A stretch of DNA of 64,000 nt from IMG/VR virus record IMGVR_UViG_3300028862_000012, positions 159,866 to 223,865 of that record, one strand, 5' to 3'. The notes below the pieces were generated by a model. It had not been told where the DNA came from. It searched no databases and saw only the letters and a list, made by a program, of their open reading frames with translations. Shown here one piece after another: positions 1 to 64,000 of this stretch; positions within the stretch are counted from its first letter, which is position 1, and each line of letters starts with the position of its first letter. The translations under genes and the position numbers were made by a program.

Positions 1-25
1 GACTTAAAGCTGGAATAAATATATT

Positions 26-259
26 ATGAATAATAAAAGAATTTCTACTTTTGTAGATAACGAGTGGTATGCTTTTTATAGGGATGTTGATAAAGATTAC
101 ATTTGTAATCAAAGTATACTTACTATACTAGAACTATTTTACAACTACCTAAATGACAAGTCAGAGTATTGTAAAAAGCTCATGGACTACTACAATTTAA
201 TTTCAGATAAATATAAAGCTGACTATTGGAAAGAAAGATACGAAAAGGAAATAAAATGA
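26..259 (+). CDS. Hypothetical protein; codons 5-11 overlap a Cas12a repeat handle
   Basis: ORF track, 77 aa; ATGA overlap with next ORF. Confidence 0.7.
   Translation: MNNKRISTFVDNEWYAFYRDVDKDYICNQSILTILELFYNYLNDKSEYCKKLMDYYNLISDKYKADYWKERYEKEIK
40..58 (+). repeat. Solitary Cas12a (type V-A) repeat handle AATTTCTACTTTTGTAGAT
   Basis: Matches the conserved 19-nt 3' end of V-A repeats (AATT-TCTAC-loop-GTAGA-T); identical to the copy at 45912-45930 (-). Confidence 0.75.
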
Positions 260-504
260 TTTTAAAAGACTATCTAGAAAATACCTATACAATAGGCGAA
301 TTAATAATGCTTGATGATTGGTTTAATGGTGATGAAAATTATTCTACTTGGTGCGAAGTTTGTGTTACTTCCATAATGAAAGGAACAGATTTTGATGATT
401 TAAAAGAAATCTGTGTATGTGTAAAAACATTAATTATTAAAAAACTAAAATATGCTTTATCTAGTATTCATGGTAGTGAGATATACTTTAAGGAACAAAT
501 ATGA
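256..504 (+). CDS. Hypothetical protein
   Basis: ORF track 226..504; ATG at 256 overlaps the previous stop. Confidence 0.65.
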   Translation: MILKDYLENTYTIGELIMLDDWFNGDENYSTWCEVCVTSIMKGTDFDDLKEICVCVKTLIIKKLKYALSSIHGSEIYFKEQI

Positions 505-734
505 GTAAACAAGCTGATTTATTTAATCAGTGGAAATTTGAATGTGATAAAATGAAAAACACAATTAATGTTATTCAAAATGACTTTGACAGAATGCTTA
601 CAGACGGTAGTTGTACTAAGCAGGATATAGAAAGTTCCATTAACGATTTTAAGGAAATGTTTAAATATAATATTGCTAATTTTGAAGAACTAGAACAGCA
701 TGTTTGTGAGTTGCTATGGGAGAAATCAAGATGA
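501..734 (+). CDS. Hypothetical protein
   Basis: ORF with ATGA coupling at both ends. Confidence 0.7.
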   Translation: MSKQADLFNQWKFECDKMKNTINVIQNDFDRMLTDGSCTKQDIESSINDFKEMFKYNIANFEELEQHVCELLWEKSR

Positions 735-1150
735 ATAGTGAACCAGTGGATAACAGTGAAGTAGTACATAGCCTCTTTGGTACTAAAAAAGAAGTAATAA
801 ATAATCGTGAAATTTATGGTGTTGATATAGGCGATGTATACTATCATTATGAAACTATAGGAAGTGTCTATTGGGGTATGAAGAAGTTCACAATTAAAAA
901 AGTTGGAACAGGTTGTATGTGTTATACTCCTTTTTATGTTGAACTTGAATTTACTAATAATGATGGAGAAATAAGTTGTCATCATGTTAGTTCAGAAGAA
1001 TTAGTTAAAGATTTTTCCGTAACTGAAAAAGAAGCATAGATTAAATATAGTAAACATATAGATAGAGAAATACTTCATTTTAAAAAAATTATTGAAGATT
1101 ATAATATATCTAAGATAGAAGTAGAAAATAAAATTAAGGAGTTAGTATGA
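731..1150 (+). pseudogene. Hypothetical protein with a probable internal TAG at 1037-1039
   Basis: Frame stays open 36 codons past the TAG to a TGA (1148-1150) overlapping the next ATG. Confidence 0.5.
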
Positions 1151-2049
1151 ATATAGAATTTTATGGAGTACGTGGTAGTTATTCTGTTCCCGGTTTATCT
1201 ACTGTAAAATATGGTGGTAATACAACTTGTGTTAGTATTTCTACAGTATATAATGATAAAATAATTCGTATTATTATAGATAGTGGAAACGGCATAATTC
1301 CTTTGGGCAAAAAAATGATTAATAATTATTTTGCTAAAAAAGAAAATCTTATAGCTACCCTTTTGTTTACTCACTTGCATCCAGATCATACACAAGGATT
1401 TCCTTTCTTTTCACCTAATTTCTTTTCAAACTGTGAACTACACTTAATGGGAATGAAAACTTTAAAAAAGAATATTGGAAATATCTTAGAACAAGATATG
1501 AACCAGCCTACATTTCCCATAGAATATAAAGATTTAAAATCAAAGAGATTTCATTATGAAGTAGTTGATGGACAAACTTTTTATATCGATATTACTGGAA
1601 AGCCCATAATGATAAAAAATGAGCAGGCCTTGTTTGAAGTAAAAATTATGCAGTCATATTCACCGTCCCATCCACAGCAGGGTGCAGATTATTATAGAAT
1701 AACTGAATTATTGTCTGGTAAAAGTGTAGCGTGTATATGGGATTTGGAGTCACACTATGGTGGTGATAAGCGCGTTATTTCTTTTGCAAAAGATTGTGAT
1801 ATAATGATTCATGATACACAATATACAGATGAAGAATATAATAATGATAAAATAGTTGTGCAAGGTTTTGGACATTCTACTTATTCAATGGCTATTGATA
1901 ATGCTACTCAAGCGAATGTAAAAAAATTAATTTGTATGCATTATAATCCAAACCATTCTGATGATACACTTGATAAAATTTCAGAATCATTAATTAGTAA
2001 AGATTTAGAAATAGTATTTTCAAAAGAAAATATGGAAATAGAAGTTTAA
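1147..2049 (+). CDS. MBL-fold metallo-hydrolase (RNase Z / cyclic-nucleotide phosphodiesterase-like)
   Basis: THLHPDH (HxHxDH), IDSG, IMIHD and GFGHS...MHYNP motifs. Confidence 0.9.
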   Translation: MNIEFYGVRGSYSVPGLSTVKYGGNTTCVSISTVYNDKIIRIIIDSGNGIIPLGKKMINNYFAKKENLIATLLFTHLHPDHTQGFPFFSPNFFSNCELHLMGMKTLKKNIGNILEQDMNQPTFPIEYKDLKSKRFHYEVVDGQTFYIDITGKPIMIKNEQALFEVKIMQSYSPSHPQQGADYYRITELLSGKSVACIWDLESHYGGDKRVISFAKDCDIMIHDTQYTDEEYNNDKIVVQGFGHSTYSMAIDNATQANVKKLICMHYNPNHSDDTLDKISESLISKDLEIVFSKENMEIEV

Positions 2050-2059
2050 GGAGTAAAGC

Positions 2060-2335
2060 ATGGGAATGGATAAAGATTGTGAGAAAGCAGAAGGATCAAT
2101 ATCTTTATTGTTAAAAGATATTTTTAGTGCATTGAAAGAATCAGACGCGATTATTAGTAATAGCTATGATAGGTTTCATGATGTAATAAAGAATGTTCCT
2201 GATACAGAGGCACCTAATGAAGAAAAAAGGCTGGAGAAAGAATCATATTTAGCTGAAAGTCTTTATAAAATCAAAGAAGAAATAGTTAGAATAAATAATT
2301 GTTATATTGATTTTAATTCAAAATGTGATTTGTAA
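2060..2335 (+). CDS. Hypothetical protein
   Basis: ORF with AGGAG RBS. Confidence 0.7.
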   Translation: MGMDKDCEKAEGSISLLLKDIFSALKESDAIISNSYDRFHDVIKNVPDTEAPNEEKRLEKESYLAESLYKIKEEIVRINNCYIDFNSKCDL

Positions 2336-2349
2336 ATTAAGGTGCTATT

Positions 2350-2670
2350 ATGGATTTTTCAGCATTAGACACAGAGCAGAAGGAAAAGCTTGATACTACA
2401 CTACAGGCTTTTTATGAGTACAAAGTACTTGCACGAGACAACACAGCAAGTGCAAATGAATTGATTAGTAATCTTATTGATGATTTTATTCCAAAGATTG
2501 AAAAAGGCACTAAAGCAAGTAGAGCAGATAAGGAAAATAATAAGCAGGAGCGAAAGGAAGCAAAGCAGACTATTGGCGATATCGTTCGTGAATTCATGCG
2601 CGAAAAGGATAGTAAGCCCGATACTACTCCTGAAGCTAGACAGGCTTATGAAAATTTGAAAAATAAGTAA
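2350..2670 (+). CDS. Hypothetical protein
   Basis: ORF track; phage-like spacing. Confidence 0.7.
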   Translation: MDFSALDTEQKEKLDTTLQAFYEYKVLARDNTASANELISNLIDDFIPKIEKGTKASRADKENNKQERKEAKQTIGDIVREFMREKDSKPDTTPEARQAYENLKNK

Positions 2671-2737
2671 AACAGTGTATGTAAAAATATCTATGTAAAA
2701 AAGTTTTTATTCAGAATATGTTTTATAAGGAGTTTAT

Positions 2738-3175
2738 ATGAAAACGGAAAATGAGATTAAGCGTGGGATTAAAACAACTATTAATCCAATGATGAGAAAG
2801 CTTTCTGAAAGTTTTTATTCTGGAAGTAGTCAATTGAAGTGTAAGGAACTTTATGATGTAGTTAAGTCACAGCTTAAAGCTTCTGATTTTATTAGTCAGC
2901 AGAACATTATTGAATATAAAGGGTATAAGCTTAAAGTTCGTTTTGCAGGTCAGAAGAATTGGTGATTTTCTCAGGTCTATGATGGGAACTTTTATGACTA
3001 TGATCTTTATATTCGATTCTTTAATAATGAAGATAAAGGTGTATATCTGATTAATAAGGACTATTTTAAATCATTAAAGGGAAGCAAGGCTCATGCACCT
3101 TGTAAAACTATAAAATCTTTTAATCCATCAAAAAGTGATAGAGAAGATATTGTAACTATGTATAAGGTATGTTAA
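2738..3175 (+). pseudogene. Putative endonuclease-like partner of the methyltransferase, interrupted by in-frame TGA at 2963-2965
   Basis: Frame continues FSQVYDGNFYDYDLYIRF...MYKVC to TAA 3173-3175, directly upstream of the MTase; nuclease function is inferred from position. Confidence 0.5.
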
Positions 3176-3188
3176 TATAGGAGACATT

Positions 3189-3971
3189 ATGATAGCGGAT
3201 AAGTTTTACACTGATCCGCTTTTAGCAAAGCATTTAATAGAAGTAACTAATTCAAAAATAGATTTTAGTAAGTTTGATGTTCTTCTTGAGCCTTCTGCTG
3301 GAAGTGGTAGTTTTTATTTTAATTTAGATAAATCTAAGCGTTTAGGATTAGACTTGTATCCTGATGCAAATGAAATACTTGAGCAAGATTTTTTTACTTT
3401 TAAGTATGATAGTAATAAAAAATATATAACAATTGGTAATCCTCCCTTTGGAAGAGTAAGCTCTATGGCTGTAAAGTTTTTTAATACAGCAAGTAATTTT
3501 TCAGAGTATATATGTTTTATAGTACCTCGTACTTTTAAACGAGTGTCAGTACAGAATAGATTAAACTTAAACTTTCATTTAATCTATGAAGAAAATATTC
3601 CTGCTAATAGTTTTACCCCTTCTATGAATGTAAAGTGTGTGTATCAAATATGGGAACATAGAAAGCAAAAAAGAAACATAGTCATTCTACCAAGTTTTAC
3701 TAATGATTTTAAATTTGTTTCTATAGCTAATAAGGATAATGCTGACTTTGCTATGTTGGCTTATGGGGGAAAATGTGGAAGAATAGAAAGAGTTATTCCT
3801 ACTACCGGCTTGCGTAGTTGGCATTTTATAAAAGTAATTAATGATAAAAATGTAGAAGAAATCATAGCAAGACTGAATAGCTTAGATTATTCCATTTGTG
3901 AAGATACAGCGCGACAAAACAGTATTGGGATGAAAGAAGTTTGTGAATTATATAATAATAAATATACATAA
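3189..3971 (+). CDS. SAM-dependent DNA amino-methyltransferase
   Basis: Motif I EPSAGSGSF, motif IV GNPPFG, N-terminal DKFYT. Confidence 0.9.
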   Translation: MIADKFYTDPLLAKHLIEVTNSKIDFSKFDVLLEPSAGSGSFYFNLDKSKRLGLDLYPDANEILEQDFFTFKYDSNKKYITIGNPPFGRVSSMAVKFFNTASNFSEYICFIVPRTFKRVSVQNRLNLNFHLIYEENIPANSFTPSMNVKCVYQIWEHRKQKRNIVILPSFTNDFKFVSIANKDNADFAMLAYGGKCGRIERVIPTTGLRSWHFIKVINDKNVEEIIARLNSLDYSICEDTARQNSIGMKEVCELYNNKYT

Positions 3972-3983
3972 TAAAAAAGTTTA

Positions 3984-3992
3984 TAACTATTA
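3984..3992 (+). promoter_or_regulatory. TAACTATT motif upstream of the tmRNA-like gene
   Basis: Recurring intergenic motif; the 8-mer ends 8 nt before G1 of the RNA. Confidence 0.5.
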
Positions 3993-3999
3993 GTTAGTA

Positions 4000-4104
4000 G
4001 GGGTATATTTGGTTATCGATTTAGTGGTTGATTGAAGCGACGAAAGGCCCATATTACGAAAGCTTAGACTGCTAAAGACCGGAGTTCAAATCTCCGATGC
4101 TCCA
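4000..4104 (+). ncRNA. Miniature tmRNA-like RNA (tRNA-like domain only; Ala identity; CCA not encoded)
   Basis: Acceptor GGGGTAT/ATGCTCC-A with G3:U70 and A73; T-arm CGGAG-TTCAAAT-CTCCG; stemless tmRNA-type D-loop ATTTGGTTATCGA; helix 4021-4029/4067-4075; GAC linker; only ~37 nt inside. Confidence 0.8.
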
Positions 4105-4126
4105 ATAAAGTATAAAAGGAATAGTT

Positions 4127-4807
4127 ATGATTTTACAAGAAAAAGAGTTTGAAATTACAAACAAAGATTTACAAGAAAGTTTTCCAGAATTATATGAAAA
4201 ATATAAAGAAACCTTTGGTAGTAAGCGCCCTGATATAAGCGTAGAGATACAGGATGAATATAACTTTCATGTTTCTGTAACTGATTGGCAATCTGATTAC
4301 TGGAATCCAGTTATTTATTTCTTTTTGCATGATGGTAAAGTTGCTTATTTTGATGCAGGAGTAGATGGTGGAAAGGGTAATTTTCCTTTTGGAAAGTATA
4401 AATTAGGTGATTCAGATGCAATATTAGAATGTTATACTAAAAGTTTTAATCGTTGTAATCTAATAGTAAATAGTCATTTTATAAATAAACAAGCATTACC
4501 CGTATCAGAAGATTTAGACTTTGCAGAAGAGTATGTTTTGTGTTTAATGCATATGTATAAAGCAGCATTTAGACGTAAGAACTTTTTAAGCTATATTTAT
4601 GATGGTAATTATACTGTAGATAATTGGAAACGTCCTATTAAGGAAGTGAAAAAAGCTGTGTTACAGTATGGAAACTACAAAGATGAAGCCTATGATGCAA
4701 TATTACTTTCGTTGCAGATGAAAGATTTAGTTGTAATAAATAGTGCAGGAAGTTCAAGACTTACAAATAAAGGAACAAATATAGCTATTCAATTGAACGG
4801 AAGATAA
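4127..4807 (+). CDS. Hypothetical protein
   Basis: 226-aa ORF. Confidence 0.75.
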   Translation: MILQEKEFEITNKDLQESFPELYEKYKETFGSKRPDISVEIQDEYNFHVSVTDWQSDYWNPVIYFFLHDGKVAYFDAGVDGGKGNFPFGKYKLGDSDAILECYTKSFNRCNLIVNSHFINKQALPVSEDLDFAEEYVLCLMHMYKAAFRRKNFLSYIYDGNYTVDNWKRPIKEVKKAVLQYGNYKDEAYDAILLSLQMKDLVVINSAGSSRLTNKGTNIAIQLNGR

Positions 4808-4836
4808 ATATTTATACTCATATTTTTAATCCCTTA

Positions 4837-4848
4837 TAACTATTATAG
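4837..4848 (+). promoter_or_regulatory. TAACTATTATAG motif (putative phage late promoter)
   Basis: Intergenic, upstream of the operon leading to the tail fibre. Confidence 0.55.
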
Positions 4849-4882
4849 TGACACATTATAATTTATAAGGGATATTTATTTT

Positions 4883-5629
4883 ATGGACTTAGACTTTTTA
4901 AAAACTCCGTGGGGATTTGGTAGTGTAACAGTAGTAACAGCAGGACTTTGTTTTATTTTATATCGTGTTGGTTATATAGCTTTTGGAAAGTTTCAAGCAG
5001 GTAGAAAAGAAAAAGAAAAAGAAATATCTCCTCATGCTAGTTGCCCTCATTCAAAGGACATTATGGATATTATACATCGAACGGCAGATCATTATGAAAA
5101 AGTCCAGAACTTAAAATCCTCTATAATTAAAGAGCAAATGAGATACTATGAAGAGATTGAAGAAGAAGTATTAGGACATTTAAAACATATCTTTACAAAA
5201 TTAATATCAAATAAATTATCTAATAATGAGCAGTTTATTACTCATTCTGATTATGGCTACTATATGCTTATTTTAAAAGTTATATTTTCTGATTTAAAAT
5301 CCTATGTTAGAAACTTGTTTTTAGTTAATCATTATATAACCTATTCAATAGAAGATCAGCAAGATTATATTGAAAAGAAAAAAACTATTATAGTACAGAA
5401 AATATCAGAATCCATAAATGACTATTGGCGTGGATCATTAATAACATGCACTGAAATTTATGAAAAAAATAAAGAACAATTATCTTTTTTTGAAAGTCAA
5501 ATAAAAGATGTTTTTAATCGAGCATTCTTTACTGCTCGTGAAGTTAATACTGCAATAATTAAAATGGAAGAAAGTTATCAGAATTATATAGATTCTATAG
5601 TTGGAGTTTCTGATGAGAATAAGGAGTAA
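4883..5629 (+). CDS. Membrane-anchored hypothetical protein
   Basis: N-terminal hydrophobic segment GSVTVVTAGLCFILYRVGYIAF. Confidence 0.65.
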   Translation: MDLDFLKTPWGFGSVTVVTAGLCFILYRVGYIAFGKFQAGRKEKEKEISPHASCPHSKDIMDIIHRTADHYEKVQNLKSSIIKEQMRYYEEIEEEVLGHLKHIFTKLISNKLSNNEQFITHSDYGYYMLILKVIFSDLKSYVRNLFLVNHYITYSIEDQQDYIEKKKTIIVQKISESINDYWRGSLITCTEIYEKNKEQLSFFESQIKDVFNRAFFTAREVNTAIIKMEESYQNYIDSIVGVSDENKE

Positions 5630-5631
5630 GA

Positions 5632-5988
5632 ATGTCAATAATTATAGATGATACATTGTCTGGTAACTTAACATTTAATTTAGCAAGTGGCGAAGAAAAG
5701 TATATACAAGTTAACAGTAATATATATTCTTGTATTTTATCAACAAAGATGTTAGATAGTGGAGCAACATTTAGCTTAAAAAGTGCAATGGAATCTTCCG
5801 AATTTATAAAAGAAAATAATTTAGAAGCAAGTGATATTCAATGGGAGAATATAAAGATAGAAGGAATAGAATATACAGAGGTAACTGTAGATATACTTTC
5901 TATAACCTTTTTAAGTCCAAGTATTTTATATTTTAAAAATACTTCAGCAACTCAAATAATACGATTTTCTTTACGGGGGATTAGATAA
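5632..5988 (+). CDS. Hypothetical beta-rich protein, probably virion-associated
   Basis: ORF coupled to the tail fibre gene. Confidence 0.55.
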   Translation: MSIIIDDTLSGNLTFNLASGEEKYIQVNSNIYSCILSTKMLDSGATFSLKSAMESSEFIKENNLEASDIQWENIKIEGIEYTEVTVDILSITFLSPSILYFKNTSATQIIRFSLRGIR

Positions 5989-8150
5989 TGGGTGGAGTAT
6001 GGGATTTTACGAAAGGTGGATTATCGTTTCAGCAAGAGCAAGCAATAGCCTTAAATACATTTGTCCGTCATTCTCATACAAATAAGCTAATACTCGACAA
6101 TACTGAAGCTTCTTATACTTCTGCTGAAAAAATAAAATTAGGAAATTTAACAGACTCTTTTAAGGGTGTATTTAGTAATCAAGCATCAATAGTAGCGGCT
6201 TATCCCACACCATCTTCAGGATGGAGTGCTTGGAATTCAGCAACCAGTACAATATGGGCAGTAAGTAATTCCGCTTGGATAAATTCTGGAATAGCTTCTA
6301 TAGGTAATATGCTTCAAACTGTTTATGATCCTCAATCAATAGGTAAAGACTCATTTAGTAGAGCAAATCATACAGGTAGTCAATTAATTTCTACTATAAC
6401 AAACTTAGGAAGCGCAAGTGTTGATTCGTCAGGAAGCTTATCATTACCTTCTAATTTAACTGTTACATCAAAAATAACTTCTTCCAGTTTAGTTTCTTCA
6501 AATTTAATTTTAGGAAATGCTTCTACTTCAACACATACTTTGCACATACAGGGAATTAATAATGGTGTTGCTGGTATATATTTATCAGATGCCGTTCCTA
6601 GTAGTGTTAGTTATTCATTATATAATGATAGTGGCACTTTAAAATGGAATGGAACTGCTATAGGAATGGGATCAAGTATATCAGGTACAACCAGATATAT
6701 AGGTTTATTTACTGCCTCAAATGCTATTGGTGCTTCTGGTATATATCAAGATGCAAATAATAATATTGGTATTGGAACTATTACCCCCGGAGCAAAACTT
6801 GGTGTAAAAGTTGGTACAAATCAAGATTTTTCTGTTACGAGTACAAACGGAGTATTAAATTTACAATCTGTAAATGATGCATGGGACATATATAAACCTT
6901 TATATATTGATGGTAGCACCATTGCGTTTAATGCTAATGGTGGAGGGTATGTAGGAATTGGAACGACAAATCCCTTAGCCAGATTAAATATTAATGATGG
7001 TGGATCTTCCTCACTTTTACTTGGTGATAATGTTACCACTGGCAAATCAGCTTTTGCTATAAGTTTATCTTCTGCTACTAATGGTTATACTAGTTTACAA
7101 GCTATTTCTGCTGGTGGTTCTAGTTATGGAAATATCATACTTAATACCTTAGGAGGAAACGTCGGCATTGGAACAATTAGTCCTGATGCTAAACTTAGTG
7201 TGAATGGCAGTATATCAACAATGACTTCTGTTGCGGGTATTGCTGGATCACAAACTCTTGGTGATATAAACTTGGCTGTAGATACTGGTGATGCTGGACA
7301 TCGTACTCGTGTCTTTGCATTTAGTAATTCATCAGATTTAGTAGCATTTGGTTATATGGATACTATTACTGAATCAGGAGGAGCATCTTCTGTTGTGTTT
7401 GGTTCTGGATTTGGAGGTGCTGGAGACGTTCTTTATATTAATAACAAGAGTGGTAATGTTGGTATTGGAACAACGAGTCCTCCTTGTTCATTAACATTAG
7501 GTGATTCTTCTTGTGGAACATGGGATAGTAATTATAGAGTAATAGATCTACTTGGTTGTGGTACTATATTGGGAAGTCATAATAGTACTGGTTGGTCTGG
7601 AACAGGGTATGGCCAGACAGCTTGGGCAAACAATACATATTATAATGGAACAAGCAAAGCAATAGGTACTGGTGCTGCAAGTTCAATATTACAAGGTACA
7701 GGGCAAATTGAATTTCAAGTTGCTCCATCCGTGTCTGCTAGTGCTACTCAAACATTCATTTCTGCTATGCATATCAATAATTCTGGTTATGTAGGTATTG
7801 GAACAAATAGTCCATTACAGCCATTGCATGTAGCATGGGCCGATCAAAGTCACTCAAGAATAAGAATTCAAAACACCAATAGTGCTGATGGTGGAAGACC
7901 CTTTGAATTAGTAGCTGGGATTAATACCGTAAGTCAAAGTGGGTTTAGTATTTATGATGCCAGTGCTTTAGCAACAAGATTAGTTATAGATAATAATGGC
8001 AGAGTGGGGATTGGTACTATATCCCCCACTTCGCCCCTACAGGTCATAGGTGTTTCAGTATTCGCCGACAACGCCGCCGCAACCACCGGAGGCCTTACCG
8101 CCGGAGCCTTTTACCGGACATCGACTGGTCAGTTAATGTGTGTTTATTAA
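5988..8150 (+). CDS. Tail fibre-like protein
   Basis: 720 aa, Gly/Ser/Thr-rich, six GxxGIGTxxP repeats, C-terminal FADNAAA..GGL..GAFYRT motif. Confidence 0.8.
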   Translation: MGGVWDFTKGGLSFQQEQAIALNTFVRHSHTNKLILDNTEASYTSAEKIKLGNLTDSFKGVFSNQASIVAAYPTPSSGWSAWNSATSTIWAVSNSAWINSGIASIGNMLQTVYDPQSIGKDSFSRANHTGSQLISTITNLGSASVDSSGSLSLPSNLTVTSKITSSSLVSSNLILGNASTSTHTLHIQGINNGVAGIYLSDAVPSSVSYSLYNDSGTLKWNGTAIGMGSSISGTTRYIGLFTASNAIGASGIYQDANNNIGIGTITPGAKLGVKVGTNQDFSVTSTNGVLNLQSVNDAWDIYKPLYIDGSTIAFNANGGGYVGIGTTNPLARLNINDGGSSSLLLGDNVTTGKSAFAISLSSATNGYTSLQAISAGGSSYGNIILNTLGGNVGIGTISPDAKLSVNGSISTMTSVAGIAGSQTLGDINLAVDTGDAGHRTRVFAFSNSSDLVAFGYMDTITESGGASSVVFGSGFGGAGDVLYINNKSGNVGIGTTSPPCSLTLGDSSCGTWDSNYRVIDLLGCGTILGSHNSTGWSGTGYGQTAWANNTYYNGTSKAIGTGAASSILQGTGQIEFQVAPSVSASATQTFISAMHINNSGYVGIGTNSPLQPLHVAWADQSHSRIRIQNTNSADGGRPFELVAGINTVSQSGFSIYDASALATRLVIDNNGRVGIGTISPTSPLQVIGVSVFADNAAATTGGLTAGAFYRTSTGQLMCVY

Positions 8151-8164
8151 ATTATTTTAGTTTT

Positions 8165-8176
8165 TAACTATTATAG
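8165..8176 (+). promoter_or_regulatory. TAACTATTATAG motif (putative phage late promoter)
   Basis: Identical 12-mer to 4837-4848; intergenic. Confidence 0.55.
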
Positions 8177-8199
8177 TATAAGTATTTTAAGGAGACCGT

Positions 8200-8433
8200 A
8201 TGAAGTTTACAGTAGATAGTGAAGCGAAAAAGGCATTACAGGACTTGTGTGATATTGCATTAAAGACAGGCGGAATTCAGAACTTAGTTGCAGTACAAGT
8301 TATTTTATCAAATGTTCAGGATATAGAAAAAGTTGATAATACTGAAAAAGAAACTGATAAAAATTTAGATAAAAAGAGTTCAAATAAAAAGAGTTCGGAT
8401 ACAAGTTTAGATAAAAAAGAAGTAGCTAAGTAA
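8200..8433 (+). CDS. Small protein, possibly a tail assembly chaperone
   Basis: ORF between two fibre genes with AAGGAG RBS; function from position only. Confidence 0.45.
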   Translation: MKFTVDSEAKKALQDLCDIALKTGGIQNLVAVQVILSNVQDIEKVDNTEKETDKNLDKKSSNKKSSDTSLDKKEVAK

Positions 8434-8446
8434 TTTAGAGGTAGTA

Positions 8447-9676
8447 ATGACAGGACTTTGGGATGCAGGGAATAGCTCTTTAGATTATACAATAGTTGGA
8501 AATTGGAACGCAAATACTAATTCTCCTAATTTAGATGTTGTATCTACAATAGGAAATGCTTATATAGTTTCTACGGCTGGCACTCATACTCTTGGAACTA
8601 TATCAAATTGGAATGTTAATGATGTTGCTTTGAAAATATCTACAGGATGGGCTATTTTATCTAATAGATTTTCATTAGTTACTAATTATTTATATGTAGG
8701 AAAGCATGGTAGTGATACAGCAGGAAATGGTTCAGTAGAGAAACCTTTTTTAACAATTCAGAAAGCAATAAGTGTAGCTACAGCAGGTACAACTATTTTT
8801 GTATGGCCGGGAGCTTATACAGAAAACCTAGCATTAAAAGCAGGAGTAAACTTAGTAGCTCCTGCAAAGTTTTCGGTAACAGTTATAGGAACTGCTTCTA
8901 CTGGAATTACAGGAACAGTTTATTTAGAGAAAATAATTTTTAGAAATTCAACTGGCTATGCTCTAAATTTTAGTGGAACTACTGCTCAAAATATACAGGC
9001 TTTAATGTGTAACTTTGAGTCAGCAACAGGAAATGGATATGATGCTGTTAATTATTCAAATTCAAATGCATCCAGTAAATTATTTATGACTGATAGTGTA
9101 GTAACTACTTATACTTCTACAACGGCTAAAGCATTAAATGTTGTAGCTGGTTCTGCTGGAAGTATTATAATGGCAAATACTACAGTTCAGTTAGTAGATA
9201 ATCCTAATCATGTGGCTATTTATCTTGGTGGATCAGTTAGCTATACTCATACAATGGATGCAATAATAGGACAAGTAGTTACTGCTAATACTTCACATTT
9301 CACAGCGGCTATGTTAACTGTTACTACTTTAAGTGTCCCTACTTTAGTACATAATTCCACTTTTACAATGCCTAGTATGCTATCAAGTATTGTAACTACA
9401 ACAACTTCAACACCTGCTATAACAGGTTCAGGATTATTAACGTATGCGGCGGCTTTTTATGCAGGTACAGGAAGTGGAGGAGCGGCTACTTTAAATAATG
9501 GATTAGGCCCTTTACCTTTTGATATGGCTTCTATAAAGTTTAGGACTCAAGCAGGACTACTACCTAATACTGCTTTAGCTTTAGGATATTTAAATGGAGT
9601 TCTTGAATTTACCTCTTCTGGATTATATTTTAGTATTGGAACAACCAGATATAAATTAAGTATGACTGCTGTATAA
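8447..9676 (+). CDS. Tail spike / beta-helix (pectin-lyase-like) protein
   Basis: YVGKHGSDTAGNGSVEKPFLTIQKAI...VWPGAYTE motif typical of beta-helix starts; Thr/Ser/Ala-rich. Confidence 0.75.
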   Translation: MTGLWDAGNSSLDYTIVGNWNANTNSPNLDVVSTIGNAYIVSTAGTHTLGTISNWNVNDVALKISTGWAILSNRFSLVTNYLYVGKHGSDTAGNGSVEKPFLTIQKAISVATAGTTIFVWPGAYTENLALKAGVNLVAPAKFSVTVIGTASTGITGTVYLEKIIFRNSTGYALNFSGTTAQNIQALMCNFESATGNGYDAVNYSNSNASSKLFMTDSVVTTYTSTTAKALNVVAGSAGSIIMANTTVQLVDNPNHVAIYLGGSVSYTHTMDAIIGQVVTANTSHFTAAMLTVTTLSVPTLVHNSTFTMPSMLSSIVTTTTSTPAITGSGLLTYAAAFYAGTGSGGAATLNNGLGPLPFDMASIKFRTQAGLLPNTALALGYLNGVLEFTSSGLYFSIGTTRYKLSMTAV

Positions 9677-9870
9677 CAAGTGATGTATACTTTTTATCTT
9701 TCAGAAAGTGAAATTAAACAAATAATTTCTTCCTTAATACTTTCTAAAGATAAAGAGTTAATAAAACTCTTATTAGAACAAATAAATAAAATAGACTTAT
9801 CTGATAAGGAAATAGATATTATTATTGACAGCATTGTAGACATATGATAAAATAATATTGAGGTTTTTAT

Positions 9871-10527
9871 ATGCTTAAAAATATAGTAATTGGCGATATT
9901 CATGGTCGCAGTGATTGGAAGAAATATATAAAAGAAGAATTTGATAATTTTTATTTTGTAGGAGATTATTTTGATTCCAGAGATGGATTTTCTATTATAG
10001 ATCAAATTACAAATTTTAGAGAAATCTGTAAAGTAGTCAGAAAAGATTCACGATTTCATCTTTGTCTAGGAAATCATTGCCATCAATATCTTAGAGGACT
10101 AGAACCAGATTATTATTTAAGTTGTAGTGGCGCTCAATTTTCTGCTCGATTTGATATACAAGAAGTACTTGAAGCTAATATGGACTTAATTAAAATAGTA
10201 TATCAAATTGACGATACACTTATCTCTCATGCTGGAATCAGTAATAGCTTTATGAAAGTTTTAAATCTTACTAATCCACTTGATATTAATAATCGATTTA
10301 ATGAATATAGAACTTCTGTTGGTTGGAACGGCTATGATCCAAAAGGTTATGGAAATAATAAGGACAATAGCTGTTTATGGATACGTCCAGAGGCATTATT
10401 GTCTGACAAATTGACTGGCTATAAGCAAATAGTAGGGCATACTCATTTTGATATTATCACTACTATCGATGGTATTACTTTTACAGATAACAATAATAAA
10501 GAGGTCTATAGATTTTTATCTATATAA
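9871..10527 (+). CDS. Calcineurin-like metallophosphoesterase
   Basis: GDIHG, GDYFD, GNH, HAG, GHT motifs. Confidence 0.9.
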   Translation: MLKNIVIGDIHGRSDWKKYIKEEFDNFYFVGDYFDSRDGFSIIDQITNFREICKVVRKDSRFHLCLGNHCHQYLRGLEPDYYLSCSGAQFSARFDIQEVLEANMDLIKIVYQIDDTLISHAGISNSFMKVLNLTNPLDINNRFNEYRTSVGWNGYDPKGYGNNKDNSCLWIRPEALLSDKLTGYKQIVGHTHFDIITTIDGITFTDNNNKEVYRFLSI

Positions 10528-10606
10528 AATTATTGTAATTGTGAAATATTTCACAGCAAAATAGCTATTTTCAGCTTAGTTGTATTTAATATTTTCATAT
10601 TATTAG

Positions 10607-10635
10607 TTGACATAAATCTATTATAGGTATATAAT
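10607..10635 (+). promoter_or_regulatory. Consensus sigma70-type promoter, probably leaderless for ORF 10642
   Basis: TTGACA-17-TATAAT; ATG 6 nt after the -10 box; no SD. Confidence 0.85.
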
Positions 10636-10641
10636 TCTATT

Positions 10642-10887
10642 ATGAATATGAAGAGATTAACTATATCTACAGTTATACAAAAGAAATCGGTACAATATAC
10701 TTTGCGAATATATACAAAAAATAAGGCTACTATAACCTACCCCGAAATAGAGAATAAACAAGTACAATATTATCGGAAATCAATTACTAATGACTCTAAT
10801 ATTAAGACACTTGAACGTTTTTTCAGAATTCAAAGTTTAGTAATTGAAGATACAGTAACATTGCAAGATGTTATTGAAAGACTGTAA
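10642..10887 (+). CDS. Hypothetical early protein
   Basis: ORF directly after a consensus promoter. Confidence 0.7.
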   Translation: MNMKRLTISTVIQKKSVQYTLRIYTKNKATITYPEIENKQVQYYRKSITNDSNIKTLERFFRIQSLVIEDTVTLQDVIERL

Positions 10888-10896
10888 GGAGGTAAT

Positions 10897-11124
10897 ATGA
10901 AAAATCGGGGTTTTAAGAAAGGTGATTTTACTGTATATGTAACTATAGGAAAAGATACAAAAGGTAATGATTCCTTTGTAGGGACAATGTATGATAAAAC
11001 AGAAAAGCTTATTATGCCTGTCTATTCCACTATTTCACATTTTGATTGTGCATTGAAAGGAATAGCTTATATGCGAACATTAAATGATATGCCGAGTAAC
11101 TACAAATTAAAGGTGGCAGTATGA
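10897..11124 (+). CDS. Hypothetical protein
   Basis: AGGAGG RBS. Confidence 0.7.
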   Translation: MKNRGFKKGDFTVYVTIGKDTKGNDSFVGTMYDKTEKLIMPVYSTISHFDCALKGIAYMRTLNDMPSNYKLKVAV

Positions 11125-11398
11125 AAGAAACAGAAATTATAGAATTTAAAAATGATTCTTTAATTATTAAAGAAAACTTTTTAATAAACTCTAAATACAA
11201 AGATATTAAAGCACTGCGAGAGAAGACCAAAGATGAAGAGGATTATATGCCAGATACTAACGCTTTGTGCTTGCAGTAATGTTAGTATAAAGTGTGATCT
11301 TATACTGAACAGTGGAATTTATGTTAGAACGACAAACAACCGTGTACCGGCCTTGCGGCCACTACACGGATAATTTGCGGGAAGAAAAGGAGGGAAGA

Positions 11399-12226
11399 TT
11401 GACAGCATCAGAATTATTTTCTGGGAATAAACATAATCACGGCGATCACAACTGCTATTACTGTGGTGCATCGTGTGATGAACAATATAAAACCGCTGAT
11501 TACGTAAAAGATACGTTTACCAATCGCGATATTGTGAAATATCCACAGTCGCAATTTGTTTGTGTCGGCTGCGTTGAATCTCTAGGGAATGGCGAAGACA
11601 AAATGCCGTTCATCGACGGGACGGTGAAAGTCAGAGAGAACGCGCGTGGTATGTGCCCGCGAATGTATTCGTGGATTTTATTTACAGATCATAAGCTCGC
11701 CGGAACAAAGGCCCATATAAAAGAATGGCGCGAGCTTTTAGCCAATCCTCCCGAACCGCCATTTGCAGTAATCCTTGCAGATTCCGGGCAGAAGCAGTTG
11801 ATATTCCGTGCACCTATCGCAATGAGTAAAAAGTGTTTTTCAATTCTTCTTGAAGATGAATGTATCGAAGTAATTCCCGAACAGCTTGCAGAACGCCTTG
11901 AAATGTGTACACCGATTTGCGCGGCTCTTGGCAAACCTGCACTGCAGGGAGAAATCTCTTTTTCATCTTATACCCGATATAACGAATATCATGGTGAAAT
12001 TGAAACTCTTGAAAAATGGTTGGCCATTCGTGACCAGCCTTTGTCGCGCCTTGCGGCGTGGTTATCGCTATCAAAGGAGAATGCACAGAATGAGTATGCA
12101 AGTATTGAGTGCGGAAAAGTTCCGGCAGGAACTCGCGGGACTAGTGGACAAAAGCCGGACGATTCCAGAAATGGAACTCGGAGTAATCAAGGATCAGGCG
12201 GTCAGGTTCTGCTCGATCTTGGCTGA
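11399..12226 (+). CDS. csf1: Type IV CRISPR large subunit Csf1 (Cas8-like)
   Basis: Zn-finger CYYCGxxC...CVGC, QKQLIFRAP motif; probable TTG start at 11399 after AGGAGG (track start 11312); first gene of csf operon. Confidence 0.85.
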   Translation: MTASELFSGNKHNHGDHNCYYCGASCDEQYKTADYVKDTFTNRDIVKYPQSQFVCVGCVESLGNGEDKMPFIDGTVKVRENARGMCPRMYSWILFTDHKLAGTKAHIKEWRELLANPPEPPFAVILADSGQKQLIFRAPIAMSKKCFSILLEDECIEVIPEQLAERLEMCTPICAALGKPALQGEISFSSYTRYNEYHGEIETLEKWLAIRDQPLSRLAAWLSLSKENAQNEYASIECGKVPAGTRGTSGQKPDDSRNGTRSNQGSGGQVLLDLG

Positions 12227-12578
12227 GGTGTTCGGCGAAGACCTTGACCGGAAAACTTTATGGGAGCGTATCGGAAACGGCCTTATTGTCGCAGCTGCAA
12301 AATGCGGCGGCGACTGGGAGCTGTTCGTCAATGAGATGCTCAAATACATTAAGGCAGAACCGGGAAAAGTAGCGGCGAATCGCGGGCTTGCGGCTTTCAT
12401 CGACGAGATGCTTGTTCGCCCGAAAGAATGGCAAGAGCAGTTTGTCCGCGAATGCGAGGCAAAGCATATGTTCATTTGCGTCAAAGCGCGGATGCTCTGG
12501 AACTCACGAAAAACACCACAGGACAATCCCGATGCAGAAGATCGTTTGACCGGAGGTGCAGAAAATGGAACTAATTAA
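12090..12578 (+). CDS. cas11: Type IV small subunit (Cas11-like)
   Basis: Helical ~160 aa protein (DRKTLWERIGNGL) between csf1 and csf2; start chosen by RBS AGGAG at 12075. Confidence 0.7.
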   Translation: MSMQVLSAEKFRQELAGLVDKSRTIPEMELGVIKDQAVRFCSILAEVFGEDLDRKTLWERIGNGLIVAAAKCGGDWELFVNEMLKYIKAEPGKVAANRGLAAFIDEMLVRPKEWQEQFVRECEAKHMFICVKARMLWNSRKTPQDNPDAEDRLTGGAENGTN

Positions 12579-13521
12579 AAACTGCAAAATACATTGCCTT
12601 TCAACGGCATTATCTCCGATCACGCACATGATGGGAACCTCTGGGAATGAATCCGTCATCAACCGCGAATCAGTCCTGTTCAAAAATAAAATCAGACAGG
12701 TTCCGGTTCTGTCTGGCAACGCAATTCGTCACAAGATGATACGCGATCCAGGCGGCCTCTACCTTATCAAAGAGTGCGGACTTGTCGGGAAGCTGAACAT
12801 CGATCAAGCGAATTACCTACTGAATGGCGGTTCTCTGACAGAATCTTCGACAACGGAAAACCTTGGGCGTATTGCAGAAATGCAAACACTCATGCCGCTC
12901 ACCCGACTGCTCGGAGGATCACTACGAAATCAGGTTATCGGTGGATCTCTGTTTGTTCTTCGAGGGCTTTTGGTCTGCGAGGAAAACAGAAGCCAGATTC
13001 AGAAACAACTTCCAGAAGGCTACGAACTTCCTGAACAGGCATTGCGTTCGGCGGAAGATTTCATCGATCAATATCAGTACACCCGCGGAGATGCGCAAAA
13101 ACGGAACGACGCTGATCTTATGCTTGAAGAAAAATCCGATGACGTAAAATCAAATCTTATGATTTACAACGGACAGGATGTAATTCCCGGTTCTGTTTTC
13201 TATCATGGGTTCACCTTACAGAATATTTCACCGATCGAAGTAGGGGCATTGCTCCATTCGCTTATTCAGTGGGATGCAGCGGGCGGATTTATCGGAGGTC
13301 AATCACGCATAGGACATGGAAAACTCAAGATGTCGATTTTCTTCGAGGACGGAGACGACTTCATGGGAAATGAACTCAATCCGGCTGATATCGTGAAAAT
13401 GTATATCGACCACGTACACGCGAATGCAGAAAAAATTGCGCAATGGCTCGATGATACATTCCCGAACAAAGGGAAAAAAGCGGACGCGAAAAAACTTGCT
13501 GAAGGAGCGCTCGGCTTATGA
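12556..13521 (+). CDS. csf2: Type IV backbone subunit Csf2 (Cas7 RAMP)
   Basis: ALSPITH, VPVLSGNAIRH, LLGGS and Gly-loop IGGQSRIGHG motifs. Confidence 0.9.
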   Translation: MQKMELIKNCKIHCLSTALSPITHMMGTSGNESVINRESVLFKNKIRQVPVLSGNAIRHKMIRDPGGLYLIKECGLVGKLNIDQANYLLNGGSLTESSTTENLGRIAEMQTLMPLTRLLGGSLRNQVIGGSLFVLRGLLVCEENRSQIQKQLPEGYELPEQALRSAEDFIDQYQYTRGDAQKRNDADLMLEEKSDDVKSNLMIYNGQDVIPGSVFYHGFTLQNISPIEVGALLHSLIQWDAAGGFIGGQSRIGHGKLKMSIFFEDGDDFMGNELNPADIVKMYIDHVHANAEKIAQWLDDTFPNKGKKADAKKLAEGALGL

Positions 13522-14198
13522 TAAAGAACTGGAAAGTCACCGCATGGCTTTCCAGCCCTTTGGCTGGAGAACCCCCACAGTTTGACGCAATACTCGGATG
13601 GGAACTTGCGCGTCGGCTTGGGTATAAACATTGCCGAAAGCTTACAAGAGATACGCCGTTGAGCGATATTCAAAATCCGCCGATCCCACTTGCGCAGCGT
13701 ACTATTTCAGGCGTTGACGTGTTCTGCTGTTCAGCGCCGATACTTCCCGAGCCTCATGATGAATGGGTTGAGAGAATATCAAAGCGGATTGACACCGACG
13801 AAATAGCCTTGCTTCTTGCGCCTGAGTTCCGCAAGTCTCTGCTTGTAGCATCTGGCCCGTATAAGATGCGGTATGTTCCTGAGCGGATTCGCCTTATTGA
13901 TTGCGTATGCTGGTTTGTACGTGGAGATAGAAAAGAAATACACAAGCTAGTAAAATCAGTCTATGCGATTGGGAAGCATCGTAATATTGGGTATGGTCAG
14001 GTTGAAGATTGGACGTTTGAAGAAACTGAAGAAGATTATTCCATCTCTGCATTACGTCAAGGCAAGCCGGTGCTTATGAAAATAATTCCGTTCGGAAGCG
14101 AATGTCAAAATATGACTGGATACAAACATTCTTTCGGCGCGGCGAATATGCCGTATTGGCATCCGGAGAATTATCGGGAGATTGCTTCTCCATGTTGA
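13518..14198 (+). CDS. csf3: Type IV Csf3 (Cas5 RAMP)
   Basis: VTAWLSSPLAG N-terminus, IGKHRNIGYG Gly-loop, C-terminal PYWHP. Confidence 0.85.
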   Translation: MIKNWKVTAWLSSPLAGEPPQFDAILGWELARRLGYKHCRKLTRDTPLSDIQNPPIPLAQRTISGVDVFCCSAPILPEPHDEWVERISKRIDTDEIALLLAPEFRKSLLVASGPYKMRYVPERIRLIDCVCWFVRGDRKEIHKLVKSVYAIGKHRNIGYGQVEDWTFEETEEDYSISALRQGKPVLMKIIPFGSECQNMTGYKHSFGAANMPYWHPENYREIASPC

Positions 14199-14479
14199 TT
14201 GACAAGAAGATAATATTTAGAGCCGGGACGGATACGAAAGAATTATATTTATGTGTTGCGGCTCTAAATAAATATCTTGTAGAAAACGAGATAAGATCAA
14301 ACGATAGAGAACGGACATACAACGTCCACAACAACACGAAAGAAATATACATACGTGAGAGAAGTAAAAGTATTTTTGTGAGGTATAAAAAATTAAAAGA
14401 ACCGAAAGCGCGAGCGCGAAAAGATAAACAGTTAACGAGAGAAACTACAAACAGTACATATGGAGATGGTAGGTGTTAA
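14192..14479 (+). CDS. Small basic hypothetical protein inside the IV-B operon
   Basis: ATG overlaps the csf3 stop; overlaps cysH start (track 14102..14479). Confidence 0.5.
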   Translation: MLIDKKIIFRAGTDTKELYLCVAALNKYLVENEIRSNDRERTYNVHNNTKEIYIRERSKSIFVRYKKLKEPKARARKDKQLTRETTNSTYGDGRC

Positions 14480-15168
14480 TAATAACAGATCGTCATACAG
14501 AAAAAGATTTGAAACTTTGGAAAGAGTATAAGGAGATTGATAAAATATCAACATACTCTGAAAAGAAAATAGAGCTTGCAAAAAAATCTATCAATGAGTT
14601 TTCATGTAAACATATTGATACTGTTATATATACGTCATGGGGAAAGGATTCGATTATTCTTCTTCATCTTGTCGCGCTAATGGAATTAAAATATCCGGTT
14701 GTATATGTACGTTTTAATGACCGCGATAATCCAGATTGTGAATTAGTTCGCGATGCGTTTCTGAAGAAATACAATATTGATTATCACGAGGAATATTTTG
14801 ATTATAAACGCGTTCGTGCAAAAGATTTGCACTGGAAAGAAACGGCTAATAAATATGGGCATCATAGAATTACCGGAATAAGAAACGATGAATCAGGGCG
14901 TCGATTATTGAACTGGAAAAAATACGGCTTCTTTTCAGAAAATACTTGTCGCCCATTATCATTGCTTACAAACAAAGAAGTATTCGCATATATTTATCAT
15001 AATGATTTACCGCTATGCCCTGTATATGGATACCTCGGAGGTGGAAGATGGCCACGTGAAAACATACGAACTCATTCACTCGCAGGTTCAAGTGCGGATG
15101 GTTTCGGACGAACGGAATGGGAGTTCGAATATTATCCTGATATTTTGAACAGAATTAAGAGTTTCTAA
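14473..15168 (+). CDS. cysH: CysH-like (PAPS reductase family) protein, type IV-B accessory gene
   Basis: PP-loop SWGKDS, TGIRNDES..R, RPL...EVFAYI..NDLPLCPVY. Confidence 0.85.
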   Translation: MLIITDRHTEKDLKLWKEYKEIDKISTYSEKKIELAKKSINEFSCKHIDTVIYTSWGKDSIILLHLVALMELKYPVVYVRFNDRDNPDCELVRDAFLKKYNIDYHEEYFDYKRVRAKDLHWKETANKYGHHRITGIRNDESGRRLLNWKKYGFFSENTCRPLSLLTNKEVFAYIYHNDLPLCPVYGYLGGGRWPRENIRTHSLAGSSADGFGRTEWEFEYYPDILNRIKSF

Positions 15169-15221
15169 TAACTGGTTCCACCTGACAATCTTGCGGATTG
15201 CAGGTGAACCAAGTGTTAGGT
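15163..15221 (+). other. attC-like recombination site (59 bp)
   Basis: Inverse core TTCTAAT containing the cysH stop; core GTTAGGT; imperfect palindrome with two extrahelical bases (top C and A = bottom G and T) and an unpaired central spacer. Confidence 0.8.
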
Positions 15222-15227
15222 TGACGC

Positions 15228-15265
15228 TCAATCCATATAGCGCCAGTAGCTGCTATATGGATTGA
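15228..15265 (+). terminator. 14-bp perfect hairpin, probable terminator of the IV-B operon
   Basis: TCAATCCATATAGC / GCTATATGGATTGA. Confidence 0.6.
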
Positions 15266-15318
15266 CCGCAAAAAAGAGCGAAAAAGTGCATTTTTCTGCC
15301 TTTTTTTACATTATTTAG

Positions 15319-15347
15319 TTGACATAATATCTTGATTGTAGTATGCT
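15319..15347 (+). promoter_or_regulatory. sigma70-type promoter of cassette 2
   Basis: TTGACA-17-TATGCT with upstream A/T tracts. Confidence 0.8.
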
Positions 15348-15419
15348 TTAATCAAGGTTGATAGTTAAGGCAACCAAATCTAAACGACCTACGGGCTGGT
15401 CAGTAAACCCGAAAAACAA

Positions 15420-15692
15420 ATGAAGCACGGAAAACTTACCAGAGAACAGGCTATCGAAATCGCAGGATCAGAGATCGTCAAAAAGCTCGATTATGTTAAC
15501 TGCGAACCCACAAGCCGGTTACAGTGCGACGGCGACGACTCAACCGAGTACACCGCATCACTCAAGACCGCCAACGGCGAAACGCTTATTGCCTACTACT
15601 ACACAACACCCGAGCAAGAGCAGACAATTGCAGACGCAGACGCAGATGGTTCGGCGATAGACTGGGAAATCAACGGATACGAGGTTATTTGA
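15420..15692 (+). CDS. Small acidic hypothetical protein (anti-defence candidate)
   Basis: 90 aa, Asp/Glu-rich, first gene after a strong promoter. Confidence 0.7.
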   Translation: MKHGKLTREQAIEIAGSEIVKKLDYVNCEPTSRLQCDGDDSTEYTASLKTANGETLIAYYYTTPEQEQTIADADADGSAIDWEINGYEVI

Positions 15693-15874
15693 TGCAACAC
15701 GGCGGCAAGCGAAATGGGGCGGGCCGCCGCCCTATTTTTGAAAAAACAAAGCTGACCCAAATACGGGTAAATCAGGAAATCTGGGACGCTATCCCGGCAC
15801 CAAAAGCGGCATGGGTTAGGGAAGCGATTGAAGAAAAAGCGAAAAAAAAGAACCTAACAACTGCCTTAACCTGA
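15692..15874 (+). CDS. Small DNA-binding protein (GGxRxGAGR motif plus ribbon-helix-helix-like)
   Basis: HGGKRNGAGRRP, TQIRVNQEIWD, WVREAIEEK; ATG overlaps the previous TGA. Confidence 0.65.
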   Translation: MQHGGKRNGAGRRPIFEKTKLTQIRVNQEIWDAIPAPKAAWVREAIEEKAKKKNLTTALT

Positions 15875-15878
15875 TGTT
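15851..15878 (+). other. Truncated attC relic
   Basis: ACCTAACAACTGCCTTAACCTGA resembles the left arm of the 15163 site (CCTGA); right arm missing, followed by GTT. Confidence 0.5.
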
Positions 15879-15902
15879 AATTTAGAAGACGATTTAAAAG
15901 AT

Positions 15903-18567
15903 TTGAAAGGAGTAAATTCAATGGCAGTAATACAAATGGCGCATGATCTTCCGTCTGATGTTATTGGAAAAACATGGAAGAAAAAAAATCTTGAAATTAC
16001 ACATAAAATTTCTTTGTGGTCATTAGTTGAAATTAATTATGAAGATGCTCCTAATAAAGGTGTTCGCTTGTTGGTATGTAAGCATACTCGTGACTGTGAT
16101 GGTACTCCACTTTATTCCTTGACTTGGGATCGTAATTATTATGAGCAGTTTGTCAATAATCAATATATGACTGTTTCAACCAATGGATATAGCGAAGAAG
16201 ATCTTAAAGTAATACTATGTTTCAATCAACATTGCTAATAAATATTGCTGATGATAAACATGAATTTTCAATATGTGGTAATAGAAGATGTGATGCTGGA
16301 ATATCTAGTGTTGCTTATTCTGCTTATCATGCTGGAATATTAGGATGGAGAAATGTGGAATTGCCAAAAGATGAAGCAAAAGCATATGGGAAAAAGTTTT
16401 TATTACTTTGTCCAGAGTGTTATAGAGTATTAGATAAGATACTTATTTATAAGGTATAAAAGGAGTTTTTTATGAAAATGACTGCTATAATTTGTCTTGA
16501 ACCTGATGAAATTCAGAAAGCGGTAATAGCTTATATTGAAAAAGAAACAAATAAAAAAGTTGATATAAAATCTTTTAGCTTTACTACAGGTACTCGGTCT
16601 GTTGGATCTGGCTTGTCAGAACATGATGAATGGTGTTTTAAAGGATGTACTGTTAAAGTTATAGATGCTTAATATTTATTGGAGTAAAAATGTTTGAGTC
16701 AAGTTGTTCAAATTGCGATGATATAGAATGTCTAGTTAGAGATTATTCCTATGACTGTTATAAGGAAGAAATTAAAGATATACAACAGTGCATGGATAGT
16801 TACGATATTGAACTTATTAAAAAGATTATTGATAGGTCGGATATTCTATATAAACAAACACAGAATGATAAGTTTTATCAGTTTTCTTATTTTGGAAAAC
16901 AGATACTTGATTGCTTTAATGGTGAGTAAGGAAATAAGTATGGAATATATTTTTAATGAACAGGAATATAAAGAATCTTTAGAAAACAAAAAAAATTGCT
17001 GAAGTATCTAAAGTTAATCAACAAGTAATTGAAAAATACTTTAGTGAGAATTGCAATCGAAAGAAGCATGGTTATTGCGATAACTGTATTATTTTAGGAA
17101 CTACTGTTTTATCAGGTGAATGGAATAAGTGTTTAGCAAATTTGTTTATAGAATGTTCAAAGTAAAAGGAATGAATATAAAGAATACAGAATTAGAAGAG
17201 TTGATTAGCCAGTTTATAGAAACACAATCTGATAATGATACAGGTGAGTGTTGTATTTCTTCTAAAGAAATGTCAGAGCAAGTTATGGAAGGATTTAAAG
17301 ATTTTCTAAAATTAAAGGGTAAACGGATTAAATAATATGGAAAAGGTAACACCTAATGCAATACAAGCAAATGGTTTTTATAATCATTTTTCTGGTATGA
17401 AAAAATGGACCATAACTTGTGATAGATGTAACCATACTTGGGTAGAAAAAGTTCCAATAGTAGAACCTTCTTCAGTAGTTTGTCCCTGCTGTTGTACTCA
17501 AAATATATGGTCAATTGTTAAGTTTGAAAAAGAATACAATAAAGTAAATAATTAAGGAGATACTATGTACGATCCGATCTATGTAATTAATTTACAGATT
17601 CATGCTTGCTTTGCAAGCTTTTCCTCTCGTGATATTTATATGTACAAAGAAATATCAAAATCAGAGTTTGATAAAGAAAAACTTTCTGTAACTGGTGACT
17701 ATATTTTTGAAGATACAGAATATGGCTTGTTTGAAATATTTATTGAGGATACTACTTATTATAATGTAAGCATACCTACAAACTATGCTACTCTAGCTGA
17801 GATGCAAATGCTGATTGATAAGTATACTCTTGAACTTGGCTATTCTAGAAATAAGTCAGAAGCGTATAATGATCGTTATGAACTTAGAAAGCTAAATGAA
17901 GAAAAAATAAAAGCAGATGAAAGAAAACAAGCAGGGTATATTTATTATATCAGTGTAGACTGGAAGTATGATCAGAAATTAGCGCAAGGTGGTTTTTCTG
18001 ATGACTTATGGAATTATGAAAAAACACAGCAATATACTAAAAGTAAATCTTTTGGATATTTTGGTCATAATGTGCGAAAAGAAGAATTGGATATTTATAT
18101 AGAGAAAGCTTTGAAAGATATTCATAGTAAATCTAAATTTCCATCAATTGATTATAGAGAAATTTGCTATAGTTATTTAAGTTCCTCTGATGCACGTCAT
18201 ATGTGTGATACTCTTGAAGATATTCCTTTTGAAGCACAAAAAAAAGACATTGATAATAAAATAAAATCTATGTGGAATAATGCTTATATCTATGGAAAGA
18301 AAGAGCATGATGGAACATTTTATGGAACCATGAATTTAATGGATAAGTATAAAGAGGATTTGTTTGACTATGAATAAAGATATAACAAAACTTTTAAAGT
18401 GCTATGCTACTTATTGTGATACTAATATTGATTGTTTACTTACTGAAAGGCAAATGGTTTTATCAAAAGAATATACGATTAAAATCGATGAATTATTTGA
18501 TAGATATTTATCTTCAATGGCAGAGTTTAAAAACTGCATTGAACTTATATTAAAACATAAAGACTAG
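15903..18567 (+). other. Cluster of ~10 small hypothetical ORFs (incl. 17565..18377, 270 aa)
   Basis: Tightly packed co-oriented ORFs, no recognisable motifs. Confidence 0.7.
16940..17165 (+). pseudogene. Hypothetical ORF split at an A8 run (16988-16995)
   Basis: Removing one A gives a 74-aa ORF ENKKIAEVSKVNQQ...IECSK. Confidence 0.6.
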
Positions 18568-18582
18568 AATAGGATTTTTTAA

Positions 18583-19062
18583 ATGAATACAAAAGTAAAA
18601 GAGTTAGATGAAATTGTAAAACAAATGATACTGTTACATAAAGGTGGAGAACGATTTTTTGATAATCTGGACAGGGCTGTATGTAACTCAAATTTTTGCA
18701 TGAAATTATTTTCCATGTTTACAACTTCTAATGATGTCGATGCAATCATTGTATCAGGAAAGTTTGGTTTATACTTTAGTCAAATTCCTGATATTCAATT
18801 ATATGGCGCTACAATTATTGTAGCAAATGGTGGACTAAGACTTGCTGATTCAAAAGTAATTGATTTATCCCCTTTTAGTAATTCAATTACTAATCGGAAG
18901 TTTATGTTTATTGATGATAGCTATTATTCTGGTACTACTCGCTTTATGATTGAAAAAGAATTAAATAAGCTTAATGCTACAATATCAAAAGTAGCAGTTT
19001 GCTATGATGGATCAAAAGATAAAGATGATTCCGTTATTTCTTTATATAGATACTATGATTAG
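18583..19062 (+). CDS. Phosphoribosyltransferase-fold protein
   Basis: PRPP-binding loop FIDDSYYSGTT. Confidence 0.8.
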   Translation: MNTKVKELDEIVKQMILLHKGGERFFDNLDRAVCNSNFCMKLFSMFTTSNDVDAIIVSGKFGLYFSQIPDIQLYGATIIVANGGLRLADSKVIDLSPFSNSITNRKFMFIDDSYYSGTTRFMIEKELNKLNATISKVAVCYDGSKDKDDSVISLYRYYD

Positions 19063-19075
19063 TATTTTTTAGTAA

Positions 19076-19104
19076 TTGACATAAAGTATATAAAAGAATA
19101 ATAT
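19076..19104 (+). promoter_or_regulatory. sigma70-type promoter, probably leaderless for ORF 19110
   Basis: TTGACA-17-TAATAT; ATG 5 nt later. Confidence 0.7.
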
Positions 19105-19109
19105 AATCT

Positions 19110-20930
19110 ATGGAAAAAATTGTAGGTTTTAATATATTTAGACTTCAGCAAGATGATTCATTTTTTGAAGATGAAGTTTTGTTTAATAGTTTATTTAATG
19201 AGTATATGGCTTACAGCCATAATAGAAACTTTTGGGATTATCTGTTTGGAGCCTCAGATAGGCAGGAGCCATTAGATACATTATCAGAAAGAGAACTAAA
19301 GATAGTTGCATCTGTTATTCAATGGCTAGGAACACCTGTAGGGACACAGTTTTTACATAAAGCAGGATTTGATAAAAAAGATATTGAAATAAAAAATAGA
19401 TATATACCTGACTATAATACTATGACTTTCTATGAAGAATCTGCTTACGTAATGTACAAAGGTAAACTAAGTGTTGCATATGGTATAAATAATAAACCTG
19501 TTCCATTTCCAAAAGGATAATTTATGAAACAACTTAAAATGTGGATTGGTAGATATTTTGATAATGATCCTAATTATTCAAGTAGTCATACTAAAGAGTG
19601 TGCTATTATAGCTTACACTAAAAAGCAAGCTATGGAATTATCAGGTTTAAGTAATAGAGAATTAAGTGTTTATTTTCATCATGATACTTTAGGTAAATTT
19701 GGATCACCTGAAATAAAAGAGAATTGCACAAGTGTAGGCTTTTGGATTATTGATGATCCATATAGCACTCTTCATAATATACCTCGGAGAATAAAATGAA
19801 TAAAACAATATATGAGCAGTTTGATGAAGCATTTAGACATCATATGAGTTCTAAACTTGAAAGAAAAGGTCAAGCTACTTTTAATGCAGTTATGACAATT
19901 GATCCGGTACTTGCAGATAGTTTGCGCGGAACAAATATAGACTGCTATTATTTTGATGGAAAAATTAATGATTTTATGAGTGTAGTATATAATAAGTGGA
20001 GTAGTTTGTGAAACAGGACAGAAGCTATCTATGTGATGAAAAGTGTAATGAGTGTATACTATTACAATCACCTAATAGTAGAATGGTTACTGAAGTTTTG
20101 AATGAACTGTATAATAAGTTTGGTAATGGGGTATATGAAATAGTAGAAAAAAATTGCCCTAATCTTACTTGTTGCTATGATTGTCATATAGATGATTTTT
20201 GTCATGTTAAAGGATGTAAAATTATTAAGGAGAATAAAATGAACATTGAAGAAGGTAAAGAATATTTTTATATAAATATAAGTTGTTCAGAAATTGATTA
20301 TATTATTCAAAAAGTAAAAATACAAAAAATAATAAGTAACTATGTAACTTGTTATGATGTAGAGGATAAAGCTAAAGATAATATGTGTATTTTTACTGAT
20401 GAATCATTTTTCTCTGAAAAGTATTCAGAAGCTCATACCTATCTTATTAACGAACTTAAAAAATATGAAGAGAATGAAATGGAAATAGTAAGAAATAACA
20501 TAAAAGATACTATTGAAAAATCAAATAAAGCTTGTCAAAAGTATTTTAAGGAAGAATATGGACGAAGACATAATTAGAGACTATATAGAGAAAAATATTA
20601 AAATACAGATTAATGAATATTACTCAATGAATTGTAAGCATGGATTAAGTGTAAGTTTAGTTCTTAATAGTAAAGAAGTTTCAGAAGATCATATTATGAT
20701 AGAAGGGTATAATGAATAAAGAATATGAGGATATATTTAATAATAGACTTATGGAATTAGAAAAAGAAAAAACAAGTCTTGTTGTCGATATAGATACTTA
20801 TGAAAATACAGGTGGAAAAGGTATAGAATTAATGTCCGAATATCATAATACTATGATAAAGTATTGGATGCTTTGTGAAAGAATAAGTGAATTAAATAGA
20901 TTAAGATATCTTATAGAAAGGGATTACTAA
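19110..20930 (+). other. Cluster of six small hypothetical ORFs
   Basis: ORF track; overlapping start/stop codons. Confidence 0.7.
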
Positions 20931-20933
20931 TAA

Positions 20934-21347
20934 ATGAATATAACACCTGAAAGAATAACAGAACTAAAACCAAAGGAAGTGTTCTGCTTCGGCTCAAATG
21001 AAAAAGGTCGCCACGGACTTGGTGCCGCTAAATTAGCTTATAATGAATTTGGTGCAGTATGGGGTAAAGGGTTTGGATTGTTTGGTCAAAGTTTTGCCAT
21101 TCCTACAAAAGACGAGAATATTGAAACACTTCCTTTAGATAAGATACAAACATATATTCAAGCTTTTGAAGTACAAGTAATAAATCATCCTACTCTAATT
21201 TTTTATGTTACTCAAATTGGATGTGGCTATGCAGGATATACACCAAAAGATATAGCACCTTTATTTAAAAGTTGTTATCAATTACCTAATGTATATATGC
21301 CAGAAAGTTTTTGGGAAATATATAAAAAGGTAAATCATGAACTTTGA
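20934..21347 (+). CDS. A1S_2505-like phage non-structural protein
   Basis: VFCFGSNEKGRHGLGAA, GQSFAIPTK, VTQIGCGYAG motifs. Confidence 0.75.
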   Translation: MNITPERITELKPKEVFCFGSNEKGRHGLGAAKLAYNEFGAVWGKGFGLFGQSFAIPTKDENIETLPLDKIQTYIQAFEVQVINHPTLIFYVTQIGCGYAGYTPKDIAPLFKSCYQLPNVYMPESFWEIYKKVNHEL

Positions 21348-22191
21348 AACATTTTTATTTATAATAAAGAATACTTTTAGGTGTAAAATAATTTGTTATT
21401 CTGACAATACTGCTATTATTATCTATAATAATAAAAAATATAAGTTTAAGTATTATAATAATTTTATTAATTGTATAGATGCAGATGCTTTTTTAAATAG
21501 TTGTACTTGTAGTTATGATTGTAACCTCGAATATATTTCAGAGTTATCAATTATTGATTATTTTATTTCTATAGTAAAAGCTAATAATAATCTATTTGAA
21601 TTTTCATACAAAGAATCAGGAGTAAAAAAGTTATGGAATACATTGACAAAGAAGTATTAAAAAACATGCTTACTTGTGGTAATTGTTATGGTGTTCATTG
21701 TGGTGTAACCGATGAGTCTACATGTCCTGCATATGATTATAATGAATCATGTAATGTAGATATTGATGATTGCAAGTTAACTGATATAGCAATAGCCAAA
21801 ATTAGAACTTATATTGAAACACAGGATGATACTAATGAATAATAAATTTAAGATCGGAGATAATGTAAAGATACGAAAGACTTGCGCCTTTCATGGTGGA
21901 GAAATTACTAAAGTAACAGAAGTTTTTACTAAAAGTGTATGTCTTGAAATAGACAACGGATTGTTTGAATTTCCAAAAGAAGGATTAATAAAGATAGGTT
22001 TTAATTATTATTTACCTGTAATAAATAAATATTTGTATTCTATCGCTTTATATGGACTTATGGCTTATTTCTTTATAACCTGCTCACCAAATGATCTATT
22101 ATTCTTTTCAGGAATAGTTTATAGCTCTATAGTAGTTTGGTGCGAAGATACTATTTTTAGTAAGCTTAAATGTTTTAAGAAAGAGGAATAA
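21337..22191 (+). other. Three hypothetical ORFs, the last membrane-associated
   Basis: ORF track; hydrophobic C-terminal half in 21814..22191. Confidence 0.6.
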
Positions 22192-22192
22192 A

Positions 22193-22705
22193 ATGCTTAG
22201 ACCTGCTATATCTTATAAAGCTGAACTAGATAAAATAAATATTGAATTAATGGAAAAAGAAGAAATATATAAATATTTTATTAGTGCAGATTATTGGTAC
22301 AAGTTATTCGTTATAGATGAAACAGAGTATAATCAGATATCACGAGTAAGTGTTGATAGTGATGGAAAAGTAATTGGATATATTGGTGTATCCTTAAATA
22401 AAGCTATTAATTCTGTAAATCATATGTATGTTTGCTATTTTAAAATGCCTAAAATTAGTTATACTTTTACAAAAGATGTTTTAGAATTTATTGATTATTT
22501 ATTTGTATATAAAAAGTTTAATAAAATACATTGGAGTGTATATATCGGAAATCCGGCTATAAAGGTTTACAATAAGTTCATTGAGCGCTATAATGGAAAG
22601 ATAGTTGGATATTTTAAAGACGATGAAAGACTACTAGATAACTCCATTGTGGATAAACAAGTATATGAAATTATACGTGAAGACTATTTAAAAGCAAAGG
22701 AATAA
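22193..22705 (+). CDS. GNAT-family acetyltransferase (RimJ/RimL-like)
   Basis: GKVIGYIG, KIHWSVYIGNPAIKVYNKF..G.IVGYFKD pattern. Confidence 0.65.
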   Translation: MLRPAISYKAELDKINIELMEKEEIYKYFISADYWYKLFVIDETEYNQISRVSVDSDGKVIGYIGVSLNKAINSVNHMYVCYFKMPKISYTFTKDVLEFIDYLFVYKKFNKIHWSVYIGNPAIKVYNKFIERYNGKIVGYFKDDERLLDNSIVDKQVYEIIREDYLKAKE

Positions 22706-22944
22706 AGGAATAAATATTATGGGTAGAGCTAAATATACTTTTGAGTTAGATGAAATACAAGAGAAAGAATTTGATGAGTGGAAAGAAAAGATAAAGGATC
22801 TAATGGGAAGTTATGGTGGTTATACCTTTATTTTTAGACCTAACAGTATTGGATGTGGTGTAACTATTCATAGCGATTTAATTAACAAAGATATAGATGT
22901 TTCCCATCAAGAAAATTGGTAGAATAACAGAGTAGGTTACTTAT

Positions 22945-23649
22945 ATGAAAGTTTTAATTGTAGATGGAAATAATCTTGTATGCGCGGGATATTTTGTAAG
23001 TAAAAATTACCCTGAAAAACTTATACCTATGCAATGTGCTGATTATTTTAATAATAGAGTAAGTAAGATCGAACAACAATTAGGATGTGATGCAACCTAT
23101 GTAGCATGGGATGGAATTAATAGTACTGCATGGCGTAAAACTATATTTCCTGATTACAAGGGAACACGAAAAGAAAAAGAGCCAATGTTGTATGAATGTC
23201 TAAATTATGTTCCTGATAATAATATATTTAAAAATATAAAAGTGGAAAATGCTGAAGGAGATGATACTATATATGCACTCTGTCGCTATATGACAGAAAC
23301 GGGTAACTCAAATTATATATTATCTCATGATAATGATATGATTCAAATAGTTCAGGAGAAATTAAGTAAAGGGGTATATACCCATATTAAAAATACTTTT
23401 AAATCTATCCCTGATTATGATATAGCTGTTTTTAAAAGCTTAATGGGAGATACATCAGATAACTTACATGGACTTATGGGGATTGGAGAAAAGAAAGCAA
23501 TAAAATTAATCGAAAATAATCTAGCAGGATTAACAGGCGAACAGATACAATTGTTTAGAAAGCATAAACAAGTTATACGATTAGCAAATAATCCTTATAA
23601 AGATAATTTTCTTAATACTGTAAAGCAATATATTGTTAGTAACTCATAA
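22945..23649 (+). CDS. 5'-3' exonuclease / flap endonuclease (T4 RNase H-like)
   Basis: IVDGNN, YKGTR, AEGDDTI, SHDNDMIQ, LMGDTSDNLHGLMGIGEKKA (H3TH). Confidence 0.9.
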   Translation: MKVLIVDGNNLVCAGYFVSKNYPEKLIPMQCADYFNNRVSKIEQQLGCDATYVAWDGINSTAWRKTIFPDYKGTRKEKEPMLYECLNYVPDNNIFKNIKVENAEGDDTIYALCRYMTETGNSNYILSHDNDMIQIVQEKLSKGVYTHIKNTFKSIPDYDIAVFKSLMGDTSDNLHGLMGIGEKKAIKLIENNLAGLTGEQIQLFRKHKQVIRLANNPYKDNFLNTVKQYIVSNS

Positions 23650-23838
23650 CTATTATAATATGATAAAAGTATTTTTGAAGTGCATCAATGATGAAGATAG
23701 CTTCGAGTATGAAGAATTTTTAGCCGAGTTATCAGATCAAAAGTTAAAGAAATATTTAATAATAAATAATTATAGTTATGAAATACTATCTAAAATAGAA
23801 ACACCTGAATTTACAAAAGTAATAGTAGATAGAGTATA

Positions 23839-24481
23839 ATGAGATTACTTGAAACAGATCATTTACTTGAGACAGAACGAGATACTTTTTCAAATAATAA
23901 TATTAAAAAATATTTATATTTATTGTCGGAAGAATTTCCTAATGATATGCCATTAGAATGTAGACAGACTATTTTAAGCTGGAAAGTAGTTTCTAAGTCA
24001 CCCCTATAGCTATAGTTTTTATGATATAACAGATAAGTCATGGGACGATACTCATCAAGATTACTTCTATCGTTGTGCAGATCATTGGAATTTTCTATCA
24101 CAAAGTAAAATTCATTGTCGAACACAAGACAACAAAGATTATAAGAACTTATACAGTATAGCTGAATACAATCCCGAAACTAATAGATATGTAGTTATGC
24201 AAAGTTTTAAGAAAGAAAAGTATGCTGTACCAAGCATCATAGATAAACTATCCGGCGAAGAATTAACAGATAGTTTATTAGCATTAATTAATCAAAATGA
24301 TTTAATAAACAAAAGATTAAAAGATATTATTGTAAACTTAGTAGTAACAGAAAATGATAGCATGTTAATAACATCTAAAATTCAAAAAACCATAAATACA
24401 TTTTATTATTTATTTTCAATAAACCATAGCATGATACAATTAAAAGATAAAGTGTATCATGCTATAAATAAAGACCTATAA
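23839..24481 (+). pseudogene. Hypothetical protein split at a C4 run (24001-24004)
   Basis: Removing one C joins MRLLETDH...SKSP to YSYSFYD...MQSFKK (track 24197..24481), 213 aa. Confidence 0.6.
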
Positions 24482-24817
24482 CTTACTTTTTAAGCTCATA
24501 TTTACTTCACTCCGAAGTTGCTTAAATAAAGGACTATCACTATAATCTTCATTATCTTCAGCTTGCTTACATTTCAATATATACTGTTCAAATTCTGGGA
24601 TAGGATAAATACTCATATACACTTTATCTTCTACTATCTTTAGTTTAAGCGTTCCAATATCAGGTAATACAATCTCATCATTACCTGCATTACAAATAGC
24701 AATATAAGTAATAATACCTTTAAATAACTTATATACGTCTTGCTTCTTTTCAATTGAACTAAAGCAACGTATTAACTCTTTAGCCTGTTCGTTTTTATCA
24801 ATAACTGCATTATTCAT
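24476..24817 (-). CDS. Possible HU/IHF-like DNA-binding protein
   Basis: Weak motif NDEIVLPDIGTLKL. Confidence 0.3.
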   Translation of the reverse strand: MNNAVIDKNEQAKELIRCFSSIEKKQDVYKLFKGIITYIAICNAGNDEIVLPDIGTLKLKIVEDKVYMSIYPIPEFEQYILKCKQAEDNEDYSDSPLFKQLRSEVNMSLKSKL

Positions 24818-24826
24818 ACTTCATCC

Positions 24827-25852
24827 TTATAAGTTTAAATTATATTCTTTTTCTAAGTTTTCTTTTACAATAGTAATTAATTCTCGTATATCACCTTGTG
24901 CATGGCTATCACAACGTAAATCAATTACCTTTTTCCACTGTTCTATATTTGCTGTACTCATAATAGTTGTACTTGTTCCATTTGGCAAAACTTCACGTGC
25001 TGTTTCTGGTAAAGTACCTATATCTATTAAGTCAAAGTATGCTTGTTCCGCTTGAGAATAAGCAGTAAGGTATGGAGCTATTAAAGTAGTACTGGTTAAT
25101 ATATCAGCATTAATCATTGATTGCCTGATTGAGTAAGGTAGAATAAAATCAATTGAATGATTGAACTTATTTGAACTATAATTACAGTATCTTTGACTGG
25201 ATTGCGAAACTGAGTTCTTTCTATGGCGAACTAATTGATGTGATACTGATCTGCTTGTAGTAAATACAAAAGATTCGTAGCAATGTTTATTAATTTCATA
25301 GTTTCTACTATTTTCATTAGGAATAAATTTTAAAAGATCTTTTATTTCTGATATAGTAAGGATAGGAAAAAGATAATCAACATAGTCATCAATATGTTCT
25401 GAAAAAATTATAGGATACAGAATAGTACATGTTTTATAAAACTGTATATAAATATTTTGTTCTCCACATTTTAATAAAGAATAATAAGAATTTTTAAAAA
25501 TATAATTTAGTAATTCATACCAAGCTCTAACATTAGCACTAATAATACTATAACAATATCCATCTTTCAATATACTACTTATATTAAAAAATCCAGCATA
25601 AAAATTACTATCAGGAATAATATTAAAAAGTTTTCTAGTTATGTCTTCAGCATTATCATACACAAGCATTGAAATACTTTCATGCTCTAATATTGATAAA
25701 TGACCTTTTTCAATTATTTTTTTAATAAAAGGAATATAACTATCTTCTTTAATATTATTTTCAGAACGATAACATAACCTTCCAGCATATTCCATTTTCT
25801 TATATGGAACTGTATTAGGAACATAGGTAACAGATGGATCAATAATTTTCAT
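24827..25852 (-). CDS. thyX: FAD-dependent thymidylate synthase
   Basis: AGRLCYRSE, GHLSILEH, RSVSHQLVRHR...SQSSQRY, PETAREVLP, LRCDSHAQGDIR. Confidence 0.93.
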   Translation of the reverse strand: MKIIDPSVTYVPNTVPYKKMEYAGRLCYRSENNIKEDSYIPFIKKIIEKGHLSILEHESISMLVYDNAEDITRKLFNIIPDSNFYAGFFNISSILKDGYCYSIISANVRAWYELLNYIFKNSYYSLLKCGEQNIYIQFYKTCTILYPIIFSEHIDDYVDYLFPILTISEIKDLLKFIPNENSRNYEINKHCYESFVFTTSRSVSHQLVRHRKNSVSQSSQRYCNYSSNKFNHSIDFILPYSIRQSMINADILTSTTLIAPYLTAYSQAEQAYFDLIDIGTLPETAREVLPNGTSTTIMSTANIEQWKKVIDLRCDSHAQGDIRELITIVKENLEKEYNLNL

Positions 25853-25947
25853 ACTAACTCAAATTATTTTATAAATCATTTAACAATTTTTCATATAATT
25901 ATAAACAGAGTATATACAAGTAATTAAATAATGTCAATAAGTAACCT

Positions 25948-26641
25948 CTAAATAGATCTTATAAGATTTTTTAATAATAGATTATACTTGTAAGTAATAT
26001 TTTTATTCATCCAGTCATATCCTTCTGGATGAATATGCTTTAACCAAGTAGGATTACAAAAGTAATAAGAAAAATGTTCTGCAAAGCATTCACCTCCATT
26101 TAAAGTTCCATAACTTGAAGGTGATTCTGCCATGTCATGACAAGGCGTTTTATATTCTTTATTTTCATTATCAAATAAATGACCTATTTCGTGGACTAAA
26201 GTAAAAAAAAGAAATATATGATCCTCTTTTAATTTCAATTTCATCTATAGAAGTACCTACAACTCGGGCTTCCTCTGTACCTGAAAAACTTTTATAAACT
26301 ATACTTATTCCAAAACTTTCAAGTATTTTTATAATAGTATCATCTATTAAAATATTCATAAATAAAGGCTTATCATATTTTTTTATACCATAGGTATGGA
26401 ACTTCCATTCATATCTTTTTTCACAATAATTGTTATATTCTCTAAAGGAAATAAACTCTTTTGAGAAATAATGATTGGATGGATCTTTTTCTGTCATGTC
26501 TGTTTCATACTGTACATGAAACTTTTTAAATAACAGGTCTGTATACTTATCTCTATTTTCTTTATCATTATTTAGTGTAAAATTATCTATAGCATCTTTA
26601 TAGATTTGAATAACTTCATCATCGTTTTCTTTTAAACTCAT
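25948..26641 (-). pseudogene. HExxH zinc metallopeptidase-like protein split at a T8 run
   Basis: Removing one base at 26203-26210 joins ...RGSYISFF to TLVHEIGHLFD...ECFAEHF (230 aa). Confidence 0.65.
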
Positions 26642-26664
26642 ATTATAATAGTTAATAACTATTA
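26642..26664. promoter_or_regulatory. Back-to-back TAACTATTA motifs (divergent promoter)
   Basis: TAATAGTTA-A-TAACTATTA inverted repeat between the peptidase gene and terminase. Confidence 0.6.
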
Positions 26665-26707
26665 CTATATAAGGAAATAGTTTTACTATATAGGAAAATA
26701 ATATAGA

Positions 26708-28876
26708 ATGTCTTCAAATATAATTGTACCTCATGGAAATCTGGACTCAAAACAATTAGCTAATCTTGTAGATCAAAGCTATGATCTTTTGCAAGGTGAT
26801 ATGGATGTCGCTTTACTGGATGATTTTAGTCAAGCAGATATACTTGAATTAAAGAAAGCATTAAGTGTATTAGCAAATAATCCTAATTTTTCTAATGACC
26901 AAATTTCTAATCTTTTATCTGAAAGCTGGAGAATGCTTTATTATCAAAAGCCTCCTACTATTGAAGAGTTTTTATCTCCTGAATGGTTAGGCGCGACAAG
27001 TGATACTATTCGTCCTCATATACGTGAATGGTTATGTGAATGGTATAATCCAGAAAAAGGATATAGACACTGTTATTTAAGTACAGCTATTGGTATGGGT
27101 AAAAGTTATTTTTCGGTTTTGAATAGTTTGTTTGCAGGAACTAATATAGCATTGATGCGTAATCCTTGGAAAACAATGAGTTCTATATTAGGAGAAGCGT
27201 CACCTATAGCAATTATTTTCGTAAGCTATAGTATTGATAAAGTAACAGAAATATTAATAGAACCATTCAAACAATTTTTAATGACATCAGAATCAAGCTC
27301 AAAGCCTAAGTTTAAAAAATGTAAAACAATTGAGGGTATGAATAAATTTGCAACTGAACATAAGGGTGCAATTATTCCTTGGACTACAGCAGGAGAAACA
27401 AATATATTGACTATTGGTAATCCATTAAATACAGCAAATATAAATTTAAAAGTTGCAAGTGATCCTGCTAGATTATTAGGCTTAACTTTAGTACAAACTA
27501 TATTTACAGAATTAAGTTTCTTCTTGGATAAAGGAAAATCTCCACAATACATTGACAGATTATTTAAAGACGGAGCCGGGAGAATTTTGAGTCGCTTTCC
27601 AAATCAAGAACAGCAAAAATATAAAGATAAAGATAATAATATATTTTCTCCATCAACTACTTTTTGGGCGCGAGACATTATGGATAGCTCTCCTAATAGT
27701 TGGGATAGTCCAATTGATAAATATATTTATAGTGGTGAAGCAGATCGTAATCCAGAAAACTTAATATTCCGTGGTAGTGCTTGGGACATAATGCCAAACA
27801 GTGTACCTAATATAGAAGATAGATTTCCTGTATTTGTTGGTGGAAGCTCTAAAGAACCTCGCATAATAGATGAGTCTGAAATAAAAAACTTTTCTTTAGA
27901 AGAAGTTTTAATGGTTCCAAAGTTTTTCTATAATAAGTTTTATGAAAATATTTGTAAGTCATTAAAAGATATAGCAGGTATTCCTTCTAATGCACAAGGA
28001 AGATTAATAGAGAATATAGAACATATAGAAAATATATTTGTAGGTAATCTACGCAATCAATATAGTTATATCACCGCGCCAAGTAGTAGTATACCAGAGC
28101 GATTAATATGGGATCAAATAAAAAATGAGTTCTTTATTTATGTAAAAGATCACTATGAATTTTATAGAAATAATAATACACCTCGATATATTTCTATTGA
28201 CCAAAGTTATAAAAAAGATACTACTGGTATTAGTATGTGTCATATGGAAGTAAATGAACATGGTGACATTATCTATATTCTGGATTTTACTATAGCAATA
28301 GAACCAAAAGGAAGCAAGATTAATCTTGAAAGTATAAAATGTTTTATAGAAGATTTAGTTACCTTAGGTGGAATAAAAGTAGTAATGGTTAGCTATGATC
28401 ACTTCCAGTCAGAGCAATCAATACAAAGTTTAGAGCGTGTAGGAATACCTGTAAAGCACATATCAGTTGATACAGATATGTCACCATATTTAAATATGGT
28501 TAGCTTAATGGCTCAAGGCAGAATAAAAAGTGGTAAAAATATTTATTTAAAAAATAATTTAAAATCACTTATTCGTTCTGAAACTAAAGTAGCAAAGAAG
28601 CCAAAGATCGATCATATAATTGGTGAAGTTACTGATGAAGCAAATACTAATTGGGATACCTCTACTTTAGGTAAGTATGCAAAGGATATTTCAGATAGCG
28701 CAAGCGCAAGCATTAGTATTGCTATGCGCTTTGGTGAGTATACTGATGGTTTATGGGTATGGAAAGACAGTGAAAGCAAATGCGAACTAAAGGAAGTACT
28801 TGTTAATAAAGCTAAAGATGATTTATTAAAAATGGGAATACGTATACGTCCAGCAAGTCATTTATCCTTTTCGTGA
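26708..28876 (+). CDS. Terminase large subunit
   Basis: Walker A TAIGMGKS, Walker B-like IFTELSF, nuclease YISIDQS..KDTTG, SYDHFQS, KDISDS. Confidence 0.88.
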   Translation: MSSNIIVPHGNLDSKQLANLVDQSYDLLQGDMDVALLDDFSQADILELKKALSVLANNPNFSNDQISNLLSESWRMLYYQKPPTIEEFLSPEWLGATSDTIRPHIREWLCEWYNPEKGYRHCYLSTAIGMGKSYFSVLNSLFAGTNIALMRNPWKTMSSILGEASPIAIIFVSYSIDKVTEILIEPFKQFLMTSESSSKPKFKKCKTIEGMNKFATEHKGAIIPWTTAGETNILTIGNPLNTANINLKVASDPARLLGLTLVQTIFTELSFFLDKGKSPQYIDRLFKDGAGRILSRFPNQEQQKYKDKDNNIFSPSTTFWARDIMDSSPNSWDSPIDKYIYSGEADRNPENLIFRGSAWDIMPNSVPNIEDRFPVFVGGSSKEPRIIDESEIKNFSLEEVLMVPKFFYNKFYENICKSLKDIAGIPSNAQGRLIENIEHIENIFVGNLRNQYSYITAPSSSIPERLIWDQIKNEFFIYVKDHYEFYRNNNTPRYISIDQSYKKDTTGISMCHMEVNEHGDIIYILDFTIAIEPKGSKINLESIKCFIEDLVTLGGIKVVMVSYDHFQSEQSIQSLERVGIPVKHISVDTDMSPYLNMVSLMAQGRIKSGKNIYLKNNLKSLIRSETKVAKKPKIDHIIGEVTDEANTNWDTSTLGKYAKDISDSASASISIAMRFGEYTDGLWVWKDSESKCELKEVLVNKAKDDLLKMGIRIRPASHLSFS

Positions 28877-29195
28877 TTACTGAACCTCTTCTTTTTCTTT
28901 CTTCCATAATAAATACCATCCCATAGCACAACCAGTAGTTTCTTCCCATGTACAAGATATATTACAGGTGTGGCAATAAGTTTCATCTATTACTAATTTT
29001 AATAATTCCATTTCTTCTGTAGTAGGAAGTTTACATTTTGTAAAAGTATTCATTGTATCTCCTTGATATACTCTATTTCAGGTTGTTTACTGACTCTTTT
29101 TTTAGTAATTATATTTTTATGTAAAGTACAATACTCTTTAGTAACATTATGACCTTTTTCTATACCTTCTATTTTTATTTTTCTCTTTTTAGACA

Positions 29196-31252
29196 TTATA
29201 ATTCCTGAATAAAACTATTAATCCACTCTTTTATTTCTTCTATAGTAGGTTTATAATTAATAATAAAAATTAATAAATCTGTCAGAGCTTCTTTCTTTGC
29301 TATAGGTTCTGTTGTTTTACAACCAGAAAAAAATCCTTGAGCAAACGGCTGATATTCTGCAAATTGCTTTCCAAAGTCAAGTTCTTCATCTGAAGCTTGT
29401 TCTGGAATTTTATTATCAATCAAACCTTTTATTAGTTCAGTAGTCATAAATTACTCCTTATATGTGTCTTTATTAAAACAAAGTTTATGTAGATCCATTC
29501 CATTATTTACTTGATAGTAAGCTGAGTCTATAGGAACTTTATTATAAAGTAGATATCCAATAACAGCTTTATAATCCTTTCTGCCTATATCTAAAATAAT
29601 CATATAAGGAATAATTGCTTCTATTGAAACATCCTCCATAGATTGAATAAACTTAATTATATCTTGCTTATGACAGCTTTGATATTCAAAGTCAAACTCA
29701 TCCATTATAATTAGTCTGTATTCATCACCCATGTTAGTTTCCTTTTAGATTACTTTTTTATTCTTATTATTCATTCTTATAAACTCTTTAAAAAACAAGA
29801 TAGCTTCTTCATCAGAGCTAAAACATTTACAAAAAGTTGAAGAAGGATCTACTTGCATTAAATTATTTACAGGGCATTCAAGACAGGCAATATAGTCACA
29901 ATTACCTTGTTTAATTATTTTTTCAGCAATTATTAAATGACCTACTTCCATATGATCCTTTTCCATATTATTTTCCTTTATATCTAAAATATTGTTTATC
30001 AGATGGACTTTTGTAATGAGCTTTTTTAGGCAAACTAAATGTATTTCTAAAAAGTTCATCATTTAAAATAAAGCGTCCTAGCTCCCAACTATTATAATTA
30101 TATTCTCGTTCAACACTGATTGATTTTGCATATTCTAATTCAATAGGAAAATCATCTTTACTTGTAAATCGAGTTATTTCCTTTTCAGTATAAATACCCA
30201 CTTTTAAAAGATTTGGTGTATATCCACTACTATTTGGTCCCCATAAACAAATAGCATAATCACCTGAACCAGTATGTCGCATACAAGCTACTACATATTT
30301 TTTATTATCTTCAATATTAGTAATAGGTTTTGTATCAATGTCTTCAATAGTATTTTCCATTAATATCTCCTTATATAAACTTAGTTATTATTTTTTACAG
30401 GTTTATCACAACATTTACTATAAATCCAAATAATAAAGTAACTTAAAATAAGTGATAATATTACTGAACTTACTAATAGAATAATAATAAATTGCGGATT
30501 ATAATAATCAGCTAGATATAATATCCATGTTTGTTTTTCATAAAGCTTATACCCGTCTATATGATGAACGTATAATTGAACTTCCTTCTTTCCATTAGAC
30601 ACAATTAGTGTTCCATCTCCTTCATAGCCACTTGATTTATAATTATAAGCATAAGGAAGAATATCTACCGTAGTCATAGTATAAGCTTTCGGATGTTGCT
30701 CGTCAAAAGTACAACCGGCTACAAATATTGATACGAAAAAGATAATTACTAAAAATGTGAATCCAATGGAGTGATCGTCTTCACTATCACTACTGCTACC
30801 TCCACCACCACTGCTGTTTCTATTACGCTTTATACATTCATTTGCGGCAAAAATATCAACTGCATTCATATAATCTCCTTATACTAAATATCATCATATC
30901 GTGATTCTTTTTCTATCCATATAGGATTACTTAAAGTAGCTTCTGCTGTAGTAATAAGATTTTTTTGCTCTGCAATCATTGAGGTAAGTCTTTTAACAAA
31001 ATAATCTTTTAATTTAGCTTTGTTATCTTCAATAGACACAGTATCTTCTAATGACAGTATATAAAAATTCTGATAATTTAATGAATTATTATATGTAATA
31101 GAATCAATTACACCAATTTTATTTTTTGCTATGCGTTTTTTATCCCATACATAGCTTGCCTTTGTTTCAGTATACTCAGGATAATGATACAGGTTTATTT
31201 CAAGCTTACCTGTAACTCCATTATAACTTCCAGAAATTTTTACTAAATGCAT
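29196..31252 (-). other. Cluster of small hypothetical ORFs (one membrane protein 30381..30869)
   Basis: ORF track. Confidence 0.65.
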
Positions 31253-31483
31253 AACTACCTCTAATCAATTAAATGTAAAACATATTTAAGTATAGCCCAT
31301 ACGGGAATATTAGTAATATTTGTAATAAATAAACGAAGTAATATATCGTTCTTTGTTTTATCCCGTTTAGCACTCCAAAGAATAGTAATTATATTAAGTA
31401 TTAGAAAATACATTATTTATCTCTCCTATTTAAAAATAAAACTATACTGATATACATTTTATATCAGTATAGATTTTATAAAA

Positions 31484-32008
31484 CTAATAACCCTTTGGCA
31501 CGTATGCCAGCATTTCTGATGGAAGCTTATACGGTAAACAAACTACATTTGGTTCAAAATAAGCAGGAATGGCTTTACCATTAGGAGATATCATCATTAG
31601 CCAAGTTCCCGCAGACGAAGAGGGAGAAAATAGTCCATTTGGATCTGCTTGATTTATAACATAAGGATAAGCATAATGATCACTACCATTCTTTGTAGGA
31701 TTAGTATATTGGGTAGAATAGGGAATAGGATATCCAATAGTATTGCCAACAAAAATAAACTTTCCTGTCATATCAGAAAATAGATAACTGTAGGTAATAT
31801 AACTTGATTTATCCCGTAGTTCAAGAATTGATTTTAACATTTTCTTTTCACGAAATTCGGTAATAGCGGGCATACCTATTTCAGAACTACCTTCAGCAAG
31901 TATTTTCTCTTGCTGTACTTTTGCTACATCATCGGATGTAGGTGTGTAGTCACACGATGTAAATAGAATTCCGATAAATATTGCAACCATGATAAGTTTA
32001 AATTTCAT
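31484..32008 (-). CDS. Putative lipoprotein
   Basis: Signal peptide with lipobox FTSC. Confidence 0.7.
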   Translation of the reverse strand: MKFKLIMVAIFIGILFTSCDYTPTSDDVAKVQQEKILAEGSSEIGMPAITEFREKKMLKSILELRDKSSYITYSYLFSDMTGKFIFVGNTIGYPIPYSTQYTNPTKNGSDHYAYPYVINQADPNGLFSPSSSAGTWLMMISPNGKAIPAYFEPNVVCLPYKLPSEMLAYVPKGY

Positions 32009-32009
32009 T

Positions 32010-32342
32010 TTACTCTTCCTTCAAGTTAATAATAAATGTTCTCAAATCAGATGGAAACATTTTCAGTTCATATCCAGCTACTTTGTGCAAAATTAAATCT
32101 TTCAAACCAGATTTAATTACAGGGTCTGTAGCTTTAATATAGTCTTTCTCCATATCATAGATATCTTGAGCCATACCTTCATTATAAGCCTGACTCTGCT
32201 TAAATGTATCCCTCCTTACCTGTTCATACTGAGGCATAAATACTTTAGCCATAAAAAAGTCATTACCTTGAAATGCCCAGCAGGTTACAAATAATCCTAC
32301 AATGCAAGCCAAGCCAATAAGAAAACCTTTAAATATATTCAT
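32010..32342 (-). CDS. Membrane-anchored protein paired with the lipoprotein
   Basis: N-terminal TM helix; adjacent co-oriented gene. Confidence 0.6.
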   Translation of the reverse strand: MNIFKGFLIGLACIVGLFVTCWAFQGNDFFMAKVFMPQYEQVRRDTFKQSQAYNEGMAQDIYDMEKDYIKATDPVIKSGLKDLILHKVAGYELKMFPSDLRTFIINLKEE

Positions 32343-32463
32343 GTAAACTCCTTTTAAAAAAGTAAAAGATTACTAATCATAATTACTTATTCCATTTAGC
32401 TTTATACAATTCAATAAACTCTATAGGAAAATCAGATTTCCATCCACAATTAGGACAAACAAA

Positions 32464-35400
32464 TTATTTTCCATTAAAATAAGTAGAATGCTTTTCTAGT
32501 AAATCGTTAATATATTGTTTTACTGTTGTATCTGTAGCTCTAACATCTTCTGTACAATATATTTCAAGTAGTACTTTTTCAATTATATTAATATAAGTAT
32601 CAATTAGCTCTGCACTATTTTCATTTAATCGCTTATATATTAGTTCTGCCTTTTCTCTAATTGCAAGTGTATGGTTCATAACTCCCTTTACAGCATATCA
32701 TCAGTAAATTTAAAGTTTGTAAGATCAGGAGCAGTCTCAATTACTACTTTCATATCTTTGTTAAAAGTAGAAAAATGAGAATTCATTTTATTAATAGCCT
32801 CTTTCATTATATCTACGGATTCTTTTATTTCATTATAGCATAACTCCATACACTTAATAATTTCTGATTCAGTTAAGCAATAGCTACAACGAGACATGAA
32901 ATCATATGAATCACAATAATATTTTACACAGGTATTTAACTCATCTTTTAATTGATCATCAGATTTTGGAAAAGTCTTAACTTCTGATAGATCTTCTTTA
33001 GATTTTATGAGCATGTTTGAAATCTCATTAATCGATGAACTTTTACTTTCTGCAAGCTTCATGATATCTTCTAATAGCTTTGTTGTAACAATAGACTCCG
33101 CAGAGCGAAATCCTGATATAAATCCATATGCTTCATGTTTTGCCATATCATAATTACCGGGATAGCGTGTAGCTATATCACAAGCTAAAAATAAAACAGT
33201 ATCAGGTATTGTATGGTTTGAGAACTTTTCAAACTCTTCTATAATTATATCATTTTCATTCATAGTTACTCCTTAGTAAGTAAGTCATAAAGTATATCTG
33301 CACTTTTCCGTTTTGCACCATCTATGGAAATAATGCCGTAAGGTGAAAAACCTATATTTGATAAATCAGAATTAGATAAGCTATTATCGTTCTCCGATGC
33401 ATTTGAAGCTAGTATGTTTAATGCAGATCGCAATTGCCGTTTTTCTGTATCAGTATATTTCATGTAAACTCCTTTATTACAAATTTTTGTTCTGTATCTT
33501 TTATTTTTTTAGTACTGCAATTTCTAATTTCTATATCTGTAGCTTTACAGATTTTATTGTCACAATACCAAAAACAATTTTTAATACACCATTTTCTTTT
33601 AAACAATCTAAATAAAATTTGTGTTTTTATGTTAGAAAGTTTAATATAAAATAGGTAAGATTTGTTCATATAAATTCCTTTGTATCTATATTCCAAAAAG
33701 TAAACTCATTATTGTTACGAGTATATTTAACAATACCTTGTTCAATACCTGTAATTATAGTAAATGCTTTGTTTATATTAAGTTCATTGTCTTCAATGCA
33801 ATGAGTAATAATATTATGATAACTAAGATCAGGATTTAACCAAATAGTATCTATTCTATCAAGTGACCTAAATAATTGTTTTCTGTATTTAGATATGTTG
33901 CTTTTCATATTACCTCTTTAAATTTTAGTCCAATCCATAAAAGTTTGATATGAGAAATCTTTATTTTCCCATTTGAGAGTAAGCGTATTATATATTTGAA
34001 TAACTTCATATAATTGAAACCATACTTTGTAACATCCTGCTTTAACAGGAAACAAGGCAAAACCTTTTTTAATACGGGAGTTCCCATTTTTAGGCATTTC
34101 TTTAATCATAGTATCTCCTTAAAATAAAAGTTTCCAATGAGTAGCACAATAAATAAGACCTGCAATAAATAATACTACAAGTATACCCTGACTTACTTGA
34201 CCTAACAAAGGATACATTTTAGCTCCCTTAAATTTCTGTTTATTTTATCCTGAAGATTATTCAATTCAGGTGTTTCATTTTCAGCATAGTAGTCAATCGA
34301 GTTTGTTTCTTTGCGATACTTTCCACTAAAAAGAAACTTACCACTGAAGCGCCATTCTGTACAAGGATATCTATGAGAAGAAAGGTGAGCATAAATAAAA
34401 TCACCACGAGTTACTTCACAAGCGCCACCGTATTCTACGAGTATTGAATAAACGTTATCAAAGAAGGTATATTCTTTTTCATACTGTTCTTTGGAAAGGT
34501 TTGTAGTTCTGTTTCCTTCATTCCAGATTTTATATATTCGATAGGACTCTTGAATATCAGTTTTCATAATTATTCCTTTTCACAAACAGTCATATTTTCA
34601 CAATTGAAATACCAAGATTCATTGCCTGTTACCTGAAAGTCTTCAATTAAAACTTTTCTGCAACGGGTAAGAATATCTGACCAGCACATATGCCAGCAAC
34701 TATCGTGATTAACAAGCTCTTCCCACTCTGAAGGTTTGAAAAAATTTTCAATAGCGAGTGTTCGCCATTCTACTTTTACACAACGGCTTCCTTCATTAGA
34801 GCTATAACGAATTTGAAAATTAATTTTTTGTCCAATATCATTTCCATCTGCATCATAACAAGTATGATCAAAACGAAAATCATATTGCATTATCTTTCCT
34901 TTACCTCGAAAGAGTGAGTTAAAGGTTTCATAACACATTGATTCTGCAACATTAAAAGTCATGTAAACAATATCATCAGACATATTAACCCCTTTCTATC
35001 CAGCAATTTGCTCTACCATTCCAATTATTATCAAGCTTGATATCAGCCCAATCATACAATCCTGTCATGCAGTAATTAAATTCATCATAGCCAGATTCAG
35101 GATTACTGGCAATGTCATCAAAGTTTTCAATGACTGCTTCAAGTGCAGAATCATCTTGAATATGAAAAGCTTTCAATTTTCTGACGATTGCTTCAGCGGT
35201 TTTGTAAACCAATGATTCATCATCATTAGAGGCTTTCCATTCCGTTGCTATATTAAGTGTATGCATCCATTTGCTCATATTACAGTCCTTTGTATAAATC
35301 AATCACTTCTATTTCAGTATATTCACTGAAATATTTTTGCCGTTCTGCTATTTCCTCTTCTGTGAACTGCAAGGCAAGTCTGATGCTTGCACTCCAACTA

Positions 35401-35950
35401 GGATTAGGAATATCAGCCATAAGATATTCACCATTACGACAAATAAGATAATGATGATCTTTGATATAATCCTTTACAATACTACTGGCATAGCACCAAA
35501 CATCTTCAATTCTTTCTGTAGAGTTAAAGTTTATTTTATTTTCAACAAAGGTAATTCCCAAACCAACAATTTGTTTGGATAGCTCAAATACGTTCATATG
35601 ACTTCCTTTACAATATTGTATCCACAGTCATAGTGATATGCTTCACCACGAGATGACCATACTTCGGAAGTGTTGGTATCATTAGTATCAATCCACTGAT
35701 CAACAGTGAATTTATAATGATATCCCTTATAAGTGTTTGACTTTTTTACACGAACTTTTCCACGAGACTTGGTAAGGTAAGTTTTACCTTCTTCAATGAA
35801 GATGAATTTTACTATACCGTTTAAATAATAAGGAGTTCCATCAGGTTTTTCAATATCAACATTAATCCATGTATTTTTTCCAACTTCACAGTCAGAAATA
35901 TAGTCATCAAATACATTACCAATTTCACCTGATTCAAGCTCAACCTTCAT
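32464..35950 (-). other. Cluster of ~11 small hypothetical ORFs
   Basis: ORF track. Confidence 0.65.
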
Positions 35951-35970
35951 ATTGTTTACCTCACTTAATT

Positions 35971-36058
35971 ATCATATCATTATTTTACTTTGCTGTCAAA
36001 TAAAAAACGTATAGTTTAGTAAATATTTTTTAATAAATACTAAAGCTACTTTAGTTAA
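35971..36058 (-). promoter_or_regulatory. Early promoter with conserved upstream block, copy A
   Basis: TTGACA(35994-35999)-17-TATGAT plus ~60 bp similar to copies B and C. Confidence 0.8.
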
Positions 36059-36059
36059 A

Positions 36060-36665
36060 CTAAAGATGATACAGATCAGTCATGCAAGCCCAATAGTTTT
36101 CTGCTATTTTATGTGATTGCATAGCTTTATAGCCATCAGTATTATTAGCTATATGATGCTCCGCTATATAACTAAACTTAACCTTTTGATTTTGATTGGC
36201 ACTAATCAATTGTGAGTAGGCTATTTCGACATCTTTAGGCTTAAAGCTGTATAGATCATTATGGCTTTTGAAGCGCATGTCTTCTTTTCCGTTCTTGCAT
36301 AAGAATAGTCCAAAGCCAGCTTCATCCTTAAATAAAACAGACTCTTGATCAAACTTTTTTCCTAAATATAGGATATCTCCAAAATCTATATTAGGAATAA
36401 AAAAGCTTTTTTCTTCCCGTATTCCTAATTCACCAGTATCTATATCTTTATAACTATATCCTGAACGCTGTTCAATGTAGCCATAGTGAAGACCTCTGAT
36501 AGTTTTTCGTAATTCTTCATGCCTTTCTAGGTTTTGTTCTTCTGAAAAAAGATCCTGTCTATATGCAGAAACTACTCCAAAGGTAGTATTGGGATTATTT
36601 ATGTGTTGCCAGACTCGGCTTAAACTTGATTCTATTAATCGGATGTTTCCTTCATTGATGCTCAT
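36060..36665 (-). CDS. Hypothetical phage protein
   Basis: 201 aa; TAACTATT motif and GGAG RBS upstream. Confidence 0.7.
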   Translation of the reverse strand: MSINEGNIRLIESSLSRVWQHINNPNTTFGVVSAYRQDLFSEEQNLERHEELRKTIRGLHYGYIEQRSGYSYKDIDTGELGIREEKSFFIPNIDFGDILYLGKKFDQESVLFKDEAGFGLFLCKNGKEDMRFKSHNDLYSFKPKDVEIAYSQLISANQNQKVKFSYIAEHHIANNTDGYKAMQSHKIAENYWACMTDLYHL

Positions 36666-36706
36666 AATTATTACTCCTTTCTAATAGTTAGATCAGCTGT
36701 ATAGTA

Positions 36707-36797
36707 AGCATACATTTTATTTACTTTAATGTCAATTAAAAAAGTGCTATTTTAGTAATTATTTTTTAACATATACTTAACTATCTTTAGTATAGTT
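36707..36797 (-). promoter_or_regulatory. Early promoter with conserved upstream block, copy B
   Basis: TTGACA(36730-36735)-17-TATGCT. Confidence 0.8.
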
Positions 36798-36863
36798 AAA
36801 GTTAAAAAGAGGTATTCTATGGAAGAAAAATGCATTTATTTTATAAAAAAGTAATATATTTAC

Positions 36864-36892
36864 TTGACAGTAAACTAATAATATGATATATT
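36864..36892 (+). promoter_or_regulatory. sigma70-type promoter divergent from copy B
   Basis: TTGACA-17-TATATT. Confidence 0.75.
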
Positions 36893-36927
36893 GTATATAA
36901 GGTGATTGATACCTGAAGGGGTAAAAG

Positions 36928-37371
36928 ATGATGAAGTATATGCATAAAGAGACTGGATCAGTGGACACTCGTGATGGATGGATCGAGTCTGTGCCTGTAG
37001 ACGAGTTGCAAGAGCTTGGCCTTGAGAGGTTTACCGCCACACAAGTAGTTGATAAATACATCAAAGAGGGTGTTTTGATCGAGTATGTTGATCCTCCCAT
37101 TGATCATACAACAAACTCCTACGGTGACATTACGGTTGATGGTAAAGTGTATCATCTTACCGGCGATGCCGGTATGACAAGCCGATTGACTGACGAGCCG
37201 TATCATGAGGCAATCGAGGGTGAAGAGTACATTTTTGAGATGTCCGCTCCTGCAAATGATAATGCCGGTAACGACTATGTAGTTTTTTGGATGTTCCGCG
37301 CAACCAAAGGCGAGGAAAAAGAGCTTGACGAATACAACTACAGTGTCCCGTCAAAAATTGAGTTGATATAG
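36928..37371 (+). CDS. Acidic hypothetical protein on a GC-richer patch
   Basis: 147 aa; first gene after a strong promoter; opposite to flanking strand. Confidence 0.7.
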   Translation: MMKYMHKETGSVDTRDGWIESVPVDELQELGLERFTATQVVDKYIKEGVLIEYVDPPIDHTTNSYGDITVDGKVYHLTGDAGMTSRLTDEPYHEAIEGEEYIFEMSAPANDNAGNDYVVFWMFRATKGEEKELDEYNYSVPSKIELI

Positions 37372-37480
37372 CAAACAATCCAGAGATTTAACTGGGCAAG
37401 GAATGAAATTAATAATAGTTTTATTTCCTTAAAATAAGGAGTAAAAGATTAAAAGAAACTTTTTTGCAGGTTATAGTTAC

Positions 37481-37717
37481 ATGGGTGTTAATTTTACTTT
37501 TGACAGTCCGTGCTGGTTAGTGTTTATGTTTGACTCAAAAAAAGAGCGCGATGTATGGGTCAAAGAACATGAATATGTTGATGGTAACATAAAAGCTATT
37601 GCTATTACTCAAAAAGTTGCCTATCAAATACTGGGTGTAACTCCTGCTAAACTAAGTCAGGGACAATATATCAGTGATGCATCAAGCGGTCGTCCAAACG
37701 AGGTTATGTTCTGCTAA
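37481..37717 (+). CDS. Hypothetical protein
   Basis: ORF track. Confidence 0.6.
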   Translation: MGVNFTFDSPCWLVFMFDSKKERDVWVKEHEYVDGNIKAIAITQKVAYQILGVTPAKLSQGQYISDASSGRPNEVMFC

Positions 37718-37727
37718 TATCCTGCAA

Positions 37728-37766
37728 GAAGAGTTATATGTTATTCAATCTTTCATATAACTCTTC
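37728..37766. terminator. 13-bp perfect hairpin between convergent genes
   Basis: GAAGAGTTATATG / CATATAACTCTTC. Confidence 0.6.
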
Positions 37767-38849
37767 TATGCTTATACACTGATCACATCCAGAAATTTTA
37801 ATTATTTCATTATGTTCTTCATTGCAAGATTCTTCATTAAAGTGATACCAGTCATCTTTAAATAAGCAAACGCCGTAAGCAGTCATTAATGTTTTAAAAT
37901 CTTTTAGAAATAAGTAAAATTCTTTACTCATACTATTTTATCCACTTCTTTTATTACTGAATCTAATCCACGCACATCATTACATACTTCCAGTGCATCA
38001 TAAGTATGTAACTGCTTTTTAATTCGAGTAAGTAACTCTACAGATACAGGTATAGTAACTTCTTTAGATAAATAATCATTTGTTGATTGAATAAGTTTAT
38101 TAGCTGTTGCTTTATAGAGAAAGGACTCATTTAAATAAACACTACTTAAAAATAATACATTTTCTAAAAACTCTTCTGATACTTCTACACTCATTACATA
38201 TCCTTATTTAATAATAGCGTGACGATACATATAGTCTTCTGTATCTTGCTTCTCTGCTTCTTTCCTTAATTTATCTGCTTCATCATCTTTTCCAATAGAT
38301 CGAAGATAGCGTACTTGATTTAAGGATTTTGCATAGCGTTCTTCTGCCTGTCTTTGTAACTGTTCAAAATAATCTTTTTTAAGTTTTGTAACTACGCTTA
38401 CGCCTAATGCTTTTTTAATACATTGAGAGCCAAAATCAAGAGTATCACCTGTATCAGTATCAAGCACTGTAAAAGCTTTCGTTATTGCACGTTTATGACA
38501 GTAATCACATACTGTTTCTTTTTCCTGTATTCCTAATAGTTTATATCGCATAAATTAATAGTTAGTTTCTGCAAGTAATTTTATTTCTATAATTACTAAA
38601 GTTCAAACAAGCACTACAGTTTTTATTACAAAGTGACACTAGCTTATAATCTAATTCCCATTCATCATTACTCATTTTATATATTTCAACATCTGCATGA
38701 GTATTATATCGTTTAATAGTTTCTTCTGCATAGGTATCAAAATCTTTTTGATTAGCATATACCCGCTTCTTAATAATCTTATGACTTAAACAATTTCTAC
38801 TTACTACTTTATAAACCATTATTATCTCCTTTATCATGAACAGTTCCAA
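37734..38849 (-). other. Four small hypothetical ORFs
   Basis: ORF track. Confidence 0.65.
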
Positions 38850-39207
38850 CTATTTTTCTTAATTCTACACCTGCTTCAAATAAGGAAAAAATATTACTTG
38901 GGTTAATCTCATTATATGCACAAAAATTTCCTTTATAGAAAACTACAATCCACAATGCATACTGATCTTTGTCACCTAGTTGTAACCTATCTCCTACATA
39001 TACAGGAAGTTTGTCACAATCATATAATCCTATAAATTGTTCTAATATATAATTATGAATATAATCATCAGACCAACCAATAGTTCTATCACGTAAAACT
39101 TTAGAAATAGAGTCATACTTCCATTCAAGTAAACCAACAGAAAAATATTTTCTTTCATCTAAATCATATGCACGAAACATTGGTACATAGTCTAAGTTAT
39201 TATTCAT
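38809..39207 (-). CDS. YopX-family protein
   Basis: FRAYD, LEQFIGLYD..K..VYVGD, IVGTVHD motifs. Confidence 0.75.
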   Translation of the reverse strand: MNNNLDYVPMFRAYDLDERKYFSVGLLEWKYDSISKVLRDRTIGWSDDYIHNYILEQFIGLYDCDKLPVYVGDRLQLGDKDQYALWIVVFYKGNFCAYNEINPSNIFSLFEAGVELRKIVGTVHDKGDNNGL

Positions 39208-40675
39208 AGTGCCTCACAATAAAATCATGTTCTAAATATTTATTTCCAATAGTATATCCTTCTGTATTGAGTAAATCAAAGCAAGGTAATATTTTAAAAT
39301 ATTCCATTAAAATACAAGTGTTTTCGTTATTTATTTTATAATATGTTTGATTACTATTTACAGAAATACTTCCATCTGCAAGGCGCAATAATACTTCACT
39401 ATTGAAACAACTACTATGTAATCGCACCTGCACTAAATAGCCAATGCGATTAGTAACTCTGTTGTCTCCATCAATTAATCCTGTAACTACAAATTGACAC
39501 TGTTGTAGAGTATCGAGCGACCATATAGGAATCATAGCATTATAGCTGTTAATTGAATAAGTAGCTATGTTTTCAAATAATTGTTTTACTATTTTAGTCA
39601 TTTAACTTATTCCTTATCTACTCTTAAAGGTAGACTAATAAACTCTGTACTTGTACAATTAAAAGTACAACCATAATGACACTTATAACTAAGATCATAG
39701 GCAACACAGTGATCTATATATCCTGAAGACATATCTAACTTAGAAAACAAATTCATTTTTTCATTATGATGTACAGGACAAAATAAATCTGATTTTTCTA
39801 TTACAGCATCAATATATTCTTTTGCATTAAAAAATTTTTCTTTCATGCTTACTCCAATACTTTTTTAATAACATTCATTGCATGAGTAATGCCATCTTGC
39901 CATGCGTAAAATTGTTCTTCACTCATATTTTTTGGCTTCTTTAAGTTTTCTCTATTAGCAGTAAGTTCTTTAATTAAATCTTCAACTATACTAGTTGATA
40001 TCATGTTAGTTATATTAGAACCAATAGTAGAAGCATATTTACTTTGCATTCCTTGCTGTCTAAGATTATGTTGCACTATACTGTTTGGATCAATATAGTG
40101 ACACATAAGGGTATCGATTAAGCAAATAAAATCATACGTCATTTATGCTTCCATATTTTTATATCTTCTAGTTTAGGTAGTACTACAGTAATAGTAAATC
40201 CAAATAATACTGTAAATAAAGATAGGTATCCTAGAAATAAATAAGCAATACATGTTACAATATCTATTAAAGTAAATTCTTTTTCTGTAATACAAATTAT
40301 TATATAAAGTATTGTTGCTATACCACCACATATAAACCAAGATATTAAAAATTGTGTATCCATAGTTATCTCCTAACTATTTAAAGTTTCATAATCATCA
40401 TTGCTAAAATTCTTAGAAGCCAATTTTAATTGTTTATAATTAAGCCACATGTTAAAATTATTTATGCGATCTTTGCGCTTCATAATTCTACGTGCTACAA
40501 TTCGCGCAACTAAGCTATTAAAACAATAAGCAGTAACAGGTTCATCGTCTTGTAAATAAATTACTACTGTATTATTCATAGTAGTAACACTTTCAATAGT
40601 ACTTACATTAAAACAAGTAATTGAATTATCTTTTGGTAGATATTTTACAAAGATATATTGATAGGGTGCTTTCAT
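39200..40675 (-). other. Five small hypothetical ORFs
   Basis: ORF track. Confidence 0.65.
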
Positions 40676-41850
40676 TTTAATAGTCTCCTTGTGGGTTTAG
40701 CTACTGGAGTACCAGCATCATTCTTTAGATTATTAACACTATCTATTTTAATAAAGTTTAGTATTTCATACATAAATCGAGCTTTAGTAATTCCTTCATC
40801 ATAATTATAAATTTTATCAAAATCAAGTAATAGACGTAGCAGTTTTTCTACTCTATTGATATTATCAAAAAAGTATTTATAGTTCTTTAGCTGATATTCA
40901 TCAAAATCATTTGTGTGACTACGAACAACATAATCAGAAAAAACTTTTATACCGTATTTAATAAAGCTACTTGCAGTAATATCAGTATTTAGATTAAAAG
41001 AAGTAAAGAAGCTTATATCATTGCCTATAATCTTTTTATACAAGTCCATAATAGCAAGATCATTGTCCCAATCAAATAAAGGTAGTGCCTCTTCAATTGT
41101 ATAGGCTTTAGCACTCATTACTGTATCGAAGTCTTGTACTACTTGTCCGACACTTCCATCTGCATGATTAGAAATTTCAATTAATACTTTACCAAAAGTT
41201 TCTATATCAATTTTTTCATCAGGATCAAACTGTTCAAGTAGTGTAAACAAGTAATCACTTAATACATCTTTGCCTACTTTCTTAAACTTCAGTTTTTGAA
41301 CGCGCCGATTAAGTGCTTTCTTCATAGTAGCATCATTACTGATATCACACATGCTGATAATTATGAAAAAAACGCTACTTAGATCGTTTTCCAGAAGATT
41401 AAGTAAAGCACCTTTTGTTTTACTATTACCAAGTGATTGACTTTCATCAATAATATATACAGACTTATCACTAAAAATAGATTGATTTTTAATTTCATCA
41501 GAAATATTTATAATATCCGATTTATCACTCTCACCTGATTTTACAAAAGTAGTATCAAGTTGAAATGAACGAGTAAGAATGTCTCTACAATTTTCGCATT
41601 CCAAACATGGGGTGATAACACCATTAATAATAGTAGTATGTTTACACTGCAATAGCATTGCTATAATATATCCAAGCGTGGTTTTTCCACTACCGCTTTC
41701 ACCATTTAGAAATATAACATTAGGGACTTTTTTTTCAATGAACCAATTATTAATAATATTTACATTGGCAGTTTGTCCAATTACATCTTGAAGTCTATTC
41801 GGTCGTAAAGATTGTGATAACATATATTTTCCTTTTTCATATAGTAGCAT
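40672..41850 (-). CDS. dnaX: Clamp-loader AAA+ ATPase (DNA polymerase III gamma/tau-like)
   Basis: LRPNRLQDVIGQ, Walker A GESGSGKTT, Zn site PCLECENC, Walker B IIDESQ. Confidence 0.85.
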   Translation of the reverse strand: MLLYEKGKYMLSQSLRPNRLQDVIGQTANVNIINNWFIEKKVPNVIFLNGESGSGKTTLGYIIAMLLQCKHTTIINGVITPCLECENCRDILTRSFQLDTTFVKSGESDKSDIINISDEIKNQSIFSDKSVYIIDESQSLGNSKTKGALLNLLENDLSSVFFIIISMCDISNDATMKKALNRRVQKLKFKKVGKDVLSDYLFTLLEQFDPDEKIDIETFGKVLIEISNHADGSVGQVVQDFDTVMSAKAYTIEEALPLFDWDNDLAIMDLYKKIIGNDISFFTSFNLNTDITASSFIKYGIKVFSDYVVRSHTNDFDEYQLKNYKYFFDNINRVEKLLRLLLDFDKIYNYDEGITKARFMYEILNFIKIDSVNNLKNDAGTPVAKPTRRLLK

Positions 41851-41873
41851 ATAGTAAAAGTTTAATCAATTAG

Positions 41874-42266
41874 TTATATCAACATATTAATAAACTTTTC
41901 AGTATCAAGTATTACTTCATTCAAATCTTTTTCTGCACTAGCAATTTCTGCTGTATCAAAAGTAACAAACTCTTCTTCACCTACAGGATCATGCTTAGTA
42001 TAATAACATTGTGTTCCGTTATGAATCATAACATCAGGAGTACTATTTTTATCGCGGAAATAAAGATAAATGAAATCAATAATAGTTCCTTTGAACTTTA
42101 ATGACTGCATCTTATCTTTTATGGCACTAAGCGCTTTTGCAATATCTGTATCATAACGGGCATCTTTAATAAACTTTTCTAAAGTCATATGCTTGCCATT
42201 GTATTGTACATACATGGTATCGTAATGACTAAAGAATTCAACACTAGAGGTTTCAGTTATCTTCAT
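41874..42266 (-). CDS. Hypothetical protein, probably leaderless
   Basis: TAACTATT-ATTAT-ATG. Confidence 0.65.
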   Translation of the reverse strand: MKITETSSVEFFSHYDTMYVQYNGKHMTLEKFIKDARYDTDIAKALSAIKDKMQSLKFKGTIIDFIYLYFRDKNSTPDVMIHNGTQCYYTKHDPVGEEEFVTFDTAEIASAEKDLNEVILDTEKFINMLI

Positions 42267-42889
42267 ATAATAATAGTTATATCGTTACTATTATTATATC
42301 TATCATTATAAATTTTTACTAATTTTTCATGACTTAAATTATAGGGTGCTAATATTCTATCCCACCATTCTAACTGCTCTTCTTTGGAAATTGCTTCGCC
42401 TGTTATTGGGTTTTTACCACTATCAAGTAATCCATGACTATATAGATTTAGTAAATATATATTATCTTTTTCATAATAGAACTTTACAAATCTTCCCCCT
42501 TTTGGTAATACGTGGGCGTGGGTAAGTTGATTATGAAACCCACCACTATTATCACATAGCTCTGCATATTCATCAGGATTAAGTGTTTGAATCAGTACAC
42601 AACTTTTATCTCGTATGTCTACTTCGCTACATACTTTTACCCATTCAGGATCAGTGTTAGTTCCTTTAGCAAATTCCTTTTGACTTATTTTATCATAACT
42701 TCTTTTTTTAGCATTAGCACTATATCGCGCTACAGAATCACTACGCTTTTCCAAGCTCTTTAAATACTTTTCATATTTAGTTTTTAGTTGCTTATCGTTA
42801 TATTTCTTTTCTTTATTGATATAACTGTTATCAGGAAATTGATTGTATTTATAAAAATATGCAATGAAAGATTCATAGGAGTGTGTCAA
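42263..42889 (-). CDS. Possible HNH-like (NinG-like) nuclease
   Basis: RDKSC...THAHVLPKG...NIYLLNLYSHGLLD pattern. Confidence 0.45.
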   Translation of the reverse strand: MTHSYESFIAYFYKYNQFPDNSYINKEKKYNDKQLKTKYEKYLKSLEKRSDSVARYSANAKKRSYDKISQKEFAKGTNTDPEWVKVCSEVDIRDKSCVLIQTLNPDEYAELCDNSGGFHNQLTHAHVLPKGGRFVKFYYEKDNIYLLNLYSHGLLDSGKNPITGEAISKEEQLEWWDRILAPYNLSHEKLVKIYNDRYNNSNDITIII

Positions 42890-42941
42890 AATATGCTTCC
42901 TTATTTTTTGCTATTCTTTTTATCAGTCTTATTACTTTTTC

Positions 42942-43340
42942 TTACCGCTCTTTTTTTTCACGATCTGGAGCTATTTTATCTAGCAGTCCTTCTATCCTAT
43001 TAAAGAGTTTAAAACCAAGCAATACATACAATAATATTCCTACACAAGTTTGAATGAATATATCACGATAGTTTAGTAGAGTGAACTTACTAAAATCATT
43101 AAGCTTAAAATAAACATTAGCTACACTGCAAAGTATACAGGTAACAAATGCTATGCTATTTTTAGCAGTATCAGATTTAGCAATATTTAACATCTTGCCA
43201 AACAAGTAGACCATTGCCATAGTTATTAAAAACATAAAGAAGTATTGCCATAATCCAAAAGAATTGAGGATGTCATTAAAGGACGTAAGGGTATCTTGAA
43301 TCTGTTTTACTGTATCCATACTATGATAGTTACAGTACAA
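42942..43340 (-). CDS. Multi-pass membrane protein (holin-like candidate)
   Basis: Three hydrophobic segments, charged C-terminus. Confidence 0.4.
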   Translation of the reverse strand: MYCNYHSMDTVKQIQDTLTSFNDILNSFGLWQYFFMFLITMAMVYLFGKMLNIAKSDTAKNSIAFVTCILCSVANVYFKLNDFSKFTLLNYRDIFIQTCVGILLYVLLGFKLFNRIEGLLDKIAPDREKKER

Positions 43341-43743
43341 AGAGTAAAGTAGGTTATTCTAATCCTGATTGTTCGCGCTCTTCATACATACCTATAGCAG
43401 TGCAATAATTTCCATACTGGATAATTTTATTTTTAATATCATGAGTATCCATATCCATGTTGTCTAAAAAATCTGATATCTCTGCAAATAAACTATTTGC
43501 TTTACTTTCAATACTTTGTTTACTCACAAATATTCCTCACTGTTTATTCTTTCCTCAAGTTTCCCTGCCCGATAATTGATAATTCCATACTCTGTAATCT
43601 TTCTACAGAGTGTATCAATATAAGAATCATGTAACTTGTCATCATCTTTTATTTTATAAAGATAATTAGTTATATCTTGCAAGGCATCTATTGAAAACTT
43701 ATCTAATTGTGACTTTGCTTCTTTATTGTTATTACTAAGCATA

Positions 43744-44293
43744 TTATCCCCTATTCATTTCTTTTAAAAGCTTTATATACCAAACATCTTCGATGGTTTT
43801 ATCAGTAATAAGTTCTTTTAGTTCTTCTTCTGATTTTATTTCTCCCCACCATGAACCACAACCATAGATAATTTCTTTTAGTTCAGGAACAAAGATAGCA
43901 GGATTATACATAGAACGATTTACCGTTATAGTATCCTCAATAATTGAAGAATTAAGACATAGTGGTATATCGCCTATCAGTATTCCAAAATAAGTTTTTT
44001 TTACCATATTTTTCATCGCAAGGACAAACTTTTACAGGTGTGCCACACTTACGAGTATCAATAGGTTCATCCTTACTATATTCTAGCTGTTTATAACTGT
44101 TTAAAGCCACTTGCCAATTAAGACGTTCAAAAAGCTTAAATAAATCTTTTACTAAGTTTGCTTGATTATTAGTAATATAATACTGTGTTTCTTTATCAGA
44201 AGATTTATCATAATCTATATTTACAATAGTATCAAATAAGTGTAAATTACTTCTAATAGTATCTAATTGATTTCGTAATTTTATTTCATCCAT
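43744..44293 (-). pseudogene. Phage protein split at an A8 run (43995-44002)
   Basis: Removing one base joins ...PCDEKYGKK to TYFGILIGD...PAIFVPELK (182 aa). Confidence 0.7.
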
Positions 44294-44294
44294 G

Positions 44295-44994
44295 TTAGTC
44301 TACCTTTTTATCTATATCTTGCTGACCAAACTTACGGTTCATTTTTCCGTATTCTGTAATCAAATTATATAATTTAGTATCTTTATAATTAAATCCATGT
44401 TCATCATAGTTCAGTAAATATGCTTTCATGACTTCATCAAAAAGATCTAAAGATCTCTGATTTAAGTCCTCTACTATTACTAATGGTTTACTTTCCATAT
44501 TTTTACTCCTCTATCCTTTTGTATAATTTTTTAAAATCAAAATTATTATAAACATTTATTTCACCAAGTACACTTACTACGATCCAGTCTCCACTTACAA
44601 CACATTTATTGCTATCACTAGTTAAATAACTATGTGCTATAGGTAGATGATTCCACTTTTCATAGTTTGCATATTGTAAGCATAACTCATTTGTAGAAGG
44701 ATCAATTGTTTCATGCTTACCACTATGCAATTCATACATACTAAAAGGTAAATAGCTTCCATTAGTCTGAGCTATATCGCCATTTATATCCTTTGCAAGC
44801 CATCCTTGAGGCAAATACAAACTTTTATCAAAATGATTTACATAATAATAATTATCTCGTACATCAAAGATTAGTTCTACTCGACTAGTTGTAACTAGAT
44901 CACTATCACCTGATTTAGTCCACTGAAAAGCTACTTCAGGTATTCGCTGATAATTAGGAATACTTTCAATTTTTTCCACTATACTTGTTTCCAT
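44295..44994 (-). other. Two hypothetical ORFs
   Basis: ORF track; GDWIV...GE motif in 44503..44994. Confidence 0.6.
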
Positions 44995-45070
44995 AAATTC
45001 CTTTTATTACATATAAGTTATAAAAATCCCTACTATTTATAACCTATGTATTAGTTATTTTTCAAACTAT

Positions 45071-45847
45071 CTATTTTCCACCATTAATTTTTTCATCCAA
45101 TTGCTGAACCTGAATAGTAAGTACTTCAATCTTATGAATCAGCTTATTTTTCTTTTCCTCAAGTTCTTCTATTTCCTCAAGCTCTTCCATTGGTTCTTTA
45201 ATAATCTGTTTTACCTGATCAATAGTTTTTCCTTGCTGAAGCAAAATAAGTGCCTTTTGTGCTTTATCCAGATCAGAAGTAAGTGCTACAAAAGTTTTAG
45301 CATCAGAACTAATATCATTAGGAATACCCCGAGTAGCAATCTTAACAGTCTTTTTTACTGTTGTTCGCTTAATTCCAATAGTACGATCTGTAATATCTTC
45401 ATATCGTACATTTTCTTCTTTGCAGATAGTCTGTACTTCAATCAGTGCTGTACCCATTTCAGAAGTAAGCTTACTAATTTGTACATCCAGTTCTTTTACC
45501 TTATCAATTTTAGCTTTCAAGTTGTCAGAGATAACTACAGTGTAAAATCCGAGTTTTTCGGCTTTAGTAATTAGATCATAAAAGGTAGACCAAAAGAAAC
45601 TGGTATGTCCTTCCTTACGATTATTTTCTGCATACACTACATGATGAGCTAGTTCATGCAGTGCTGTAAAAAAGAGCAGATTATTGTCATCATTGAAATT
45701 TCGGTTATTTAATAGTATTTCTTTTGTTGCAGGTAAATATTTACCATTTACATTTTTAGATTTCTTTCCAGTAAAAATACAAGTATATTCATTTACGCAA
45801 TGATATACCTTATCCAGATTTTCTTTAACATCATTTTGATTCCACAT
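45071..45847 (-). CDS. SprT-like zinc metalloprotease with C-terminal coiled coil
   Basis: NGKY, TALHELAHH (HExxH), GHTSFFW. Confidence 0.75.
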   Translation of the reverse strand: MWNQNDVKENLDKVYHCVNEYTCIFTGKKSKNVNGKYLPATKEILLNNRNFNDDNNLLFFTALHELAHHVVYAENNRKEGHTSFFWSTFYDLITKAEKLGFYTVVISDNLKAKIDKVKELDVQISKLTSEMGTALIEVQTICKEENVRYEDITDRTIGIKRTTVKKTVKIATRGIPNDISSDAKTFVALTSDLDKAQKALILLQQGKTIDQVKQIIKEPMEELEEIEELEEKKNKLIHKIEVLTIQVQQLDEKINGGK

Positions 45848-45859
45848 ATAACATCCTTT

Positions 45860-45946
45860 ATCTACATAAGTAGAAATTTTAATTTTCTAAATACTCGCAA
45901 GAAATCAATTCATCTACAAAAGTAGAAATTTAAAACCTTCTAAAAT
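45860..45946 (-). CRISPR. Two-repeat Cas12a-type (V-A) mini-array / crRNA mimic
   Basis: Repeats ATTTTAGAAGGTTTTAAATTTCTACTTTTGTAGAT (45946-45912) and GTATTTAGAAAATTAAAATTTCTACTTATGTAGAT (45894-45860), 35 nt each, separated by a 17-nt spacer; no cas12a in window. Confidence 0.8.
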
Positions 45947-45969
45947 ATTTCTTTATAAGAAATTTACTA

Positions 45970-45998
45970 ACAGTATAACAAAATAAATTATAAGTCAA
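45970..45998 (-). promoter_or_regulatory. Promoter of the mini-array / SprT unit
   Basis: TTGACT-17-TACTGT (overlapping extended TG-n-TATACT). Confidence 0.65.
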
Positions 45999-46005
45999 TA
46001 ACTAA

Positions 46006-46035
46006 ATGCGGAGAATATAAAGCTAATCTCCGCAT
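46006..46035 (-). terminator. Intrinsic terminator insulating the mini-array unit
   Basis: ATGCGGAGA / TCTCCGCAT stem, U-rich tail on the - strand, right after the 46037 stop. Confidence 0.7.
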
Positions 46036-46036
46036 A

Positions 46037-46258
46037 TTATATTTCGCGCAACACATTAGCTAAAACTTTTTTAAACTTTTCATAACCATCCTCATAACTA
46101 TAGGTATCGTAATCAATAGCAATACCTATTCCATAAAGCATGTCTTTAATAAAAGTATCATCAGAGCAGTCATAATAATTTTTCTGATTACTATAGGTAT
46201 CCACATATAGTTTCATAAGCTTTACTATGTCAATCATACGCTGTTGTTTTTCTTCCAT
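46037..46258 (-). CDS. Hypothetical protein
   Basis: ORF track. Confidence 0.65.
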   Translation of the reverse strand: MEEKQQRMIDIVKLMKLYVDTYSNQKNYYDCSDDTFIKDMLYGIGIAIDYDTYSYEDGYEKFKKVLANVLREI

Positions 46259-46430
46259 GCTATGCCTCTAGCTCTTCAATTAAAACTTTTATAAATTCTT
46301 CCTGATTCTTATAATCGTTGAAATCAACTATGTTTCCATAAATATAACTTTCACACTTTTTCAAAGTTACTGCTTCTAGTCCATAGCGTAAACCAGCTAC
46401 AATGGTTTCTATATTTGATTGCACTATCAT

Positions 46431-47705
46431 TTACATAAACTCCTTTTCCATACGATGTTCTAAGCTATCAAAAGTAGATGATTTTAATATATTAATTGCT
46501 TTTTCTTTACTTGTATACAGGTTATTTAATTGATTCATGTACAGTGTATTTAATATATTTTTAAACTCTGGACAAGGTTTATAACCAAGTTCTATTAAAG
46601 TATCACCGGTAATAAAAGGAGCAGGAAGGTTAGTATAATTACTGGCAATTTGCTTATTGAAATTATACAAGCTTATATCATAAATAAACTTTTCATTATC
46701 AGAAATCATTACATCACAGACAATAAGCATATCATCAAAAAAATTAGATGCTTTTAAAGTTCGGGTTGTGGCTAAATCAATATGACTATATAATTTTTTA
46801 TAATTACTAATTATATTACAAATGTATTCTATGTCATCATTACTAAATCGTAAAGTACTTAACTCTTCTTTTACTATATCTGTATCCATATTGATAAACA
46901 TCAAACTCAAATATACTTTGTAATTTACTTTATATTTATCAGCACGGAGCAGTCTATCGATCAACAGATTAAGTGTATAGGCATCAGTTACTTCATGCTT
47001 ATACAAGGCAGGGTATATAACATTACATAAATCTTTATAGCCAGTCAATACTTTCATAAAATCACCTACCTTTGACATCAATATTTTTTCAGTAAGTTCT
47101 TTACTGATTCTATCTTTGGCAACATGATTATTAAATTCTGACGAAAAGCTATTTATAAAATCAGGTGAGTAATTAGAGATATATCCATGTACTTGGAAGC
47201 GAATAAAACGCAATAGTCTAAGATAATCTTCTTTAATACGCTCTTCTGGATTTCCTACAAATCGCAATACTTTATTTTCTATATCGCGAACTCCATTAAC
47301 ATAGTCATAGTACTGATTAGTTATAGGATTATAAAACAAGGCATTAATAGTAAAGTCTCGACGCTGTGCATCTTCTTCTATTGAAGCTAATTCCATATGA
47401 TCAAAATGGCGACCGTCACAACCGATTTCTTTTCTAAAACAAGCCAGCTCGAAAGTAAAGTTATTCTTTGATACTAATAGTACTTCAAATGATTTACCTA
47501 CAGATTTACCTACAGATTTCACTATATAGCCGTAATGAGCAAGGATTGGAATACTAATATTAGTTAAGCAATCTGTTGCTATATCTATGTCATTACATGG
47601 TTTATTAGCCAAGGTATCCCGAACATAGCCGCCTGCAAAAACAGCTATATGATTTTCTGATTGGAGGCATTTACATATATCAATAGCTGTTTCTAATTCT
47701 GTCAT
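46431..47705 (-). CDS. cca: CCA-adding tRNA nucleotidyltransferase (class II)
   Basis: AGGYVRD, DIDIAT, RRDFTINAL, EDYLRLLRFIRF; poly(A) polymerase not excluded. Confidence 0.85.
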   Translation of the reverse strand: MTELETAIDICKCLQSENHIAVFAGGYVRDTLANKPCNDIDIATDCLTNISIPILAHYGYIVKSVGKSVGKSFEVLLVSKNNFTFELACFRKEIGCDGRHFDHMELASIEEDAQRRDFTINALFYNPITNQYYDYVNGVRDIENKVLRFVGNPEERIKEDYLRLLRFIRFQVHGYISNYSPDFINSFSSEFNNHVAKDRISKELTEKILMSKVGDFMKVLTGYKDLCNVIYPALYKHEVTDAYTLNLLIDRLLRADKYKVNYKVYLSLMFINMDTDIVKEELSTLRFSNDDIEYICNIISNYKKLYSHIDLATTRTLKASNFFDDMLIVCDVMISDNEKFIYDISLYNFNKQIASNYTNLPAPFITGDTLIELGYKPCPEFKNILNTLYMNQLNNLYTSKEKAINILKSSTFDSLEHRMEKEFM

Positions 47706-47711
47706 AATAGT

Positions 47712-47740
47712 ATTTTACACCTATAATAATTATATGTCAA
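47712..47740 (-). promoter_or_regulatory. sigma70-type promoter, probably leaderless for cca
   Basis: TTGACA-17-TAAAAT; ATG 6 nt later. Confidence 0.75.
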
Positions 47741-47772
47741 TTACTAAACTTAATAATATTTATCCGGCTTTT

Positions 47773-50700
47773 TTAAGTCCTTGTAATTATAATTTCATTA
47801 TCTAAATGTTTATTTATAAACGCTTGCATAACCATTATAGCCTCATCATTATGTATATACACTTCTGATTGAAGTAAAGTAAGAAGTTCTTTTGCAGTTC
47901 TATTAGGCTGGTTTATCATAGTAATAAAATCAGATGTAGCTATAGTGCTATATGCAATAGGCTTCTTATACTTAGATGAGAACCAACTTACATCTTTGGA
48001 ATACCATTTAGATTTCATAAAATTTCTTTATCTTCTGTTGCATCTTTTTGACCATTCATATAATTCAAACTAGCAAACTTAGCCAGTAGCTCAATAAAAT
48101 CTTTTTCATATACCCTATCAGTATCACAAGCTCGATATATTTCTAGTATTTCACCATATACTTTTGCAAACTCATCCATAGTTTATTCCTTTATAGTCTC
48201 ACAATCATTTTTAACAATAAGACCCAAAGCTATTGCAGGATAATTTAATACTAAATAATCTGTTAAAGAATATTTTGCTAACCAACTATGTTTAATTATA
48301 TCTTGTTTATCTAGTTCTTTTACTAAAAGTATTGTACCGATCTTATCATGATACCAATAATTAGGATATTTACAACTAATAATTTTTGCTTTCATTATTT
48401 CCATACCTTGCAAAGATAATAAATAAAATTCCATTTAAATAAAGTTCTTTTACTATACTGTTCTTTAATTCTTTGTTTTACAAACACAAGCGGACAATGA
48501 GTATAAAGCCATTCATCCTCATGTCTGCTAAAATTAGCAATAGTAAACTCGCTACTGTTATCATCAGGAGGTGGATCATTTATATCCAAATACAATGAGT
48601 TTAACAAACTTTTGTTGTTATCCTTTAGCCAATTATACAGCTCATGAAATTGAGCCATACTTCCAAATAGTTTATCAATACTTGCCATGCTATACTTCCT
48701 TTATATTTACAATTCTATAATCAGTATCAAAGGTAAAAGTTCCATAATAAGTATTATGCATTACATCAGCTTCTTTTGCAAGTTCATTAAAGCGCGAACT
48801 AAACATTAAATAAGTATTGGACTCATCTGATAGTTTAGCAAAGCTATAATGATTATAATTATCAATACTTACAAACTTCAATGTAGCTGTAAAAGTATAA
48901 TTAGGTTTCCAAATAGGTTCATGACCATTTATTTTTTCTGGATATTCCATAATTTGTTTTTTATAATTAAAAGGAATAAGTTTTTGTTTCCATTCTCTTT
49001 CATATTTTCGAGGAACTAAAGCAAAAAATAAAGGAATACAACATATCGGATTCAGTGTTATCATTGCAAACCAAATAACACACCAATAAGGTATATCACC
49101 AAATATAGTGTCTTTAGCAATTTTATTAAAATTACCAGATAGAATACCACATAGTATATAATTCATTATGCCATATATAATACTAGATACAATAAATATA
49201 AGTAAGTAAAGTGCTACGCTTTTATACCAAGGACGTACATATGTTTCTATAAACTCTGAGTCATACTTTGTTTTCATCTATTCCTCGATTACAGCCATTA
49301 GAGGATAGTCACTATCAGGGCATTGAAATATACATACATCTTTACAATCATCAATATTTATTTTTTCAAACTCATATAAGCTAAGTTCAGGATTTTGAAA
49401 CTCGTCTATAGTTGAAGCAAAATAGCATTGCTGACCAATGTATGTAATTGATTCTACAATATCCTCAATAGAAAATACCTTCAACTTTCTGGTAACAGTT
49501 ATTGATTTCATAGCTACTCCTTGTATAAAATATTATTTGTCCAGAATAAGTGTAGGGAATATTGTTATTTCTGTACTACAATCATTACATTCTACTTCAA
49601 TTGGTTGTGTATCAACATTTCCATGTACAAGTAAGTATTCTATCTGTTCTTTTGTTACACAAATCTGATAGAAAGTCAGTTCTAGATTTTCTTCATCTTC
49701 CATTTCTTGTTCACTATCAACGCCATAGTCTTCATAAATCATAGCTATCTCCTTAATAATTAAACGTTATGATTATCATATTCTTCTTTAGTAATTAAAA
49801 CAGGTACATCATAGCTCATAATTAGAGGACTGTTAGAAGGATTATCCCCATTACCAAATTTATGTTGAACCATTATTTGAATACTTCTAGCCTTACACAT
49901 ATATTCTTTAGGATTATCAACAGCTATTACTGTGCCTACTCCATGAGGAGTTAAAACATAGTCACCTCTATCAAATATTTTTATTAAAATACTTTCAGTA
50001 TGCATAGCTATCTCCCTATTGATTTATTTACATAGTCCAAAGCTACTTTTTGTGCTTCTTCATAGGTATCCCATTTTTCACATCCATCTACTTTTATCTG
50101 AATGCTTCCTACTTCAACATAGTAATGACTTCCACCGGGAAACTGTACTATATTTATTTTATAGTTTTCAGGAAAAACTAAAGTATCACTTATATGAACA
50201 TCTAATGTTGTATAAAATTCATTTTCTTTATCATAACTCCATGAAGTTAAATTAGATTGAAATAATATTGTATTACCTTTTTCTAATAACTCCATTTGCT
50301 TTTTTGATACTGATACTAATGTTTGAGATATTGCTTCCGAAAAACTAATTCCTTTAATGTCTGCTATTTGATTAAAAGCTATAGCTAATGTATTTGAAAA
50401 ATGTTTCTCTTTCTTAGACTCAACTTTTAAAAAATTTTCAAAGGCTTTTGATATTAAGTTTGTACTTACTTCGTTCATGGAAAGCTGTTGAAGCATCCAT
50501 TTAGAATCAATACATAAATACCAATTAATTAATTGAGGACATTTATTTAATGACATCTTCTTAAAAGTATACATATACTATTCCTCTATAATATAGATAT
50601 AAGTAATACTACTAATTTTAATAATGATAACTCTTTTAGTTGCATCTGACTCAAACGTTATAACATCAGAGCCAACACCCGTTATGTATCCTTTATTACC

Positions 50701-52277
50701 TTGCCATGAATTAGTTGTATCACTTGATAAACCAATTTGAATTCTGTAATGATGATCAAAACAATCATAGATATACTGACAAAAAGTATTGTAAGCAAAT
50801 ATACTTGAGGTACATATAACAAGTACTAATATACAGAATAGCTTCTTAGTTTTCATGTTTATCCTTTATATCAATAGCCAAAAATTTTATATCATTTTTA
50901 CCACAAATTTTCATAATATAAAATTTATTTTCTGTTCGCCATTCTAATTCAAAAAATCCATCATCTGATAAACCGATAAGTGGATTACTTTCTATTTGTA
51001 AGGTATCGAGTAATTCTTTTAGCACTATAGCATTCTCTTTAGCCTTTGCACTATTTATTTCTTCATCTTCTTCAGATAGAGAAACTAAATAGTTAATGCG
51101 TTCTTCAATTCTTGTTTTCAATTATTTTAATTCCTCTAAAAGTATTAGCAGTATAACTCATATCCATTTTAAGTAAGTTAAAATCAGTGAACAAAGTCAG
51201 TGTATCTATGCAATCAGTTATTACACTACAGTCATTTTCTTTCTCTATTTTAATTAATCCGATTAAGCTATCTCCTGAATTATTCACTAATGCTTTATAT
51301 TCAGGATGTACAGCTATAAATTCTTTTGCATTTTTACAACGTTGCTGAAGCTCTTTATAGCTACAACTAAACACTGTATCATAAGCACGCTCAAATTCTT
51401 CTTGTGAATTAAAAGGGCTATTTTTTTCCATTCGATATAGCCTCATTATATTTAAAAGTAGCAGCAATAGATAAAGGATCACTATTACTTTCTGTATTAT
51501 CTTTTCCTGCTAGTTTACAACCAGAATAAATAGTACAAGGAATTTTAAACAGCTTATATAAACAGCGTGGTATAAGTTTTTGCCATGGTTTAGTAAGTGT
51601 AACAACCGCAATATTGAAAGTAGGAACATCATAATCTGTTTTAAATTCAGGTACATCCACTGCTTTTACTGTAAAATCTTTGTCTTGTATTTTAATACTA
51701 AACTTATCACTCATTAATTTTTCCTTTAATCATACTGAGCCTTGAAATGATCAATAATGAAGCTATTGCTCATTTGATTGCTCATTATCAAATTATATTA
51801 AAAATAAATTATCTTTTTATGCTTTTTTGTTTTAGCATTATATCTACAAGTTTTTTCTAAAAAAAGTTGTTCTCTATTAAAGTTCTCAATATCTGAATAC
51901 TCTTTAAACTTACAACAAAAATCGTGTACATTTAAGTCCTTTACTAAAACGTCAGTATAACTGTTTAGCTTCCATTCTTTTAAAACATGCCATTTAGGAA
52001 ATATATTGTAGTAAGCATATTCTATAGTATAAAAATCTTCATGGAAATATTTTGCTCGAATCTTAAAATGTTTCTTTGTTACATCTTTCCAGTATATACC
52101 ATTAGGATTTATACTGTAATTATAACAGATGCAATCACATAAGTTTTGATCTTTAACATCAAATATTTTTTTTATCTTTGAACAGTAACTAACCAAGTCA
52201 CAAGAATTACAACCCTGCGAATTAGGATCATTTAATACTTTAGAGTATTTTTTGTGATTTTGAATAATTAAGTTCAT
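47773..52277 (-). other. Cluster of ~13 small hypothetical ORFs
   Basis: ORF track. Confidence 0.65.
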
Positions 52278-52319
52278 AGTATCTCCATATAAAGATTATA
52301 ATCTATGCTATACTATTTG

Positions 52320-52760
52320 TCAATAAACTATTGGAGTAACATTAATAATATCAGCAGTAAGTAATAGATTGGTCATGTTTACCTTATTTGTTTCTATATT
52401 TGAGATACTTTGTACCTTACAAGTAATATCTACTGTAGAGTTTTTTTGCATATCTATAGTAAGATTATCAGGATCATAAAAAAGTGTTGCACCCAGTGGT
52501 GAATCCAAAATTCTTACAATTCTTTTGTTATTAAGTAAATAAACATCTTCTATTATTACTCTAAAATAGAGAGTTTTATTTTTTTCCTTAATAAGCTTTT
52601 CATTTATGTCTGCTTCAAAAACAGACTTCCAATTACTAAAATATTTATCTGTTAAAATATAAGTAAAGGTATTGACTACTTCTGTATTAGGTGTATTAGT
52701 AATTTTATTACTGCAACCAGTGACTAAAATAACAAAAAGTATAATAAAAAACTTTTTCAT
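52320..52760 (-). CDS. Putative lipoprotein
   Basis: MKKFFIILFVILVTGC lipobox; own TTGACA-17-TAGTCT promoter. Confidence 0.7.
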   Translation of the reverse strand: MKKFFIILFVILVTGCSNKITNTPNTEVVNTFTYILTDKYFSNWKSVFEADINEKLIKEKNKTLYFRVIIEDVYLLNNKRIVRILDSPLGATLFYDPDNLTIDMQKNSTVDITCKVQSISNIETNKVNMTNLLLTADIINVTPIVY

Positions 52761-52835
52761 ATTATCTCCTTAGTTAAGACTAAACTATTTACTAAACTTT
52801 GTCAACAGACAGATATACTATAACTATCTTTGTTT

Positions 52836-55155
52836 TTAAACCTCATATAAATCTATATTTGTATAGCTTCGACCTTCAACTAAATTTTTTCGTTGTTCCT
52901 CGACAATGCCTCTTTTAATTTGAAGTTTAATAATTATATTTGTTTCTTTAGTCATACTCTCTGTATAATTGCATACTTTATAGTCTTCATAAAGATTATT
53001 ATGAAATTCAAGTCTTTTATTAAGCCAATCTAGTTGTTTATCAAACAAGTTAAAGTCATTATCTCTCTGTATTCTCTTTTCTGCTAAAATCTTTTCTGCT
53101 AAAATCATAATAACCTCTTTTAATTATTATAGATCCATCCAAAGCCTAGCCAACGATAGATATGAGCATGGTTAGCACCATACTTATTTATTTTGGTAAT
53201 CTTCCAGTACCATTTGTTAGCGTTTACAAACCATGACTTATTATGAAACTCCACATATGGCTTTACATATGGTTCTACATAGTGTTCTACATCTACACTT
53301 TCAAGAGTTAAACCACTATCAGGATCAACAAAATCCCATAGTGCTTTTTCAATCAGCTTTTTAATATCCTCTTCAGGATAAGCACAAAAAGCTGAACAGC
53401 ATGAAACCTTAAATTTATAAACAGTTGCCATAGTATCTCCTTAATGTACACTAACCAGAATAGTAAAAAATATCATATAACCAAGTCCTACTGCCATGAT
53501 AAGTTTACCTGCATTATTTCCTAAAAACTTTAGCATAGTTACTCCTTATGGACATTAATATCTGTCTCTTCTTTTTCATTATCTATAGTCATATTATAGA
53601 AGCTCATATTAGCTGCTTTTACACTACTGATGATAGTAATTACTATAGATATTGCAAATAGAATAATTGTGATCGTTTCTTTCCAGCCCAATTTTGAAAA
53701 TTTCATAAAAATAGGAATAGAAAAATGTAAAAGATATACACAGTTTATTCCAAAGAATGTAGCAGTACTAAATTTCCATGCAAGATAAAAAGCACTAAAT
53801 TTTTTCGTTCTCATACTTACTCCTTATAAGCATATACCTTATTTGATATTTCTAAAACTCTCTCGTTTATTAAACCCATGATTAACTACTTTCTCAATAT
53901 CAGGAACATAGGCTATATCTTTATCATTTTTTAGTGAAGAGATATAAGTAGAAATATCCTTCCAAATATTTTCAGGATTAATTAAGTGAGTAATTTGAGT
54001 ACCAGAAAGTATAGGCAAATCAATAGAAATACCTTCCTCAACTGTATAGGATGAATAGTCAGGTTCATCATTTTTATTGTTCCTCCAGTTAAAACCATTC
54101 CAAGGAATTTTTACTGACTTAATACTGATAGGATAACCAAATTTGTTTTCATTATTGGTGAAAGTATTTACTATTTTCATAGAACATGAAATAAAATCCC
54201 TTCCATTATAGCTGTTCTTATCAAATTTAAAATCAAACATTTTAATCAAGTACTGAACATATCCTGTTTCAAGTATAATAAATTGTTCAATATCTTTATA
54301 TCCACTAGTGTGTTCAGCTTGACGAGTTGTTTCATAACTTACAAAACTATTGTCAGTGCAAATAATACTACCACGCCGATCAAAGGTTATTAGTTTGTCC
54401 TCACCATAGATATGAGAAAAATAATCATAATAGTCTTTGTTTTTATCAAGTATATACATATACTACCTACTTTGATTTAATCAGGTTACTATCATTTCGT
54501 TTATTACCAGAACAGCCTTTTGATTGTTTCCGCTTTGAATACCCGTTTTTCTTATGTTTTCCAAACCACCGATATTCACCAAACTTTTCGGGCCACATAG
54601 TTTCTCCTTACTTATATAGAGTTTCAGCAATGTCGTGAATGTAATTAGCTAATGCAATGTTTTCATCAGCAATGCTTGGATACAATATTCTTCGAGCTTT
54701 TTCGTCATCATTGGCATCAACAAATCCAAGTATTTCGTATGAAATACCAGAAGAATAATGAATAATATCTCCAACGCTCATAGCAAGCTCTTTTTCATCA
54801 GAGCAAAAAGTATAAAATCGATCTGATGAATCTGTGCTTTTTAGACAAATAAGTTTTGTCATAAAATCTCCTTTTAATTTAGTACATATCCATAATTACA
54901 TTGTAGAAAGAAAAAAGCTTCTTTAATATCGTCAGTATATGTTTCCAATACAAAAGCCAGTGGAACATAGATTTCTTCAAATCTTTCCTCTACAAAAAAA
55001 CCGGGAAGGTTATTAATAATTTCTACAGCTTTTTGATAAGTCATATCTGATTGTGGAGTCCATTCTTTCATGTCCGTTCCGCAATCTTCTGCACGATGAG
55101 CAGAACATCCAAGTGTGTTTATTGTACCACAATTTTCACAAGTTTTTTCACACAT
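52836..55155 (-). other. Cluster of small hypothetical ORFs
   Basis: ORF track. Confidence 0.65.
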
Positions 55156-55157
55156 AG

Positions 55158-55598
55158 TTATTCCTGTACTCCTTCATCAAATTTAAGTAAACTTTTATCT
55201 ACTTCTTCAACAATCATTATAGTTCCATTGTTTATATGATTAAGAAAATCAGCTACAAGAAAAACATGTGTATTTCCATAGTCAACTGACTTCATTTCAA
55301 TTATATAATTATTATACCAATGGTCTTTAATTTCATGATGATTAGAAATTAAAATATTATATTTTCCATTATTATAAAGTTTGCATCTTACATTTTCTTC
55401 ATAAAGAAAGTGATAAGGATTATCAATGTTAGTAACTCTAAAAGGCATTAGAACAGTAAAATTTTCTCCTCGCTCTCGTACATAAGCAAGAAAATCTATT
55501 TAGTTTATATATCCGACCATACCTCTCTGATAAAGTTCCTTCAGTGTCATGGAATAAGGAATTTCTTTTTCAAAGTAACTTTCATATTTTAAAATCAT
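55158..55598 (-). pseudogene. Hypothetical protein with an in-frame TAA at 55500-55502
   Basis: ATG at 55598 is in frame with track ORF 55158..55448: ...RGMVGYIN*IDFLAYVRERGENFTVLMPFR. Confidence 0.55.
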
Positions 55599-56332
55599 AT
55601 TTCCATTTCCTTCAGCTTGTTTACTTTGTCAATGATTTCCTGCATTGAAGGGGTATCAATATGACAAGGAAGGGAGGAATAGCTCAAGTCATTGTAAGCA
55701 TTATCCATAGTAAGATTATTGTCCATTGCCATATCTGCCAAAGCTTGACCAAACATATTGCAACGAATAAGATCTGCATTATCAGTGATTCCTGCATTAG
55801 CAAAGTGTAGAGTAATAGAACTGCTAATAAAAGTTACTTTTTTGTTGTAGATATCACGAGCTACTTCACGCTCTACAACACGACCAGTTTTGATATTTGC
55901 ATGACTAAAAGGAGTGTCATATAATTCATTGTGTTTTGCATCAATCATATCCATTTCTTTGCGTGTTTCAGGTTGCCAGTTGGTAATAAAAGTAATCATA
56001 GTATCTCCTCGGTTATCGAAAGTTTGTTTTAAAAGAAATAAATCCTATTCTATAAAGGTAGCTTGGCTTATTTCTTCCATATCCTACTAAGCCTTTTCCA
56101 AAAGAAGGTTTTGCCGTAAACCAAAAAATTACTGATTTAATAACGATCATTCTTTTTCTCCCATTTCAAAGTGTTTATTGAAGTAGCTAGTAATAGACTG
56201 CTTCACTTTAACAGCGGAGTCAGATGATTTATAATCACCACGATTCTTATTAATATAATGATCGATAGCTTCATTAAAAGCTTCCATCATCTGTTCCTTA
56301 GTATTTATTTGTTTCTTCTGAATGTCTTTCAT
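55595..56332 (-). other. Early hypothetical ORFs after promoter copy C
   Basis: ORF track. Confidence 0.65.
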
Positions 56333-56358
56333 TTATTCCCCCCCCATCTGATATAGTA

Positions 56359-56450
56359 ATTCTACCACTTAATTACTTTACTGTCAACTAAAAAAGTGGT
56401 ATTTTAGTAATTATTTTTTAATAAATACTTCAGCTACTTTAGTATAATTT
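56359..56450 (-). promoter_or_regulatory. Early promoter with conserved upstream block, copy C
   Basis: TTGACA(56382-56387)-17-TAGAAT. Confidence 0.8.
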
Positions 56451-56510
56451 AAGACACTTTTACATATAATGTCATAATAAATATCGCTTTTTTTTATTAA
56501 AAAAAATACC

Positions 56511-56539
56511 TTGACATACCTATATTAGTCTATTACAAT
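56511..56539 (+). promoter_or_regulatory. sigma70-type promoter divergent from copy C
   Basis: TTGACA-17-TACAAT. Confidence 0.8.
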
Positions 56540-56562
56540 CTATTATAGGTATAGGAGGAAAT

Positions 56563-57125
56563 ATGAAAAACAATACTATGAAAAGTGACACTGAACATAG
56601 AGACGTTATTCAATCCATTGTTTACTTAAATCCTTGGGCTAGAGTTAATGAGCCAAAAGAATATAAAAGATGCAATGTACCTATAATTGAATATGCTAAT
56701 TGTACTATAGTTCAAATATCTGACGATCAATGGGATGTAGTTAAATCAGGTAAATGCATAGCTCAACGAGCAGGAAAAAGTAGTGCAATGCAAGTAGCAG
56801 ATATAGTCAGTGATATTATGTGTCCTGACTATAGCATAGTTCAAGAGCGTATGCTCTGTATGTACGATCATTATTAGGAGTAAATATGTTTCACAAAATT
56901 CAATTCGATGTAATTAATGGTACTGTTGAGGTATCAGAGTTTGATACTGAAATAGTAGACTATGGATTTTTCTCTGATCATTATCGCTATAGTGATATCT
57001 GCACTATACTTAATCATCATAGTGCTATTATGGTAGGTGCTATGACCGTTTCAGATAAGCATTTTGATAAAATAGATCAGGAGTACGGAATTAAAAAACT
57101 CTGTACCCCTGATTCTTATTTATAA
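56563..57125 (+). other. Two small early hypothetical ORFs
   Basis: 56563..56877 and 56886..57125 with AGGAG RBSs. Confidence 0.7.
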
Positions 57126-57419
57126 AGAATTTCGCGAATAATATTACTTACAGAAATCATTTACCATATTTGCAAAAGTATTAGCATCTCCGTATTTGAT
57201 CCACATATAACATAGAAATACATCTTCATAGATACAGTCTTTTAACTCATTAAAAGAAGGTTTAATACCAGCTAGGGCTGATTCTAATAGTACTAGCTGT
57301 TTATCTAACTGAATCCAGTTAGATTCGCCAAAAGTATTATATTCTGGTAAAGTTTTTCTTTCATTATACAAAAAGTCTATTACCTTTGTCAGTCTATCTT
57401 TTGATACCATACTAGTTCC

Positions 57420-58523
57420 TTATTTATTAAAATCATATACAGAATATTCTTTCCAGTCAAGAGTAGTTACATGTGTGTTAGCAAATTCAATTATGTCATC
57501 ATAGGTAATAGTATCTAGATGCATTAAATCATTTACTTCGCTACGCCTGTTGTATTCAAAATTATAGCTAAGTTTTACATTATTAATATTCTTTAACTTT
57601 AAACTTATTTCTTTCTTTGATTTGATTTTATTAAACCGGTCTTCAGTAATGTAGCTTAATAGGTTGCTTGTAAACTCTTTTAAATTACTAAAATAGATAT
57701 CTACATTAGCTTTACTTACAGAGCTAGTTATACTAAAGAAAACTCTGTTATTAAAATAAGTAGGATACATTTGCACCCAATAGGCAATACCAAGTTTTTC
57801 TCGAATAAGTTTAACTAAAGGACTAGTCAATCCATCATCCAACATATCAGCAATAAATTGCGCTATGTATAACTTATCTGGGGTTATAGCATTACTTACA
57901 TAGCTTACATCTATACAATTATCGTCAATAGCTTCAATTTTTATAGGTGTAAAATATTGTTGTTTTTCAATAATAGAAAGATCATAATCAGTAGGAGCTA
58001 CTCTTGAATTGCTAAAACTCTGATTACTTGAAATTTCATTTACAGTATAATAGTGAAAATATTTGTTATAATACTCTTTAACTATATCAAAAGTTAGATT
58101 ATCTAATGCTTCCTTTATACCAGCACAACTTACTATACCAAACTTTTGTAAGCATATATTCATATATAAAGCATTATCATTATCTGAAAACATATCATTT
58201 ACTTCTTGCTTTACAATAGGTAGCTCTTTTTCAAAATCTTCCAGTTTCGGAATATAGGTAGTCACACATTTTACAAACTTGTGTTTAACTGTATCAAGTT
58301 CTGAAGCTAATCCGCTAAGAAAGAAAAATACTTCTGTGTCGCTCGTGTAAGCATTATTATACAAACACTTTTCATTAAAAAATTCTTCATATTCTTTATA
58401 GCTATTACATATCATATGTTCAAGTAAATGACATATGCCAAAGGTAGGTAGTGTTTCATGAGTTACAGGGCCAGTGTAACTAATACCAATAAAGTTTTCT
58501 TCTGTGTTCGCGTGTATAAACAT
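57420..58523 (-). CDS. M16 (insulinase-like) zinc peptidase
   Basis: Inverted zincin GICHLLEHM, NAYTS, ELPIVKQE, C-domain IREKLGIAY. Confidence 0.85.
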   Translation of the reverse strand: MFIHANTEENFIGISYTGPVTHETLPTFGICHLLEHMICNSYKEYEEFFNEKCLYNNAYTSDTEVFFFLSGLASELDTVKHKFVKCVTTYIPKLEDFEKELPIVKQEVNDMFSDNDNALYMNICLQKFGIVSCAGIKEALDNLTFDIVKEYYNKYFHYYTVNEISSNQSFSNSRVAPTDYDLSIIEKQQYFTPIKIEAIDDNCIDVSYVSNAITPDKLYIAQFIADMLDDGLTSPLVKLIREKLGIAYWVQMYPTYFNNRVFFSITSSVSKANVDIYFSNLKEFTSNLLSYITEDRFNKIKSKKEISLKLKNINNVKLSYNFEYNRRSEVNDLMHLDTITYDDIIEFANTHVTTLDWKEYSVYDFNK

Positions 58524-58533
58524 ATAATTCCTT

Positions 58534-59135
58534 TTAAATTTCTTCGATATTTAATTCTTTTTTATTTGATGATAAAAACTTACAGAAATAGTTAATTCTA
58601 TTTTCCAAACTTTGATCTTCTGGCTCTTGAATATTGGAAATAAAGAAATTATATTCCTTTTCTGACTTAAAAAACCATTTATTAGTTCTCTTTGATAAAA
58701 GCCATAACAAAGATATATTGTATTCAGTTTTGTTTAAAACAATACCTTGATTATAAATAGTATTTACTATTACATCAATTTCTTCTTTTTTTATTTCCAT
58801 CAGTTTCTTCTTTTTCATTATTCATTATTTACTCCTTGTAAATTAAATCCATTAAGCAAGATTACTCGCTTATTCTGATACATAAAGTATTCTGATATAA
58901 TAAAATAGTTATGTAGTACCATATACTCCATATCCTCGGTTTCTTGTATAGTTAAATCCCTTACTGTACACAAGCTGTACTTTCTATACCCTGTATGAGT
59001 ATCGCATAGTTTTTCTATGCACTTTTTTGCGCTATTCCAACTAATGTCTGGTTGATCAGTTTCTATAAAATAGATCGAAATACCCGAAGTGTTAGGTAAT
59101 TGGTTTAGAAAACGATAGAAGAATTGTAGTTCCAT
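58534..59135 (-). other. Two hypothetical ORFs behind a TTGACA-17-TATAAT promoter
   Basis: ORF track; -10 box at 59144-59149. Confidence 0.65.
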
Positions 59136-59179
59136 ATAGTAGGATTATAGCAGGTAAAGAGTGATATGTCAATTAGTAA

Positions 59180-60622
59180 TTAGGGATTAGTATATGTAAA
59201 GGTGAAGCCTTTTAGTTGATTTCGTTCTCCTCTGACACATCTATTTATATATCTTGCATCAATATCAATATTAAAGGTATTCTTTATATATTCAACACAC
59301 TTATATTTATCTTCTAATGAAATTATAAACTCTTTTGATGGATACTTATATATTGATATTCCTTTTAATCCAAACTTTCCTATAATAGTTCCGTTTCTTT
59401 TTTGAACTAAAATAGGATCATAATTACACCATCCTAATTCTGTTCCTGTTTTTAAATAACCTACTATAATTGATCTTGATATATGAAATACTTCAGCTAA
59501 ATCAGTAGTAAATAAATTTTCATGACTTGAATAATATTCACATATAGACTTAGCTAAATTAGTCATAGTATCTGTCTTTAACTTATTCCAATCAAAGTTT
59601 TCTAATTTTAGAAGGTTATATAAATTACTATTTATTACATTATTTTTTATTAAATTAAATTCGGAACGCTCGCAATCGATGCGAATAAGTATATGATCAT
59701 CTTCTTTAGCTAGTCGATCTTTTTCATAGTCAAAGAAAATAGTATCTTCTAATTTTTGACCTCCTTTGTATTCTCTCTTATGGAAGCCTCCATCCATCTC
59801 TATAATATATTTTTTATCATTTAGTTTGAAATAAAAATCATATTGAAATTGTTTTATTTCATTATCAAATATTATTGAGGCCCATTTAGGTGAATATTCT
59901 TTTATAAACTTTTTATTTAATTGTTCAAGCATAAAGTACATAAACTTATTTGGATAACTCATGCCATCTCCACATGGGCATCTGAATCCTAAAGAAGTAT
60001 ATAAATTAGAAATACTTAATTTATTATTTTTTATTCTTCCACAATCAGGACACTTAAAATATATTTTTTTACTGCTTTGTTTAGAATACAACTTAGCATC
60101 CTCTGGATCTTGAAAATATTTTACCATCCAAGGGTCGGTTTTATAAATTGAATTTATTTCTGGAATTATAGTATTGCTCGAACAACAACTACAACCGTTT
60201 TTATCATTTAACAAATGTCCTTCAGTAATTTTTCCTTCTGTCCAACCACAATTTAAACAAGTATATTTATACCATTTATCTTCCCAATCATTTTTAGTCT
60301 TTTTATAATATCTATCTGTAATTTTTAATGATCTATGTTCATCAGTAAATATAGAATCTATTTCTACCTTAAACTCTTTAGTATTTTTTAGAAGTATCCT
60401 TCCTAAATTACATTCGCTTAAAGCATGTATATCTATTATATACTCTTTTACATTATATAATATTGTTATTTTTCTATAATCTAAATATTTTATTAATTTA
60501 ATAATTCCAGAAATTTCACCATAGCTAAAGCTTACTTCTTTTCCTATGGATTTTTTCCAGTCTATAAGCTTTCCATATTTTAAAACTAAACTTGATAAGT
60601 CAATACTTTTTTGAGTTTTCAT
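59180..60622 (-). CDS. Free-standing homing-endonuclease-like protein (Zn ribbons, DUF559/Vsr-like nuclease, NUMOD1-like tail)
   Basis: CLNCG, CPDCG; YDFYF...IIEMDGGFH; C-terminal YINRCVRGERNQLKGFTF. Confidence 0.7.
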   Translation of the reverse strand: MKTQKSIDLSSLVLKYGKLIDWKKSIGKEVSFSYGEISGIIKLIKYLDYRKITILYNVKEYIIDIHALSECNLGRILLKNTKEFKVEIDSIFTDEHRSLKITDRYYKKTKNDWEDKWYKYTCLNCGWTEGKITEGHLLNDKNGCSCCSSNTIIPEINSIYKTDPWMVKYFQDPEDAKLYSKQSSKKIYFKCPDCGRIKNNKLSISNLYTSLGFRCPCGDGMSYPNKFMYFMLEQLNKKFIKEYSPKWASIIFDNEIKQFQYDFYFKLNDKKYIIEMDGGFHKREYKGGQKLEDTIFFDYEKDRLAKEDDHILIRIDCERSEFNLIKNNVINSNLYNLLKLENFDWNKLKTDTMTNLAKSICEYYSSHENLFTTDLAEVFHISRSIIVGYLKTGTELGWCNYDPILVQKRNGTIIGKFGLKGISIYKYPSKEFIISLEDKYKCVEYIKNTFNIDIDARYINRCVRGERNQLKGFTFTYTNP

Positions 60623-60691
60623 AAGTTTTACCTTTTAAGTTGTTTCAGCAACTATGCTATAATAGTTAGTTTTATTTTTAGATATAAAAAA

Positions 60692-60754
60692 GCCTAAGAG
60701 ATTTTAGTGTTGAAAACATACACTATGAATGGCTGAAACCATTCTCTCTTAGGT
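60692..60754 (-). other. Three-way-junction RNA structure / terminator between recA and the endonuclease gene
   Basis: Stems CCTAAGAGA/TCTCTTAGG, AGTGT/ACACT, GAATGG/CCATTC; U-run follows on the - strand. Confidence 0.6.
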
Positions 60755-60778
60755 TATTATAATAGTTATTTTTTAATA

Positions 60779-61906
60779 CTATTCTACTTTACTGGTATCT
60801 TCCTCTGGAATTGAAATAAAAACTTCTTCTGCCTTTTTAGGTGTTCTCTTTGCTGTCTTTTCTTTCTCAATTTCAATAACTTTCTTTTCATTATCTAATC
60901 TCTTGAAAAGTAAATCTCTACACTTTGCAGTAATATCTTTTTCGATTTCTGGATTATTAATTAAAAATTCTTTTACTGCATCTGCTCCCTGTCCAATCTT
61001 TGTTTCTCCATAAGAATACCAAGAACCTTTTTTATCAATGATAAGATTTTTAACTGCAATATCAATAAGACTCTGAATTTTATCTATTCCTTTTCCAAAC
61101 GTGGTACTTACTTCCGTAACCCGTAGAGGAACATTTACTTTATTTTTGATGCATTTTATCTTTACTTGAATTCCAATTATTTCATCTTCGCTTTTTCCGT
61201 TGATTACTGAAGACTTTCTCATATCCAACATTTGAGAGGCATAGTACTTCAAGGCATTTCCTCCACATTGAATTTCTGGAGAGCCAAAAACAATTCCAAT
61301 TTTGGATCTATATTGATTGATTACTATAAATGCTGATTTTGAAGTATTTAAAATTCCTGAAATTCGTCTAAAAAATTGGGAATTTAATTTTGCTGAAACT
61401 CCCATATTGCTATCGCCCGGATCTCCGTTTAGCTCTCGCTCACTTGATAAAACAGCCAAACTATCTAGAACTATAATATCATAAGCATTAGTAGCAATTA
61501 ATTTTTCTATAACTGAAAATGCTTCTTCAGCACTTTTTGGTTGTGATACCCAAAGAGAACTTATATCTACTCCAAGTGCTTCAGCATAGGAAAGATCAAG
61601 CGAGTTTTCACTATCCACAAAGGCGCATATTCCATTATTCTTTTGAGCCTCTGCAATAGTATGCAAAGCTAAAGTAGTTTTAGAGCTTGCTTCATTTCCA
61701 ACATTAACACTGATACGGCCTCTGGCATACCCGCCACCTAAAACAGAATCAATGGATAGAATTCCTGTTGATAAAAACTCTACTCTATCAATAGGCTCAT
61801 CTCCCATTCTTCGTATAACTCCCTCCCCATGTTCCTTAATAATCTCTGTCTGCATCTTCTTAATCTTTTCTAATTTCTCTTCTTTCGTCATTCCATTTGT
61901 TGCCAT
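60779..61906 (-). CDS. recA: RecA recombinase
   Basis: STGILSIDSVLGGG, FVDSEN.LD..YA..LGVD, IVLDSLAVL, GGNALKYYAS, KNKV..P, GSWYSYG. Confidence 0.95.
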   Translation of the reverse strand: MATNGMTKEEKLEKIKKMQTEIIKEHGEGVIRRMGDEPIDRVEFLSTGILSIDSVLGGGYARGRISVNVGNEASSKTTLALHTIAEAQKNNGICAFVDSENSLDLSYAEALGVDISSLWVSQPKSAEEAFSVIEKLIATNAYDIIVLDSLAVLSSERELNGDPGDSNMGVSAKLNSQFFRRISGILNTSKSAFIVINQYRSKIGIVFGSPEIQCGGNALKYYASQMLDMRKSSVINGKSEDEIIGIQVKIKCIKNKVNVPLRVTEVSTTFGKGIDKIQSLIDIAVKNLIIDKKGSWYSYGETKIGQGADAVKEFLINNPEIEKDITAKCRDLLFKRLDNEKKVIEIEKEKTAKRTPKKAEEVFISIPEEDTSKVE

Positions 61907-61966
61907 ACTTATACCTTTCCTTATTTAATGTGTTATTCTACTATATTGTTTTACTTTAATCAATTA

Positions 61967-63999
61967 CTAATCATCATCTTCATCATCGCTATTCTCATAC
62001 TCTTCTATCTCTTTCTTACTAACCCCTAATGGTTTTAATACATCATCTATGGTAGGCATAGTATCATCCGTATCATCATAAAAATCTTCTACTAAGTTTT
62101 CCCAAAATGGATCATCTTGATAGGTTAAGTTCAAGATAATACGTATTGCTTGTTTACGAGTTAATTTTTTCATATGCTCCCTTTATTTTCTATGCAAGTA
62201 TCTATATCAACTAACAAAGTACTATATACACTTGAATTTCTTTGTAGTGCTTTTTTTACAGTGATCATTTGTTTGAAACTTGAATCATTAGGTAATTTAA
62301 ATTGTTCAAGCAACCTTATTAAATAATCTACACTTGAGTTATAACGCGCTATAGCTAAGTTTGTTTTTTCTATAGCTGGATTAATAGTAATTTTTGATTC
62401 CTTACTAATATGTATCATAGAACATGCTCTATTATTTAATGCATCATCAACAAATGGTAAAAATATTCCTATATATTCATAATTTTTAAAATTTCTTATT
62501 AAATATATTTTATAAAAAAATGAAATAAAAAGTATACGAGTATTTTTATCTAATGAAACAAGATTATCTAATATATCTATACCCTCTATCGGATATACTT
62601 GCGCACTATAATCACGATTTTTATAAGTATCTCTACTAGCAGTCATAAAAAAATGGGGTATAGGTAAAACATCAAATACTTTATGAAATAAATCTAAATA
62701 ATCACTTTGATCAAAAGCATAAAATAACTTACTATAAATAGATTTTTCATATTTTGCTTCACTACCGCTTTCTATATATCGCTTTATATTATTAGCTAGA
62801 GTTTCAACATCAAGATGAGGGTCATTATTATATTTCATTTATTCCGGCTCTATAATGTTTGAATCATTTTTATTAAACCATTCATCTATTTGTTTTTTTG
62901 TAGTAGCACCTTGATTAAGCAGATGATCGTCATCATAATCAGGTATAGTTTTTGATACACTGCTTATAACATTTACAATTAAGTATCGATTGTTTTCTAT
63001 ACATTCTTTAACATCTTCTATACTCATGTCTTCTTGATTGAGTACCAGTAGTTCTATTTTATGTGCGGTCATTGATTATCCTTTATAATAGAAGATCTAT
63101 CTATAATGGAAGTACTGTCACCCTTGCTCCAACCATTTATTAGTCTTTCATTTTCTTCTGCTTCTTTTACCTTTCTAATAGCTTCTTCCATACATGAATC
63201 ATAAATTCCTTCTTCTTTCAGAAAGTCATCAAAGCTACTACCAATGCCATTGTGTTTTTCTTTTTTCATTCTTTACCTCTCTATCGTTTATTTTAAGCAT
63301 AGTATTTACCCAAAGCCAAAAAGCTTTATCATTCTCATTTTCTTTAGTGTAATGTAGCTCTGGAGTAAATATGCCATCACAAAAAGTTATTAAACTGTTA
63401 CTGTCTTGATAATATCCTGTACTCATTTCTTTTTATCTCCATAAAATAGATAGATGGCGCAACCATATTCTAAAGCTATGCCTATTCCAGATACTATTCC
63501 CATTATAATTATTTTTAGAATAAAAGCAAGTAATACTGATATACCTGCTATTACTCCAAATAATATCATCAAATATCCTACTACATCACTTTTAGTAAAT
63601 TTTTTATAGCAAATATCAGGTAAACAGTATATGCGCTTATTATTTTTCTTAATCATTTTCATACCTTGTTACTAACTTTTGTAATCTTTCAATTTCTTTT
63701 TTCAATAAGATGTTTTCCTCTTCTGCTTTCAACCGCATAGCATGAGGGCCTGTTTTAAACTCTTTAACAAAAGCAAACTCTATCTTTTGTCCACCTATTA
63801 TAAATTCACCAACTAAATAATTTTTTATTGCTTCGTGCTTGCTAAAGCTTTTCTGTATTGCGGTTGTTACTGCATACAACCATGTTTTTAAATCTTCATC
63901 AGCTATATCTCCATAAGCACTGGTAATACCATCGGCATAATCTACATGAAAATATTTCAAGAATGCTTTCTGTAATTCTTTTTGTTTATTTTTAATCAT
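61967..63999 (-). other. Cluster of hypothetical ORFs running off the window end
   Basis: ORF track; 63069..63269 carries IGSSFDDFLKEEG. Confidence 0.65.
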
Positions 64000-64000
64000 A

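What the first reader, a model, noticed from the sequence alone, without database searches (positions are those of the whole stretch)
40..82. Exact Cas12a crRNA handle hidden inside a protein-coding sequence
Seen: AATTTCTACTTTTGTAGAT at 40-58 encodes part of RISTFVD in ORF 26..259 and is identical over 19 nt to the handle at 45912-45930, 46 kb away. Known: Cas12a processes its own pre-crRNA by recognising this 5-bp stem handle and loads the next ~23 nt. Inference: the mRNA could be cut by host Cas12a, releasing a decoy or guide (AACGAGUGGUAUGCUUUUUAUAGG) and also switching the gene off. That would make it a dual-coding crRNA mimic.
Basis: partly seen in the sequence, partly recalled or inferred. 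Interest (0 to 1): 0.72.

Follow-up and report, generated by a model that had tools for sequence, protein, structure and literature searches.

The report
Cas12a guide-RNA mimics in phage transcripts
A 224-kb phage from peat carries three copies of the short RNA hairpin that the bacterial defence enzyme Cas12a uses to recognise its guide RNAs, each at the front of a phage gene and one overlapping the gene's first codons; they are most likely decoys of a known kind in an unusual position.

Summary
The 19-nt type V-A handle sits at 40-58(+) in codons 5-11 of ORF 26..259. An identical copy lies at 45912-45930(-) and a copy with one loop mismatch at 45860-45878(-). The 224-kb genome has no others, and composition predicts 3.6e-5 chance copies. 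The window is the end of a phage genome that has no cas12a gene.

The ORF is a real gene. Its only homologue (47% identity, in a distantly related phage) lacks the codons that hold the handle. The two distant copies form a two-repeat mini-array between a promoter-like site and the ribosome-binding site of a SprT-like gene; that gene's closest homologue (65% identity) has no array.

All copies read in the sense of local transcription. Copy A and the mini-array each follow a near-consensus sigma-70-like promoter, and the one before copy A would start transcription after the ATG.

The best reading is phage crRNA mimics of the known solitary-repeat/Racr/Cracr kind, placed in 5' leaders, with the coding overlap a tolerated side effect. 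No target was found for any pseudo-spacer. The host is unknown and no RNA data exist. This is a new variant of a known kind, of moderate interest.

The parts
1..27 (+). Sigma-70-like promoter P_A: -35 TTGACT (starts 2 nt before the window, ends at 4), 17-nt spacer, -10 TATTAT at 22-27 (alternative TATATT at 20-25). It overlaps the stop of the upstream gene (15-17) and the ATG at 26. The predicted transcription start is about 33-35, after the ATG and about 5 nt before the handle.
   Evidence: It is the best + strand hit in L001 (10 of 12). It is one of only 7 TTGACT sites with a good -10 box in the genome. The chance of a 10/12 site within 60 nt upstream of a given position is 0.048. This is a consensus match only, with no transcript data.
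26..259 (+). Gene for the 77-aa protein P0001 (function unknown, weakly helical/TPR-like). Its stop overlaps the next gene's start (ATGA at 256-259). There is no Shine-Dalgarno motif before the ATG.
   Evidence: The homologue P0002 is 47% identical over residues 14-71 and sits in a phage that shares 10 of 22 neighbouring genes. One search gave the weak fold hint.
40..58 (+). Copy A: the exact 19-nt V-A crRNA 5' handle (stem TCTAC/GTAGA, loop TTTT), read as codons 5-11. These codons are absent from the homologue.
59..82 (+). Pseudo-spacer of copy A (AACGAG...ATAGG), which is coding sequence for N12-R19. No target was found. Its own locus has AGAT in the PAM position.
92..110 (+). Weak lead: hairpin A' with the handle's geometry (5 Watson-Crick pairs, two of them changed on both sides; 11 of 19 bases identical). 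It starts exactly 52 nt after copy A, the same period as B to C. It lies in the conserved KDYxC codons.
   Evidence: Such sites occur at 1.25e-4 per nt per strand. It was noticed post hoc and may be chance.
45972..45998 (-). Sigma-70-like promoter P_B: -35 TTGACT at 45998-45993, 15-nt spacer, TGn plus -10 TATACT at 45977-45972. It follows a terminator-like hairpin (about 46034-46007) of the upstream gene.
   Evidence: The tool missed it because it only allows spacers of 16-18 nt.
45912..45946 (-). Copy B: a full-length repeat of about 35 nt whose last 19 nt (45930-45912) are the exact handle.
   Evidence: Its 5' half resembles that of copy C (shared TTTAGAA...TT...A).
45894..45911 (-). Spacer of the mini-array, about 18 nt (GAATTGATTTCTTGCGAG).
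   Evidence: Its exact matches in 3 viral contigs have no TTTV PAM, do not extend, and number about what chance predicts.
45860..45893 (-). Copy C: the second repeat. Its handle at 45878-45860 has one mismatch, in the loop (TTAT). It ends 12 nt before the ATG of the next gene, so its pseudo-spacer is that gene's Shine-Dalgarno motif (AAGGA) and start codon.
45071..45847 (-). Gene for a 258-aa SprT-like/HExxH protein, immediately downstream of the mini-array. Homologues in other phages, and one named MAG protein from Spirochaetales, have no array upstream.

Best explanation
The three handles are phage-encoded mimics of type V-A CRISPR RNA. They belong to the known class of viral solitary repeat units and mini-arrays (Racr/Cracr-type RNA anti-CRISPRs) but are placed at the 5' boundary of two phage transcription units instead of in stand-alone small-RNA genes.

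Shown by the sequence:
- The mature-handle sequence is exact, with identity ending at the handle borders.
- All copies are in the sense orientation.
- A promoter-like site precedes copy A and the mini-array.
- The phage has no cas12a gene.
- The handle is absent from the nearest homologous loci.

Inferred from established Cas12a biochemistry (Cas12a binds the 19-nt handle, cuts just 5' of it and keeps about 20-24 nt downstream as guide; a 19-nt repeat is enough in engineered arrays and in mRNAs):
- In a host with a Cas12a that uses this handle, phage transcripts from P_A and P_B would be bound and processed.
- Each would load a Cas12a molecule with a guide that has no PAM-flanked target, so Cas12a would be drawn away from the host's phage-targeting crRNAs.

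The overlap with codons 5-11 of P0001 is best read as a tolerated by-product. The handle is stop-free in two of its three frames, and the N-terminus is not conserved. It arose either as a 27-nt in-frame insertion or as an N-terminal extension through a former 5'-UTR handle.

A side effect follows on read-through mRNAs. Cas12a and the initiating ribosome would compete for the same 30 nt, and cleavage would separate the AUG from the ORF.
For: - Non-chance, exact handle copies confined to three sites.
- The 19-mer is the 3' part of repeats in natural V-A-type arrays.
- The stem-loop forms in the minimum-energy and centroid folds of 1-140.
- The single mismatch of copy C falls in the loop, the part that I recall varying among Cas12a orthologues (my own knowledge, not tested here).
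- No Cas12a in the phage.
- Sigma-70-like promoters lie 12-14 nt (A) and 41 nt (B) upstream, with joint chance about 0.002. [quoted passage not shown]
- The 14 distinct other viral contexts (16 loci) with the exact 19-mer are all solitary and mostly non-coding. Five have a terminator 23-92 nt downstream and four a Shine-Dalgarno plus ATG 34-86 nt downstream.
- RacrVA1-3 inhibit MbCas12a (PMC10651486). CracrVA1 is a 19-nt handle plus a 21-nt guide and is processed by Cas12a (bioRxiv 10.1101/2024.10.29.618823).
- The homologues of both flanking genes lack the handles, so these are lineage-specific additions, not protein-driven sequence.
Against: - There are no transcript data and no identified host.
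- None of 1,183 spacers from 120 V-A loci matches the phage convincingly.
- The 5' halves of repeats B and C resemble no host repeat examined.
- Only one genome lineage carries these handles, so conservation or purifying selection on them cannot be shown.
- There is no terminator after copy A or the array, unlike typical Racr/Cracr genes.
- Promoter calls in 29% GC DNA are weak evidence: one search found 21 sites against 21 expected in shuffles.
- An exact 19-mer can sit in coding DNA for unrelated reasons, as it does antisense in a conserved gene of Bacillaceae.
Confidence: 0.5

Rival explanations
1. Relic or hitch-hiker. Copy A is a non-functional remnant, for example a fragment of a decayed solitary repeat unit or a copy of the array repeat, that was absorbed into the N-terminus of P0001. 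Only the B-C mini-array, if anything, is active.
For: The only homologue lacks it. The handle is stop-free in 2 of 3 frames, so absorption costs little. No target was found. No terminator follows it. No second lineage shows that it is maintained.
Against: All 19 positions are intact and identity ends exactly at the functional borders, not at arbitrary recombination borders. It is in sense orientation and sits right behind the best promoter-like site of the locus. A decaying relic would be expected to have lost stem pairs.
Confidence: 0.2
2. Guide or repressor rather than decoy. One or more of the RNAs directs host Cas12a to a real target. That target could be a competing phage (mini-array model) or the host's cas12a promoter through a partial match of about 10 nt (Cracr model). 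The free 18-nt spacer of copy B is the likeliest candidate.
For: Viral mini-arrays usually target related viruses (PMC11656645). CracrVA1 needs only 10 PAM-proximal matches (bioRxiv 10.1101/2024.10.29.618823). The B spacer is short (about 18 nt), as expected for binding with poor cleavage.
Against: The B 18-mer hits 3 viral contigs without a TTTV PAM, without extension and at chance frequency. The A 20-mer hits only the phage itself. A seed-plus-PAM scan of about 1 Mb of V-A-bearing loci gave one 10-nt hit, inside an ORF, which is about what chance predicts. The pseudo-spacers of A and C are constrained by coding sequence and by the ribosome-binding site.
Confidence: 0.12
3. Cas12a-sensing switch. 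The handles exist to couple expression of the downstream genes (P0001 and the SprT-like protein) to the presence of Cas12a, by decapitating the mRNA at A and by occluding the ribosome-binding site and AUG at C.
For: The geometry fits. Handle A starts 14 nt after the AUG. Handle C ends 12 nt before the AUG, so its 20-24-nt 'guide' would be the Shine-Dalgarno motif plus start codon. Both handles sit at gene 5' ends.
Against: There is no evidence that either protein relates to CRISPR. Homologues work without handles. No precedent is known to me. The predicted transcript from P_A lacks the AUG anyway.
Confidence: 0.1
4. Pure coincidence: the 19-mer arose by chance in an AT-rich coding sequence.
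For: Chance or protein-driven copies do exist in very large databases (Bacillaceae gene).
Against: The expected number in this genome is 3.6e-5. The same genome holds two more copies arranged as an array. The protein family does not require these codons.
Confidence: 0.02

Closest known systems
Viral solitary repeat units / RNA anti-CRISPRs (Racr; RacrVA1-3), Camara-Wilpert et al. 2023, PMC10651486
   Same: A CRISPR-repeat mimic in a phage without cas genes. It is solitary (copy A), follows a promoter-like site, and is presumed to sequester the Cas effector. Type V-A examples were shown to inhibit MbCas12a.
   Different: Racrs are defined as small non-coding RNAs in intergenic regions. Copy A overlaps codons 5-11 of a real gene, has no terminator and continues into an mRNA. 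SRUFinder masks predicted ORFs and treats intragenic hits as probable false positives, so this class of position was not surveyed.
Cas-repressing RNA anti-CRISPRs (CracrVA1) and host CreR, bioRxiv 10.1101/2024.10.29.618823
   Same: A 19-nt V-A handle followed by a guide of about 21 nt, expressed from its own promoter in an uncultured phage. Arrays of such units exist.
   Different: A Cracr guide matches the host cas12a promoter over about 10 PAM-proximal nt and the unit ends in a terminator. No such match could be found here, the host is unknown, and two of the three 'guides' are coding or ribosome-binding-site sequence.
Viral CRISPR mini-arrays (Faure et al. 2019, recalled from memory and not read here; reviewed in PMC11656645, which was read)
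   Same: Copies B and C form a repeat-spacer-repeat unit in a virus that lacks cas genes.
   Different: The period is 52 nt, against 61-66 nt in natural V-A arrays. The spacer is only about 18 nt and has no PAM-flanked protospacer. The 5' halves of the repeats match no host repeat examined. The second repeat abuts a gene's ribosome-binding site.
Engineered Cas12a crRNAs excised from mRNAs
   Same: A minimal 19-20-nt repeat inside a protein-coding transcript is enough for Cas12a to process it and load the guide.
   Different: Those are synthetic constructs with the repeat in a UTR. Here the arrangement is natural and overlaps the first codons.

Membership tests
Type V-A CRISPR repeat (Cas12a crRNA 5' handle) | 3'-terminal 19 nt of the repeat: AAUUUCUAC, a loop, then GUAGAU | tested here: met
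   Exact in copies A and B, with one loop mismatch in C. The same 19-mer ends the repeats of dozens of natural arrays.
Type V-A CRISPR repeat (Cas12a crRNA 5' handle) | Forms the 5-bp stem with a 4-nt loop in its RNA context | tested here: met
   The stem forms for copy A in both the minimum-energy and centroid folds of 1-140. For B and C the result is mixed: C forms in the minimum-energy fold, while B is drawn into alternative pairing.
Type V-A CRISPR repeat (Cas12a crRNA 5' handle) | Part of a CRISPR-cas locus (cas12a nearby, regular array with a period of about 61-66 nt) | tested here: not met
   No Cas12a match in the genome and no ORF longer than 942 aa. There are only 3 copies, and the B-C period is 52 nt.
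Solitary repeat unit / Racr | Repeat mimic on a mobile element, not associated with cas genes or further repeats | tested here: met
   Copy A has no full repeat within 100 nt; only the weak hairpin A' lies nearby. The phage has no cas genes.
Solitary repeat unit / Racr | Intergenic small non-coding RNA with its own promoter and an end | tested here: not met
   It overlaps the called gene P0001. A promoter-like site is present, but there is no terminator downstream.
Solitary repeat unit / Racr | Binds Cas proteins and inhibits interference | not testable with these tools
   This needs biochemistry or plaque assays. No RNA runs were listed.
Cracr / CreR-like regulatory crRNA | Pseudo-spacer with at least 9-10 PAM-proximal matches to a cas promoter flanked by a PAM | tested here: inconclusive
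   The only hit was a chance-level one inside an ORF, in about 1 Mb of loci from 120 V-A-bearing genomes. The true host locus is not available.
Viral CRISPR mini-array | Two or more repeats flanking a spacer | tested here: met
   Copies B and C have similar 5' halves and an 18-nt spacer between them.
Viral CRISPR mini-array | Spacer matches a PAM-flanked protospacer in a related virus or the host | tested here: not met
   the 18-mer matches have no TTTV PAM and occur at chance frequency.
Viral CRISPR mini-array | Repeats identical to those of the host's array | tested here: inconclusive
   The handle half is identical to natural repeats, but the 5' half is unlike any of 120 loci. The host is unknown.

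The most novel reading that the evidence does not exclude
The phage deliberately places Cas12a handles at the 5' boundary of its own cistrons. Host Cas12a then processes the phage mRNAs and stays clamped on them. The same 19 nt would be at once codons, a Cas12a sponge and a Cas12a-dependent switch of the downstream genes: AUG removal at P0001, and occlusion of the ribosome-binding site at the SprT-like gene. That would be a natural dual-coding, effector-sensing riboregulator, in a class of intragenic repeat mimics that ORF-masking searches have skipped.
Probability: 0.12. Interest if true: 0.8.

Novelty: new variant of a known kind. Interest (0 to 1): 0.5.

Why it matters
RNA anti-CRISPRs are a recent discovery, and the catalogues of them were built after masking predicted ORFs. 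If a handle that overlaps a gene's first codons works, those catalogues undercount such elements. It would also mean that one short sequence can serve as codons and as an effector-binding RNA. A natural Cas12a handle at an mRNA's 5' edge would further show whether a CRISPR effector can be drawn into controlling phage gene expression. If copy A is inert, the locus is simply one more phage with a V-A mini-array, which is ordinary.

Tried and rejected
- **More homologues of P0001.** I tried a word-indexed search of 5.8 billion proteins, a full HMMER search of 1.8 billion representatives, and scans of viral and metagenome contigs with the protein and with the two-sequence alignment. The family is P0001 plus one homologue, so synonymous-site conservation cannot be tested.
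- **Second genome of the phage.** The other contig is 100% identical and adds nothing.
- **Targets.** The A 20-mer occurs only in the phage itself. The B 18-mer has chance-level hits without a PAM. The one seed-plus-PAM hit (L043) lies inside an ORF. In the phage's own genome the pseudo-spacers occur only at their own loci, with AGAT in the PAM position.
- **Host identification.**
  - Repeat 5' halves match no host repeat examined.
  - 1,183 spacers from V-A arrays were compared with the phage; the best was 21 of 22 outside the seed and was rejected.
  - RecA relatives are about 48% identical across many phyla.
  - There are no tRNAs in the window.
  - The one named SprT-like homologue is a Spirochaetales MAG protein at 29% identity, which is a lead only.
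- **Conservation of the mini-array.** Close relatives of the neighbouring CCA-adding enzyme and of the SprT-like gene are absent from viral contigs and from cultured phages. Four homologous loci from other assemblies have no handle.
- **Rfam.** No family matched in the window.
- **RNA evidence.** No RNA run was listed. The DNA contigs only confirm the sequence.
- **The homologue's 82-kb contig.** It could not be searched beyond the 8.4 kb fetched.
- **Near-handle outside the window.** The near-handle at genome position 152564(-) has 3 mismatches, a broken stem and lies antisense to a gene, so I treated it as chance.

Full report
**What the window is.** The window is the last 64 kb (159866-223865) of a 223,865-bp virus record with 29% GC, estimated 91% complete, from a peat metagenome. 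It is packed with small ORFs. These are on the + strand up to about 24.4 kb and mostly on the - strand after that. It encodes RecA, ThyX, a clamp-loader-like ATPase, a CCA-adding/poly(A)-polymerase-family enzyme and an M16-like peptidase. No Cas12a is encoded: there is no match to TIGR04330 and no ORF longer than 942 aa.

**The observation.** The 19-mer AATTTCTACTTTTGTAGAT is at 40-58(+), inside ORF 26..259, running from the last base of codon 5 (AGA, R) through codon 11. A second exact copy is at 45912-45930 on the - strand, and a third at 45860-45878(-) has one mismatch in the loop.
- The whole genome has no further copy. Composition predicts 3.6e-5 exact copies.
- Identity between copies A and B ends exactly at the 19-nt borders: 5' at the site where Cas12a cuts pre-crRNA, and 3' at the repeat/spacer junction.
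- The same 19-mer ends the repeats of many natural arrays with the V-A repeat period, mostly in Patescibacteria MAGs, with some in Gammaproteobacteria, Succinivibrionaceae and Campylobacteraceae. It is therefore a genuine natural V-A handle.
- The sequence is confirmed by a second contig from another sample and by Logan's assembly of the source run.

**The gene around copy A is real, but the handle is not part of the family.**
- P0001 (77 aa) was called by the public gene callers, and its stop overlaps the next start (ATGA at 256-259).
- A full HMMER search of 1.8 billion representatives found one homologue, P0002 (67 aa, E 3.9e-9; 47% identity over residues 14-71).
- P0002 sits in an 82-kb contig of a distantly related phage (31% GC) that shares 10 of 22 neighbouring genes with this genome at 26-58% identity.
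- In the protein alignment both proteins start with MN. P0001 then has nine extra residues (NKRISTFVD) before the conserved body. The homologous locus has no handle-like hairpin.
- The DNA alignment offers a second reading: the homologue's ATG-AAT aligns with GAT-AAC here, which is the 3' end of the handle. So either 27 nt were inserted in frame, or a handle that once lay in the 5' UTR was taken into the ORF by an N-terminal extension. With two sequences the direction cannot be decided.
- Either way the handle codons are lineage-specific and dispensable for the protein.
- The overlap is cheap. The handle is stop-free in two of three frames, and the frame in use gives common AT-rich codons.

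**Copy A sits behind a promoter-like site that overlaps the start codon.**
- The best + strand sigma-70-like match in the 3-kb locus is TTGACT, a 17-nt spacer, then TATTAT ending at window 27.
- That puts a transcription start near 33-35, after the ATG at 26 and about 5 nt before the handle.
- Only seven TTGACT sites with a good -10 box exist in the genome, and two of them precede copy A and copy B.
- With a neutral definition (at least 10 of 12 matches, spacer 15-19 nt), the chance of such a site within 60 nt upstream of a given position is 0.048. Both A and B have one.
- The ATG of P0001 has no Shine-Dalgarno motif, whereas 67% of the larger ORFs have one.
- These are consensus matches in AT-rich DNA, not proof. 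The layout of promoter followed by handle is nevertheless the one described for viral solitary repeat units (PMC10651486).

**The distant copies are a mini-array in the leader of another gene.** On the - strand the order is as follows.
1. A terminator-like hairpin of the upstream gene.
2. TTGACT, 15 nt, then TGnTATACT.
3. A leader of about 35 nt.
4. Repeat B (about 35 nt).
5. An 18-nt spacer.
6. Repeat C.
7. Twelve nt containing AAGGA.
8. The ATG (45847) of a 258-aa SprT-like/HExxH protein.

The period is 52 nt, against 61-66 nt in natural arrays. The guide that copy C would present is the gene's own ribosome-binding site and start codon. The closest homologue of this protein (65% identity, 28% GC contig) directly abuts a methyltransferase gene with no handle, and three more distant homologous loci have none either. 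Both handle loci are therefore additions specific to this phage line, each at a gene's 5' boundary, and each in the sense of local transcription.

**Comparison with other phages.** The exact 19-mer occurs in 16 other loci among 2.9 million viral contigs, which reduce to 14 distinct contexts.
- All are solitary, and all but two lie outside long open frames.
- Five are followed by a terminator 23-92 nt downstream, the small-RNA layout of Racr/Cracr genes. Four are followed by a Shine-Dalgarno motif and ATG 34-86 nt downstream, a leader layout like copy C.
- Copy A is the only one inside a gene that a homologue supports as real.

**Targets.** No pseudo-spacer has a convincing target.
- The A 20-mer occurs only in this phage. 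At its own locus the PAM position reads AGAT, so it would not self-target.
- The B 18-mer matches three contigs from two unrelated phages with TTAG or TGCG in the PAM position and no extension. By my rough estimate (assuming about 1e11 searchable positions) an 18-mer should hit one or two times by chance.
- A seed-plus-PAM scan of about 1 Mb from 120 V-A-bearing genomes gave one 10-nt hit inside an ORF, which is about the chance expectation.
- The host remains unknown, so the Cracr test against the host's cas12a promoter could not be done.

**Mechanism.** Established biochemistry, recalled from my own knowledge for Cas12a in general, says that Cas12a binds the 19-nt handle, cuts just 5' of it and keeps the next 20-24 nt. 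A minimal 19-20-nt repeat suffices, even inside mRNAs. CracrVA1 was shown to be processed in this way (bioRxiv 10.1101/2024.10.29.618823), and RacrVA1-3 inhibit MbCas12a (PMC10651486).

I therefore think the most likely function is a decoy. Transcripts from P_A and P_B would each take up Cas12a molecules with guides that have no target, competing with the host's phage-directed crRNAs (confidence about 0.5).

On read-through mRNAs from upstream, the handle begins 14 nt after the AUG. Cas12a and an initiating ribosome would then exclude each other, and cleavage would remove the AUG.

The rivals are:
- an inert relic at A (0.2);
- a true guide or Cracr-type repressor, most plausibly copy B (0.12);
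- a Cas12a-sensing switch (0.1);
- coincidence (0.02).

**Novelty.** Phage V-A repeat mimics are known, so the kind is not new. What differs here is the placement. One handle overlaps the first codons of a real gene, and a short-period mini-array is fused to a gene's ribosome-binding site, with no terminators, in a jumbo phage. SRUFinder masks confident ORFs and uses intragenic hits as its false-positive set (methods of PMC10651486), so such positions have not been surveyed. I rate this a new variant of a known kind, of moderate interest and untested function.

**A control worth keeping in mind.** The same 19-mer also lies antisense inside a conserved gene of about 470 aa in many Bacillaceae and in Mammaliicoccus, where it is surely protein-driven. 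An exact handle in coding DNA is not by itself evidence of CRISPR biology. Here the case rests on the three copies in one 224-kb genome, their array arrangement, their orientation, and their absence from the homologues.

Noticed in passing
window 92-110 (+): A hairpin GATTAC-ATTT-GTAATC has the same geometry as the handle (5 Watson-Crick pairs, two changed on both sides; 11 of 19 bases identical). It starts exactly 52 nt after copy A, the same period as copies B to C. It lies in the conserved KDYxC codons, and the homologue has no hairpin there. Such sites occur at 1.25e-4 per nt, but I noticed it post hoc.
   Followed up: partly
loci L033, L040, L051, L057, L059, L088, L091, L098 and others (Bacillus, Priestia, Caryophanon, Mammaliicoccus): The exact V-A 19-mer occurs once per genome with conserved flanks, antisense inside a conserved ORF of about 470 aa. 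It is a protein-driven look-alike in bacteria that I do not know to carry Cas12a (my own knowledge). It is a useful false-positive control for handle searches.
   Followed up: partly
genome 152981 (+) and 152564 (-), which are window -6884 and -7301, outside the window: There are two handle-like sites. TATATCTTCTATTGAAGAT has 14 of 19 bases identical with a full compensated stem, and lies in the sense strand of a 413-aa ORF. AATTTCTACTCGTGTAGTT has 3 mismatches and a broken terminal pair, and lies antisense. Both are within background counts.
   Followed up: no
window 60779-61906 (-), 24827-25852 (-), 46431-47705 (-), 40672-41850 (-), 57420-58523 (-): The phage encodes a bacterial-type RecA (E 9e-81; about 48% identical to RecA of many phyla), ThyX, a CCA-adding/poly(A)-polymerase-family enzyme, a clamp-loader-like AAA+ protein and an M16-like peptidase. 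There are no tRNA genes in the window.
   Followed up: partly
window 45071-45847 (-) and L147 1169-1945: The SprT-like/HExxH protein belongs to a small family without a Pfam family of its own. It is found in phage contigs, and one named MAG protein comes from Spirochaetales (29% identity). The atlas's automatic clusters also point to Spirochaetota and viruses. This could hint at the host phylum.
   Followed up: partly
L144 and L146 (same phage), L145: The 18-nt spacer of the mini-array matches three IMG/VR contigs of 41-45% GC exactly. One has TTTAG just upstream, so a TTTA PAM is one base out of register. I judged these chance matches.
   Followed up: yes
window -1..7 and 45998-45990 (-): The two promoter-like sites before copies A and B share the 9-mer ATTGACTTA, and the upstream region of the SprT homologue in L147 contains the 10-mer TTGACTTATA, also present at P_B. 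This may be a promoter consensus of this phage group.
   Followed up: no

Follow-up and report, generated by a model that had tools for sequence, protein, structure and literature searches.

We found that a six-gene CRISPR-derived (type IV-B) operon in a giant phage ends in a site that an attC covariance model recognises as an integron recombination site, and that the operon recurs almost base for base in an unrelated element, with its neighbour cassette in the opposite order; it therefore most likely moves as an unusually large integron gene cassette, although the integrase-catalysed step is inferred.

A GC-rich island encodes a type IV-B operon

We analysed a window of 64,000 nucleotides (positions 159,866 to 223,865 of IMG/VR record IMGVR_UViG_3300028862_000012). 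Window positions 11323-15876 form the only 44-50% GC stretch in a ~29% GC, 224-kb phage contig; the island has 44% GC against 29% for the rest of the window, and GC3 is 0.39-0.57 for the csf genes and those of the second segment (cassette B, below) against 0.12-0.28 for the phage neighbours. The first segment of the island (cassette A) contains the following:

11323-11329, plus strand: GTTAGAA, the 5' core of cassette A, where the GC-rich DNA starts; the inferred crossover is G|TT, between 11323 and 11324.
11399-12226, plus strand: csf1 (Cas8-like large subunit), TTG start; PADLOC typeIV_Cas8 2.2e-74, TIGR03114 7e-14.
12081-12578, plus strand: cas11 (small subunit); PADLOC typeIV_Cas11 5.2e-41.
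12565-13521, plus strand: csf2 (Cas7 backbone); PADLOC typeIV_Cas7 1.1e-95, TIGR03115.
13518-14198, plus strand: csf3 (Cas5); PADLOC typeIV_Cas5 2.8e-38, TIGR03116.
14192-14479, plus strand: 95-aa ORF of unknown function, in a variable slot between csf3 and cysH.
14473-15168, plus strand: cysH-like PAPS-reductase-family gene (PAPS_reduct), the IV-B hallmark accessory gene; PF01507 4.8e-10, phrog_2302 1.7e-19.
15163-15221, plus strand: attC of cassette A, with its crossover G|TT between 15215 and 15216.

The PADLOC hits, together with NCBIfam Csf1/2/3 hits below their cut-offs, identify csf1, cas11, csf2 and csf3, and the adjacent cysH-like gene completes a type IV-B locus; no array-like repeat was found in the window, and no other cas hit among the island ORFs. 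The phage copy of csf1 has lost its stop codon (12092 is G, where metagenome contig L015 has T giving TAG) and reads 44 codons into cas11. The 95-aa ORF had no family hit but is also called as a gene in loci L012, L015 and L010, while phage L002 has an unrelated 88-aa ORF at this position. There is no promoter-like site upstream of csf1.

An attC-like site covers the cysH stop codon

The cysH stop TAA (15166-15168) lies inside TTCTAAT (15163-15169), the 5' end of a 59-bp site whose layout is R'' TTCTAAT, spacer AACT, L'' GGTT-C-CACCTG, an extrahelical A, stem-loop CAATC/GATTG, L' CAGGTG-AACC, spacer AAGT and R' GTTAGGT. The site folds with z = -4.2 on either strand, and its bottom strand carries one extrahelical G and one extrahelical T on the same ('') arm, 6 bp apart; this layout matches that of attC-aadA1 (7-bp R box, 4-5 nt unpaired spacer, 3-4 bp, extrahelical G, 6 bp, extrahelical T, stem-loop).

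To ask whether this resemblance exceeds chance, we built a covariance model (R1) only from 12 clinical class 1 integron attC sites; the site was its best hit in the whole window on both strands, that is, in 128 kb of searched strand (22.7 bits, E 3e-4; next best 14 bits). Held-out true attCs scored from 11 to 58 bits, with two not detected at all, and the best non-attC background in about 180 kb was 14 bits. A second model, R2, gave 52.1 bits; these models are home-made, R2 is partly circular, and the assignment rests on them rather than on IntegronFinder or HattCI. The first-pass annotation had described an unpaired central spacer, but the minimum-energy fold instead pairs AAC 15170-15172 with GTT, and the 4x4 unpaired spacer AACT/AAGT appears only in the model's register. 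Similarly, the inverse core of this attC ends in AAT and not the conserved AAC, with T at the R position, and is complementary to GTTAGAA at 6 of 7 positions, the seventh being a T.G wobble.

Beyond this site lies a second, smaller segment, and two features of the flanking phage DNA are also relevant:

15216-15882, plus strand: cassette B, with a 14-bp perfect hairpin (about 15228-15267), its own promoter-like site (15319-15347, TTGACA-17-TATGCT), a 90-aa ORF (15420-15692) and an overlapping 60-aa ORF (15692-15874).
15852-15882, plus strand: collapsed attC of cassette B; a possible residual crossover is G|TT, between 15876 and 15877.
15921-16238, plus strand: 105-aa ORF just right of the island, probably an older, composition-adapted cassette gene that has lost its attC.
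11255-11287, minus strand: R-box-only palindrome TACTAAC...GTTAGTA in the end of the phage ORF 11121-11279, 36 nt left of the island.

GTTAGGTT lies at 15215-15222 and its exact complement AACCTAAC at 15851-15858 (8 of 8 positions); the inverse core of cassette B (R'' ACCTAAC) is the exact complement of its own 5' GTTAGGT. The inverse core is followed only by the 5' half of an attC (AACT GCCT T AACCTG A) and then by TGTTAATT; L' is missing, and R2 gives 10.7 bits, which is not significant on its own, although the 5' half aligns with the first attC of L015 and with a likewise truncated site in contig L044. A homologue of the 90-aa protein in the 45-kb phage L113 also has its own promoter. The left-hand palindrome was the second-best hit of R1 (14 bits, E 0.14; 10.3 bits with R2); inverted GTTRRRY motifs have been reported at the borders of phage CALINs (Qi et al. 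2023, PMC9892861), but it may be a pseudo-site or a chance match.

Near-identical copies break at GTT cores

In other metagenome contigs (L015, L016, L037 and L010) the same two segments occur at 99.5-99.95% identity but in swapped order. Window 11321-15219 equals L015 2672-6570 (99.95% identity, 2 mismatches in 3.9 kb), and window 15214-15847 equals L015 1706-2338 (99.5%). The three homology breakpoints coincide with three of the only four GTTAG in the 7213 bp of L015. On the left, homology to L015, L016 and L037 starts at 11321 (ATGTTAGAA), which is the R' core of an attC (26.3 bits) that lies directly upstream of cassette A in those contigs and, in L015, ends in GTTAGAA exactly where the IV-B segment starts. 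On the right, L010 is 100% identical to the window up to 15219 and unrelated after GTTAG. The attC of cassette A, there followed by GTTAGAA, scores 27.3 bits in L015 and L010. L015 has no recognisable attC upstream of B; nevertheless, with two attCs 3.8 kb apart it qualifies as a CALIN, whereas the window, with one intact attC and one collapsed, strictly holds an isolated cassette plus a remnant.

The 105-aa ORF to the right of the island has homologues (81-86% aa, 74-83% nt) in contigs L043 and L044 that are single-gene units bounded by attCs (34.7, 19.3, 17.0 and 13.6 bits); homology covers only 15905-16216, and GC3 is 0.23 in the phage against 0.33 and 0.43 there. Indeed, the same attC type is widespread, occurring in 27 GTDB genome contigs of many phyla and in 40 IMG/VR contigs, with arrays of up to 7 same-strand sites, for example six in a Treponemataceae chromosome. 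Covariation is strong: the L box is 99.3% paired, 7 of 9 pairs show compensatory changes, and 0 of 500 shuffles reach the observed score.

Each computational refutation test named in the first-pass annotation that could be run came out in favour of its reading. Its description of the array as integrase-less holds for the window: a tblastn search with IntI1 gave no hit in the window or in any other locus searched, although the other 160 kb of the phage contig (positions 1-159865) lay outside the search. Its suggestion that host integrons exchange such modules with phages remains a conjecture; the other carriers look phage-like and we found no bacterial genome with this operon. More distant IV-B loci, including the 79%-identical operon in phage L002, carry no attC and are bounded differently, meaning that this is one lineage and not a general property of IV-B.

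An inferred route of insertion

We consider it likely, although not certain, that the island consists of two integron-type gene cassettes inserted into a ~29% GC jumbo phage: a promoterless cassette A of about 3.9 kb (11324-15215) ending in an intact attC, and cassette B of about 0.66 kb, whose attC has lost its 3' half. In the inferred mechanism, the cassettes were excised from an array, in a cell expressing an integron integrase, as a circle of the order A-attC_A-B-attC_B, and the folded bottom strand of attC_B recombined with a GWT-type genomic site in replicating phage DNA, giving the junctions ...ATG|TTAGAA... on the left and ...GATG|TTAATT... on the right. The terminal attC hairpin would then have been collapsed by replication slippage. 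IntI is known to insert cassettes at genomic GWT sites, and folded attCs are easily lost by slippage (10.1101/2022.09.11.507474); phage attCs recombine with attI1 in assays (PMC9892861). We found no empty site for the phage or for the L015-type element, so the phage-side junctions cannot be fixed to the base; the right-hand attC lacks L', and the right junction could be illegitimate. A six-gene, 3.9-kb cassette is also far from the usual single promoterless ORF of about 0.5-1 kb, while cassette B has two genes and its own promoter, as toxin-antitoxin cassettes do.

Expression of A would depend on read-through from the co-oriented phage genes upstream. From what is known of the family, we infer that the Csf complex binds small RNAs without cleaving targets and acts together with the CysH-like ATP-pyrophosphatase-fold enzyme; in the phage it most likely serves conflict with the host or with competing mobile elements, and not adaptive immunity, because no CRISPR array or adaptation genes are present.

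Alternative explanations

The most serious alternative, which we nonetheless consider unlikely, is integrase-independent exchange between co-infecting phages, in which the attC-like hairpins are conserved intergenic stem-loops (weak terminators or linkers) used by phage recombinases or microhomology-mediated joining to shuffle modules, in the way promoter-stem-loop cassettes are thought to work in T4-type phages. This would accord with the absence of intI from the sequences searched, with the phage-like character of all carriers that could be typed (L002 has terS and terL; L113 has terminase and ERF), with a right junction that lies inside an attC and not at R', and with the insertion of the related L002 operon with a 17-bp direct repeat and no attC; the junction between A and B shares only TGTTAG, which is also a microhomology. 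However, three of three breakpoints lie on the G|TT core and not elsewhere in the 58-nt sites, six nucleotides is too short for homologous exchange, and swapping the order of two adjacent units needs a circular intermediate or two separate events. The sites also covary and keep every structural feature that matters only to IntI (extrahelical bases, spacer, and an R box with AAC/GTT), and the same attC type forms ordinary arrays in bacterial chromosomes.

Two further possibilities seem very unlikely. The assembler might have joined phage reads with reads of the L015-type element, since both arrangements occur in metagenomes of the same series and A is a 3.9-kb repeat shared between them; yet the island is flanked by phage DNA on both sides, which needs two switches, the A-B junction and the attC_B remnant exist in no L015-type contig, and the same structure is found in a JGI contig of 223,865 bp and an ENA contig of 155,593 bp (99.994% identical over 16.7 kb), as well as in two further 20-50 kb contigs. 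Alternatively, the hairpin might be only a terminator or regulatory element that resembles attC by coincidence, as it sits immediately after the last gene and, in L010 and L015, between convergent operons, and attCs are themselves weak terminators (PMC9892861). Here, no T-run follows it and our scan does not call it a terminator; it matches two attC models over its full length, it is absent from the homologous operons in L002, L003 and L040, and homology between genomes breaks exactly at its GTT.

Relation to known systems

The first-pass annotation's belief that phage-borne cassettes are undescribed is wrong: integrase-less CALINs and isolated attC cassettes are known from phage genomes, virulent ones included, with GTTRRRY-type inverted motifs near the borders and cargo linked to phage-host conflict, methyltransferases in that study (Qi et al. 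2023, PMC9892861). Here the cargo is a six-gene Cas-derived operon, the phage is an uncultured 224-kb jumbo phage with only one intact attC, and near-identical cassettes in another order in a second element document a recent transfer directly, which that survey could not show. Conflict systems packaged as attC cassettes, sometimes with several genes and sometimes with their own promoter, are also known from sedentary chromosomal integrons (10.1101/2024.07.02.601686), but those sit in bacterial chromosomes next to intI and not in a phage. Insertion of a cassette with its attC at a site needing only GWT, with expression from neighbouring promoters and an attC prone to loss by slippage (SALINs; Loot et al., 10.1101/2022.09.11.507474), was shown experimentally in the E. 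coli chromosome, whereas here it is inferred for phage DNA and a two-cassette unit, without the empty site. Described type IV-B modules with cysH (Pinilla-Redondo et al., 10.1101/780106; Zhou et al., PMC7937560) likewise have csf1-cas11-csf2-csf3 plus a cysH-like gene, no array, Cas6, DinG or adaptation genes, and a mobile carrier; the described carriers are mainly plasmids and sometimes prophages, no attC or integron link is mentioned in that paper (0 occurrences), and the operon here has an extra variable 95-aa ORF between csf3 and cysH. In the papers we searched, a CRISPR-Cas-type operon as a cassette is not described.

It is somewhat more probable than not that phages in this habitat draw on the integron cassette pool for multi-gene conflict modules, and that a complete CRISPR-Cas-derived effector complex (type IV-B with cysH) circulates as a single attC cassette, moved very recently between unrelated elements, one of them a jumbo phage, by integron-integrase chemistry acting on phage DNA. 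That would be the first CRISPR-Cas-type system in a cassette and a concrete mobility mechanism for IV-B.

Genomic context and gene content of the island

The parent contig, IMGVR_UViG_3300028862_000012 (also known as Ga0302296_1000003), is 223,865 bp long, and the window, which is its last 64 kb, is about 29% GC and reads as part of an uncultured jumbo phage. It encodes tail-fibre-like proteins, a weak large-terminase match, a thymidylate synthase and a tRNA nucleotidyltransferase, together with a 480-aa ORF (59183-60622) that matches a homing-endonuclease PHROG (phrog_9084) in its central part and may be a mobile endonuclease gene in the phage; it has no tRNA genes and no CRISPR-like array. 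Megablast against GenBank phages and blastn against PLSDB plasmids gave no match to the region, and Rfam returned nothing relevant.

The stretch 11323-15876 is the only GC-rich segment of the window, with 44% GC overall against 29% for the rest. Searches with PADLOC, NCBIfam and Pfam identified the following genes:

11399-12226, csf1
12081-12578, cas11
12565-13521, csf2
13518-14198, csf3
14192-14479, an unassigned 95-aa ORF
14473-15168, a cysH-like PAPS-reductase-family gene

This is the type IV-B gene set, without an array, Cas6, DinG or an adaptation module. The 95-aa ORF and cysH (14192-15168) are much AT-richer (35% GC, GC3 0.28-0.33) than the csf genes (45-51% GC); the same drop is seen in the related operon of L002, another phage, and so belongs to the operon and is not a sign of a mosaic.

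The cysH stop codon lies inside TTCTAAT (15163-15169), the start of a 59-bp imperfect palindrome that ends in GTTAGGT (15215-15221). This palindrome folds far better than shuffled sequence (z -4.2), and on the bottom strand has an extrahelical G and an extrahelical T on one arm. GTTAGAA at 11323, GTTAGGTT at 15215 and AACCTAAC at 15851 are all where the first-pass annotation placed them.

The palindrome scores like a divergent but real attC

We wondered whether this site is an attC. To test this, we aligned 12 attC sites from class 1 integrons on sequenced plasmids (aadA1, aadA2, aadB, catB2, catB3, cmlA5, VIM-2, VIM-4, aac(6')-Ib, aac(6')-IIa and two others), annotated the R box and the L box with its bulged base, and built a covariance model from them. 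With all filters off, the best hit in the whole window on both strands is 15163-15221 on the + strand, full length, at 22.7 bits and E 3e-4; the next hit scores 14 bits. Ten true attCs kept out of the model gave 58, 50, 47.5, 45, 40, 34, 33, 28.5, 12.5 and 11 bits, while IMP-45 and qnrVC6 were missed altogether, and the best non-attC background in about 180 kb was 14 bits; the site therefore scores like a divergent but real attC. Alignment of real attCs showed that the inverse core is TTCTAAT and that the elements follow the same sequence as in attC-aadA1, the only departure being AAT in place of the conserved AAC in the inverse core.

An R-box-only palindrome, TACTAAC-N19-GTTAGTA (11255-11287; 14 bits, E 0.14), lies in the end of a phage ORF 36 nt from the island edge and is followed by a second hairpin at 11281-11311; its meaning is unclear.

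Near-identical segments occur in swapped order with breakpoints at GTT cores

The strongest evidence is comparative. Looking up the exact Csf2 and CysH proteins led us to contigs from other samples of the same series, L015 (7.2 kb), L016, L037 and L010, which are 45-50% GC and unrelated to the phage. Window 11321-15219, containing the IV-B segment (cassette A), equals L015 2672-6570 with 2 mismatches in 3899 bp, and window 15214-15847, from the two-gene segment that follows it (cassette B), equals L015 1706-2338 at 99.5% identity. The order, however, is reversed: L015 reads B, then 333 bp, then A, then a convergent seven-gene operon, while the window reads phage, A, B, phage. One of the two differences in A falls in csf1, where the phage copy has GAG in place of the L015 stop TAG, so that Csf1 is extended by 44 codons that overlap cas11 (12092-12226).

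The 333 bp in L015 contain an 89-aa ORF and a second, different attC (L015 2623-2680, 26.3 bits), whose R' core GTTAGAA is exactly where cassette A begins. In L015 and L010 the attC after cysH is followed by GTTAGAA, which pairs with its inverse core TTCTAAT through six Watson-Crick pairs and one wobble, and the site then scores 27.3 bits; L010 is 100% identical to the window up to GTTAG and unrelated from the next base on. L015 has only four GTTAG in 7213 bp, and three of them are the three breakpoints; if breakpoints fell at random, each would land within 2 nt of such a site with a probability of about 0.003. Swapped order at near-identity, with every boundary on a G|TT core, is what integron cassette shuffling produces, and a single illegitimate capture of contiguous DNA would not produce it.

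Related attC sites bound other cassettes

The 105-aa ORF just right of the island (15921-16238) looked like phage DNA, at 33% GC. It nevertheless has homologues at 74-83% nucleotide identity in two further contigs, L043 (47% GC) and L044 (53% GC), where it is a single-gene unit (L043 4244-4702 and L044 2669-3004) bounded by attCs of the same kind (34.7, 19.3, 17.0 and 13.6 bits), one of which is nearly identical to the attC upstream of cassette A in L015. In the phage this gene has phage-like codon composition and no attC, which suggests an older cassette at the same spot, and hence a recurrent insertion site.

A pattern taken from these sites matched 27 GTDB genome contigs from many phyla, one of them a Treponemataceae chromosome with six same-strand model hits. 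It also matched 40 IMG/VR contigs, mostly 30-55 kb, with arrays of up to seven sites; among IMG/VR contigs of 24-56 kb, L089 (5819-7711), L083 and L082 carry dense same-strand arrays of up to seven attC hits about 300 bp apart. Across 32 such sites the L box is 99.3% paired and seven of its nine pairs show compensatory changes, although the alignment was fitted to the model, which favours the structure. A second model built from these 32 sites gives the window site 52 bits, which is partly circular because the two L015 sites were in the training set, and finds nothing else significant in the window.

The attC of cassette B is collapsed or truncated

At the right end of the island, AACCTAAC is the exact complement of the 5' GTTAGGTT of cassette B. 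It is followed by AACT GCCT T AACCTG A, which aligns base for base with the 5' halves of the attC of cassette A and of the L015 site upstream of it, up to the second bulged base; TGTTAATT and AT-rich DNA follow, and there is no L'. The attC of B is thus collapsed or truncated, in agreement with the first-pass annotation, which had called it truncated. A site of the same form as window 15852-15882 lies in L044 (3253-3276), where it is truncated after the 5' half (GCATAAC AACT GCTT C AACCTG A...) directly upstream of the ribosome-binding site of the next gene. Loot et al. note that folded attCs are readily deleted by replication slippage (10.1101/2022.09.11.507474).

Cassette B opens with a 14-bp perfect inverted repeat (TCAATCCATATAGC/GCTATATGGATTGA; 15228-15267) upstream of its promoter, with a 1-nt shorter left arm in L015. 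Pfam, PHROGs and PDB sequence searches gave no function for the two B proteins or for the 95-aa ORF.

No integrase gene or empty site was found

Searches by tblastn found no IntI homologue in the window or in any locus examined. No empty site of the phage was found: a gapped pattern scan of IMG/VR gave 0 hits, all contigs carrying the identical right-flank gene carry the island, and the flank proteins 9871-10524 and 17565-18374 find only the phage itself. Neither an empty site nor longer contigs were found for the L015-type element, and no csf2 relatives were found in GTDB genomes.

The elements that carry these cassettes look like phages wherever they can be typed. L002 carries a 79%-identical IV-B operon between terS and terL, bracketed by an exact 17-bp direct repeat (CCGCAATTAAGCGATAA; L002 1115-1131 and 4964-4980) and with no attC, which suggests a different insertion route for the same module. 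A homologue of the 90-aa protein of B sits in a 45-kb phage with its own promoter and no attC, and no attC was found next to the more distant IV-B operons examined (L002, L003 and L038-L042). The attC link therefore belongs to one lineage, and a host integron as the donor is not shown.

Inferred route of insertion and function

In the best-supported reading, A and B were excised from an array as one circle, which was inserted through the attC of B into a GWT-type site in phage DNA by an integron integrase of the infected cell, after which the terminal hairpin collapsed. Insertion in this way gives exactly the observed order, A then B, and G|TT at both junctions (ATG|TTAGAA and GATG|TTAATT). 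A has no promoter-like site of its own, and so would be read from the co-oriented phage genes upstream, while B has TTGACA-17-TATGCT. The function of the IV-B complex in the phage is inferred only from the family: it is an RNA-loaded, nuclease-free Csf filament working with a CysH-like enzyme, and most likely acts in conflict with the host or with rival mobile elements.

Discussion

Integrase-less attC clusters in virulent phages have been published together with positive recombination assays (PMC9892861), as has cassette insertion at GWT sites (10.1101/2022.09.11.507474). Defence systems are also known as cassettes, but with the explicit statement that CRISPR-Cas is absent from integrons (10.1101/2024.07.02.601686), an absence that integron surveys attribute to a size limit. 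The type IV survey we consulted does not mention integrons, and full-text searches found no paper linking the two. What differs here is the unusually large, Cas-derived cargo, which comes with a natural donor-recipient pair.

How type IV-B modules spread, and what they do, is an open question, and nothing about their mobility has been pinned to a mechanism. This locus gives a Cas-derived six-gene operon with an intact attC, a second attC upstream in another element, and a natural 'before and after' pair at 99.95% identity. It extends the known cargo size and type of cassettes, and gives direct comparative evidence for cassette traffic into a jumbo phage.

What the first reader, a model, noticed from the sequence alone, without database searches (positions are those of the whole stretch)
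11399..15168. Array-less type IV-B system with CysH in a phage that also carries foreign CRISPR repeats
Seen: csf1, cas11, csf2, csf3, a small ORF and cysH-like gene, with no cas6/csf5, dinG, cas1/2 or array nearby. Known: IV-B loci occur on mobile elements, lack arrays, and their RNA partner and function are unresolved. Inference: here it may sequester host guides or act with the CysH-like enzyme as counter-defence; the V-A-type repeats elsewhere in the window are candidate ligands or a parallel anti-CRISPR layer.
Basis: partly seen in the sequence, partly recalled or inferred. Interest (0 to 1): 0.65.

Follow-up and report, generated by a model that had tools for sequence, protein, structure and literature searches.

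The report
Freshly acquired array-less type IV-B cassette
A 224-kb peat phage carries a complete CRISPR type IV-B gene set with its usual CysH-like enzyme and no repeat array, copied almost letter for letter from another mobile element in the same peat; it is a new example of a known but still unexplained system.

Summary
Window 11399-15168 encodes csf1, cas11, csf2, csf3, a 95-aa gene and a CysH-like PP-loop enzyme. All are intact. The whole 223,865-bp virus record has no Cas1, Cas2, Cas6/Csy4, DinG, Cas12a or CRISPR array. This is a textbook type IV-B locus.

New here: the cassette is the only GC-rich island in the phage (44% against 29%). It consists of two segments, 99.95% and 99.5% identical to a 46%-GC peat contig, rearranged and joined at a TGTTAG hexamer. 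An independent assembly reproduces the phage context. Other peat samples hold the donor context, with contigs breaking at exactly these points.

Relatives (Csf2 47-87% identical) lie almost always in phages or prophages, match their hosts' GC, and are under purifying selection. The place after csf3 varies: CysH-like in most loci, radical-SAM enzymes instead in three, SpoU or GNAT enzymes added in others.

Those repeats are real Cas12a handles, but they lie 11 and 30 kb away in native phage DNA, and none of 26 related or same-cassette loci scanned has one.

My preferred mechanism, at about 0.3, is a guide-independent RNA filament working with an ATP-dependent modifying enzyme. It is inferred, not shown.

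The parts
11280..15847 (+). Foreign GC-rich island. Segment A is 11321-15219 and segment B is 15214-15847. Positions 11286-11320 look like a diverged copy of the donor's stretch upstream of segment B.
   Evidence: GC is 44-53% against 29% in the flanks, and this is the only such island in 224 kb. A is 99.95% identical to L147:2672-6570 and B is 99.5% identical to L147:1706-2338. Contigs in other peat runs break at 11321, 15214, 15219 and 15847. TGTTAG stands at the joints.
10607..10635 (+). Phage sigma-70-type promoter (TTGACA-17-TATAAT, 12 of 12) that probably drives read-through into csf1.
   Evidence: No convincing terminator lies between it and 11399. Its use is inferred.
11399..12226 (+). 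csf1, the type IV large subunit, 275 aa, TTG start, with five invariant zinc-finger-type cysteines.
   Evidence: PDLC01574 2.5e-74; TIGR03114 8.5e-14; RBS and start; invariant C19, C22, C26, C55, C58.
12090..12578 (+). cas11, the small subunit, about 160 aa, overlapping the 3' end of csf1. The start is 12090 or 12096.
   Evidence: PDLC01570 1.1e-40 and PDLC01573 3.1e-34; start candidates.
12565..13521 (+). csf2 (Cas7), 318 aa from the ATG at 12565. An alternative GTG start lies at 12556.
   Evidence: PDLC01572 1.1e-95. 458 homologues by word search. The family profile hits the IV-B Csf2 structure 7JHY at 1.6e-7. dN/dS is 0.05 against L002.
13518..14198 (+). csf3 (Cas5), 226 aa.
   Evidence: PDLC01727 2.8e-38; dN/dS 0.03.
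14192..14479 (+). Small gene, 95 aa. The model has a beta-alpha-beta3 core and a basic disordered tail. It fills the variable place that holds a winged-helix protein in most related loci.
   Evidence: Homologues at 82-83% identity, and L007:9000-9308 at 39%. AF2 pLDDT 75. No fold or family match.
14473..15168 (+). cysH-like gene (CasCysH), 231 aa. It has an invariant SWGKDS PP-loop, no invariant cysteine, and a conserved N-terminal MLIxxDRHTxxDLxxWxxYEExD segment.
   Evidence: PF01507 4.8e-10; phrog_2302 1.7e-19; motifs. AF2 pLDDT 86. Nearest folds are the FAD synthase PAPS-like domain, CysD, PAPS reductase, TilS and TtuA. dN/dS 0.05.
15174..15307 (+). Structured spacer: hairpin 1 (15174-15210, end of segment A), hairpin 2 (15224-15269, start of segment B) and a U-tract terminator-like hairpin (15270-15307).
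   Evidence: RNA fold z-score -5.6. The two hairpins are not adjacent in the donor.
15319..15874 (+). Promoter-like site (15319-15347) and two small donor genes: o90 (15420-15692) and o60 (15692-15874). The last 9 codons of o60 come from phage DNA beyond the joint.
   Evidence: In the donor the second gene is 69 aa. No family match beyond weak PHROG hits.
40..58 (+). Solitary V-A repeat handle AATTTCTACTTTTGTAGAT, inside codons 5-11 of a 77-aa ORF (26-259). It is not part of the IV-B island.
45856..45950 (-). V-A mini-array: two handles (one with a T-to-A change) flanking one spacer of at most 32 nt, in the 5' leader of a 258-aa HExxH gene (45071-45847). It is not part of the IV-B island.
   Evidence: No target was found.

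Best explanation
This is a genuine, intact type IV-B CRISPR-Cas effector module: Csf1, Cas11, Csf2, Csf3, a small basic protein and the signature CysH-like PP-loop enzyme. A virulent-looking 224-kb peat phage picked it up very recently from a roughly 46%-GC mobile element, probably a temperate phage, living in the same peat. The import arrived as two donor segments joined at a TGTTAG hexamer, and it is probably transcribed by read-through from a phage early-type promoter. The identity, the absences and the transfer are shown (confidence at least 0.95). The mechanism is inferred, at about 0.3. As in the one solved IV-B complex, Csf2 and Cas11 would form a filament on RNA without a cognate crRNA, capped by Csf3 and Csf1. 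The filament would serve as a platform for the linked enzyme. CasCysH would use ATP to adenylate and so activate or modify the bound nucleic acid or a partner molecule. The result would help the carrier phage in conflicts with host defences or rival elements. It would not act by sequence-specific interference or by soaking up host crRNAs.
For: Identity: HMM hits to all four Csf/Cas11 genes and to PAPS_reduct. Csf1 cysteines are invariant. The Csf2 profile reaches the IV-B structure 7JHY. Absences hold across the whole record. Transfer: the island is the only GC anomaly. It is 99.95% and 99.5% identical to L147 in rearranged order. The same phage-plus-island arrangement stands in a second assembly at 99.994% over 16,957 bp. 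Donor-context contigs in other peat runs break at exactly 11321, 15214, 15219 and 15847. Function is retained in phages: 17 IMG/VR loci plus L004, L006, L007 and L008 lie in phage or prophage settings with polymerase, RecA, integrase, terminase or portal genes. Their cassette GC tracks flank GC from 26 to 58%. dN/dS is 0.03-0.11. Enzyme platform: the PP-loop SWGKDS is invariant and no cysteine is invariant. The fold belongs with ATP pyrophosphatases and adenylyltransferases. The place after csf3 holds other nucleic-acid-type modifying enzymes: radical SAM/B12 instead of CysH in L130, L132 and L133, SpoU in L135, L137 and L138, and GNAT plus PAPS_reduct/DUF3440 in L142. The CysH-to-radical-SAM swap happened at least twice on the Csf2 tree. 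Literature: the IV-B complex assembles on heterogeneous non-CRISPR RNA (PMC7937560), and CasCysH is predicted to be an ATP alpha-hydrolase lacking the catalytic cysteine (PMC8175902).
Against: There is no biochemical evidence for any substrate of CasCysH, and no target is known. A BMC Biology review calls the CysH-like protein an inactivated reductase derivative (PMC11656645), so its role could be structural. Co-folding Csf1, Csf3 and CysH gave no answer, which counts neither way. In this particular phage the cassette is too recent for selection to have tested it. The heterogeneous RNA seen in the solved complex could be an artefact of expression in a foreign host (PMC8175902). The enzymes in the variable place could be unrelated neighbouring cargo.
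Confidence: 0.4

Rival explanations
1. The module is an inter-element competition or superinfection-exclusion device. The Csf complex loads RNAs and blocks replication or transcription of rival phages or plasmids, as type IV-A does, and CysH is an accessory.
For: Type IV-A systems act in plasmid competition (PMC7038947, PMC11519345). [quoted passage not shown] Most relatives sit in temperate phages with integrases. The cassette is under purifying selection.
Against: There is no array, Cas6 or helicase in the record. No mini-array lies beside any of the related cassettes; only L005 has an array, and there it abuts a degraded cassette remnant. This reading does not explain the swapping of enzymes in the variable place.
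Confidence: 0.2
2. The module is an anti-CRISPR sponge or hijacker. The array-less complex would sequester or reuse host crRNAs, possibly the V-A-type RNAs encoded elsewhere in the phage.
For: It is carried by a phage, has no array of its own, and shares the genome with V-A handles. Pinilla-Redondo et al. reported negative co-occurrence of IV-B with several type I and II-C systems and raised the idea of crRNA borrowing (PMC7038947).
Against: The purified IV-B complex did not take up co-expressed I-E crRNAs (PMC7937560). None of 26 related or same-cassette loci scanned has a V-A handle. The island is a recent import, while the V-A repeats lie in native phage DNA 11 and 30 kb away. V-A crRNA handles are built for Cas12a (general knowledge). 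The strict enzyme linkage is left unexplained.
Confidence: 0.12
3. The cassette is a passenger. It has only just landed in this phage by illegitimate recombination and does nothing useful there, whatever it does in its donor.
For: It is 99.95% identical to the donor and its GC has not shifted towards the phage's. The last small gene is clipped by the joint. No close relatives of the phage were found that could show retention.
Against: All six genes are intact. The phage-plus-island form appears in a second assembly, and phage flanks plus island pieces appear in another sample. AT-rich phages such as L003, L004 and L135 keep GC-matched copies, so the module is kept in such genomes.
Confidence: 0.15
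4. The island is an assembly chimera. It belongs to another organism and was mis-joined into the phage contig.
For: There is a sharp GC jump, and the same sequence also exists in another context in the same habitat.
Against: The island is flanked by phage DNA on both sides. An ENA assembly with a different contig-naming style gives the same 16,957 bp with one mismatch. A Logan contig of 45 kb spans the whole stretch.
Confidence: 0.02

Closest known systems
Type IV-B CRISPR-Cas of the Mycobacterium sp. JS623 plasmid (PDB 7JHY; PMC7937560)
   Same: It has the same gene set (csf1, cas11, csf2, csf3, cysH-like), no array, Cas6, helicase or adaptation genes, and sits on a mobile element. The Csf2 profile of the window's clade reaches 7JHY Csf2 at 1.6e-7.
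   Different: The sequences are only distantly related (33.7 bits). This one is phage-borne rather than plasmid-borne and has an extra 95-aa gene between csf3 and cysH. RNA binding has not been tested here.
Fuxivirus (Bathyarchaeia virus) type IV-B with a CysH-like gene (PMC10848311)
   Same: It is a virus-encoded IV-B effector module with an adjacent CysH-like gene and no adaptation module.
   Different: Fuxivirus has a two-repeat mini-array inside the locus and an archaeal host. Here no repeat lies in or next to the island, and the only mini-array in the window is of V-A type, 30 kb away.
Type IV-A CRISPR-Cas (DinG, Csf5/Cas6, array; PMC7038947, PMC11519345)
   Same: It shares the Csf1, Csf2 and Csf3 core, and PADLOC's best-scoring models for these genes carry CAS-IV-A labels.
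   Different: No DinG, Cas6 or array is present, while Cas11 and CysH-like are present. This is therefore not IV-A.
RNA anti-CRISPRs: Racr solitary repeats and Cracr regulatory RNAs (PMC10651486; bioRxiv 10.1101/2024.10.29.618823). This comparison is for the V-A repeats only.
   Same: They are phage-encoded copies of a host-type repeat with no cognate cas gene in the phage. The 19-nt handle is identical to that of real V-A arrays.
   Different: No own promoter or terminator was detected by the simple scan. One copy lies inside an ORF. The host and target are unknown.

Membership tests
Type IV-B CRISPR-Cas | Csf1 large subunit present | tested here: met
   PDLC01574 2.5e-74 and TIGR03114 8.5e-14; invariant cysteine cluster.
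Type IV-B CRISPR-Cas | Csf2 (Cas7) and Csf3 (Cas5) present | tested here: met
   1.1e-95 and 2.8e-38; profile hit to 7JHY Csf2.
Type IV-B CRISPR-Cas | Cas11 small subunit present | tested here: met
   PDLC01570 1.1e-40.
Type IV-B CRISPR-Cas | Adjacent cysH-like gene with a PP-loop and without the catalytic cysteine of true PAPS reductases | tested here: met
   PF01507 4.8e-10. SWGKDS is invariant and no cysteine is invariant in 14-15 homologues. The fold matches adenine nucleotide alpha-hydrolases.
Type IV-B CRISPR-Cas | No DinG or RecD-type helicase in the locus | tested here: met
   TIGR03117 finds nothing in the 224-kb record. Every ORF of the island is accounted for. RecD was not searched as a family.
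Type IV-B CRISPR-Cas | No Cas6/Csf5 and no CRISPR array | tested here: met
   Cas6_C gives only a 15-bit sub-threshold hit in an unrelated ORF. Csy4 gives none. TRF, repeat and k-mer scans find no array. Caveats: no Csf5-specific model was available, and the record is 91% complete.
Type IV-B CRISPR-Cas | No adaptation module (Cas1, Cas2) | tested here: met
   with positive controls.
Type IV-B CRISPR-Cas | The complex assembles on non-CRISPR RNA | not testable with these tools
   Known only for the JS623 complex (PMC7937560).
Racr / Cracr RNA anti-CRISPR (V-A repeats) | The repeat mimics that of a host CRISPR type while the phage lacks the cognate Cas | tested here: met
   The exact 19-mer stands in more than 120 genome contigs with V-A arrays. 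L014 has a Cas12a of 654 bits beside such an array. The phage has no Cas12a.
Racr / Cracr RNA anti-CRISPR (V-A repeats) | A stand-alone transcription unit (own promoter and terminator) | tested here: inconclusive
   The consensus scan found none on the minus strand. By eye there is a TTGACT-15-TATACT upstream. One copy lies inside an ORF.
Racr / Cracr RNA anti-CRISPR (V-A repeats) | Inhibits Cas12a, or pairs with a cas promoter | not testable with these tools
   The host is unknown. No spacer target was found in the loci held or in viral contigs.

The most novel reading that the evidence does not exclude
Phage-borne type IV-B modules may be guide-independent RNA-filament platforms with interchangeable enzymatic heads: a PP-loop CysH-like enzyme, radical SAM/B12 enzymes, SpoU methylase or GNAT. 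On this reading a CRISPR effector has been turned into a nucleic-acid modification machine used in phage-host or phage-phage conflict. This peat phage and its 99.95% identical donor would then offer a natural pair of backgrounds in which to test it.
Probability: 0.2. Interest if true: 0.8.

Novelty: new member of a known kind. Interest (0 to 1): 0.45.

Why it matters
Type IV-B is the one widespread CRISPR-Cas subtype with no known function (PMC8175902, PMC11656645). This locus does not solve that. It offers three things.

- It is a compact, intact cassette of about 3.8 kb from a phage clade under strong purifying selection, so it is suitable for expression and pull-down.
- It is a dated transfer event in which the same cassette exists in two mobile-element backgrounds in one habitat.
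- It gives a comparative lead: the linked enzyme has been exchanged at least twice for radical-SAM enzymes. That points to enzymatic modification rather than RNA-guided interference as the conserved logic.

The finding also shows that the co-resident V-A repeats are an independent feature. That removes an attractive but unsupported link between the two.

Tried and rejected
- **Co-folding.** Csf1, Csf3 and CysH-like, each with a 14-row alignment, gave no answer (score 0.00). This is evidence neither for nor against binding.
- **The 95-aa protein.** Pfam, PHROGs, NCBIfam and PADLOC found nothing. The Atlas search was uninformative. The AF2 model had no PDB match at E <= 0.001.
- **Possible Cas6 elsewhere.** The 15-bit Cas6_C hit at genome 104,518-104,715 lies in a 249-aa ORF with no Pfam family and no glycine-rich motif. 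I treat it as noise.
- **Possible array elsewhere.** The 81-bp-period repeat at genome 61,561-61,890 shares 29-48 nt per unit, and two of its 'spacers' are partly identical. It looks like a tandem coding-type repeat rather than a CRISPR array, but I did not check it for an ORF.
- **Target of the V-A spacer.** It has no exact match in viral contigs. No PAM-flanked seed of 12 nt or more occurs in the 144 loci held. The single 10-nt hit, in L029, lies inside an ORF and is taken as chance.
- **Hairpins after cysH as an RNA partner.** The two hairpins come from different donor segments and are not adjacent in the donor, so they are not a CRISPR-like unit.
- **Relatives of the phage.** Megablast against INPHARED and a protein scan with the neighbouring phosphoesterase found none, so no empty-site relative could be examined.
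- **RNA genes.** Rfam and tRNA scans of the window found nothing.
- **Large profile search.** Not used, because no claim rested on the absence of relatives.


Full report
**What the window is.** The window is the last 64 kb (159,866-223,865) of a 223,865-bp IMG/VR virus record that CheckV rates 91% complete. It carries phage genes: a tail fibre, a terminase-like protein, clamp loader, UvsX-like recombinase, thymidylate synthase and tRNA nucleotidyltransferase. The genome is 26-34% GC in every 4-kb bin except one, the bin that holds the finding (43%). At finer scale, window 11,400-15,900 reaches 44-53% GC, with a dip to 33-36% over the small ORF and cysH.

**The observation.** PADLOC models hit Csf1 (2.5e-74), Cas11 (1.1e-40), Csf2 (1.1e-95) and Csf3 (2.8e-38). 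NCBIfam's type IV models agree below their equivalog cut-offs. The last gene carries Pfam PAPS_reduct at 4.8e-10. cas11 most likely starts at 12090 or 12096 and overlaps the end of csf1, as it does in related loci.

The small ORF is a real gene, 14192-14479, 95 aa. It has 82-83% identical relatives and a 39% identical one in the same position in L007.

Across the whole record I found no Cas1, Cas2, Csf4/DinG, Csy4 or Cas12a. Cas6_C gave only a 15-bit hit in an unrelated ORF, and there is no array. Two caveats apply: no Csf5-specific model was available, and about 9% of the genome may be missing. The locus meets every testable defining feature of subtype IV-B as the literature describes it (PMC7038947, PMC8175902).

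**Where it came from.** The identical Csf2 protein stands on seven contigs. One is an independent ENA assembly of 155.6 kb with the same phage genes on both sides, 99.994% identical over 16,957 bp. Two others (L147, 7.2 kb, 46% GC; and L148) show the cassette in a different, GC-rich context.

Window 11321-15219 (segment A, csf1 to just past cysH) is 99.95% identical to L147:2672-6570. Window 15214-15847 (segment B, two small genes with their promoter-like site) is 99.5% identical to L147:1706-2338. In the donor the order is B, then 333 bp, then A. In the phage it is A then B, overlapping by the hexamer TGTTAG.

I laid Logan contigs of four peat metagenome runs on the stretch. The probable source run gave one 45-kb contig spanning everything. 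Two runs from other samples and studies gave contigs that stop, with unlike sequence beyond, at exactly 11321, 15214, 15219 and 15847, which is the donor context. A fourth run holds phage flanks as well as island pieces.

The island is therefore real, recent, and imported from a co-resident element. The direction follows from composition: the island matches the donor's GC, not the phage's. The last nine codons of the second small gene come from phage DNA, so that gene was clipped by the insertion.

TGTTAG also stands at 11280, right after the stop of the last phage ORF, at the start of A, and inverted 7 nt beyond the right joint. The 11-mer GTGATCTTATA occurs once in the phage, 17 nt before A's TGTTAG, and once in the donor, 17 nt before B's TGTTAG. 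I read this as cassette shuffling at short repeats. The mechanism is open.

**The family it belongs to.** The word search gave 458 Csf2 homologues, nearly all unnamed metagenome proteins. The long contigs I opened are phage or prophage settings:

- L004: DNA polymerase A, RecA and clamp loader, 26% GC.
- L006: integrase and RusA.
- L007: terminase and portal.
- L008: a Rectinemataceae MAG with integrase through to terminase.

A profile scan of IMG/VR gave 17 loci. The order csf1-cas11-csf2-csf3-[variable place]-cysH is conserved. In several loci where the neighbourhood could be read, the cassette lies a few kb upstream of the packaging genes.

In these loci the cassette GC is mostly within about 0.06 of flank GC, over a range of 26-58%. 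The window is an outlier at +0.146, and L131 is another at -0.13. Against L002 (79% nucleotide identity), dN/dS is 0.11, 0.05, 0.03 and 0.05 for csf1, csf2, csf3 and cysH. This clade of IV-B is therefore a long-standing, selected phage module. The literature has IV-B mainly on actinobacterial plasmids, 'sometimes prophages' (PMC7038947), 'some phages and prophages' (PMC11656645) and one archaeal virus family (PMC10848311). The huge-phage survey I could read does not mention type IV.

**The variable place and the enzyme.** Between csf3 and cysH, most loci have a small winged-helix-type protein, with weak HTH_11 and related hits. The window and L007 have the unrelated 95-aa basic protein instead. 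L135, L137 and L138 add a SpoU methylase there (3e-8). L142 adds a GNAT plus a PAPS_reduct/DUF3440 protein, and L004 has the latter after cysH. L130, L132 and L133 have radical-SAM or B12-binding enzymes and no cysH within 4.5-5 kb. On a Csf2 tree the radical-SAM loci fall in two separate, well-supported clades among CysH loci (98/95 and 100/99), so the exchange happened at least twice.

The CysH-like proteins share an invariant SWGKDS PP-loop, no invariant cysteine, and a conserved N-terminal segment. The AF2 model (pLDDT 86) is nearest to the FAD synthase PAPS-like domain, CysD, PAPS reductases, TilS and TtuA, with TM-scores of 0.5-0.58. This agrees with the published prediction of an ATP alpha-hydrolase that cannot do sulphonucleotide reduction (PMC8175902).

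**How it most likely works.** What is shown: the parts, their integrity, their selection in phages, and the enzyme class. What is inferred: that the Csf filament forms on RNA without a guide, as in 7JHY (PMC7937560), and acts as a platform for an ATP-dependent modifying enzyme whose product benefits the phage. I give this about 0.3. Competition or exclusion gets 0.2, crRNA sponging 0.12, and a functionless passenger in this particular phage 0.15. Expression by read-through from the perfect sigma-70-type promoter at 10607-10635 is also inferred.

**The V-A repeats.** AATTTCTACTTTTGTAGAT occurs at window 40-58, and twice (one copy with T to A) at 45856-45930 on the minus strand, 52 nt apart. The exact 19-mer is the 3' handle of V-A arrays in many Patescibacteria, Succinivibrionaceae, Campylobacteraceae and other MAGs, one of them beside a 654-bit Cas12a. 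The phage has no Cas12a.

These are therefore host-type repeats of the kind described as mini-arrays, Racrs or Cracrs (PMC10651486; bioRxiv 10.1101/2024.10.29.618823). They are unrelated to the island. They lie in AT-rich native DNA, and none of the 26 related or same-cassette loci scanned has such a handle. I found no target for the spacer.

**Verdict.** This is a new member of a known kind, with a well-documented recent transfer and a comparative lead on interchangeable accessory enzymes.

Noticed in passing
window 40-58 (+) and 45856-45950 (-): There are three copies of the Cas12a (V-A) repeat handle in a phage that has no Cas12a. One lies inside the first codons of a 77-aa ORF. The other two form a one-spacer mini-array in the leader of a 258-aa HExxH gene. 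They could be Racr or Cracr decoys or a host-Cas12a-borrowing guide. No target was found.
   Followed up: partly
L130:7833-9074, L132:7227-8576, L133:7618-10250, L135:8083-8484, L138:8125-8538, L142:7492-10465, L004:12378-14355: In related phage IV-B loci the place after csf3 holds radical SAM/B12 enzymes instead of CysH (three loci, at least two independent swaps). Other loci hold extra SpoU methylase, GNAT, or PAPS_reduct/DUF3440 genes. A search of the held literature for IV-B, Csf1 and radical SAM together found no paper.
   Followed up: partly
window 11280-11327, 15214-15219, 15854-15859; L147:1678-1711: The hexamer TGTTAG, or its complement, stands at or within 7 nt of every joint of the island. 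A GTGATCTTATA-N17-TGTTAG motif, unique in the 224-kb genome, is shared with the donor's segment-B upstream region. This suggests cassette shuffling at short repeats by an unknown recombination route.
   Followed up: partly
L005:10001-11713: A 76% identical csf2 with a frameshifted, truncated csf3 directly abuts a CRISPR array (repeat containing GTTTCAATCCACGC, about 66-nt period) next to cas2, cas1 and cas4 on the other strand. It is either a decaying IV-B remnant beside a host CRISPR locus or an assembly artefact: the contig also repeats a 6.7-kb integrase-primase unit.
   Followed up: no
window 15160-15420: The non-coding stretch after cysH is unusually structured (z = -5.6). It has two long hairpins from different donor segments and a U-tract terminator-like hairpin, followed by a TTGACA-17-TATGCT promoter-like site.
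   Followed up: partly
genome 61,561-61,890 (outside the window): There are four tandem units with an 81-bp period, each sharing a 29-48-nt AT-rich core. It was not treated as a CRISPR array and was not examined further.
   Followed up: no
window 35964-36065, 36700-36801, 56352-56453: There are three copies of a 102-nt direct repeat (71-81% identity), two of them 736 nt apart and the third 20 kb away.
   Followed up: no
window 46431-47705 (-): A tRNA nucleotidyltransferase gene (PHROG 4.8e-47) lies directly upstream, in transcription order, of the V-A mini-array. No tRNA gene was found in the 64-kb window.
   Followed up: no

What the first reader, a model, noticed from the sequence alone, without database searches (positions are those of the whole stretch)
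45071..46035. Stand-alone Cas12a-type mini-array fused to the leader of an SprT-like protease gene
Seen on -: terminator, promoter, 35-nt repeat, 17-nt spacer (GAATTGATTTCTTGCGA), second 35-nt repeat, then directly the RBS and ATG of the SprT-like gene (AAAGGATGTTATATG). Both repeats keep AATTTCTACT-x-x-GTAGAT with the stem intact and differ in the loop and 5' part; no cas12a is present. Known: this handle is the V-A processing/loading signal; phage solitary repeats can act as RNA anti-CRISPRs (Racr) and viral mini-arrays can borrow host Cas. Inference: an RNA decoy or hijacking guide for host Cas12a. Processing would also place the protease RBS inside the second crRNA, so translation could report whether the host has Cas12a, making it a CRISPR-sensing switch.
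Basis: partly seen in the sequence, partly recalled or inferred. Interest (0 to 1): 0.9.

Follow-up and report, generated by a model that had tools for sequence, protein, structure and literature searches.

The report
Phage-borne Cas12a repeat mini-array
An uncultured giant phage carries three perfect copies of the RNA handle that the bacterial CRISPR enzyme Cas12a recognises, with no cas12a gene in the 61% of its genome examined; they are most likely RNA decoys against host CRISPR immunity, a kind of element described since 2023.

Summary
On the minus strand, a promoter-like site is followed by a 36-nt V-A repeat, a 17-nt spacer-like segment, a 35-nt repeat, and then directly AAAGGA-N6-ATG of a 258-aa HExxH protein. 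Both 19-nt Cas12a handles are exact. A third exact handle lies at window 40-58, just behind its own promoter-like site. Shuffled sequence gives none.

The window is the last 64 kb of a 224-kb IMG/VR phage contig. In the 136 kb I could read there is no Cas12a-sized gene, no regular array and no further handle.

The 17-nt segment has no PAM-flanked target in IMG/VR. No host CreR twin and no host were found.

Homologues of the protease-like gene, including one in a true relative of this phage, lack the mini-array, so the fusion is not conserved.

Best reading: a phage RNA mimic of Cas12a crRNA, of the Racr/Cracr class, that loads host Cas12a with harmless guides. This makes it a new member of a known kind.

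One new point: in IMG/VR, V-A handles upstream of genes tend to abut the ribosome-binding site directly. There are 8 independent families, p about 0.002-0.005 against a uniform null.

The parts
46008..46033 (-). Hairpin after the stop of the upstream 73-aa ORF. Stem GCGGAGA/TCTCCGC (7 bp), 12-nt loop, then ATTTAGTTATT. Terminator-like only.
   Evidence: Read. Not called by the terminator scan.
45972..45998 (-). Promoter-like site: TTGACT, 15 nt, TATACT, with TG before the -10 (extended -10 type). The implied start is near 45965.
   Evidence: Read. The 15-nt spacing falls outside the scanner's 16-18 nt range, so it was not called.
45912..45947 (-). Repeat 1 (36 nt). The 5' part is TATTTTAGAAGGTTTTA. 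It is followed by an exact Cas12a handle, AATTTCTACTTTTGTAGAT (45930-45912).
45895..45911 (-). Spacer-like segment psiS1, GAATTGATTTCTTGCGA (17 nt).
   Evidence: It is unique in the window even with 3 mismatches allowed. No PAM-flanked match in IMG/VR. No host CreR-type twin in JGI metagenomes.
45860..45894 (-). Repeat 2 (35 nt). The 5' part is GTATTTAGAAAATTAA. It is followed by an exact Cas12a handle, AATTTCTACTTATGTAGAT (45878-45860).
45845..45859 (-). SD AAAGGA (guide positions 1-6 after handle 2), a 6-nt gap, then ATG (positions 13-15).
   Evidence: The same abutting geometry occurs in seven other independent viral families.
45071..45847 (-). 258-aa protein with an N-terminal small HExxH zincin metallopeptidase domain and a long helical C-terminal part. 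H64, E65, H68, H69 and H81 are invariant in the family.
   Evidence: AlphaFold2 model pLDDT 89.6. The top Foldseek matches are jannalysin, abylysin, selecase and Wss1.
1..58 (+). Second unit. A promoter-like TTGACT-17 nt-TATTAT begins 2 nt before the window and ends at window 27. A solitary exact handle, AATTTCTACTTTTGTAGAT, lies at 40-58. It overlaps codons 5-11 of a 77-aa ORFan (26-256).
   Evidence: This is the best promoter-like site of its region, 10/12. The ORFan has no homologues.

Best explanation
The mini-array is a phage-encoded mimic of Cas12a crRNA, of the Racr/Cracr class of RNA anti-CRISPRs.

Shown:
- There are two full-length V-A repeats with perfect handles and a solitary third handle.
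- Each unit lies a few to about 35 nt behind a promoter-like site, at the head of a run of phage genes.
- No cas12a, no regular array and no detectable DNA target were found.

Inferred:
- The transcript starts near 45965.
- Host Cas12a binds each handle and cuts just 5' of it.
- This would yield a crRNA-like RNA with a 17-nt guide plus repeat-derived 3' bases. My recollection is that this is too short for efficient DNA cleavage.
- It would yield a second RNA whose 'guide' is the phage's own SD/AUG region. That region is not self-targeted, because the preceding bases are AGAT and not TTTV.
- Cas12a loaded with these RNAs is unavailable for host crRNAs that target the phage, so CRISPR interference is weakened early in infection.
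- The downstream zincin protease-like gene is simply co-transcribed. Known acr-racr operons are co-transcribed in the same way.
For: Handles and context:
- Three exact handles against 0 in shuffles.
- The handles are identical apart from one loop base, while the 5' repeat parts have diverged. Psi-repeats of CreR/Cracr show the same pattern.
- The period is 52 nt, against 61-66 nt in real arrays.
- No Cas12a-sized gene and no further handle occur in 136 kb of the contig.
- No regularly spaced pair of these handles occurs in any IMG/VR contig, so none in this 224-kb contig.
- Promoter-like sites lie directly upstream of both units. Viral solitary repeats are described the same way.

Precedents:
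- More than 116 viral contigs carry solitary V-A handles.
- Six other viral contigs, representing four distinct sequences, carry compact promoter-handle-short spacer-handle units.
- RacrVA1-3 and CracrVA1 were validated experimentally.

Surroundings:
- The phage carries other counter-defence-type genes: a SAM lyase, and NAPRTase, ART-PolyVal and an RNA-repair module.
Against: - The host is unknown, so it is not shown that the host has a V-A system.
- None of 1,092 V-A spacers matches the phage.
- Promoter and terminator rest on reading by eye.
- The RNA is not notably structured on its own (z = -1.6).
- The element exists in one phage lineage only, seen 100% identical in three samples. There is therefore no evolutionary evidence of selection.
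- 88 kb of the contig is unseen.
Confidence: 0.55

Rival explanations
1. Cracr-type regulator. psiS1 (or another of the three guides) pairs through about 9-10 PAM-proximal bases with the host's cas12a promoter, or with a promoter repressed through CRISPR. Host Cas12a would then be redirected to silence its own expression without cutting.
For: - A degenerate two-repeat unit with a short psiS is the CreR/Cracr architecture.
- Viral Cracr psiS are characteristically short, 17-21 nt in type I-F.
- psiS1 contains a TTGATT, which resembles a -35 element.
- Bacterial solitary handles sit right upstream of putative cas12a in L148 and L217.
Against: - No handle followed by GAATTGAT occurs in a CreR-like context in JGI metagenomes.
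- The only 10-nt PAM-plus-seed hit in 2.1 Mb of fetched loci lies inside an ORF.
- The reported Cracr arrays are types I-C, I-E and I-F, not V-A.
- Because the host is unknown, the test is inconclusive rather than negative.
Confidence: 0.15
2. Cas12a-dependent switch. The SD and AUG lie in guide positions 1-15 of the second unit. Cas12a binding, or 3' trimming of the bound RNA, would block or destroy translation of the protease-like gene. Its output would then report whether active Cas12a is present.
For: - The geometry is exact.
- 19 independent viral families have a V-A handle within 30 nt of an SD-ATG that opens an ORF of 50 aa or more. In 8 of them the SD core lies 0-3 nt after GTAGAT. Binomial p = 0.0015, or 0.005 without this locus.
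- The third handle also lies at the very start of an ORF.
Against: - The junction is absent from the four homologues that were fetched, including the syntenic relative L128.
- The excess at gaps 0-3 is not significant against gaps 4-7 (p = 0.27), as expected from genome compaction alone.
- The downstream genes in the other families are unrelated: tail-fibre-like, structural or HTH-like.
- Repression of a phage gene by the very enzyme the phage needs to escape has no obvious benefit.
Confidence: 0.12
3. Non-functional relic: a fragment of a host or ancestral V-A array picked up by recombination at a module junction and now decaying.
For: - The unit sits at a junction that differs between relatives. 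In L128 a methyltransferase gene lies upstream instead.
- The 5' repeat parts are degenerate, and a 17-nt spacer is not a product of normal acquisition.
Against: - All three handles are perfect, with intact stems, at two separate loci. Both units lie just behind promoter-like sites.
- Decay would hit the handles as often as the 5' parts.
Confidence: 0.1
4. Hijacking guide: psiS1 directs host Cas12a to cut a competing phage or a host gene, as in viral mini-arrays used in inter-virus conflict.
For: Viral mini-arrays of this kind are known.
Against: - There are nine non-self exact 17-mer hits in IMG/VR. None is next to TTTV, and the number is at chance level.
- 17 nt is at or below the length needed for efficient Cas12a cleavage. 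This is my recollection of Zetsche et al. 2015 and was not checked here.
Confidence: 0.04
5. Accessory array of a phage-encoded Cas12a that lies in the unseen 88 kb of the contig.
For: Some huge phages encode CRISPR-Cas systems. 39% of the contig was not read.
Against: - No regular array with these handles occurs anywhere in the contig.
- No product longer than 833 aa is encoded in 136 kb.
- The only Cas12-related gene is a 401-aa TnpB, a family that uses its own omega-RNA, not this handle (from my own knowledge).
Confidence: 0.04

Closest known systems
RacrVA1-3, viral solitary-repeat RNA anti-CRISPRs (Camara-Wilpert et al. 2023, PMC10651486)
   Same: A V-A repeat in a phage with no cas genes, just downstream of a promoter. 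The proposed action is titration of the effector. It can be co-transcribed with a protein gene, as in the acr-racr operon.
   Different: Here two repeats flank a 17-nt segment. SRUFinder discards repeats that have a partial repeat within 100 bp and masks ORFs, so both units of this phage would be missed. No terminator follows, so the RNA continues into an mRNA whose SD begins at guide position 1.
CracrVA1 and Cracr arrays (Liu et al., bioRxiv 10.1101/2024.10.29.618823)
   Same: A viral crRNA-like RNA with a perfect 19-20-nt handle and a short, non-cleaving guide. Multiplexed array-like units are described.
   Different: CracrVA1 has a single psi-repeat, a 21-nt guide and a terminator, with a 10-nt match to a Ruminococcus cas12a promoter. 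Here no target could be found. The published arrays are I-C, I-E and I-F, not V-A.
Bacterial CreR of V-A systems (bioRxiv 10.1101/2023.03.10.532045)
   Same: A degenerate mini-CRISPR: a well-kept first repeat, a short psiS and a second repeat. It is bound by Cas12a for regulation, not for cleavage.
   Different: CreR lies next to cas12a and targets its promoter. Examples seen here are L148 and L217. This unit is in a phage with no cas12a in the 136 kb read, and both of its repeats keep a perfect handle.
Viral CRISPR mini-arrays for inter-virus conflict (reviewed in PMC11656645)
   Same: One or two spacers with host-type repeats in a virus that lacks cas genes.
   Different: Those spacers match related viruses and have normal length. 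This 17-mer has no such match.

Membership tests
Type V-A (Cas12a) CRISPR repeat | 3'-terminal 19-20 nt AAUUUCUAC-loop-GUAGAU with a 5-bp stem | tested here: met
   Three exact copies, 0 in shuffles. The same 19-mer forms arrays of up to 74 repeats in bacterial genomes.
Type V-A (Cas12a) CRISPR repeat | Full repeat of about 36 nt, repeated with spacers of about 26-30 nt, next to cas12a-cas4-cas1-cas2 | tested here: not met
   The repeats are 36 and 35 nt, but the spacer is 17 nt and the period is 52 nt. No cas12a-sized gene in 136 kb. No regular array in the contig.
Type V-A (Cas12a) CRISPR repeat | Bound and processed by Cas12a | not testable with these tools
   Needs an in vitro processing assay.
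Racr (RNA anti-CRISPR) | CRISPR repeat-like sequence on a mobile element, not associated with cas genes | tested here: met
   Phage contig. No cas12a in 61% of it.
Racr (RNA anti-CRISPR) | Solitary: no further repeat within 100 bp (SRUFinder rule) | tested here: not met
   The mini-array has two repeats 52 nt apart. The unit at window 40-58 is solitary.
Racr (RNA anti-CRISPR) | Promoter within 250 bp upstream | tested here: inconclusive
   Unit 2 has TTGACT-17-TATTAT, 10/12, the best site of its region. Unit 1 has TTGACT-15-TG-n-TATACT, read by eye and not called by the scanner.
Racr (RNA anti-CRISPR) | Host carries the matching CRISPR-Cas subtype, and the RNA inhibits it | not testable with these tools
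   The host was not identified.
Cracr (Cas-repressing RNA anti-CRISPR) | At least 9 PAM-proximal bases of psiS match a host cas or creT promoter, or a host CreR/CreA spacer | tested here: inconclusive
   No twin in JGI metagenomes. No convincing PAM-plus-seed site in the fetched loci. The host locus is unknown.
Viral mini-array for inter-virus conflict | Spacer matches a related virus next to a PAM | tested here: not met
   Exact 17-mer scan of IMG/VR.
SprT-like metalloprotease (Pfam PF10263) | Scores above the Pfam gathering threshold | tested here: not met
   19.2 bits against a cut-off of 25.6. Four of 8 family members match, with a best E-value of 1.5e-4, and none reaches the threshold.
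SprT-like metalloprotease (Pfam PF10263) | HExxH zinc site on a small zincin fold | tested here: met
   H64, E65, H68, H69 and H81 are invariant. In the model (pLDDT 89.6) the nearest structures are minigluzincins and Wss1, TM 0.41-0.59 on the target.

The most novel reading that the evidence does not exclude
A Cas12a handle placed flush against a ribosome-binding site is a recurrent viral device, seen in at least 8 independent families in IMG/VR. It would make translation, or mRNA integrity, of the downstream gene depend on whether free host Cas12a is present. A phage mRNA leader would then act as a sensor of the host's CRISPR effector and as a decoy at the same time.
Probability: 0.13. Interest if true: 0.8.

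Novelty: new member of a known kind. Interest (0 to 1): 0.45.

Why it matters
If it works as proposed, it adds a V-A, two-repeat, mRNA-leader-embedded example to the RNA anti-CRISPRs, from a 224-kb phage with no cultured relatives. It also shows that current finders would skip such units, because they require solitary, intergenic repeats.

Handles that abut the Shine-Dalgarno sequence are not mentioned in the two key papers I read. The idea can be tested cheaply with a reporter. If real, it would link CRISPR effector occupancy to phage gene expression.

Tried and rejected
- **Rfam.** No family matched at gathering threshold. Only chance miRNA and snoRNA hits appeared at E < 1.
- **Cultured relatives.** Megablast and tblastn against cultured phages found no close relatives. 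Terminase and clamp loader are 21-29% identical at best.
- **Relatives for comparison.** IMG/VR scans with the protease-like and CCA-adding proteins found only the same contig. The other copies (L133, L136) are 100% identical, so no covariation analysis was possible.
- **Host through the repeat.** They are mostly Patescibacteria, with some Gammaproteobacteria, Campylobacteraceae and Clostridia. None has a similar 5' repeat part, with the best at 9-11 of 18 bases.
- **Host through spacers.** 1,092 V-A spacers from those arrays were compared with 136 kb of the phage. Only 15-20-nt chance matches were found.
- **Target of psiS1, psiS2 and psiS3.** The L159 hit lies inside an ORF. The metagenome hits are palindromes without the AATT prefix, one ordinary array spacer and one coding-region coincidence. 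There is no self-site in 77 kb of the phage.
- **Shared promoter motif.** ATTGACTTA, common to both units, is not over-represented in the window.
- **Neighbouring ORFs.** Apart from the protease-like gene itself (only sub-threshold SprT-like and phrog_6361 hits), the 18 flanking ORFs have no Pfam or PHROG hits, so no known Acr was recognised.
- **Contig walk.** It stopped at position 88,002 because the last look-up failed on a start-codon mismatch.

Full report
**1. What is in the sequence**

On the minus strand the 73-aa ORF 46258-46037 ends and is followed by these features:
- a 7-bp hairpin (46033-46008);
- TTGACT (45998-45993), 15 nt, then TG-n-TATACT (45980-45972);
- a 36-nt repeat (45947-45912);
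- the 17-nt GAATTGATTTCTTGCGA (45911-45895);
- a 35-nt repeat (45894-45860);
- AAAGGA, 6 nt, then ATG (45859-45845), which opens a 258-aa ORF (45847-45071).

Both repeats end in the canonical Cas12a handle, AATTTCTAC-N4-GTAGAT. A pattern search finds three exact copies in the window and none in 100 shuffles. Two further hits with 2 mismatches break the stem and are at chance level.

The third copy, at 40-58 (+), was not in the finding.

The two repeats share TTTAGAA in their 5' parts with a 1-nt offset. Their handles differ only in one loop base.

The consensus scanner calls neither the promoter nor the hairpin, so those two features rest on reading by eye. On its own the RNA is not unusually stable (z = -1.6). 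Rfam has nothing for it.

**2. Where it is**

The window is the last 64 kb of IMGVR_UViG_3300028862_000012. This is a 223,865-bp, roughly 29% GC phage contig. It encodes:
- tail fibre, terminase and clamp loader;
- a CCA-adding enzyme;
- RecA;
- a SAM lyase.

Identical copies occur in a second IMG/VR contig and in a Logan assembly. Cultured phages are only 21-29% identical in terminase and clamp loader.

I walked the contig through its called genes back to position 88,002. The largest products in the walked stretch are 833, 743 and 742 aa. None is Cas12a-like, and there are no further handles.

A complete IMG/VR scan for two TTWT-loop handles at normal array spacing found nothing at all. The contig therefore holds no regular array with these handles.

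A 401-aa TnpB lies near contig position 144 kb. To my knowledge, that family uses its own omega-RNA, not this handle.

Positions 1-88,001 remain unread.

**3. The second unit**

The handle at 40-58 lies 12 nt downstream of TTGACT-17-TATTAT, the best promoter-like site of its region at 10/12. The ATG of the overlapping 77-aa ORFan sits inside that -10 element. The ORFan has no homologues.

The phage therefore has two promoter-proximal units, each at the head of a gene run and neither followed by a terminator.

**4. Tests of the alternatives**

*Target of the 17-mer.*
- It occurs nowhere else in the window, even with 3 mismatches allowed.
- IMG/VR has nine non-self exact hits. None is next to a repeat or a TTTV PAM, and the number is at chance level.
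- No PAM-plus-seed site for any of the three guides occurs in 77 kb of the phage.

*Host CreR twin.*
- A scan of JGI metagenomes for handle plus GAATTGAT gave 14 non-self hits.
- All were unrelated palindromes, an ordinary array spacer, or a coding-region coincidence.

*Host.*
- The handle is common in arrays of Patescibacteria and of some Gammaproteobacteria, Campylobacteraceae and Clostridia.
- None has a matching 5' repeat part.
- None of 1,092 spacers matches the phage.
- The host is therefore unknown, and the Cracr test is inconclusive.

*Conservation of the fusion.*
- The protease-like protein has seven relatives at 28-65% identity.
- The loci of four relatives (P0002, P0004, P0005, P0006) were fetched, and none has a handle upstream.
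- L128 is a syntenic relative of this phage. There the gene follows a methyltransferase gene by 10 nt.
- The mini-array is therefore a lineage-specific insertion at a variable junction.

**5. The protein**

H64, E65, H68, H69 and H81 are invariant in the family. Pfam SprT-like matches 4 of 8 members, all below threshold.

A confident model (pLDDT 89.6) resembles minigluzincins and Wss1 in its first ~100 residues. The rest is helical.

'Small zincin, SprT/Wss1-like' is a fair description. 'SprT family member' is not shown.

**6. Comparison with what is known**

- Viral solitary V-A repeats are common.
- RacrVA1-3 inhibit MbCas12a. SRUs are typically just downstream of a promoter, and an acr-racr pair is co-transcribed.
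- CracrVA1 is a viral handle plus a 21-nt guide that turns Ruminococcus Cas12a onto its own promoter. Viral guides tend to be short, and arrays of such RNAs exist for types I-C, I-E and I-F.
- Bacterial V-A CreR is a degenerate mini-CRISPR beside cas12a. I saw likely examples in L148 and L217.
- Six other viral contigs, representing four distinct sequences, carry compact promoter-handle-short spacer-handle units. One is a 440-kb contig with four handles.

The present unit therefore belongs to a described class.

SRUFinder's rules require solitary, intergenic repeats. Those rules explain why the contig is absent from the published table.

**7. The handle-to-SD junction**

- I ran a complete IMG/VR scan for a handle followed within 30 nt by GGA, 5-10 nt and ATG.
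- In 19 independent families that ATG opens an ORF of 50 aa or more.
- In 8 of the 19, the SD core lies 0-3 nt after GTAGAT.
- Against a uniform expectation, p = 0.0015, or 0.005 without this locus.
- The excess over gaps 4-7 is not significant (p = 0.27).
- The downstream genes are unrelated to one another.

The pattern is real. It can be explained either by coupling or by the tight packing of phage genomes.

Neither key paper mentions ribosome-binding sites or translation.

**8. Verdict**

The most likely function is an RNA decoy or mimic for host Cas12a (0.55). A Cracr-type regulator (0.15) and a Cas12a-dependent translational switch (0.12) are open alternatives and are not mutually exclusive. 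Relic, hijacking guide and accessory array of an unseen phage cas12a are less likely.

It is a new member of a known kind. Interest is moderate, raised somewhat by the recurrent handle-SD geometry.

Noticed in passing
window 1-58 (+); L134:13334-13393: A third exact Cas12a handle, 12 nt behind a TTGACT-17-TATTAT promoter-like site. It overlaps the start of a 77-aa ORFan whose ATG lies inside the -10 element.
   Followed up: yes
L061:2152, L087:2796, L095:890, L102:4342, L280, L282, L289, L298-L301, L304, L305: In other viral contigs a V-A handle ends 0-3 nt before the SD of a downstream gene (e.g. GTAGAT-GGAGGTAGAAC-ATG). There are seven independent families besides this one, and the downstream genes are unrelated to one another.
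   Followed up: partly
L272:4622-4673, L273:4628-4677, L274:4443-4507 (same sequence in L276 and L277), L275:581-639, L279:8726 and 8886: Compact viral V-A mini-arrays: a promoter, a bare handle, 21-35 nt, a second handle, and in L272 a terminator. One 440-kb contig carries four handles. Three of them have the same TTAT loop as repeat 2 here, and their guides all begin with AAAC.
   Followed up: partly
L148:774-843; L217 (minus strand, about 80 nt upstream of the 1245-aa ORF 1666-5400): Bacterial solitary V-A handles lie 50-60 nt upstream of a putative cas12a start, in a Rikenellaceae MAG and in Ruminococcoides intestinale. This is a CreR-like arrangement.
   Followed up: no
L310:7291-8496 (contig about 143.8-145.0 kb); L311:6195-6533: A 401-aa TnpB (HTH_OrfB_IS605, OrfB_IS605 and Cas12f1-like TNB domains) and a 112-aa fragment with the HTH part lie inside the phage genome.
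   Followed up: no
window 36060-36665 (-): An S-adenosylmethionine lyase family protein (Pfam 8.5e-08), an anti-restriction type of gene, lies in the same minus-strand gene run about 9 kb downstream of the mini-array.
   Followed up: no
L134:22-2253, L134:9336-10556, L310:1571-4072, L310:5474-6601, L311:7595-8578: The phage also encodes a 743-aa protein with an ART-PolyVal ADP-ribosyltransferase domain, NAPRTase, a PNKP-ligase-like 833-aa protein, a T4 Rnl1-like RNA ligase and a zeta-toxin-like kinase. This is a rich set of host-takeover and counter-defence-type genes.
   Followed up: no
L128:394-1945 versus L312:4708-5475: In the relative L128 the protease-like gene follows an N6_N4 methyltransferase gene by 10 nt. 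In this phage an N6_N4 methyltransferase of nearly the same length (255 vs 254 aa; homology to L128's not tested) lies about 85 kb away, which would suggest module shuffling.
   Followed up: partly
L147, L155, L211, L213, L214, L216, L221, L222, L243, L250: Many Bacillus species carry the same 19-mer once, in a conserved context (TTTAATACCAGTTTCAAG before it). The recurrence across species suggests a conserved, possibly coding, sequence rather than CRISPR; ORF context was not checked. A single copy of the handle is therefore not proof of CRISPR origin.
   Followed up: no
window 45947-45963 (-): A 7-bp AU-rich hairpin (AUUUCUU-AUA-AAGAAAU) lies between the presumed transcription start and repeat 1. 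Its last base overlaps the first base of repeat 1.
   Followed up: no
window 46431-47705 (-): A phage-encoded tRNA nucleotidyltransferase (CCA-adding enzyme; PolyA_pol head domain, 2.3e-26) lies just upstream, although no tRNA genes occur in the window.
   Followed up: no
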